From NCBI RefSeq assembly GCF_014196765.1, contig NZ_JACIEE010000006.1:140963-172962 (forward strand): 32,000 nt of DNA, read 5' to 3'. The position numbers were made by a program, and so were the translations under genes. The notes under the pieces are model-generated. The model saw only the letters and a program-made list of their open reading frames with translations. It had not been told where the DNA came from and made no database searches. The stretch comes from Mycoplana azooxidifex. GTDB taxonomy: Bacteria > Pseudomonadota > Alphaproteobacteria > Rhizobiales > Rhizobiaceae. Below are positions 1 through 32,000 of the stretch, in pieces. The first letter of the stretch is position 1. Every line of letters starts with the position of its first letter.

Positions 1-27
1 TGGAGGGCGCGATGATCGTTCTTCTGC

Positions 28-966
28 TCATGATGCGCTCTCCACTTGGCTCGCTTCGTTGCTGAAAATGCGGCTGGCCCTGATGTCGGCGGCGACGATG
101 GTCGACAGCGTATCGGCATCGATCGGCCCGTTGGACGTCTCGAACAGCCGGTTTGCCTGGCGCAGGCGCGCACGGTCGAGCGCGTTGCGGATGGAACGCG
201 CATTGGCGAAATGCGGCTGGCGGCGGCGAAGCGCGATATATTGCTCCATGGCAGCCCGTCCTTCGTCATCGAATCCGTAGTTCTGCTTTTCGAGCATCAC
301 CTCTGAGATCGCGAGCAACTCGTCGTCGGCATAATCCGGAAAGTCGATATGGTGGGCGATGCGGGAACGAAATCCCGGATTGCTCTCGAAGAACCGCTCC
401 ATCCGGTCGGCGTAGCCCGCCAGGATGACGACGAAGTCATCGCGTTGATTCTCCATGACCTGCAGGAGGATTTCGATGGCTTCCTGACCGTAGTCGCGCT
501 CGTTTTCCTGCCTGTGGAGATAGTAGGCCTCGTCGATGAAAAGGACGCCACCCATCGCCTTCTTCAGGATCTCCTTCGTCTTCGGGGCGGTATGGCCGAT
601 ATATTGCCCCACCAGGTCGTCGCGCGTCACCGAGACCAGATGCCCCTTGCGGATATAACCGAGGCGGTGGAGCAGATCGGCCATGCGCAAGGCGACGGTC
701 GTCTTTCCCGTTCCCGGATTGCCGCTGAAGCACATGTGCAGCGTCGGCGTTTCATGGGCGAGGCCGAGACGCTTGCGCGCGCGCTCGACCAGCAACAATG
801 CCGCAGTCTCCTTGATCCGCTGCTTGACCGGTTTGAGACCGATGAGCGTACGGTCGAGCTCGTCCAGCACATCCTTGACACCGGACAAGGCATACCCTGC
901 CTTGAGGTCGATGGCGGAGAGCCTCTCGTCATCGACCTGCGGCCTGATGGGTTCCGCCTCAGCCAT
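28..966 (-). CDS. cbbX: CbbX, AAA+ (red-type) RuBisCO activase
   Basis: Walker [10 protein letters not shown], Walker B LFIDEAY and a CbbX-like AAA+ core, located directly after cbbLS. Start trimmed from 1155 to ATG 966-964 ([10 protein letters not shown]...). The upstream 63 codons are Ser/Pro/Arg-rich and run through cbbS. ATG 966 gives an ATGGCTGA overlap with the cbbS stop (959-961). Confidence 0.93.
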
Positions 967-1378
967 AACGCTCCCCCGACGGCCTGTCCGCCGCATAGGA
1001 GCGCGTGGTGTAGCGGATCTCCCTGCCGGCCGCCTCCTGCCGTTCCAACCGGAAGCCCGGCTCTGCCGCGGGTCGGTTGACGATGAAGGAGAGGCGGACG
1101 GACTCCCACCCGTGGCTGCTGTCGAAGGCGACGAGGCGGATATACCGGTCGCCATAGACCTTGCGGCACCCCTTCAGTTCCATCATCAACGCGGCTGCGT
1201 CGGGATTGTCGAACATCGGATGGCCCCACATGTCCCAGTAGGTATTGCGGGGATGAGGATCGTCCGTGAATTCGAGACTCACGGCCCAGCCCTTGTCGAT
1301 GCAGTACTGCACCTGCCTGGCGATCTGATCGTCCGTCAGTGGTGGCAGGAACGAGAATGCTCCCTGGGTGATGTGCAT
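959..1378 (-). CDS. cbbS: RuBisCO small subunit (form I, red-type/IC-like)
   Basis: 139 aa containing [10 protein letters not shown] and a C-terminal extension typical of red-type small subunits. SD AGGAGA lies 6 nt before ATG 1378. Immediately downstream of cbbL. Confidence 0.96.
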
Positions 1379-1388
1379 GTCGCTTCTC

Positions 1389-3964
<2,576 letters not shown>

Positions 3965-3991
3965 GGGCCTGCTCCTTTCCTACCGATCGGT

Positions 3992-6022
3992 TCAGTCTTT
4001 GCCCGATGCCCGGGCGACGAGTTCGAGCGCCGTTTCCACGACAGCCCCGGCGGTGATTCCGAAATGCTCGTAGAGGCCGGCGGCCGGCGCGCTGGCGCCA
4101 AAACCTGTCATGCCGATGAAGACGCCGTCCTCGCCGAGATACCGATCCCAGCCGAGACGGACGGCCGCCTCGATGCCGATCCTGGGCGCCGTTCCGAGGA
4201 TAGCCTTGCGATAGTCGAGCGGTTGCCGCTCGAAGAGCTCCCAGCAGGGCATGGACACCACCGCCGCGCCGATGCCGTGTTCGGACAGGAGCGCATCGGC
4301 GGCGGCGCAGGCGATTTCGACCTCGGAACCGGTTGCGAGCAGGGTGACGGACGGCGGCTCCGAGGTCGCGCGCAGCACATAAGCTCCACGCGCAGAAAGG
4401 TTTTCTTCGCTGTCGGCCGAGCGGCCCATCGGCAGGTTCTGGCGCGACAACACGAGAAGGCTCGGACGATCACGGTCCTTCAGGGCCAGCTCCCAGCATT
4501 CCGCCGTCTCGACGATGTCGCAGGGGCGGAAGACGTTGAGGTTGGGCGTCGCTCGCAGCATCGCCAGATGCTCGACGGGCTGATGGGTCGGTCCGTCCTC
4601 TCCAAGCCCGATCGAGTCATGCGTCATGACGTAGATCACCTGCTGCCCCATCAGCGCCGACAGGCGGATCGCTCCGCGGGCATAGTCGGAGAAGACGAGG
4701 AAGGTGCCGCCGTAGGGAATGAAGCCGCCATGCAGGGCGAGGCCGTTCATCGCAGCCGCCATTGCGTGCTCGCGGATGCCGTAATGAATATAGCGGCCGG
4801 CATAGCTCCCCGGCCTGATCGCTTCCATGCCCGCCGTGAGCGTCAGGTTGGAATGGGTCAGGTCCGCCGAGCCACCGATCGTCAGATCGGTCGCGGCGTT
4901 GATGACGCCAAGCACCATCTCCGAAGCCTTGCGGGTCGCGACCTTCGTCGCGCTTTCCCGATGCTGCCTACGGAACTCGGCAAGCGCGCCGAACAGCGAG
5001 GCCGGAATCTCCCGGTCAATGGTCTCCAGGAACGCCGCGCCCTCCGGAGCAGCGGCAACCCGGTTGAGCCATGTGCGCCGTTCCGCCGCTCCACGCGCAG
5101 CAGCGTCGCTCCACCGCTCCAGAATGGCCTCGGGAACCTCGAACGGTGCGTGATCCCATCCCAATTCCCGTTTCGCAGCCGCGACTTCACTTTCGCCGAG
5201 CGGCGCTCCGTGGGTCTTTTCCGACCCCTGCAGATTGGGTGCGCCCTTGCCGATGATCGTCCGGCAGGAAATGAGTGATGGCTTGCTCGAAGCCCTTGCC
5301 CGGGAAATCGCCTGGCCGATCGCATCGAAATCGTGCCCGTCGATCTCCTGCACGTCGAAGCCTGCCGCCTCGAAACGTGCGAGTTGGTTCATCGACGTCG
5401 AGAGGCTGGTGGGACCGTCGATCGAGATGGAATTGTTGTCCCAGAGCACGATCAGCCGCGACAGCTTCAGATGGCCGGCAAGGTCGATCGCTTCGTGGCT
5501 GATCCCCTCTTGCAGGCAGCCGTCGCCGGCGATGACATAGGTGTAGTGATCGACGAGCCCGTCGCCATGGCGTGCATTGGCGATCCGTTCTGCGAGCGCC
5601 ATGCCGACAGCCGTGGCGATGCCCTGCCCCAACGGGCCGGTCGTCGTCTCGATGCCGAGTGCGTGGCCGTATTCCGGATGGCCGGCGGTCCTGGCGCCGA
5701 GCTGACGGAACCGCCGCAGTTCCTCGACCGTCATGTCCTCATACCCGATCAGGTAGTGGAGGGCATATTGAAGCATCGAGCCGTGGCCGGCCGAAAGGAC
5801 GAAGCGATCGCGATCGGGCCATTCGGAATGGGACGGATCGATCTTGATGAAGCGGCCGAACAGAACTGTGGCGACATCCGCCATGCCCATCGGCATGCCC
5901 GGATGGCCGGAATTGGCCTTTTGAACACCGTCCATGGCGAGCGCCCGGATCGCATTGGCCATGTCGGATTCCGTCACCGCTGCGGACGCGGCTTCTTCCT
6001 GTAGCTGAAGTTGCGAATTCAT
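3992..6022 (-). CDS. cbbT: Transketolase
   Basis: [13 protein letters not shown] and the TPP motif [13 protein letters not shown]. The ORF-track start at 6037 is a GTG. ATG 6022-6020 (MNSQLQ...) is preceded by GGAGGA at 8 nt and lies clear of the cbbP stop (6034-6036), so I use 6022. Confidence 0.94.
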
Positions 6023-6033
6023 TGCTTTCCTCC

Positions 6034-6906
6034 TCACGAGGCGCGGGTTTTACGTTCGATCAACTGCATGATCAGGGGTGTCAGGATCAGTTGCATGGCG
6101 AGATCGAGCTTGTTTCCCGGCACCACGATGGAGTTGGCGCGCGACATGAACGAGTTGTTGATCATCGACAGCAGGTAGGGAAAATCGATGCCGCGGGGCC
6201 TGGCGAAGCGGATGACCAGCATCGATTCGTCAGGGGTCGGAATCCAGCGCGCAATGAAGGGATTGGAGGTGTCGACGATCGGCACCCGCTGGAAATTGAT
6301 GTCCGTCTGCGTGAACTGGGGCGTGATGTAGCGGACATAGTCCGGCATGCGGCGCAGGATGACATCCATGACCGCCTCCGTGGAATAGCCGCGCGCCTCC
6401 CGGTCGCGATGGATTTTCTGGATCCATTCGAGATTGATGACGGGCACGACGCCGATCTTCAGATCGGCATGGCGGGCGAGGTTGACCTTGTCGGTCACCG
6501 CGCATCCGTGCAGCCCCTCATAGAAAAGCAGATCGCTCGGCCCAAAATCACGCCATTTCGTGAAGCTTCCCGGAGGGGCATCGTAGCGGGCGGCCTCCTG
6601 TTCGTCGTGGACGTAGGTGCGGGTGCGGCCGGTGCCGTTCCGGCCGTATTCCTCGAAGACGGATTCGAGGATTTCCAGCTCGTTGGCCTCGGCGTTGAAA
6701 TGGGTGAAGTTCGGATTGCCGTTCCGCTCCTCCTCGGCGACCTTCTCCTTCATGGCCTGCCGGTCGTAACGGTGAAACGCGTCGCCTTCGATGAAGGCCG
6801 CTTCGATCTGCTCGCGCCGGAAGATCTGCTCGAAGATGTTCTTGACCGAGGTGGTCCCGGCGCCGGACGAACCGGTAATCGAAATGATGGGATGCCTTGT
6901 CGACAT
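6034..6906 (-). CDS. cbbP: Phosphoribulokinase
   Basis: P-loop [12 protein letters not shown] and full-length PRK similarity. Start set to ATG 6906 (MSTRHPII...), with GGGGAG upstream. The longer ORF-track start would overlap the cbbF stop (6920-6922). Confidence 0.95.
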
Positions 6907-6919
6907 TGCCGTCTCCCCG

Positions 6920-7969
6920 TCAGGCCCTGAACAGACCACGGTTGCTGAAGAGCGGCGCCCGCTCGGCGATGTTGCTGGGTTCGGTATGGTAGCGACCGAT
7001 ACGTGCCACCTCCCGCGCCGAGCCGAAGACGAGGGGAACGCGCTGGTGCAGGCTCCGCGGCGTCAGGTCGAGGATGCGATTGATCGTGTCGGTGGCGGCC
7101 CCGCCTGCCTGCTCGATGAGGAAAGCGATCGGGTTGGCTTCGTAGACCAGCCGAAGCCGGCCTTCCGCATACCCCCTGCGGCTGTCGCCGGGATAGAGAT
7201 AAACACCGCCGCGAATGAGGATGCGGTAGGCGTCGGCGGCAACGGCCGCGACCCAGCGCATGTTGAATTCCCTCTCGCGCGGTCCCTCCGTCCCCTTCAG
7301 GCAATCATCGACGTAAAGCCGGACGGCCTCGTCCCAATGGCGGTAGTTGGCCGTATTGATCGCGAACTCCTGCGCCCGCGCCGGAATGACCAGGCCTCCG
7401 TGGGCCTGGACGAACACGCCGCCTGCCGAAGAAAAGACGAAGATGTGGGTGCCGCTGCCAACGCTCAGGACCAGCGCAAGCTGAGGACCATAGATGAAAA
7501 AACCGGCGGCGAGCTGGGCGTCTCCTCCCTGGAAGAAGGAGGCGCTGCGCTCGCCGACCGGATCGCCAGCCTTTGGGAGGATGGAGAAGATGGTCCCGAT
7601 CGGGGCGTTCGTGTCGATATTCGAGGAGCCGTCCAGCGGATCGACGGCGACGGCGAGCGGGGCCGCCGGATCGAGAAGAACAGCGTCCTCGAGCTCCTCG
7701 GAAGCGTAGAGGCAAACAGGCGCCTGCCGCATGGCATCGATGAAAAGCGCGTCGGCCAGGAGGTCGAGTTCCTTCGGAACATCGCCGCTCGGACCTGCAT
7801 GGCCGCGACCCTCGGCAACGGCCTTGCCGAGCGGACCTTGTTCGATGGTGCCGCACAAGGCGACGGCAGCAGAGGCCAGTCGCCGAACCGTGAGGCTGAC
7901 CGCTTCGCCGAGCGGTGCGCCGCTTCCGACGTGGGTATCCAAAAAGGCGTCTAGTGTCGGCGAAGTCAT
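6920..7969 (-). CDS. cbbF: Fructose-1,6-bisphosphatase class I (FBPase/SBPase)
   Basis: 349 aa with the metal-site motif DPLDGSSNID. SD GGGAGG lies 6 nt before ATG 7969. First gene of the operon, divergent from cbbR. Confidence 0.95.
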   Translation of the reverse strand: MTSPTLDAFLDTHVGSGAPLGEAVSLTVRRLASAAVALCGTIEQGPLGKAVAEGRGHAGPSGDVPKELDLLADALFIDAMRQAPVCLYASEELEDAVLLDPAAPLAVAVDPLDGSSNIDTNAPIGTIFSILPKAGDPVGERSASFFQGGDAQLAAGFFIYGPQLALVLSVGSGTHIFVFSSAGGVFVQAHGGLVIPARAQEFAINTANYRHWDEAVRLYVDDCLKGTEGPREREFNMRWVAAVAADAYRILIRGGVYLYPGDSRRGYAEGRLRLVYEANPIAFLIEQAGGAATDTINRILDLTPRSLHQRVPLVFGSAREVARIGRYHTEPSNIAERAPLFSNRGLFRA

Positions 7970-8089
7970 GGCCTACCTCCCTGCCCGCTCCTCACTGCCT
8001 CGGACATGGCGGGCATCGAACCAAGAAACCGAGGCTAAGTAAAATTTAATCTGTTTACGGGCCTCATAAATATCCTTAAGTTGGCATTC
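7970..8089. promoter_or_regulatory. cbbR-cbbF divergent control region
   Basis: 120-bp spacer between divergent start codons. Its 8036-8080 part is markedly AT-rich in a GC-rich window. By analogy with other cbb operons, the cbb and cbbR promoters and the CbbR operator are expected here. Confidence 0.6.
8036..8048. promoter_or_regulatory. Candidate CbbR/LysR box (TAA-N7-TTA, i.e. T-N11-A)
   Basis: TAAgtaaaatTTA fits the LysR T-N11-A / CbbR TNA-N7-TNA pattern. A nearby ATTTA (8044-8048) ... TAAAT (8067-8071) inverted pair is also present. This is a motif match only. Confidence 0.35.
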
Positions 8090-9034
8090 ATGAGAAACCT
8101 GACGCTCAGGCATCTGCGTGCGACGCAGGAAATCGGCAAGCAGGGGACGATCGTCCGGGCCGCCAACGTCCTGGGGCTCACGCCCTCTGCCGTCACCATC
8201 CAGCTCAAGCAGATCGAGGCGGATGCCGGAATCATCCTTTTCGACCGGACCAACGATGGTGTGCGTCCGACGGCGGCGGGCCTCGCCTTCATCGAAGCGG
8301 CTCGCTCGATCGAGGAGAGGCTGCGCCAGTTGGACGACGAGATCGACGCCATCAAGGAAGTGCGTAGCGGTTCGCTCGCGCTCGGCGTCGTCTCGACGGC
8401 GAAGTATTTCGCACCAAACCTGATGGCGACCTTCCGCAAGAGCCATCCCGGCATCGCCGTTTCGCTTTCGATTGGCAACCGGGCGGAGATTGTGGCGAAG
8501 CTGAAGAACCACGACGTGGACATCGCGCTGATGGGGCGCCCGCCCAAGGACATGCCGCTGCATTCGGCGGTGTTCGGGGACCATCCGCTGGTGATGATCG
8601 CCCCGCCGGATCATCCCCTGGCCAAGAAGCACGACATCACCAAGGAGGAGATCGCCAGGGAACATTTCCTCGTTCGCGAGCCCGGATCGGGCACGCGCAT
8701 ATCGCTGGAGATCTTTCTGGGGGAGATTCCGGGCCGGATCGACGATCTGGGCACCGAGATGTCGTCGAACGAGACGATCAAGCAGGCCGTCATGGCGGAC
8801 CTCGGCATAGCCTTCATCTCGGCGCATACCATCGCCATGGAACTGGAGTTCGGCAAACTCGTCACCCTGGATGTCATCGGCATGCCGATCCGCAGGCAAT
8901 GGTTTTCGGTGATGCGAACGGACAGGACCGTCTCTCCCGCCATGAACACCTTTCAGGTCTTTCTGCGGGAGAGAGGGGCTCAATGCCTACCCTTCTTCGA
9001 CAAGCTTTATCCGATGCTGCAGCAGCCCCGCTGA
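8090..9034 (+). CDS. cbbR: LysR-family transcriptional activator of the cbb operon
   Basis: N-terminal wHTH (TIVRAANVLGLTPSAVTIQLKQIE) plus a LysR substrate-binding domain, divergent from cbbF. The ORF-track start at 8081 is TTG. ATG 8090 gives MRNLTLRHL, the usual LysR N-terminal spacing. Confidence 0.9.
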   Translation: MRNLTLRHLRATQEIGKQGTIVRAANVLGLTPSAVTIQLKQIEADAGIILFDRTNDGVRPTAAGLAFIEAARSIEERLRQLDDEIDAIKEVRSGSLALGVVSTAKYFAPNLMATFRKSHPGIAVSLSIGNRAEIVAKLKNHDVDIALMGRPPKDMPLHSAVFGDHPLVMIAPPDHPLAKKHDITKEEIAREHFLVREPGSGTRISLEIFLGEIPGRIDDLGTEMSSNETIKQAVMADLGIAFISAHTIAMELEFGKLVTLDVIGMPIRRQWFSVMRTDRTVSPAMNTFQVFLRERGAQCLPFFDKLYPMLQQPR

Positions 9035-9070
9035 CGATCGTCGCTCGACCTCGAACCGGGCAATCACGGC

Positions 9071-9883
9071 TCAACCTCGCGCAAACATGATCTCACCCTT
9101 GCCCAGCACGGCATTGTCCCCGCCGAAGCGGAACGGCCTTGGGCCAAGCAGCGGCCGGTCGAGGATCCCCTCCTCCATCAGATAGCGATCGAACAGGGCC
9201 GGAAAGGCGATCTCGACACGACCACAGTCGACGAAGGTGGGAGAAAGTTCGGCGGGCTTCAGATCGAACAGAAGCGACCCGCGTTTCATCAGGTGACCGG
9301 GATAGCGGCCGACGCGGCCGGTAGCGACGATCGTGCCGGCAATCATGCCGAGACCTGCATGGTCGCCGCATCCCTTCAACAGCGCGATGATCCCTCGCCG
9401 CATCCTCTCGCCGGCACGATCGCCGGCCTTGCCGCGCACGATGACCAGGCCTCCGGACATGCCGTGGATCTCTCCCGCCATCGGTCCGCCGACGCCCTCG
9501 CCGGCATCGCCGTCGATTTCGATGCGCCCGTTCTTCATGCTGGAGCCGGCCTGCACTCCCGCCTTGCCTTCGATCTTCAGCAAGCCGCCGGCCATGCGGC
9601 GGCCGGCGCGGGCTCCGACATCGCCGGCGACGCGGATCCGCCCGGCCGTCATTTCCGTTCCGACGCGGTCGAAACGCCCGCTGCCGCCGGAAAAGACGAT
9701 GTTGGAGGCGTCCGTCCCCGTGATCTTGAAAATATCCCCCGCCGCGACTGGGCGCCGGCTGGTTCCGACCCGCAGTTTCGCGATTTCTGCAGGCGTCATC
9801 CCGGCAAGCCTGTCGGGGGTCAGCCCCGACAGGTCGAGCCTTTCCTCCGGCTCGTTCCGCAAGGTGAAGGTCAGCGGCGTCAT
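9071..9883 (-). CDS. fhcC: Formyltransferase/hydrolase complex subunit C (FwdC/FmdC-like beta-helix)
   Basis: 270 aa with repeated Gly-rich beta-helix units (GDxAGxxMxxGxIxIxG). ATG 9883-9881 overlaps the fhcD stop (ATGA). The 664-aa ORF-track entry is this gene plus an out-of-frame run through fhcD. Confidence 0.9.
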   Translation of the reverse strand: MTPLTFTLRNEPEERLDLSGLTPDRLAGMTPAEIAKLRVGTSRRPVAAGDIFKITGTDASNIVFSGGSGRFDRVGTEMTAGRIRVAGDVGARAGRRMAGGLLKIEGKAGVQAGSSMKNGRIEIDGDAGEGVGGPMAGEIHGMSGGLVIVRGKAGDRAGERMRRGIIALLKGCGDHAGLGMIAGTIVATGRVGRYPGHLMKRGSLLFDLKPAELSPTFVDCGRVEIAFPALFDRYLMEEGILDRPLLGPRPFRFGGDNAVLGKGEIMFARG

Positions 9884-10788
9884 GGCAGGAGGTCCTTCAG
9901 GTGATAGTGGAACTTGCCGAGCTTGCCGCCGTAGTTTCCCGCGCTGATGCGCAAGGCGCCGCGCCTGGGTCCGAGATCGATGACGGCCTTCAGCCCCGCC
10001 CGCATGGCCGCAGCCACCGCGTCGTTCGTCTCGCCGTCGATCACGACCTCCAGGACCGCGTTGATGTCCGGACCGAGCGCGCTCTTGACGACCCCGCGCA
10101 GCGTCGGCGCATAGGCGTCGTTGGTCGAAGCCATCATGCCCTTGTACTTGCCGCCGACCTTCGAGCCGGACCGCACGATGCCGCCGGGGAACGGCATGAT
10201 GGCGCCGGGGACCTTCTCGATCGCCGCCACCGCGCGCTCGGCAGCCGCCAGCGCCTTTCCGGCATCGGCAGCGAGCAGGAGGAAGTTTCCTCCGCCGACC
10301 GCCTCCTTCGTCAGGCCGGTCTTCGCCTCGCACAGGAATTCGCCGTCCATGACCGGCACGCGCCAGTAGTGCTTGCCGCCGAACTTCTTGGAGACCTGCC
10401 AGCCGTCGCCGAAATAGCGCAGCGACGATCCGAGATCGAGCGACGCGCTTCCCTGAAGTCCTGCGAAACAGGCGCTGCCGGGCGAAGTGAGCACGCATTG
10501 GCCCAATCTGGTCTTCAACTGCTTCTGCAACTCGTCCGTTCCCATGGCGAAGATCATCACCCGGCAGCCCGGACGGCCGTCCGGCGTCTTCGAGGCGGGG
10601 ATGTCGATATCGATGGCGGCCTCGCAGCCGCAGCCGATGACCGAGGTGGCAAAGCCGGTCATGGTGATTGCCGCCTGGCGCGCCCATTTCAGCGTCGGCG
10701 CCGTGATGATGATCGCGGTCGCACGCATGCCGAACGCCTCCGCGAAGGTGTCGTCGATCGTAATGCCGTTGCGTGTCAGCTCCTGCAT
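9880..10788 (-). CDS. fhcD: Formylmethanofuran:H4MPT formyltransferase (Ftr homolog)
   Basis: 302 aa, Ftr-like along the full length (MQELTRNGITIDDTFAEAFGM...). ATG 10788 lies 13 nt inside the end of fhcA. Confidence 0.9.
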   Translation of the reverse strand: MQELTRNGITIDDTFAEAFGMRATAIIITAPTLKWARQAAITMTGFATSVIGCGCEAAIDIDIPASKTPDGRPGCRVMIFAMGTDELQKQLKTRLGQCVLTSPGSACFAGLQGSASLDLGSSLRYFGDGWQVSKKFGGKHYWRVPVMDGEFLCEAKTGLTKEAVGGGNFLLLAADAGKALAAAERAVAAIEKVPGAIMPFPGGIVRSGSKVGGKYKGMMASTNDAYAPTLRGVVKSALGPDINAVLEVVIDGETNDAVAAAMRAGLKAVIDLGPRRGALRISAGNYGGKLGKFHYHLKDLLP

Positions 10789-12407
10789 GCGACCTCCGCA
10801 AAGGGGTTCTCGCGGGAAATCGCCGTTTCCTGGAACGTGAACCAGTCGAGCGACAGCCCGTAGCGATCCTCGTGATAGGCCTGCATGCGCCTGACGATCC
10901 CCTTGTCTGGAGGCGGATTGAGGCGCAGCGTCTTTCCCCAGCGATAGTGCGTGACGACGCCGTCCTCGACGACCAGATCGCCGTTCTTGAACACCAGAGC
11001 GGCGTCGGCGAACATCTTGCGGACGTCCTGCCCCTTCCGGTAGACGGCGATATCGGCGATCGCACCGGGGCCGAGATGACCGCGGTCGTCGAGCCCGAGC
11101 AGCTTTGCCGGCGCCGCTCGCGTCATGACGGCGATCTCGTCGAGCGAGTATTCGCGAGAGATGGAGGCAAGCGTGGTCAGCTCCAGCGCGGACTGGTCGA
11201 GCTCGGCCATCTTCGCGTCGCGGGCATCGCGGCGCATCAGCAACTCGAACAGGTCCGGATAGGCCGTGAAGGGTGCGCCGTTCGGATGGTCGGTGGTGAA
11301 GAAGACCCGCCACGGGTCGTTGATCAGCAGGAACAGTTCCAGCCCCACCGCCCATTGCAGCGAGCCATAATAGTCCGGGCGATAGCGATAGGGCACGATG
11401 CCGCCGCCATTGCCGTCGCCGTCGATGAGGATGGACTTCTTCGGGTTGGCGGTGCGCATTCCCGAATATTGCCGCGTGACGTCCGAGGAGATCGTCACGG
11501 TCTGGCCGAACATCACCTGGCCGACGTCGATCGTCACATCCGCATTTCCGTTGACCAGTTCGGCGAGACGGGCCGCCTCGGACGAGAAGCCGCGCTTGCC
11601 TTCGGTGCCATAGCCGTAGAACTGCAGATGGGCGAGATGAAGCGGGCGGCCGTCCGCCGCGCGGATCGTCTCGGCTGCCGTCGTGGCATTGCCCGCGATA
11701 CCGAGGTTGTTGGCATGGACATGGAGGGGATGGGGAACGCCGAGGCGGCCGACGGAGGCCTGCAGCGTCTCGACGATCGTGCGGGAGCTGACCCCGTAGG
11801 ACGGAACGACATCGTCGAAGGAGAAGCGGCGGACGTTCTCCTTGAAGGCGGCCGCAGCACCGGCGTTGATGACCTTCACGCCAAGCGCCCTCGATGACGA
11901 CACGGTCCAGGCCACGTAGTCGTCGATCATGGCCGGCGAGGCGTTGTCGCGGATCATCGACAGGAGGAAATCATCGTTGCCGAGGATCGCGAGCGTCGCC
12001 TTGTCGATGATCGGAATGTCGGCAAGCTCCATGTGGGTATGAAGAGCGCTCGATGGAGACATGGCCGGCTCGACCACGGTTGTGAACCCCATCTTCGCGT
12101 AGAGGCAGCCGGTGTTGAAGGTCGACCATCCGGCATTCGACAGCGGCGTATTCAGCGGGCGCCTGAGATGGGCGGCATGCTGCTCCGGCAGCAGGAGCCG
12201 CGCCGTATTCACGTTGCCGCCGCCGATATGGGAGTGGATGTCGATCGCACCGGCCATGACGAAGCAGCCGGAAACGTCATAGGTCTTGTCCGCCCGCTTC
12301 GAGACCGGCTTGTCTACGATGACGCCGTCCTTGATCCAGACATCGCGCCTGCCGGCCAGGCCATTGACGGGATCCACCACCTCTCCACCGGCAAGACGGA
12401 TCAGCAT
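10776..12407 (-). CDS. fhcA: Formyltransferase/hydrolase complex subunit A (FwdA-like amidohydrolase)
   Basis: 543 aa with the amidohydrolase metal motif AIDIHSHIGG and FwdA-like length. The start overlaps the fhcB stop (ATGCTGA). Confidence 0.92.
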   Translation of the reverse strand: MLIRLAGGEVVDPVNGLAGRRDVWIKDGVIVDKPVSKRADKTYDVSGCFVMAGAIDIHSHIGGGNVNTARLLLPEQHAAHLRRPLNTPLSNAGWSTFNTGCLYAKMGFTTVVEPAMSPSSALHTHMELADIPIIDKATLAILGNDDFLLSMIRDNASPAMIDDYVAWTVSSSRALGVKVINAGAAAAFKENVRRFSFDDVVPSYGVSSRTIVETLQASVGRLGVPHPLHVHANNLGIAGNATTAAETIRAADGRPLHLAHLQFYGYGTEGKRGFSSEAARLAELVNGNADVTIDVGQVMFGQTVTISSDVTRQYSGMRTANPKKSILIDGDGNGGGIVPYRYRPDYYGSLQWAVGLELFLLINDPWRVFFTTDHPNGAPFTAYPDLFELLMRRDARDAKMAELDQSALELTTLASISREYSLDEIAVMTRAAPAKLLGLDDRGHLGPGAIADIAVYRKGQDVRKMFADAALVFKNGDLVVEDGVVTHYRWGKTLRLNPPPDKGIVRRMQAYHEDRYGLSLDWFTFQETAISRENPFAEVACRS

Positions 12408-13489
12408 GGCATGTCCTTGCCGGTAAGGGCATGCTGGAGATGGCTCACGATCGTGCGGACGCTGGGAAGATCGGAGGGCGTCGTCGCCGCAACGGATCGC
12501 AAGGTTCCGATGCGGCTCGCATAGACCACGCCGTCATGATCGAGGCCGGCCTTGCCGATCCGGATGGTGGCCGCGGCACCGGCGACCGGCCGCTCTCCCC
12601 TCACCAGCGCGATCGTCGGCGGGCCGCCGCGTCTGGCCGGCGGCGCCTCGTCGCGCTCCGAAACCCACAAGTGCAGGTCCGCCTCCTTCTGTGCAATCAT
12701 TCGGTCCACGTCGCAAAGCCAGGGGTCATAAACGGGCGAGCCGGTCGAAAAGCCGGTTCGCGGCGGGAAGCCCGTCATCCAGGTCGATGCCAGGACCATG
12801 CCCCAGGCATCGTCATCGGCAGGCAGGAAGAGAGCCGTCGCGCGCTGCGTCTTGTTGATGTCGGCCAGCATGCCCTGCAGCATCGCCAGGCTGGGGACAT
12901 CGGTGAGGTGCGAGCAGACGAAGACCGGAAAGCGGGCCTTCGCCATCGCGCTCAGGAAGGCATCGGCATTGGCGAGCGCGGCAGATGCCTTTCTCGCAGC
13001 CAGCGACGCCCTGAGGATCCCGAGCACTGCGTCAACGGGATAATCCGGCGAACCGACCTCGACAGCCTTCGGAAGCCGCAGTGGCCGCCCGCCGCCCGCA
13101 GACGCCGCCTTGCCGTTGATCTGAAACCAGCGCCGCCTGCCCCCGCCGGACAAGTCCGGCTTGCTGGCCGCAAGCGACAAAAGCAAATCGTGGTGGGCAG
13201 TCGGAAGGTCGCCACCGACAACGATGAGGTCGGCGCGGCGGCGTACCTCCGTCGCGGTCGCAAAGAAGCCGCCGATATCGGTGTGAAGCGCAACCTCGTG
13301 AACAAGATCGCGGCCATTCACGTGATCGTAGGTCGCCCCGACCCGCTCAGCCAGCGCGATCAGGCTGCGGCATCCATGGATATCCGAATCGAGGGAGAAT
13401 ACGGGGCAGCGGCTTGTCGCCAGAAGCTTTGCCACCTGCTCGATTGCTGCTGACAAAGGAACTGTCCGGCTGCCGATCCATGCAACCAT
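12401..13489 (-). CDS. fhcB: Formyltransferase/hydrolase complex subunit B (FwdB-like, no Cys-cluster motif visible)
   Basis: About 362 aa and FwdB/molybdopterin-oxidoreductase-like. It lacks an N-terminal CxxCxxxC cluster, as expected for the non-redox Fhc complex. I use ATG 13489, with GGAG upstream, rather than the adjacent GTG 13492. Confidence 0.85.
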   Translation of the reverse strand: MVAWIGSRTVPLSAAIEQVAKLLATSRCPVFSLDSDIHGCRSLIALAERVGATYDHVNGRDLVHEVALHTDIGGFFATATEVRRRADLIVVGGDLPTAHHDLLLSLAASKPDLSGGGRRRWFQINGKAASAGGGRPLRLPKAVEVGSPDYPVDAVLGILRASLAARKASAALANADAFLSAMAKARFPVFVCSHLTDVPSLAMLQGMLADINKTQRATALFLPADDDAWGMVLASTWMTGFPPRTGFSTGSPVYDPWLCDVDRMIAQKEADLHLWVSERDEAPPARRGGPPTIALVRGERPVAGAAATIRIGKAGLDHDGVVYASRIGTLRSVAATTPSDLPSVRTIVSHLQHALTGKDMPC

Positions 13490-13570
13490 CACACTCCGAA
13501 ACTTTCTGGTGCCGCCCTGAACTTATCCGTTCTTCGTCAAATGTGAAGCCCGTCCGGCGAAAAATGCGGC

Positions 13571-13963
13571 CTAGCCGTCGTATTTCAGATAAGCGAATCG
13601 CTGATCGGCATTGGGTGTGCCTTCAAGAGCGCCGCCCGCCGTGCCCGGCTGCCATTGTACGACCTCCTCGATCTTCCTGGCGAGTTCGAAGTCCTTGTCG
13701 GTCACGCCCTTTGCGGCGTGGTTCACCAGCAGGACCTCCACCCAGGCATAGGACGCCTTGAGATCGGGATGATGCCAAGCCGCTTCCGCCAGATGCCCGA
13801 CCGTGTTGATGACCATGAGCGTGGACTTCCAGCCGTGCGTCTTGTACTTGCGGCGAATCCAGCCGTTTTCGTAGCGCCAATGCGGCAGTTCCGCCTGCAG
13901 TTTCGACAGGATTTCCTCCTCCGAATAGACGCGTTCGCGCTTGCGTTCCTTCTCCTCGCTCAT
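13571..13963 (-). CDS. Pterin-4a-carbinolamine dehydratase (PCD/DCoH)-like protein
   Basis: PCD signature region (TLMVINTVGHLAEAAWHHPDL...). Start set to ATG 13963 (MSEEKERK...), with GAGGAG 8 nt upstream. The 44-codon ORF-track extension has low third-position GC and would overlap mptG. Confidence 0.8.
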   Translation of the reverse strand: MSEEKERKRERVYSEEEILSKLQAELPHWRYENGWIRRKYKTHGWKSTLMVINTVGHLAEAAWHHPDLKASYAWVEVLLVNHAAKGVTDKDFELARKIEEVVQWQPGTAGGALEGTPNADQRFAYLKYDG

Positions 13964-14075
13964 TGCAGATGCTCCTCTTTCGTTTTTCTCCCGGGTCGTG
14001 CCCAGGCTTGCGCTGGTTGCAAAATAGGTTACCATAACCGTGGGCCCGATAATCAAAAAGTTCAGAAGAGAACCG
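13964..14075. promoter_or_regulatory. Divergent control region between the pcd-like/fhc operon and the mptG operon, with palindrome GGTTAccaTAACC (14027-14039)
   Basis: 112-bp spacer between divergent starts, locally AT-rich. It contains a perfect 5+3+5 palindrome. No promoter hexamers could be assigned with confidence. Confidence 0.4.
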
Positions 14076-15062
14076 ATGTCGGACTCCGTCTCCATTCATG
14101 TTCCTGGACGCTTGCACCTCGGATTTTTGGATATCCCCGGAAAGGCGAGTTCGCGTTTCGGCAGTATCGGTCTGCCTCTCGACGGCATATCGACCAGACT
14201 GGAGATATCGAAGGCGGCCGAAACCAGCGTTCATGGAAACGATAGTGGCCGCATATATGCCTATCTCACGGCACTCCGGTCCCATCTCAATCTTGCCGCC
14301 CATCACCGGGTCACGGTTCTGGACACCATTCCCGCCCATGCCGGGCTGGGATCTGGAACCCAGCTTGCGCTTGCCGTCTCCGCAGCACTTCGGACACTGC
14401 ATAGCCTGCCATTCGACGTGCGCAATGACGCAGCCTTCCTGGGGCGCGGCGGGCGATCGGGAATCGGCATCGCAGCCTTCGACGAAGGCGGTCTCATCTT
14501 CGATGCGGGCAAGGCCCGGGACGATCTGACCCCGACCGTCATTTCCCGCATCCCGTTTCCGGGCGCATGGCGCGCCATCCTCGTTTTCGACAGTCGCACC
14601 CAGGGGATCCACGGCGACGCGGAAATCAAGGCATTCCGCACGCTTGCGCCGTTTGCCGCTGCGCATTCGGCTTCGATCTGCCGCCATGTCCTGATGGAGA
14701 TCATGCCCGCGGTCATCGAGAAGGACATCGCGACTTTTGGCCATGCACTGACGGCCGTTCAGGAGATGCTCGGCGACTATTTTGCCCCGGCTCAAGGCGG
14801 GCGTTTCACCAGCCCGGTGGTGGAAGAAGCGCTCATGCGGCTCGGCGAATGCGGCGCCGTCGGCATCGGACAAAGCTCCTGGGGACCGACAGGGTTTGCC
14901 TTTGCGGAATCGCAGACGGCTGCAGAGCGGATCGTCGCCGACGCAGCGCTGCAGGATACCCAGACCACCATCCGCGTCGTCGCCGCCAGAAACCAGGGGG
15001 CGACGATCATGCGAAAGACCAAACCGCCCGAATTAGAGCTGGCATACAAGAAGAGCCTCTAA
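14076..15062 (+). CDS. mptG: Beta-ribofuranosylaminobenzene 5'-phosphate (RFAP) synthase, H4MPT biosynthesis
   Basis: GHMP-kinase-fold motif PAHAGLGSGTQLALAV and an MptG-like N-terminus (IHVPGRLHLGFLD). ATG 14076 chosen; the ORF-track start at 14040 is GTG. Confidence 0.88.
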   Translation: MSDSVSIHVPGRLHLGFLDIPGKASSRFGSIGLPLDGISTRLEISKAAETSVHGNDSGRIYAYLTALRSHLNLAAHHRVTVLDTIPAHAGLGSGTQLALAVSAALRTLHSLPFDVRNDAAFLGRGGRSGIGIAAFDEGGLIFDAGKARDDLTPTVISRIPFPGAWRAILVFDSRTQGIHGDAEIKAFRTLAPFAAAHSASICRHVLMEIMPAVIEKDIATFGHALTAVQEMLGDYFAPAQGGRFTSPVVEEALMRLGECGAVGIGQSSWGPTGFAFAESQTAAERIVADAALQDTQTTIRVVAARNQGATIMRKTKPPELELAYKKSL

Positions 15063-15180
15063 AGTCGGTCGCGATCGTTCAGAATCGCTCCCGCGCTTTG
15101 GATCTTTGATTTTTTGCGCATGTCGTCGTCACCAAGCCGCAACACACCTTTGCGCGACATGCTTTAGGGAAGGCAAACCA

Positions 15181-16077
15181 ATGAGCCGGAAAACCATTCT
15201 CCATATGCTGACGCCGTTGAAACAGATGAGTCCGTTCGACGTCAACATGGCTCTCGATGCGGGCTATGACCATGTCATCCCCTATACGGAAGTGACACTC
15301 GCCGACGTGACCGGCCTCGTCCAGGACGCGATCTTTTCGCGCCCGCCGGATGCCGGCGTCGCCACCGGCGTCTTCCTTGCCGGACGTGATACGATCCTGG
15401 CACTCGACATGATCGATGCTGCCAGAAAGGCGATGGTGCCGCCTTTCGAGATTTCCGTGTTTGCCGACCCCGCCGGTTCGTTTACGACGGCCGCGGCAAT
15501 GGTTGCCAAGGTCGAAACGGCGCTCGCAAAGCTGCACGATCGCAGCCTTGCCGGTACGAAGGTGACGATCTTCGGGGCGACCGGCGTCGTCGGCTATTGC
15601 ACCGCCGTGATCTCGGCCAAGGAGGGTGCGGAGGTCACGATCGTGGGTCATGACGGGCCAAGCCGCGTCGGGCAGATTGCGGAGGCCGTCAAGGCTCGCT
15701 TCGGCGTCACGGTGAAGGCAGCCGACGGCTCGACGGAAGAGAAAAAGACGGCGTTGCTGACGCAGACCGAGGTGATCCTGGCAGCCGCCAAGGCCGGCGT
15801 GAGGGTGATCTCGGCCGAACAATTGCGCGCGGCGAAGCATCTGCTGGTCGCGGCGGACGTCAATGCCGTGCCGCCGTCGGGTATAGAAGGCCTGACAGCC
15901 AATGCAAAGACCGACAAGCTCGGCGAGACATCGGCGATCGGCATCGGTGCCCTCACCATCGGCAACCTCAAGTACAAGACGCAGTCCGGCCTGTTCAAGC
16001 AGATGATCAGCGCCGAAAAACCGGTCATCTACGATTTTCAGGATGCTTTCGCCCTTGCCCGCAGCATCGAAAAGTAA
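15181..16077 (+). CDS. mtdB: NAD(P)-dependent methylene-H4MPT dehydrogenase
   Basis: 298 aa, MtdA/MtdB-like, with Rossmann motif IFGATGVVG. ATG 15181 is preceded by GGGAAGG. The ORF-track extension is Cys/Arg-rich. Confidence 0.88.
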   Translation: MSRKTILHMLTPLKQMSPFDVNMALDAGYDHVIPYTEVTLADVTGLVQDAIFSRPPDAGVATGVFLAGRDTILALDMIDAARKAMVPPFEISVFADPAGSFTTAAAMVAKVETALAKLHDRSLAGTKVTIFGATGVVGYCTAVISAKEGAEVTIVGHDGPSRVGQIAEAVKARFGVTVKAADGSTEEKKTALLTQTEVILAAAKAGVRVISAEQLRAAKHLLVAADVNAVPPSGIEGLTANAKTDKLGETSAIGIGALTIGNLKYKTQSGLFKQMISAEKPVIYDFQDAFALARSIEK

Positions 16078-17182
16078 CCCCGCCATCCTGATCGCGGCCA
16101 TTTCCGGTCGATCGCTTGCGGCAGCAGCGCGCCGCGCGGGCTACAGGCCGCTGGTCGCCGATCTCTTCGGCGATTCCGACACGGTCGCCCTCGCCGACCG
16201 GACAGCACTGCTTGCCGGCAGCATCAGCGACGGGATCGACAGCGAAAAAGTGGCAGGGATACTGGCGACGCTGGCAGGCGACGAGGAGCCGATAGCACTG
16301 GTCTACGGCTCGGGCTTCGAGCGCCGGCCCGATGTCATCGACACGCTCGGGCGTGTCCTGCCGATCGCCGGAAACAGCGCTGCCACGGTCAGGGCGGTCA
16401 AGGACCCCGCCGCCCTGTCGCAGCTCTGCGATGGCCTCGATATCCCCCATCCGGCGATCCGGTTCTCTGCTCCTGAACGACCGCAGGAGTGGTTGATAAA
16501 GCTTGGCGGCGGGGCCGGCGGATCGCATGTCAGGCCGGCCGCGACGGTGCCGCTTGAAGAAGGCCACTATTATCAGAAGCGCATTCCCGGACGCAGCATC
16601 TCGGCCCTGTTTCTGGCGCAGGACGGTGCTGCCCGCATCATCGGCTTCAGCCGGCAGTGGTCCTCGCCCTCGCCGACATCGCCATTTCGCTATGGCGGCG
16701 CGGTGCGGCTCATGCGCTTCGACCGGAACAAGAAGGTCAAGATCGGCCGCTGGCTCGACGGGTTGGCGCGCCACACCGGGCTCGTCGGCCTTTGCAGCGC
16801 CGATTTCATCGATGGACCGGACGGCCTGCATCTGATCGAGATCAACCCGCGACCGGGCGCCACGCTCGACATCTTCGACAGCGACACGGCACCGCTCCTC
16901 AACGCGCATCTGCGCGCCGTGCGCGGCGAAAAGATCGCCGTGCCGACGTATCGAGGGGCCGCGGCTTCGGCGATCGCCTACACGCCTCACCCTATTGGCC
17001 GTTTCCCCGACATCGAATGGCCGAGCCTGACGGCCGACCATCAAAGCCCGGGTTCCGCGCTCGACGCCGGTGATCCCGTTTGTACCGTCCTGGCGCAAGC
17101 GCGATCGGCCATTGCCGCGGAACGCGCCGTCAAACGTCGTATCACCGAAGTAGCGGAATATTGGAGGGAGGGATTCCAATGA
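16043..17182 (+). CDS. ATP-grasp family protein of the H4MPT/methylofuran cluster (position of M. extorquens orf5; possibly an MfnD-type ligase)
   Basis: ATP-grasp C-terminal core (LIEINPRPGATLD) in the conserved position between mtdB and mch. ATG 16043 overlaps mtdB by 35 nt. TTG 16055 is an alternative start. Confidence 0.75.
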   Translation: MLSPLPAASKSNPAILIAAISGRSLAAAARRAGYRPLVADLFGDSDTVALADRTALLAGSISDGIDSEKVAGILATLAGDEEPIALVYGSGFERRPDVIDTLGRVLPIAGNSAATVRAVKDPAALSQLCDGLDIPHPAIRFSAPERPQEWLIKLGGGAGGSHVRPAATVPLEEGHYYQKRIPGRSISALFLAQDGAARIIGFSRQWSSPSPTSPFRYGGAVRLMRFDRNKKVKIGRWLDGLARHTGLVGLCSADFIDGPDGLHLIEINPRPGATLDIFDSDTAPLLNAHLRAVRGEKIAVPTYRGAAASAIAYTPHPIGRFPDIEWPSLTADHQSPGSALDAGDPVCTVLAQARSAIAAERAVKRRITEVAEYWREGFQ

Positions 17183-18138
17183 ATAACGGAAAGGCTCATC
17201 TCAACAGAAACGCGCAGCGGATCGTCGATCAGATCATTGCAGACGACGAACGATTCGGGATCGCCTATAGCCGCGGGCCGCTGGGCGAACATCTCATCGA
17301 TGCGGGCGCCGCGAGTTCCGGGGGGCTTGAAGTGGGGCTGCGGATGACGGAGATCTGCATGGGCGGTCTCGGCACGGTCTCGATGGCGCTCGATCGCAAC
17401 AACGGAAAATGGCCGCTCAGTGTCGCCGTCCACTCCTCGCAGCCGGTCCTTGCCTGCCTCGCCAGCCAATATGCCGGCTGGCGCCTGACGCACGAGAAAT
17501 ATTTCGCCATGGGCTCCGGGCCGGCGCGCGCGCTCGCGCGCGTGGAACCGCTGTTCGAAGAGATCGCATACAGAGAAACCGATGCCTCGACGTCCGTTCT
17601 TCTGCTGGAGACGGACAAGCCGCCGCCGACTGCCGTCGTGGAGAAAGTGTCGGCGGCGACGGGGCTTTCGCCGGATGCACTGACCTTCATCTACGCCCCG
17701 ACGCAAAGCCTTGCCGGCTGCGTGCAGATCGTCGGCCGCTCGCTGGAGGTCGCCCTTCACAAGGCGCACAGCCTGCATTTCCCGCTGGACAATATCGTCG
17801 ACGGGACCGGGTGCGCGCCGGTTCCGGCTCCCCATCCCGATTTCCTGCAGGCCATGGGACGGACGAATGATGCCATCATCTATGGCGGGCTGGTGCAATT
17901 GTTCGTTCGCGGCAGCGCAGCCGCCGCGCGGGACCTCGCGGAGCAACTGCCGAGCAGCAGGTCGCGCGACTACGGGCAGCCCTTTGCGGAGATCTTCAAG
18001 ACGTTCAAGGGCGACTTCTACGCGATCGACCCGCATCTCTTCAGCCCGGCCGAAGTGATCGTCACGGCGGTCGAGACAGGCGAAACCTTTCGTGCCGGTG
18101 AATGGAACATGCAGATGTTGGAGCAATCCCTTGGCTGA
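17179..18138 (+). CDS. mch: Methenyl-H4MPT cyclohydrolase
   Basis: 319 aa, Mch-like throughout. ATG 17179 forms an ATGA overlap with the upstream stop and follows GGAGGGAGGGA. Confidence 0.93.
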   Translation: MNNGKAHLNRNAQRIVDQIIADDERFGIAYSRGPLGEHLIDAGAASSGGLEVGLRMTEICMGGLGTVSMALDRNNGKWPLSVAVHSSQPVLACLASQYAGWRLTHEKYFAMGSGPARALARVEPLFEEIAYRETDASTSVLLLETDKPPPTAVVEKVSAATGLSPDALTFIYAPTQSLAGCVQIVGRSLEVALHKAHSLHFPLDNIVDGTGCAPVPAPHPDFLQAMGRTNDAIIYGGLVQLFVRGSAAAARDLAEQLPSSRSRDYGQPFAEIFKTFKGDFYAIDPHLFSPAEVIVTAVETGETFRAGEWNMQMLEQSLG

Positions 18139-19063
18139 ACAGGTGCCGACGTCCGACAAGATCCTCATCGTTTCCGACAAGCCGGACAGACAAGTGAAAC
18201 AGTTGCGGCGCTCCTTCCGGGACGGCGGCTGGGAGACGATCTTCTGCCCGCTCGCCGATATCGCCTTCGACACGCGATATCCCTCGGGCATCGCCATCCC
18301 GGACCTCGACGGCGCACTTCCGGCCGGCGTGATCGTCCGGTCCATCTCGGCCGGCACGTTTGAAGCGGTCACGCGGCGCCTCGGCATCCTGCACGCCCTC
18401 ACCCATCTCAAGGTACCGGTCTGGAATTCGGCCAGGGCAATCGAGCGATGCGTCGACAAATCGACCACCACGTTCTTTCTGGCGAATGCCGGGATACCGA
18501 CGCCGCAAACCTTTGCCGTCGAAGGTCCCGACAACGCGAAGGCCATCGTCGAGCGCGAAATATCCCACGGCCCGCTGGTGCTGAAGCCCCTGTTCGGCTC
18601 GCAAGGGCGCGGAATCAGGCTCATTCGCTCGATCGAGGACCTGCCCAATCCCGACGAGATCGACAATGTCTATTATCTGCAGCGGCTTGTGGTGCGGAGC
18701 GGGCCACCCTACCGGGACTACCGGATCTTCGTCAGCAATGGCGAAATCCTCGGCATGATGGAACGCTGCGCCGACGGCTGGATCACCAATATCGCGCGGG
18801 GTGCAAAGGCGAAGCCGGTCACAGGGCCATTGCGCCAGAAGCTCGAGGAACTCGCGCTTGCCGCGACTTCGGCAGTCGGCGCCGATTTCGCGGGCATCGA
18901 CATCGTTCAAGGGTGCGAAGGCAATCTGCTCGTGCTGGAAGTCAACAGCATGCCCGCCTGGACCGGCCTGCAGTCCGTCGTCCCCGTCCGTATCGCCGAT
19001 TGCCTCGCCCGGGCGATGCTCACGCTTGTCGATCCGGACATGAAGGAAAGACCCGCCGCATGA
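18131..19063 (+). CDS. RimK-like ATP-grasp ligase (MptN-type H4MPT:glutamate ligase candidate)
   Basis: RimK motifs (VLKPLFGSQGRGI, EVNSMPAW). The start is uncertain. TTG 18131 has GGAG 7 nt upstream. The ORF-track GTG 18092 has no SD and overlaps mch by 47 nt. Confidence 0.8.
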   Translation: MAEQVPTSDKILIVSDKPDRQVKQLRRSFRDGGWETIFCPLADIAFDTRYPSGIAIPDLDGALPAGVIVRSISAGTFEAVTRRLGILHALTHLKVPVWNSARAIERCVDKSTTTFFLANAGIPTPQTFAVEGPDNAKAIVEREISHGPLVLKPLFGSQGRGIRLIRSIEDLPNPDEIDNVYYLQRLVVRSGPPYRDYRIFVSNGEILGMMERCADGWITNIARGAKAKPVTGPLRQKLEELALAATSAVGADFAGIDIVQGCEGNLLVLEVNSMPAWTGLQSVVPVRIADCLARAMLTLVDPDMKERPAA

Positions 19064-19923
19064 CGCTGACGCGGCAGCAGATCCTGACCGCTTACCTCGA
19101 TGCCTGCCGTGCCGAGATCGACGCCCTGAAACCCGGCAACGTCCACCGCTTTTCTGACGGTCACCGCATGAGCGCGGACCAGTTTCTCGAAAGCGCTGCC
19201 GTCAGCGCGCCGTGGATCTGCGAAGGGGCTGCATCGGTCGGCCGGCGTATCCTTGACGCAGTGAGGGCCACGCGCGAAAAGGTGGGAACGAACACCAATC
19301 TCGGCATTCTCCTGCTATGCGCGCCGCTCGCCAGGGCGGCGGCAGTTGCTGCCACGGATTTTTACGGGGACCTGCTTCGGACACTGAAGGACATGGATGC
19401 GGACGATGCCCGCAATGTCTTTGCCGCCATCCGGCTCGCCAATCCCGGAGGGCTGGATACCGTCGAGGAACACGACGTCAGCCAGGAGCCGACGGTTTCT
19501 CTGATGGAAGCCATGGGCATGGCCGCCGATCGCGACATGATCGCGAGGCAATATACGACCGGTTTTGCGGACATCTTCGCCGACGGCCTGTCGGCGTGGC
19601 AGGAAGCGACCGACCGGGGCGAAGAAGGCATGTGGCCGACGGTCTTCGTCTACCTTCACTTCCTGTCGACATTTCCCGACAGCCATGTCGGGCGCAAATA
19701 CGGCATCGATCTCGCCTGCGAAACCAGAAGCGAGGCGGAGACGATCCGTCAAAAGGTAACGGACGAGGCGAACCTGTCGAGGCGAGAGGCAGTCCTCCTG
19801 GCCTTCGACAAGCGACTGAAGGACAGGGGTATCAATCCGGGGACTTCCGCCGATCTCACGGTTGCTACACTTTTTGTCCGCAGCATCAAGTCCGCCTTGC
19901 ATAACCACGACTTAAATGCTTGA
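19060..19923 (+). CDS. Triphosphoribosyl-dephospho-CoA synthase (CitG/MdcB)-like protein, H4MPT-cluster type
   Basis: 287 aa with a CitG-like GTNTNLGILLL motif. ATG 19060 forms an ATGA overlap with the upstream stop. The 491-aa ORF-track entry is an out-of-frame 5' extension. Confidence 0.8.
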   Translation: MTLTRQQILTAYLDACRAEIDALKPGNVHRFSDGHRMSADQFLESAAVSAPWICEGAASVGRRILDAVRATREKVGTNTNLGILLLCAPLARAAAVAATDFYGDLLRTLKDMDADDARNVFAAIRLANPGGLDTVEEHDVSQEPTVSLMEAMGMAADRDMIARQYTTGFADIFADGLSAWQEATDRGEEGMWPTVFVYLHFLSTFPDSHVGRKYGIDLACETRSEAETIRQKVTDEANLSRREAVLLAFDKRLKDRGINPGTSADLTVATLFVRSIKSALHNHDLNA

Positions 19924-20079
19924 ATTTGGACGGCGAACAAACCACTCGCTGCTATCTGGCCAACCGACCCAGTCAAGGGTGCTGTGAACAAGGATAGCTG
20001 TCCATCGAGCCTCATGTCTCGTGGTACGGCTTCTTTGGACAAAGCATTTTTGACATACGGTACAAGGGAGGAATTGTCC

Positions 20080-20586
20080 GTGGCAAAGATTAGCAAGGTA
20101 ATGGTTGGTGAGTCCCTCGTCGGCGAGGGAAATGAAGTCGCTCATATCGATCTCCTGATCGGACCGCGCGGAAGTGCGGTGGAAACGGCATTCTGCAACG
20201 CTCTCACGAACAACAAGGACGGGTTCACGTCGCTCTTGGCGGTCATCGCACCGAACATGGCGTGCAAGCCCAATACGATCCTGTTCAACAAGGTCACCAT
20301 CAAGGGTGCCAAGCAGGCCGTGCAGATGTTCGGCCCGGCACAGCATGCGGTAGCAAAGGCTGTGCAGGACAGCGTCGCCGAGGGCATCATCCCCGTCGAA
20401 GAGGCCGACGACATCTTCATCTGCGTCGGCGTCTTCATCCACTGGGAAGCCGACGATGACGCCAAGATCCAGGAATACAACTACAAGGCAACGAAGGAAG
20501 CAATCGAACGCGCGGTTACGGGCAAGCCGACCGCCGCCGAAGCAACCGCCCAGCGCGACAAGGTCAAGCACCCTTTCAGCGCCTAG
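20080..20586 (+). CDS. fae: Formaldehyde-activating enzyme
   Basis: Near-colinear with Fae as I recall it from M. extorquens ([32 protein letters not shown] ... HPF). The homolog N-terminus corresponds to GTG 20080, which follows AGGGAGGA at 7 nt. The 32 upstream in-frame codons have only about 50 percent GC3. Confidence 0.93.
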
Positions 20587-20828
20587 ACAGGAAGCAATCC
20601 CGCACAGAGCGAGCCCCCCGTGGAAACAGGTGGCCTGTTGCGCCGATTGTCGAGACTTCTAGGCTTCAACGGAACACCGTCGTCCGGCACGAACAGGTGA
20701 CGACGACTGCGTTTCGGCTTCTGGCCGGAAGAGCGGGTGGGGCTCGTGCATGAGCCCTGCCCCAATCGACATACCTTCAGGAAGCTCGGAATTCCGGGAG
20801 AAAGGGCAAGCTCTTCTCCCGATTGGTC

Positions 20829-21530
20829 TTACACGCCCATGAAAGCGGCGATTTCGGCTGCGCCAAGCTCGCCGCTGTGCAACGACGTTGCCACGAGCGC
20901 ACCTGCAATGCCGATGTCGCCCAGCCGTTCCAGATCATTCGCGTTGCGGACCCCGCCGGCGGCGATGATCTCGCGGTCTCCGGCAACCTCTCTGATGGCC
21001 TGCAGGCGCTCGAAGTCGGGACCACGGCGCGCGCCCACCTTGTCGAGGGTCATCACGATCACCCGCTTTGGCCAGAGGCCAGGCTGCGACAGGATGGCCG
21101 GCGGCCCCATCAGGGCGTCGTTGCGAAAATCGAGGGAGAGGATCAGTCTCGGATGCGCCCCGAGCGCTCCCAGAAGGTCGGTATTCGCCTGGCTTTCCGA
21201 GCCGAGAACCACGGATATCTGCGAACTGGCAAGCGCCCGCTCTATATCCCTTGCGCTTCGAAAGCCCGCATCGAGCCAGACCTCGGGCCTTGGCTGCAGG
21301 AAGGTCAGCGCGTCGGCGTTCGCAAGCGGGTCCGAGCCCTTCTCGATGGCATCGAGATCGGCGACGTAGAAGGCCGGGAACGGGTGGATTCGCCGCAATC
21401 CTTTGGCAACGCTCCTGATCGCCGCGGTCGGGCTCAGCGGCGTCTCGATCGGCTTATAGGCATCGCGCAAGCCCATCTGCGCGCGCATCACACGGCCGTC
21501 TTTGACGTCGAGAACTGGAATGATAAGCAA
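20829..21530 (-). CDS. HisA/HisF-like (beta/alpha)8 barrel protein of the H4MPT cluster
   Basis: N-terminus LLIIPVLDVKDGRV and C-terminal IIAAGGV...D are typical of the HisA/HisF barrel. Start placed at TTG 21530 (GAGG 8 nt upstream). GC3 collapses upstream of it. The maximal ORF reaches GTG 21596. Confidence 0.7.
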   Translation of the reverse strand: MLIIPVLDVKDGRVMRAQMGLRDAYKPIETPLSPTAAIRSVAKGLRRIHPFPAFYVADLDAIEKGSDPLANADALTFLQPRPEVWLDAGFRSARDIERALASSQISVVLGSESQANTDLLGALGAHPRLILSLDFRNDALMGPPAILSQPGLWPKRVIVMTLDKVGARRGPDFERLQAIREVAGDREIIAAGGVRNANDLERLGDIGIAGALVATSLHSGELGAAEIAAFMGV

Positions 21531-21559
21531 TGGTCGAACCTCAGCGAAACGATGATCCC

Positions 21560-22627
21560 ATGAAACCCCGAACTGCAGCCGAAGGAAAGAAAACACTTTT
21601 CGGCTGGGACATCGGCGGCGCGCATCTGAAGATGGCGCGGGTCGAAGGCGGCCGGGTAACGCAGGCCCGGACAGTCAAGGCATCGATGTGGCTCGGGCTC
21701 GACGAAGTGCGCGAAGCGCTGGGCCAGTTGCGGCCACTTTTTCAGGGCGATGCGAGCCATGTCTTCACGATGACCGGCGAGTTGTCGGACGGCTTTCCGT
21801 CGCGGGAGGCCGGCATCCGCCAAATCCTGGACTTCATCGCAGAGGAGTTCGGCCGCGACGACGTCTGGATCTACGCCGGCCGTTCCGGTTTCGTGGCCCT
21901 CCCCCATGCTTACGATCTCGGCGCCGACATCGCTTCGGCCAACTGGCATGCGACGGCCGAATTGAGCGCCGCAATCACCGGCGACGGCCTCTTCGTCGAC
22001 ATGGGCTCGACGACGACCGATATCCTGGCGTTCCGGAACGGCCGTCTCTGCAATGACGGCTATTCCGATGCGGAACGTCTGCTGACGGGCGAACTCGTCT
22101 ACACGGGCTTTACGCGCTCGGCGCTGATCGGCATCGCCGAGCGCGTTCCGGTCCGCGGCACGATGACGCCGTTGATGAACGAATATTTCGCCAACACGGC
22201 CGATCTCGGTCGCATTCTCGGAACGCTGGACGAGGCCGACGACCATTATCCCGCGGCCGACCGCAGGGCCAAGTCGCTTGCCGGTTCCATCGGGCGGATC
22301 GCCCGCATGGTGGGTCGCGACAGCTCCGATCTCGACGAGGGCGAATGGATCGATATCGCGCGCTGGTTCAGCGAACACCAGTTGCGCATGATCCACGACG
22401 GCGCATTCAGGGTGGCGGCCAATGCGAAACTGGACAGGAACGCGCCGGTCGTGGGTGCAGGGATCGGTCGGCCGCAGATCATGCAGCTCGCAAAGCGGCT
22501 GGAGCGCCCCTATGTCGACTTCGGCACGCTTGTCGAAGCCTCATCCGAGGCGGCAGGGAACGAGGCAGGCAAGGCCGCGCCGGCCGCTGCCGTCGCCCTG
22601 CTCTGGTCTTCGCGTCACATATCGTAG
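21560..22627 (+). CDS. Hydantoinase/ASKHA-like 'H4MPT-linked C1 transfer pathway' protein (MfnF-like candidate)
   Basis: N-terminal GWDIGGAHLK and a central VDMGSTTTDI, which are ASKHA phosphate motifs, in a family that co-occurs with H4MPT genes. It is the only plus-strand gene in this block. The start is ATG 21560 or ATG 21530; neither has a clear SD. Confidence 0.7.
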   Translation: MKPRTAAEGKKTLFGWDIGGAHLKMARVEGGRVTQARTVKASMWLGLDEVREALGQLRPLFQGDASHVFTMTGELSDGFPSREAGIRQILDFIAEEFGRDDVWIYAGRSGFVALPHAYDLGADIASANWHATAELSAAITGDGLFVDMGSTTTDILAFRNGRLCNDGYSDAERLLTGELVYTGFTRSALIGIAERVPVRGTMTPLMNEYFANTADLGRILGTLDEADDHYPAADRRAKSLAGSIGRIARMVGRDSSDLDEGEWIDIARWFSEHQLRMIHDGAFRVAANAKLDRNAPVVGAGIGRPQIMQLAKRLERPYVDFGTLVEASSEAAGNEAGKAAPAAAVALLWSSRHIS

Positions 22628-22648
22628 GCACGGGCATTCACGACCGCG

Positions 22649-23212
22649 TCAAAGCGTGGCGCGGTGCTTGTTCACCCGTTCCATCAGCCAGTCCCAGGCC
22701 TGCCGCTCATCCGGTCCCGAGGTCTTGTCGATGGCGATCGTCAGATAGGCGATCTCGGCATCGATCTTTTCCTTCGGCAGCATATGCAGCCTGCTCACCA
22801 GGATCGCGAGTTCCAGGACGGCCGCCCTGGCGCGGTTCATCCCGGTAAAGGGCGCATGCGTGGCCTCAGTGACCACCTTGCAGAAATAGCGGGGACGCAT
22901 CTCGTCCTGCGTGACGGACGCGACCTGCAGAACGGAATGGCTGAGTGCGGCCGCAAGTCGCGGGACGGGGCAACCTTCCACCGCGACCACCGGCCAATCC
23001 CGTCGCCCTGTGAGGCAGCCTGCGAAAATCCGCATGTCGTCCGTATAGTTGGCGATGGCAAACGGCACGGCGGCGAGATTTTCCAGGGTCGTGGAGGGCC
23101 GGAACGGCGCGATGACCCATCCGTCGTCCTGCGCGATGATCCCGAGCGGGGCGATATGCACCCGGCCCTCGGTACTGACCGTCGTCACGATCGTTTCGCG
23201 AATGTAGCTCAT
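22649..23212 (-). CDS. DUF447-like (flavin-reductase-like split-barrel) protein
   Basis: 187 aa starting MSYIRETIVTTVSTEGRVHIAPLGI, which resembles DUF447 N-termini. ATG 23212 forms an ATGA overlap with the upstream stop. The ORF-track 78-codon extension lies inside the upstream gene. Confidence 0.65.
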   Translation of the reverse strand: MSYIRETIVTTVSTEGRVHIAPLGIIAQDDGWVIAPFRPSTTLENLAAVPFAIANYTDDMRIFAGCLTGRRDWPVVAVEGCPVPRLAAALSHSVLQVASVTQDEMRPRYFCKVVTEATHAPFTGMNRARAAVLELAILVSRLHMLPKEKIDAEIAYLTIAIDKTSGPDERQAWDWLMERVNKHRATL

Positions 23213-24606
23213 GCGCCGTCCTTCTTCGCCCGCAGCGTATGCCCGGCCTCGGCAAGGCGGGTGCGATCCTCGCGCGTGCGCGGGCTTGCCACGCCCCAGG
23301 CAAGGGGTTCGTCCTGCGAGTAGCGCTTGCCCAGTTTCCAGGCGGTCTCCGCCTTCATCAGTTCGGCCCCGAGATAGAAGGCGTGCGCGCCGTCGTGGGC
23401 GACGTTGAGGTGCGGAAAGAGATCGAAAGCATCCGTGGCCGTCCAATGCCCCTGATTGTTGAAGATATGAATGCCATCCGGCGCGGTCATGATGCGAAAA
23501 TTGGCGTCACGCACGCTGTCAGCCAGAGCCTCGATATCGGCGATGCTGCCGGCAAAGGGCGAGCGGTCGTGGATCTGCAGGAGGCCCGCGTCATAGCCGC
23601 GCGGCAGCGCGTGATCGTGCCGTGCCGCGAACATGATGCGCCGCGCCAGGTCATGCTCCTCCACCGTACGCACCGTATGGGGGCTGACGTTGACGACCAG
23701 CACGTTCTTGATCGCAAGCTCCGAACAGAGGCCCGTCAGGATCGCCGTGACCCCGGACGAATCCGCATCGGTCAATTCGGTCAGGTTGCCGGTGCCCATC
23801 ATCATCTCGACGTCCGGCCAGCGGCGATGGGCCTCGACGAAACGTTCGAGAGACGCGGCAAAGCCGAAATGGATCGGATCGAGAACGGGGTCGGCGATGA
23901 AGGATATGCCGGCTTTCCGCGCCGCATCGATGGCACGTCCGAGCGAGTCGAGATCACCGGGCACGGCCGGAACCAGGACCGGCGTCGCCCTGGAACCGGC
24001 GGCGATGCCGATGGTGTTCTCGTTGAGGCTCAGGAGATAATCGACGCCCGAGCGGGCGGCGAGCGCCAGTTCATCGGGATCGGCGGAATCAACGCTGACG
24101 CAGAGCCCTTCGGCCTTGAGCCGCCCGATCGCGTCTTCCAGATGGGCGAAGGGCGTGTCGGGAAGACAGCCGAGATCGATCACGTCCGCGCCGGCAGCGG
24201 CAAGGGCTTTGGCTCGTAGCATCAGGTCATCCAGCGAAAGGGTCGATGCATCGACGATCTCTGCGAAGATGCGCATGTCGTGGCGCGAGAGGTCGGGCGG
24301 CTTTCCCGCGCGGCCAAGATAGGCGGGCAGATCCGCAACCTCGTCCGGTCCGCGGACGAAAGGCATGCCGAATGTGTCGCTCAGCCGCTCCAACGGCCCC
24401 CGGAAGCGGCCGGGCAGCACCACCCGGTCCGCCTTCAGCGGCCGCGGCAGGCGCCGGCTGACGATCTCCTCCGTCATCAGGGCGGCGACCTTCACGCCGA
24501 TATCGATGATATCGTAGGTGAAGGGGGTCGCTCCCAGCCCGGCGAGAACGTTTTCGAGCCTGGCCTTTGCCAGGTGTCCGGTCAGGAATACGAGATGCTC
24601 AGCCAC
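23209..24606 (-). CDS. Dihydropteroate-synthase-like pterin-binding protein (MptH-type, H4MPT biosynthesis)
   Basis: 465 aa with a central DHPS/pterin-binding TIM-barrel-like region (GADVIDLG ... SVDS ... MMMGTGNLTE) flanked by extra N- and C-terminal domains. GTG start 24606 overlaps the upstream stop (GTGGCTGA). Confidence 0.75.
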   Translation of the reverse strand: MAEHLVFLTGHLAKARLENVLAGLGATPFTYDIIDIGVKVAALMTEEIVSRRLPRPLKADRVVLPGRFRGPLERLSDTFGMPFVRGPDEVADLPAYLGRAGKPPDLSRHDMRIFAEIVDASTLSLDDLMLRAKALAAAGADVIDLGCLPDTPFAHLEDAIGRLKAEGLCVSVDSADPDELALAARSGVDYLLSLNENTIGIAAGSRATPVLVPAVPGDLDSLGRAIDAARKAGISFIADPVLDPIHFGFAASLERFVEAHRRWPDVEMMMGTGNLTELTDADSSGVTAILTGLCSELAIKNVLVVNVSPHTVRTVEEHDLARRIMFAARHDHALPRGYDAGLLQIHDRSPFAGSIADIEALADSVRDANFRIMTAPDGIHIFNNQGHWTATDAFDLFPHLNVAHDGAHAFYLGAELMKAETAWKLGKRYSQDEPLAWGVASPRTREDRTRLAEAGHTLRAKKDGA

Positions 24607-25150
24607 GGCCCTCGACCACTCCCTTCCTGCGCGCCACCGCCAGCTTCAGATCGGCAAAGGATTCGACGACTTCGGTCAATTCGAAGGCCTTGAGACGTTC
24701 GGTGTTTTCCAGATCGATCGGCCGGGGATAGACTTTCACCATCCCGTGCGGTGCCATCGTCTCCAGCTCGGGCGCGGTATCGCAGGCGAAGACGATCGAC
24801 GGGAGGCGGCATTTGCCGGCCTGCGCGTAGACATTCGTGGCGATCGTATCGGAAATGCCCGCCACGCATTTGGCGACCGTGTTCGACGTGGCAGGCGCGA
24901 TCACCACGCTATGGTAGACGCCGTGATAGAATTCACCGACGGGAACCGCGCTCGCCGTCTTATCGTGGAGCACGCGCGTCGTATCCGGAAAATCGAGCTT
25001 CAGCCCGTACATCCGAAGCACCTCGTCCGCGGCCTTCGTCACGAAGACATCGCAATGGTCGAGCGTGCGAATCAGCTCGAAGCACTCGACGAAGAAATGG
25101 CCCGATCCGGTCAGGACCCAGGCCCAGCGCGGCGTCTGCAGCCGCGTCAT
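24599..25150 (-). CDS. AfpA/DmrB-type flavoprotein (candidate dihydromethanopterin reductase)
   Basis: 183 aa with a flavoprotein (CoaC-like) fold: WAWVLTGSGHF ... VIAPATSNTVAK. ATGA overlap with the upstream gene. Confidence 0.7.
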   Translation of the reverse strand: MTRLQTPRWAWVLTGSGHFFVECFELIRTLDHCDVFVTKAADEVLRMYGLKLDFPDTTRVLHDKTASAVPVGEFYHGVYHSVVIAPATSNTVAKCVAGISDTIATNVYAQAGKCRLPSIVFACDTAPELETMAPHGMVKVYPRPIDLENTERLKAFELTEVVESFADLKLAVARRKGVVEGRG

Positions 25151-25785
25151 CGGTGCTCCCCTCCTCCGGTCGCCGCGCGTATTCCGACGCGGGATCCCGG
25201 TATGCTGCTCATGGGCAGATCCGCCAACTGCGTGCGCAGCGACGATGGTCCGGCAATATGCAAGCTTGTCTCCTCCCCAAGCAATTCCGGCAGCATCGCA
25301 TCCACCACGCCCATGTCAACCAATGCCGGCAAACCCTCCGTAAGGGCTTCCGGGTCGACCTGCTTGCACAACAGCAGGTGCCGGCTGCCGATCTGCCGGC
25401 ACAGCCAGGCGGCCAGCGAATCGGACGTGACGTTCCAGGACGGCGCGATGTCGGCATTGCGGGTCATCTGCGAGGCAAGCCACACCGGCACGCCGCCTTC
25501 CGCAAGGATCGCCTCGAACTCGGCGGGTGAACGGGCCGGCTGGAGGCGCGGATGGCGTTCGGCGATGACGATGCCGAACTGTTCCATGGCGAGAATGGCC
25601 ATCTCATGCGCTGCGGCATCGGAGAAATGCATCTCCCTTTGCGCGACGCGCACCTGGTCCGCAAACGGCCCGCCGCCCGGGACGATCACGAGCGGCAGGG
25701 TCGCCGTGGCCAGCACGGCAATCCATTGCTCCATCTCGATACGGCCGGCCGTGCTTCCGCCAAGCTTGACGACCAGCGGCGTCAT
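25147..25785 (-). CDS. Amino-acid-kinase-fold protein (Asp/Glu/uridylate kinase family; MfnE-like candidate)
   Basis: 212 aa starting VVKLGGS, followed by VIVPGGGPFAD, typical of the amino-acid-kinase family. ATGA overlaps at both ends. Confidence 0.7.
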   Translation of the reverse strand: MTPLVVKLGGSTAGRIEMEQWIAVLATATLPLVIVPGGGPFADQVRVAQREMHFSDAAAHEMAILAMEQFGIVIAERHPRLQPARSPAEFEAILAEGGVPVWLASQMTRNADIAPSWNVTSDSLAAWLCRQIGSRHLLLCKQVDPEALTEGLPALVDMGVVDAMLPELLGEETSLHIAGPSSLRTQLADLPMSSIPGSRVGIRAATGGGEHR

Positions 25786-26951
25786 CCCCCTTTCCTTCCT
25801 CCGTCGGTTGACGCCACGACGCGGAGCGGGACCTGCGACCGGTAGCTATCTCTTTTCCGCTCGATCTGTACGCCGACGCCACCCGGACCGAGTTCCAGCT
25901 TCTCCGCCCGCACGACCACGCGGGCGACACGCGGATTCTCGAGAATGAATGCGGCCGTCTGCTCGACAAGCGTCTCGACCAGGTCGACATGGCCTCGCCC
26001 GACAATGGCACGGATGCCGTCCATGATGAGGTCGTAGGAAACGATGTGGTGCATATCCTTCGGATCGCGGGTCACGCGCAGCACGTCCGCCGTCACGTCG
26101 AACCGCACCTTTTGCGGTTTGCCGTGTTCGAAGCTGTAGGCACCGATGTGGACGGGCAGCACGAAATCCCGCACGAAGATCTGGTCCGTGCCGAGATCCT
26201 CGTCCGCCGAACCGGGGAAATAGCCGCGGGCTGCGAGAAGGTTGAGATCGACGCCGGGAGACTTTTCGGCCGGCTGCTCACCCGGAATAAGCGCGCGAAT
26301 CTTCGCCGTTGCTTCGGCGTCGATATCGGCATTCCTGGACATGCCTTCGCAGAGCGCGCCCCGGAATCCGAGGTAATCCGGCTTGCTCGGCAGCAGTCGT
26401 GGAATGTCCGGCGCCTCCAGCGATCCCGCAAGGCCGACCATCAATCCGTGCCGGTGCCCTTCGGCGACGAAATCCGGAATGTGGTCCGGCGTCATATGAT
26501 CCAGCAGGCGCCCCTTCGATTTGTCGTCGGTATCCAGCATGATGCCGTAGAAGCCGGCTTTGGCGAACGATGTCATGACGTCCTCCTCGTATCGATGATC
26601 GGCAAAAAGGACGGCGATCAGCTTCTTCCGGCCGGCCACATCGGCCAGGGCCTCCACGCCCGCCGCGATGGGAGAGGACGGAAGAAATCCGATCTTGATG
26701 AAATCCACACCTGCCGCGGCGATCTCCTCGACCTTTGCCCGCAGCGCTGCGGGATCGCCGGAAAATTCTCCGCAAGCCGCGCTGACAAGCCTCTTGCCGG
26801 CGACGAAGGCGACCACGTCCTTGATGTGGCGAATGTCTGCCGATCCAAGCGCTCCCCGCGCCGGATCCTTGAGATCGATGATGTCCGCTCCCGCCTGCAG
26901 GACGATCTCCGCCTCCTTGCGATCTTGGACGCTGGCCAGCATCAACGTCAT
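25782..26951 (-). CDS. Fusion protein: MfnB-like (DUF556, 4-HFC-P synthase family) N-domain plus dihydroneopterin aldolase (FolB)-like C-domain
   Basis: About aa 1-222 (26286-26951) are MfnB-like (LASVQDRKEAEIVLQAGADIIDLKDP, DFIKIGF). About aa 256-366 (25854-26186) are FolB-like (IFVRDFVLPVHIGAYSFEHGKPQKVRFDV ... SYDLI ... LVETLVEQ ... VGVQIERKR). ATG 26951 follows GGGAGG at 6 nt. Confidence 0.8.
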   Translation of the reverse strand: MTLMLASVQDRKEAEIVLQAGADIIDLKDPARGALGSADIRHIKDVVAFVAGKRLVSAACGEFSGDPAALRAKVEEIAAAGVDFIKIGFLPSSPIAAGVEALADVAGRKKLIAVLFADHRYEEDVMTSFAKAGFYGIMLDTDDKSKGRLLDHMTPDHIPDFVAEGHRHGLMVGLAGSLEAPDIPRLLPSKPDYLGFRGALCEGMSRNADIDAEATAKIRALIPGEQPAEKSPGVDLNLLAARGYFPGSADEDLGTDQIFVRDFVLPVHIGAYSFEHGKPQKVRFDVTADVLRVTRDPKDMHHIVSYDLIMDGIRAIVGRGHVDLVETLVEQTAAFILENPRVARVVVRAEKLELGPGGVGVQIERKRDSYRSQVPLRVVASTDGGRKGG

Positions 26952-27104
26952 AGGACGCCTCCCGACGCACCACATCGTGTCCGGTTGTGACCAGAAAAGA
27001 TGAGTACAAGTATTGAGATTATCGGGGATTTGGTTACAAACATGGTGGGCACCTTAATCTGTACAACGCAGCCGCCTTCTCCGAAGGCGAGCGCAGGACG
27101 TGGT
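26952..27104. promoter_or_regulatory. Divergent control region between the cofactor-biosynthesis operon and the ABC module
   Basis: 153-bp spacer between divergent starts, with an AT-rich core at 26990-27070. It holds three (G/T)TACAA hexamers at 27004, 27034 and 27061, spaced 27-30 bp apart; the last is part of a TGTACA palindrome. Confidence 0.45.
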
Positions 27105-28334
27105 ATGAACATGAAGAGTACGGTGCCGAATACTCTTGTATTTTTTCTCGCCTGTTTTTTCCTGCTCGTCAATGCGCCGCAACCGATGGCGCAGCAGAAA
27201 CCCGCCGCCAAGCCCGTCACGGAAATCCGGATCGGCTATCTCAGGGCCTACGAGCCGCAACTGGCGCTTTCGGTGCTGGACATCCCTCCGGAGGATGAAG
27301 GTGTTGCCGGGGCCAACGTCGCCATCAACGACAACAATACAACCGGAAGCTTTCTCGGGCAGTCCTTCAGCCTGGACGTGGTCCAGACGAAGCGGGAGGA
27401 GGATGTCGTCCCGGTGTTCAGGGAGATGCTGGCGCGCGGCGAGAAATATGTGCTGACCGATATCTCGGCCGGGCAGTTGCTCTCCATCGCCGACCTCGCC
27501 AGAGAAAACGGCGTGCTTCTCTTCAACGTCGGTTCGACGGACGATATCCTGCGCGAGCAGGAATGCCGATCCAACGTCTTCCATACGGCACCGACCCGCA
27601 CCATGCTGGCCGACGGCCTGGCCCAGTATCTGGTCTGGAAGCAGTGGCGCACCTGGGTCCTGCTCTACGGTTCCCACGAACCGGACCAGCTTTATGCCGA
27701 TGCGATCCGGCGAGCGGCAAAACGCTTCGGCGCCAAGATCGTCGAGGAACGGCTCTACGAGGATACGGGCACGGCCCGTAGAACCGACAGCGGCGTGGTT
27801 CAGGTCCAGCGGCAGATGCCGGTCTTCACGCAGAACCTGCCGGCGCATGATGTCGTCATCGTCGCCGACGAGAGCGAGGTCTTCGGCAGCTATGTCCCCT
27901 ACCGGACCTGGGACCCGCGGCCGGTTGCCGGAACCGCGGGCCTGGTCGCTTCCTCCTGGCATCCGGCCAGCGAGCAATGGGGCGGCTCGCAGATCCAGGG
28001 CCGTTTCGAGAAGGCGACCGGACGCCGCATGCTCGGCAAGGACATGCAGGCATGGACGGCGGTCCGTATCCTCGGCGAAGCGGCGACGCGGACCAGCAGC
28101 AATGACACCGCAAAAATCGAAGCCTTCATCAAGGATGAGAATTTTTCGCTGGCTGCCTTCAAGGGCCAGAAGGTGGGCTTCCGCCGGTGGAACTGGCAGC
28201 TTCGCCAGCCGATCTTTCTCGGCGACGGACGCGGCGTGGTCTCCACCTCGCCGCAGGAGGGATTTCTTCATCAATTTTCCGAACTCGATACATTGGGAGT
28301 GGATCAGCCGGAGACGGCCTGCAATCTGAATTGA
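27105..28334 (+). CDS. Periplasmic LivK-like (type I) substrate-binding protein, quinoprotein-dehydrogenase-associated ABC system
   Basis: Sec signal MNMKSTVPNTLVFFLACFFLLVNAPQPMA|QQ followed by a roughly 380-aa type I PBP-like domain. ATG 27105 follows AGGA at 6 nt. The in-frame ATG 27000 would put 35 residues ahead of the signal peptide. Confidence 0.8.
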   Translation: MNMKSTVPNTLVFFLACFFLLVNAPQPMAQQKPAAKPVTEIRIGYLRAYEPQLALSVLDIPPEDEGVAGANVAINDNNTTGSFLGQSFSLDVVQTKREEDVVPVFREMLARGEKYVLTDISAGQLLSIADLARENGVLLFNVGSTDDILREQECRSNVFHTAPTRTMLADGLAQYLVWKQWRTWVLLYGSHEPDQLYADAIRRAAKRFGAKIVEERLYEDTGTARRTDSGVVQVQRQMPVFTQNLPAHDVVIVADESEVFGSYVPYRTWDPRPVAGTAGLVASSWHPASEQWGGSQIQGRFEKATGRRMLGKDMQAWTAVRILGEAATRTSSNDTAKIEAFIKDENFSLAAFKGQKVGFRRWNWQLRQPIFLGDGRGVVSTSPQEGFLHQFSELDTLGVDQPETACNLN

Positions 28335-28356
28335 TAAAAGGGAATGGGAGGAAAGA

Positions 28357-29331
28357 ATGCACAGATATGCCTACCTGCTCGCGGGAACAATCGCGGCTGT
28401 CATCCAGACGGGGCCTGCCTGGGCCAACGCCGTCTACGTCTCCAACGAGAAGGACAACACCGTAACGGTCGTCGATTCCAAGACGATGGAGGTAACGAAG
28501 ACCATCAACGTGGGGCAACGGCCGCGCGGCATCACGGTTTCCCACGACGGGAAGCTTCTTTATGTCTGCGCCAGCGACGACGACACGGTCGAGATCATCG
28601 ATACGGCAACGCATCAGATCATCGGATCGCTGCCATCCGGTCCGGATCCGGAGCTGTTCGTGCTCTCCCCGGACGGCAAGACCCTCTACGTCGCCAATGA
28701 GGACGACAATCTCGTCACCGTCATCGACGTCGACAAGAAGCGCGTCATCACCGAGATACCGGTCGGCGTGGAGCCGGAGGGCATGGGCATCAGCCCCGAC
28801 GGCAAGACCATGGTGAACACCTCTGAGACCACCAATATGGCGCATTTCATCGACACCGCGACCCATGAAATCGTGGCCAACGTGCTCGTCGATTCGCGCC
28901 CGCGCTTTGCCGAATTCAAGCCGGACGGCTCGCAGGTCTGGATATCCGCCGAAATCGGCGGCACGGTCTCCGTCATAGACAATGCCTCGAGAGAAGTCGT
29001 CGAGAAGATCACGTTCGAGATCCAGGGCCTGCGCTCGGAGGCCATTCAACCCGTGGGCGTGCGGATCACCAGCGACGGCAAGAAGGCCTATGTCGCGCTC
29101 GGCCCGGCCAACCGGGTGGCGGTCGTCAATACCGAAACCTACGAGGTCGAGAAATACATCCTCGTCGGGCAGCGTGTCTGGCAGCTGGCGTTCACGCCGG
29201 ACGGCAAGACGCTGATCAGCACCAACGGCCTTTCGAACGATATCACCTTCATCGATACCGCGACCGACGAGCCCATCAAGTCCGTCACCGTCGGCGCACT
29301 GCCCTGGGGCGTGACGGTCGCACCCAACTGA
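28357..29331 (+). CDS. Secreted 7-bladed YVTN beta-propeller protein (PQQ-catabolism-associated type)
   Basis: Signal peptide ending AWA|NA. Seven units of roughly 42 aa each with xYVxNxxxxTVxVIDxxT ... (S/T)xDGK. SD GGGAGGAAAG. Confidence 0.88.
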   Translation: MHRYAYLLAGTIAAVIQTGPAWANAVYVSNEKDNTVTVVDSKTMEVTKTINVGQRPRGITVSHDGKLLYVCASDDDTVEIIDTATHQIIGSLPSGPDPELFVLSPDGKTLYVANEDDNLVTVIDVDKKRVITEIPVGVEPEGMGISPDGKTMVNTSETTNMAHFIDTATHEIVANVLVDSRPRFAEFKPDGSQVWISAEIGGTVSVIDNASREVVEKITFEIQGLRSEAIQPVGVRITSDGKKAYVALGPANRVAVVNTETYEVEKYILVGQRVWQLAFTPDGKTLISTNGLSNDITFIDTATDEPIKSVTVGALPWGVTVAPN

Positions 29332-29335
29332 GTCG

Positions 29336-29352
29336 AATTTTCAATTTTCAAT
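29336..29352. repeat. Tandem AATTTTC x2.4 immediately upstream of the SD of the small ORF
   Basis: aattttc aattttc aat is read directly from the sequence. It forms an AT-rich island in the 32-nt gap between the propeller gene and the next ORF. Confidence 0.9.
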
Positions 29353-29363
29353 GGGAGGAAACC

Positions 29364-29831
29364 ATGTCGAAATTCAAAGTCATTGCCTTTGCCGCACTCG
29401 TAGCCGGCGCCCTTTCCATGCAACACCCGGCCTTCGCCCAGTCCGACGATGACGACGATGACGACGACGCGCCCAAGGTCACCCGCGCCAGCCAGAACGT
29501 TCCGGAACTGATCCTCGGCTCGAAGGACGACAACTTCGCCGTGAACCAGAAGGATTTCGAGCTCATCGCAGGACAGGGCTACCGGTGGAAGATCACCTCT
29601 GCGGCCGGCCTCGAATACAAGTTCATGACCGACCTGTTCCGCAATGTCTGGGTGAACCAGATCGTCATCAATGATCTCGAGGTCCACATGAACGGCGCCC
29701 CGGCCTGGCTGGAATTCGATGCGGAGGGCACGATCAACGTGCAGTTCACCACGGTGCGGCCGGGTGAATATACATGGTCGGTCCCCGACCTCGCGGACAA
29801 GGGCATGACGGGAAAGATCATCATCAAGTAA
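29364..29831 (+). CDS. Small secreted acidic protein: Asp8 tract plus cupredoxin-like domain lacking Cu ligands
   Basis: SD GGGAGGAA. Signal MSKFKVIAFAALVAGALSMQHPAFA|Q, then SDDDDDDDDAP. The C-terminus GEYTWSVPDLADKGMTGKIIIK resembles the cupredoxin C-terminal motif with Cys and His replaced. High GC3 supports coding. Confidence 0.8.
   Translation: MSKFKVIAFAALVAGALSMQHPAFAQSDDDDDDDDAPKVTRASQNVPELILGSKDDNFAVNQKDFELIAGQGYRWKITSAAGLEYKFMTDLFRNVWVNQIVINDLEVHMNGAPAWLEFDAEGTINVQFTTVRPGEYTWSVPDLADKGMTGKIIIK
29445..29468 (+). repeat. (GAY)8 trinucleotide tract encoding Asp8
   Basis: gac gat gac gac gat gac gac gac, read directly in the frame of the 29364 ORF. Confidence 0.97.
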
Positions 29832-29841
29832 CGTAGTTCCA

Positions 29842-29871
29842 GCAAGCCGCGGCAACAATGCCGCCGCTTGC
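29842..29871 (+). other. Intercistronic GC-rich stem-loop (12-bp stem with 1 mismatch, 6-nt loop)
   Basis: GCAAGCCGCGGC aacaat GCCGCCGCTTGC: 11 of 12 positions pair. It starts 10 nt after the stop of the small ORF and ends 14 nt before the ATPase ATG. No U-tract follows it. Confidence 0.6.
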
Positions 29872-29885
29872 GAGAGGCACATCCG

Positions 29886-30692
29886 ATGAAACTGCAATCG
29901 CGTTCACCCGAAACGCCCCGAACCGATGAGAGAGCGGCAGTCGCCGCTCTCGAACTCGCATCGATCAGCTACAATTATGGACAACGAAAGGCACTCGACG
30001 ACGTCTCGTTTTCCATAGAGCCGGCGCGGTTCACGGTGCTTTTGGGACTCAACGGCGCCGGCAAGACGACGCTGTTCTCGCTCGTCAGCCATCTCTTTTC
30101 GCCGCGGACCGGCCGCATCCGCGTTTTCGGCCAGGATATAGACCGGAACTCGGGGCAGGCGCTCAGGCGTCTCGGCATCGTCTTCCAGGCCCGCACCCTC
30201 GATCTCGATCTCACCGTCCGGCAGAATCTCCTCTATCACGCCGCCCTGCACGGCATCGGAACGCGGGTGGCGCGGCAGCGGATCGACGAGTTACTCCACG
30301 CCATCGACCTGACCGACCGCATCGAGGAGAAGGTGCGCGGCCTCTCCGGTGGGCAGGTCAGGCGCGTCGAGATCATCCGCGCCCTGCTGCACCGGCCTTC
30401 CCTGCTGCTTCTCGACGAAGCGACTGTGGGGCTCGACATCAAGTCCCGGGCGACCATTCTGAAGGACATCCGTGCGCTCGTAGAGCGGGACGGGATCAGC
30501 GTGCTTTGGGCGACCCATCTGATCGACGAGGTCGGCCAGGCCGATCAGGTTCTCGTTCTCGACAAGGGAAAACTGGTCGCCGACGGCCCAGTGGCGACCA
30601 TTCTTTCAAGTACCGGAACGGAGACGATCAACCAGGCCTTCTCGAAACTGACCGGCATCACGGACATGAACGTCCGGGGAGGAAGGCCATGA
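29886..30692 (+). CDS. ABC transporter ATP-binding protein
   Basis: Walker A GLNGAGKTTL, signature LSGGQVRRV, Walker B LLLLDEAT. ATG 29886 follows GAGAGG at 8 nt. The ORF-track TTG 29868 lies inside the hairpin arm. Confidence 0.92.
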   Translation: MKLQSRSPETPRTDERAAVAALELASISYNYGQRKALDDVSFSIEPARFTVLLGLNGAGKTTLFSLVSHLFSPRTGRIRVFGQDIDRNSGQALRRLGIVFQARTLDLDLTVRQNLLYHAALHGIGTRVARQRIDELLHAIDLTDRIEEKVRGLSGGQVRRVEIIRALLHRPSLLLLDEATVGLDIKSRATILKDIRALVERDGISVLWATHLIDEVGQADQVLVLDKGKLVADGPVATILSSTGTETINQAFSKLTGITDMNVRGGRP

Positions 30693-31555
30693 CCGACGCA
30701 ACCGACTTCGCCGGTTCGTCCCGGGAGAAATGGACGGGCTTCTCCGCCAACCAGTACTTCATCTGCCTGAAGGGCATTCTTGTCCGAGAGTGGCTGCGAT
30801 ACCTCTCGCAGAAGGAGCGTTTCGTCTCCTCGCTGGTGCGGCCTCTGCTCTGGCTTTTCATATTCGCAGCCGGATTCCGGCAGGTACTCGGCGTCTCGAT
30901 CATTCCGCCGTACGAGACCTATGTTCTCTACGAGGTCTACATCACGCCAGGTCTGTGCGGGATGATCCTTCTCTTCAGCGGCATGCAATCCTCCTTGTCG
31001 ATGGTCTACGACCGGGAGATGGGCAACATGCGCATCCTGCTCGTCAGTCCCTTTCCGCGCTGGTACCTGCTGGTGTCGAAACTTCTGGCGGGTGTCGGGG
31101 TTTCCCTCCTGCAGGTCTATGCCTTTCTGGCGATCGCCTGGTTCTGGGACGTCAGGGCGCCGGTCGCGGGCTATTTTCTGATCCTGCCTGCCCTCTTCTT
31201 CGCAGGATTGATGCTGGGAGCGCTCGGCATGCTGTTGTCGTCGCTTGTCAAGCAACTGGAGAATTTCGCGGGGATCATGAATTTCGTGATCTTTCCGATG
31301 TATTTCGCATCTTCGGCGCTCTACCCGCTCTGGCGGGTCCAGGAGTCGAGCCCCCTGCTCTACAAGATCTGCCTCCTGAACCCGTTCACCTATGCGGTCG
31401 AACTCATTCGTTTCGCATTTTACGCACGGATCGAATGGACATCGCTTGTCGTCGTACTGGCCGTCACACTCGCCCTGCTGGGCGCAGCCATCCTGGCCTA
31501 CAATCCCGCGCGCGGCCTGACCGTCCGCAAACAGGATATGGGAGGAAGCCAATGA
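30689..31555 (+). CDS. ABC-2 type transporter permease
   Basis: 288 aa with about six hydrophobic spans and an ABC-2-like organisation. ATG 30689 forms an ATGA overlap with the ATPase stop, after GGGGAGGAAGG. The ORF-track entry starting at 30506 is an out-of-frame extension. Confidence 0.88.
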   Translation: MTDATDFAGSSREKWTGFSANQYFICLKGILVREWLRYLSQKERFVSSLVRPLLWLFIFAAGFRQVLGVSIIPPYETYVLYEVYITPGLCGMILLFSGMQSSLSMVYDREMGNMRILLVSPFPRWYLLVSKLLAGVGVSLLQVYAFLAIAWFWDVRAPVAGYFLILPALFFAGLMLGALGMLLSSLVKQLENFAGIMNFVIFPMYFASSALYPLWRVQESSPLLYKICLLNPFTYAVELIRFAFYARIEWTSLVVVLAVTLALLGAAILAYNPARGLTVRKQDMGGSQ

Positions 31556-32000
31556 ACCGGCCTGTTTTTCTCGTTCCCTTGCTCGTCGCGCTGTCGGCAG
31601 CGCCATCGGCCCGCGCCGCGGCCAACACCGATCCGGACTGGCCCTGCATCCAGCGCAAGGTGCCCGAACTCTCGATCGCGCAGGTATGGAACGGAAGCGA
31701 AATTCCCGAAAGTGCCAAGGAATGGGGAAAGGATCCCCGGCTGTCCGATCTCGCCGCCGAATTGACCAAGCGCAGTAATGCGATCGAAAATGTGCGACAG
31801 CAGATTTCCGATTATGCCTCGGCACTGCCGAAAGACCAGGTGAATGAAAGGCTGGAGCAGTTGTTCATGGCCGTGTTCGACAGGCTCAACATGGAGCGCG
31901 GTCAGATCATCTCCGGCATCGCCCGCTATGCCGGCAAGCAAAGGGACCTGGCGTCGGATATCCGGAAGAAGGCCGCGGAGATCGACAAGATGCACGCTGC
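31552..32000 (+). CDS. Secreted protein of unknown function (5' partial view; continues past the window end)
   Basis: Not in the ORF track because there is no stop in the window. ATG 31552 forms an ATGA overlap with the permease stop, after GGAGGAAG. My translation: MNRPVFLVPLLVALSAAPSARA|AANTDPDWPCIQRKVPELSIAQVWNGSEIPESAKEWGKDPRLSDLAAELTKRSNAIENVRQQISDYASALPKDQVNERLEQLFMAVFDRLNMERGQIISGIARYAGKQRDLASDIRKKAAEIDKMHA... The frame is open for all 149 codons with high GC3. Confidence 0.75.
   Translation, partial: MNRPVFLVPLLVALSAAPSARAAANTDPDWPCIQRKVPELSIAQVWNGSEIPESAKEWGKDPRLSDLAAELTKRSNAIENVRQQISDYASALPKDQVNERLEQLFMAVFDRLNMERGQIISGIARYAGKQRDLASDIRKKAAEIDKMHA

Follow-up and report, generated by a model that had tools for sequence, protein, structure and literature searches.

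What is the role of a small, acidic, secreted protein encoded between the binding components and the ATPase of an ABC transporter operon? We addressed this question for an ORF on the plus strand of a 32,000-nt stretch of DNA (hereafter the window). The ORF starts with an ATG, and a GGGAGGA Shine-Dalgarno sequence ends 5 nt upstream of this codon. Its GC3 of 0.83 is similar to that of the neighbouring genes. Three ORFs overlap it on the minus strand (29139..29897, 29348..29566 and 29579..29845); these were rejected as genes because their GC3 was below 0.68, the cut-off used for calling genes. The encoded protein is 100% identical to the hypothetical protein GGQ64_003103 of Rhizobium azooxidifex. 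Its N-terminus, MSKFKVIAFAALVAGALSMQHPAFA followed by QS, can be read as a Sec signal peptide (residues 1-25) that carries an AxA site, after which come eight consecutive Asp (Asp8, residues 28-35), a short linker and a predicted cupredoxin domain (residues ~43-155). The mature protein, whose N-terminus is QS-D8-AP, has a mass of about 14.6 kDa, a net charge of -11 and a pI of 4.3, and contains no Cys and a single His (H108). The C-terminus is GEYTWSVPDLADKGMTGKIIIK. An earlier note on this DNA had described the 155-aa ORF with its Shine-Dalgarno sequence and signal peptide, the QS-D8-AP terminus, the absence of Cys with only one His, and the C-terminal motif; each of these features was found as described.

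Table 1. Coordinates of the ORF and of the features around it in the window (gene names anticipate the assignment made below).
Feature	Coordinates	Strand	Remarks
lutA/pedA1-like periplasmic substrate-binding protein (SBP)	27000..28334	+	TIGR03863 PQQ_ABC_bind 480 bits (cut-off 413.6); Pfam Peripla_BP_6; start as listed for the ORF, true start probably near 27105-27111, ahead of the signal peptide
lutB/pedA2-like secreted seven-bladed YVTN beta-propeller	28357..29331	+	TIGR03866 PQQ_ABC_repeats 519.6 bits (cut-off 287.3)
lutC-type gene (main finding)	29364..29831	+	155 aa; signal peptide, Asp8, linker, predicted cupredoxin domain
Asp8 tract	29445..29468	+	eight Asp codons in a row, GAC/GAT mix (gac gat gac gac gat gac gac gac)
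Intergenic stem-loop, lutC-lutE	29842..29871	+	RNA fold -25.4 kcal/mol, z = -3.39 vs shuffles; no T-run after it
lutE/pedB-like ABC ATPase	29868..30692	+	TIGR03864 PQQ_ABC_ATP 336 bits (cut-off 302); likely start ATG at 29886
lutF/pedC-like ABC-2 permease	30689..31555	+	TIGR03861 PedC 391.6 bits (cut-off 241); start taken from the ORF translation
lutG-like secreted protein	31552..32000	+	interrupted by the end of the window; homology to Methylobacterium lutG-position protein

The genes flanking the ORF passed the cut-offs of all four NCBIfam models TIGR03863, TIGR03866, TIGR03864 and TIGR03861, in agreement with the earlier description of the flanks as ABC families associated with PQQ dehydrogenases. 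The extent of the operon had been underestimated, the lutG homologue that begins at 31552 having been overlooked. This lutG-like protein shares 34% identity (E 5e-22) with the 205-aa lutG-position protein of Methylobacterium crusticola, and a homologue was found in about 75 related loci. In the window the operon reads lutA-lutB-lutC-lutE-lutF-lutG, and its last three genes overlap by ATGA, the ATG of lutF overlapping the lutE stop codon and that of lutG the lutF stop. The stem-loop in the lutC-lutE spacer may either stabilise the mRNA or lower the expression of the genes downstream of it. No lutD/LanD gene is present in this operon, and neither a TonB-dependent receptor nor lanmodulin or metallophore genes were identified within the 32,000 nt. 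A C1-metabolism island lies upstream in the window, combining genes of the tetrahydromethanopterin pathway (fae, mch, fhcA/B and methanopterin biosynthesis) with a Calvin-cycle operon (cbbX, RuBisCO large subunit, fba, tkt, prk, fbp and cbbR). The LutB propeller was also matched by the AztD model, but weakly (E 5e-4) and with a score far under its cut-off.

Distribution of the ORF and its relation to LutC

Homology searches with the ORF returned 469 homologues at E<=1e-3, all bearing Rhizobiales-type names, and a relative was encoded in 193 species-level genomes. The survey of gene neighbourhoods, suggested in the earlier note, kept 80 loci, and the order SBP-propeller-ORF-ATPase-permease was retained in 80/80 loci wherever the contig was long enough. 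The propeller gene was directly 5' of lutC in 80/80 loci, and the SBP gene preceded the propeller in 78/80. LutC proteins were 67-97% identical across the 80 loci, a conservation at least equal to that of the ATPase. In Rhizobiaceae and Phyllobacteriaceae lutC has a fixed position between propeller and ATPase, and the conservation of ORF and locus goes far beyond chance. The number of homologues, the number of genomes and the retained gene order thus indicate that the ORF is real. An alignment of 29 sequences contained 62 invariant positions in the core (residues 43-155), and an Asp-rich tract followed the signal peptide in 29/29 sequences.

When 1.84 billion cluster representatives were searched with a profile, 174 relatives were found at E<=1e-3, mostly secreted proteins of 135-155 aa; known members of the family number roughly 600. 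Named members came from Methylobacterium, Azospirillum, Bosea, Hansschlegelia and Aurantimonas, and from Enterovirga, Beijerinckiaceae, Methyloceanibacter, Devosiaceae and Magnetovibrionaceae. Scans with Pfam and NCBIfam gave no model covering this family. Some distant members lie outside a lut context (locus L169), and in distant loci the genes for NosR and ApbE, a membrane electron-transfer pair, adjoin the module. Related loci adjoin PQQ dehydrogenase, cytochrome c and SBP_bac_3 genes in an xoxF/xoxG/xoxJ-like arrangement, and a c-type cytochrome gene adjoins the Azospirillum homologue of lutC.

The Methylobacterium loci allowed the family to be related to a named gene. The M. crusticola locus (L081) encodes in order a 438-aa SBP, a 334-aa propeller, a 148-aa protein (P0130), an 82-aa protein, an ATPase, a permease and a 205-aa protein. 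P0130 was recovered with the LutC family profile, and the 82-aa protein matched landiscernin, LanD (PDB 9c8w), with E 4e-14. A second locus, of M. radiotolerans type (L085), has the same order and, after it, a TonB-dependent receptor. The ORF shares 45% identity over 118 residues (E 7e-36) with the 144-aa protein that L085 encodes in the position of lutC; this 144-aa protein clusters with proteins of M. radiotolerans, M. mesophilicum and M. tardum, those of M. aquaticum and M. nodulans falling in sister clusters. The gene order of both loci equals that published for lutA-lutH of M. extorquens AM1, in which lutA, lutE and lutF have a role in La uptake (PMC7391723), and in which lutD, identical to LanD (META1p1781; UniProt C5B159), overlaps the ATPase gene (PMC11551332).

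Because the Methylobacterium loci combine the lut order with LanD, and because the L085 protein is 45% identical to the ORF, we assign the ORF as a LutC ortholog, a putative periplasmic accessory of a Lut/PedA1A2BC-type lanthanide ABC uptake system. The link to the lutC gene deleted in AM1 (META1p1780) would be made through gene position and the Methylobacterium homologues, on which it rests. With La, the AM1 lutC deletion strain lagged by 9 h and grew at 0.11 h-1 vs 0.16 h-1 for the wild type, a small La-dependent defect (PMC7391723); a literature search for LutC function with lanthanides gave this study and its preprint as the only relevant reports. The earlier note had not recognised a characterised family. 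This stands in so far as LutC has no Pfam or NCBIfam model and is biochemically uncharacterised, but the gene had already been named and deleted in AM1. The note had also stated that P. putida pedA1A2BC is required at nanomolar lanthanide, as is indeed reported (PMC6839425). This P. putida system is encoded by four genes in one operon, none of them LutC-like (PMC6839425), and LutC is therefore an accessory of the alphaproteobacterial systems examined.

Predicted fold and former copper ligands

The structure of LutC was modelled with AlphaFold2. With the 29 close homologues the pLDDT was 52, and this alignment was replaced by one of 48 diverse sequences, which gave a mean pLDDT of 87.8. Residues 41-155 were all-beta, with pLDDT of 94-98; for residues 1-40, which take in the Asp tract, it fell to 55-75, as would be expected of a disordered segment. 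When the model was compared with the PDB by Foldseek, the top matches were only cupredoxin domains (probability 1.0, E from 3e-7, 580 at E<=1e-3), among them those of multicopper oxidases, Cu-nitrite reductases, auracyanin, AcoP, plastocyanin, a CuA domain and a Cupredoxin_1 protein. At the sequence level, hhalign aligned residues 49-154 of the family profile with residues 3-98 of poplar plastocyanin, for which we used what we take to be the sequence of PDB 1PLC (probability 73%, E 3e-5). The whole domain could be aligned only with plastocyanin, amicyanin giving no meaningful alignment, and searches of PDB sequences with LutC as a single sequence or as a profile found nothing. The plastocyanin model TIGR02656 scored 13.3 bits on the ORF vs a cut-off of 87.85, and a Pfam scan of the ORF gave no cupredoxin match, Cupredoxin_1 appearing weakly in 5/48 relatives. 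These comparisons point to LutC being a cupredoxin beta-sandwich, as the earlier note had proposed from residue spacing. Of the checks suggested there, the Foldseek comparison returned cupredoxins and nothing else at the top of its list; the profile comparison was divided, no cupredoxin threshold being reached with Pfam or NCBIfam models but plastocyanin being aligned by hhalign.

The hhalign alignment places the four plastocyanin ligands His37, Cys84, His87 and Met92 opposite Leu83, Val140, Leu143 and Met148 of LutC. In 72 diverse representatives the first three positions were non-ligating, position 83 being variable, position 140 Val, Ile or Ala, and position 143 Leu, Tyr or Phe. By this alignment the type-1 copper site has been lost, three of the four ligands having been replaced and Met148 alone kept. 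The substitution of the Cys and His ligands claimed in the earlier note is therefore seen in this alignment and throughout the representatives. The database names 'copper-binding protein' and 'plastocyanin' carried by family members were rejected because the copper ligands are absent.

These results bear directly on whether LutC might carry electrons for nearby dehydrogenases as a functional blue-copper protein, in the way amicyanin serves methylamine dehydrogenase. The fold would suit such a role, some records carry the copper names just mentioned, and the Azospirillum homologue has a c-type cytochrome gene beside it. However, the mature protein has no Cys, the ligand positions are occupied by Leu, Val and Leu and are non-ligating in the 72 representatives, and the scores lie far under the Pfam and NCBIfam cupredoxin thresholds. 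A blue-copper redox role is thus essentially excluded. Nor does LutC resemble lanmodulin or other EF-hand lanthanide proteins: a Pfam scan of LutC at E<=1 gave no EF-hand family, and a homopolymeric Asp8 differs from an EF-hand loop.

Conserved carboxylates, Asp tail and LanD

In the 72 representatives, five positions of LutC were predominantly acidic: E106 (96%), E117 (94%), D119 (92%), E84 (83%) and D90 (81%). These are the most conserved polar residues across the family. E84 comes right after the residue that occupies the place of the first His ligand, and in the AlphaFold2 secondary structure E106, E117 and D119 are found in a hairpin peculiar to the family and in the turn ahead of strand 6. 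From the strand topology of cupredoxins, as opposed to the coordinates of the model, most of these carboxylates should lie at the end of the barrel that once held the copper site.

The Asp tract was compared with the distribution of LanD. Among 120 listed close homologues, 111 have at least five D/E in the six residues right after the signal peptide; the other nine have shorter Asp-rich stretches, and the longest Asp run in the clade ranges from 2 to 9. Asp tracts also occur in separate branches, as a 10-Asp run in Aurantimonas (L082), D7 in Azospirillum (L087) and D4 in Magnetovibrionaceae (L083), as well as in a GLL...NR subfamily and, at the C-terminus, in Methyloceanibacter. The cross-tabulation covered 161 loci with a complete LutC N-terminus, LanD being scored by profile match; the metagenome scan was run with a narrower alignment. 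A tail without LanD was found in 132 loci and LanD without a tail in 13; none had both, and about 16 had neither, some of the latter being scoring artefacts or short contigs. The Asp tract was therefore missing from every LutC encoded beside LanD in this set. The LanD-positive loci include two kinds, one of Methylobacterium/Bosea/Hansschlegelia type and the other represented by L146, L149 and L153 (N-terminus ...QTPSRASKK), which are much nearer to the window protein. Away from the transporter genes, lutC and LanD stand alone as a pair in Bosea (L088) and Hansschlegelia (L086). Some rhizobial loci have a longer spacer between lutC and lutE, and no LanD-like ORF was found when these spacers were searched. 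Two of the spacers, those of L016 and L018, are near-identical and may be a repeat element.

A strict either/or rule between tail and LanD was rejected, as Beijerinckiaceae L170, a genuine case in which lutC abuts the ATPase gene, and other loci have neither; since about 16 loci lack both, neither is obligatory. The exclusivity pattern and the stand-alone lutC-LanD pairs suggest a functional partnership between LutC and LanD, for which the tail would be an alternative. The pattern is suggestive, no more, because the independent lineages behind it are few, about four to five with the tail and two with LanD.

The reading that we prefer, and to which we give an even chance, is that Rhizobium LutC is an accessory of the Lut lanthanide importer in which the carboxylates and the tail handle Ln3+, the tail replacing LanD. 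According to this proposal the copper-less scaffold would present the conserved carboxylates E84, D90, E106, E117 and D119, while the flexible poly-Asp tail would collect Ln3+ with low affinity and fast exchange. The carboxylate face of the cupredoxin body may hold or orient a Ln ion or Ln-chelate, and tail and face together would pass the ion, or help to free it from its chelator, toward LutA/LutB and the LutEF permease. LanD binds Ln weakly, through a surface site with four ligands (PMC11551332). In lineages with LanD directly 3' of lutC, such a weak surface site would come from LanD as a distinct partner protein; in Rhizobium the Asp tail fused to LutC would stand in for it. We infer the metal binding, hand-off and partner contacts of this scheme, whereas the identity, fold, copper-ligand loss, conservation, synteny and distribution pattern are shown by the results described above. 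The capture or hand-off of a hard cation that the earlier note had put forward as a possible role is supported indirectly by the tail/LanD exclusivity and by the conserved carboxylates.

LutC could instead be a structural adaptor that, free of metal, docks LutB and/or LutA onto the atypical ABC-2 permease, the Asp tract serving only as a highly soluble and flexible spacer or as an electrostatic tether. ABC-2 permeases normally work without binding proteins, so that extra docking parts are plausible; lutC strictly adjoins the propeller gene, the tail is absent from many family members, and the phenotype of the AM1 lutC deletion is mild (PMC7391723). This explanation does not account for the restriction of the tail to loci where LanD, a proven Ln-binding protein, is missing, nor for the five carboxylates being the most conserved polar residues, nor for the LutC-LanD pair travelling apart from the transporter genes. 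We consider it unlikely.

Lanthanides have been inferred to enter as chelates, the complex being bound by LutA (PMC7391723; PMC11551332), and this raises the possibility that LutC and LutB recognise a Ln-metallophore complex or help to strip its metal, as opposed to handling the free ion. The constant adjacency of propeller and cupredoxin genes would fit such a role, and NosR and ApbE beside the module in distant loci hint at chemistry beyond transport. No ligand pocket or cofactor site was identified in LutC, however, and no TonB-dependent receptor or metallophore genes were identified in the Rhizobium window. We consider chelator handling improbable.

The ion concerned could also be calcium, which the earlier note had named as an alternative, LutC then handling Ca2+ or buffering divalent cations for Ca-dependent PQQ dehydrogenases. 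Poly-Asp tracts are known from general biochemistry to bind Ca2+, with low affinity and high capacity. But the partner or alternative of the tail, LanD, is a lanthanide protein, related loci have the xoxF/xoxG/xoxJ-like arrangement, and the homologous transporters are specifically needed for lanthanide-dependent growth (PMC7391723, PMC6839425). We regard a calcium function as very improbable.

A broader form of the preferred reading, in which the carboxylates and the tail handle Ln3+, can be offered tentatively, as something we would sooner doubt than assert. LutC would be the first cupredoxin repurposed for rare-earth handling, a hard carboxylate site having taken the place of the soft N2S2 copper site, and the poly-Asp tail of Rhizobiaceae and Phyllobacteriaceae would be a fused LanD equivalent. 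Tail-less LutC with LanD and tailed LutC would then be two solutions to a single periplasmic hand-off step. More speculatively, LutB propeller and LutC cupredoxin might be joined in the manner of the two nitrous-oxide reductase domains; in distant loci NosR and ApbE are still encoded beside the module.

LanM, LanD, LanP and LutA have been studied, while LutB, LutC and LutG are still simply 'exported proteins'. The LutC family is already named, and the Rhizobium form is a distinct variant with the tail and without LanD. Our literature searches found no description of the LutC fold, of its conserved carboxylates or of the tail/LanD exclusivity. New for LutC are thus a predicted fold, a candidate site for metal binding and the proposal that either LanD or a fused Asp tail is its partner; they make this former 'exported protein' a directly testable part of lanthanide trafficking. 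They also extend the lut system to rhizobia, where it lies beside formaldehyde-oxidation (H4MPT) and Calvin-cycle genes and is without LanD. Like LanD and lanmodulin, such a small beta-sandwich, free of Cys, rich in Trp and with an acidic tail that could be tuned, may be of interest for the design of rare-earth separation proteins.

Comparison with known systems

A periplasmic accessory that feeds metal to an ABC binding protein has a precedent in AztD of Paracoccus, a zinc metallochaperone of the periplasm that is built as a beta-propeller and passes its metal to the binding protein AztC. The analogy concerns LutB, as opposed to LutC, and another metal, and we know of no cupredoxin component of the Azt system. 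With PedA1A2BC of P. putida the locus shares a homologous binding protein, propeller, ATPase and permease, but the P. putida operon is without a LutC-like gene and works without LutC.

With type-1 copper cupredoxins (plastocyanin, amicyanin, auracyanin, AcoP; Cupredoxin_1), LutC shares the predicted Greek-key beta-sandwich, and it retains the C-terminal pattern G-x-Y-x-(F/W) ... G-M-x-G-K-(I/V) with the axial Met position. It differs from them by the replacement of His/Cys/His by Leu/Val/Leu in the alignment, by an extra hairpin (105-118) and by scores that do not reach the family thresholds.

The closest comparison is with the Methylobacterium lut clusters. In both cases lutC lies between lutB and lutD/lutE and encodes a protein of 140-150 aa or so with a signal peptide, and its neighbours are lutA and lutB, together with lutE, lutF and lutG. 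The Rhizobium protein, however, has an N-terminal Asp8 tail that Methylobacterium LutC lacks, and the Rhizobium operon is without lutD/LanD, no TonB-dependent receptor or lanmodulin having been identified in the window. LanD/LutD (PDB 9c8w), the weak periplasmic lanthanide chaperone of those clusters, is a disulfide-stabilised three-helix bundle (PMC11551332). Its fold is unrelated to the predicted beta-sandwich of LutC, and the two proteins have no sequence similarity. Yet LutC resembles it in being small, acidic and periplasmic, with surface carboxylates, and in being encoded just upstream of the ABC ATPase; it is the job of LanD that the Asp tail is proposed to do.

Genomic setting and the two ends of the operon

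The LutC open reading frame, which encodes the secreted, copper-ligand-less cupredoxin-like protein, lies at the border of a C1 island spanning positions 28-26975 of the window. The first part of this island is a Calvin-cycle operon containing cbbX, the RuBisCO large subunit gene, fba, tkt, prk and fbp, with a divergent cbbR, and it is followed by fhcA/B, mch, fae and genes for methanopterin biosynthesis. The scan, which covered the 32 kb apart from a few predicted genes at about 9.3-10 and 14-17 kb, identified no gene for a PQQ dehydrogenase (xoxF), lanmodulin or a TonB-dependent receptor. In Methylobacterium, Beijerinckiaceae and Azospirillum, a DUF3280 gene adjoins the lut-type genes, mostly in divergent orientation from lutA.

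At the other end of the operon, the product of the lutG-like gene shares the motifs DWPC-QRKV and GI-RYA-QR with the protein encoded at the lutG position in Methylobacterium. This homologous Methylobacterium protein gave no match to any Pfam family. LutG mutants of Methylorubrum extorquens AM1 reportedly have a strong lanthanide phenotype.

Coordinates of features in the window and at loci of LutC relatives (L-numbers)
Feature	Location	Remarks
DUF3280 gene	L081 4861-5388; L085 2409-2936; L170 3099-3680; L087 7450-7983	
4HFCP-synthase/FolB-domain gene	window 25782-26975	occupies the DUF3280 position in the Rhizobium window
Interrupted stem-loop, 12 bp, lutC/lutE intergenic	window 29842-29871	-25.4 kcal/mol, z -3.4; without T-run
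lutG-like secreted protein gene	window 31552-32000	incomplete at window end; start overlaps permease stop (ATGA)
Long lutC-lutE spacers	L016 6483-6736; L018 6483-6703	Paramesorhizobium deserti; Mesorhizobium sp. RMAD-H1
Stand-alone LutC + LanD gene pair	L086 7001-7704; L088 7001-7677	Hansschlegelia plantiphila; Bosea sp.
Divergent second paralogue + acidic helical protein genes	L084 5824-6647	upstream of distant family member P0274
NosR-like/ApbE gene regions	L083 366-2429 and 1-369; L084 10870-14187	two distant loci

The lutC-lutE interval and LanD-like proteins

The stem-loop located between lutC and lutE in the window could lead to different expression of the periplasmic (lutABC) and membrane (lutEFG) genes. 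The long spacers of P. deserti and Mesorhizobium sp. RMAD-H1 (220-250 nt) have a near-identical sequence in common; neither contains a convincing open reading frame, and the sequence may be a repeated intergenic element.

The pairs formed by LutC and the weak lanthanide chaperone LanD in H. plantiphila and Bosea sp. lie apart from transporter genes, and a gene for a PQQ-type glucose/sorbosone dehydrogenase (GSDH) is found near the Bosea pair. At L084, the second paralogue (137 aa) matched the family profile with an E-value of 7e-13; the accompanying 113-aa protein, very acidic and helical, with a sequence that includes DWADCLDALEEAFEAL, gave a weak LanD-like match (E 0.002).

Unusual members of the LutC family

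Three profile matches from Beijerinckiaceae (P0185, P0193 and P0200, locus L170 6001-6432) form a two-Cys subfamily, with cysteines at the positions equivalent to Y85 and V140 of the window protein, the latter being the canonical copper-Cys position. His is absent from position 143 in all three, and the Cys pair may be either a disulfide between neighbouring strands or the remnant of a metal site. The whole domain is duplicated in tandem in one representative, P0126 (258 aa). In the giant proteins P0137, P0166 and P0191 (1289-2680 aa), the match is restricted to the C-terminal motif region of the profile, with as many as 16 occurrences. Such repeats may belong to an unrelated type that was caught through the G-x-Y-x-W motif.

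Likeness to nitrous-oxide reductase gene clusters

Two models gave partial matches to the window propeller, each far under its own cut-off: lactonase-type NosZ, with E 3e-27, and AztD, with E 5e-4. In a member of Magnetovibrionaceae and on a metagenome contig, NosR-like and ApbE genes adjoin those for the propeller, the cupredoxin-like protein, the binding protein and the ABC-2 module. With its split propeller and cupredoxin alongside genes for ABC-2, NosR and ApbE, this arrangement is similar to a gene cluster for nitrous-oxide reductase.
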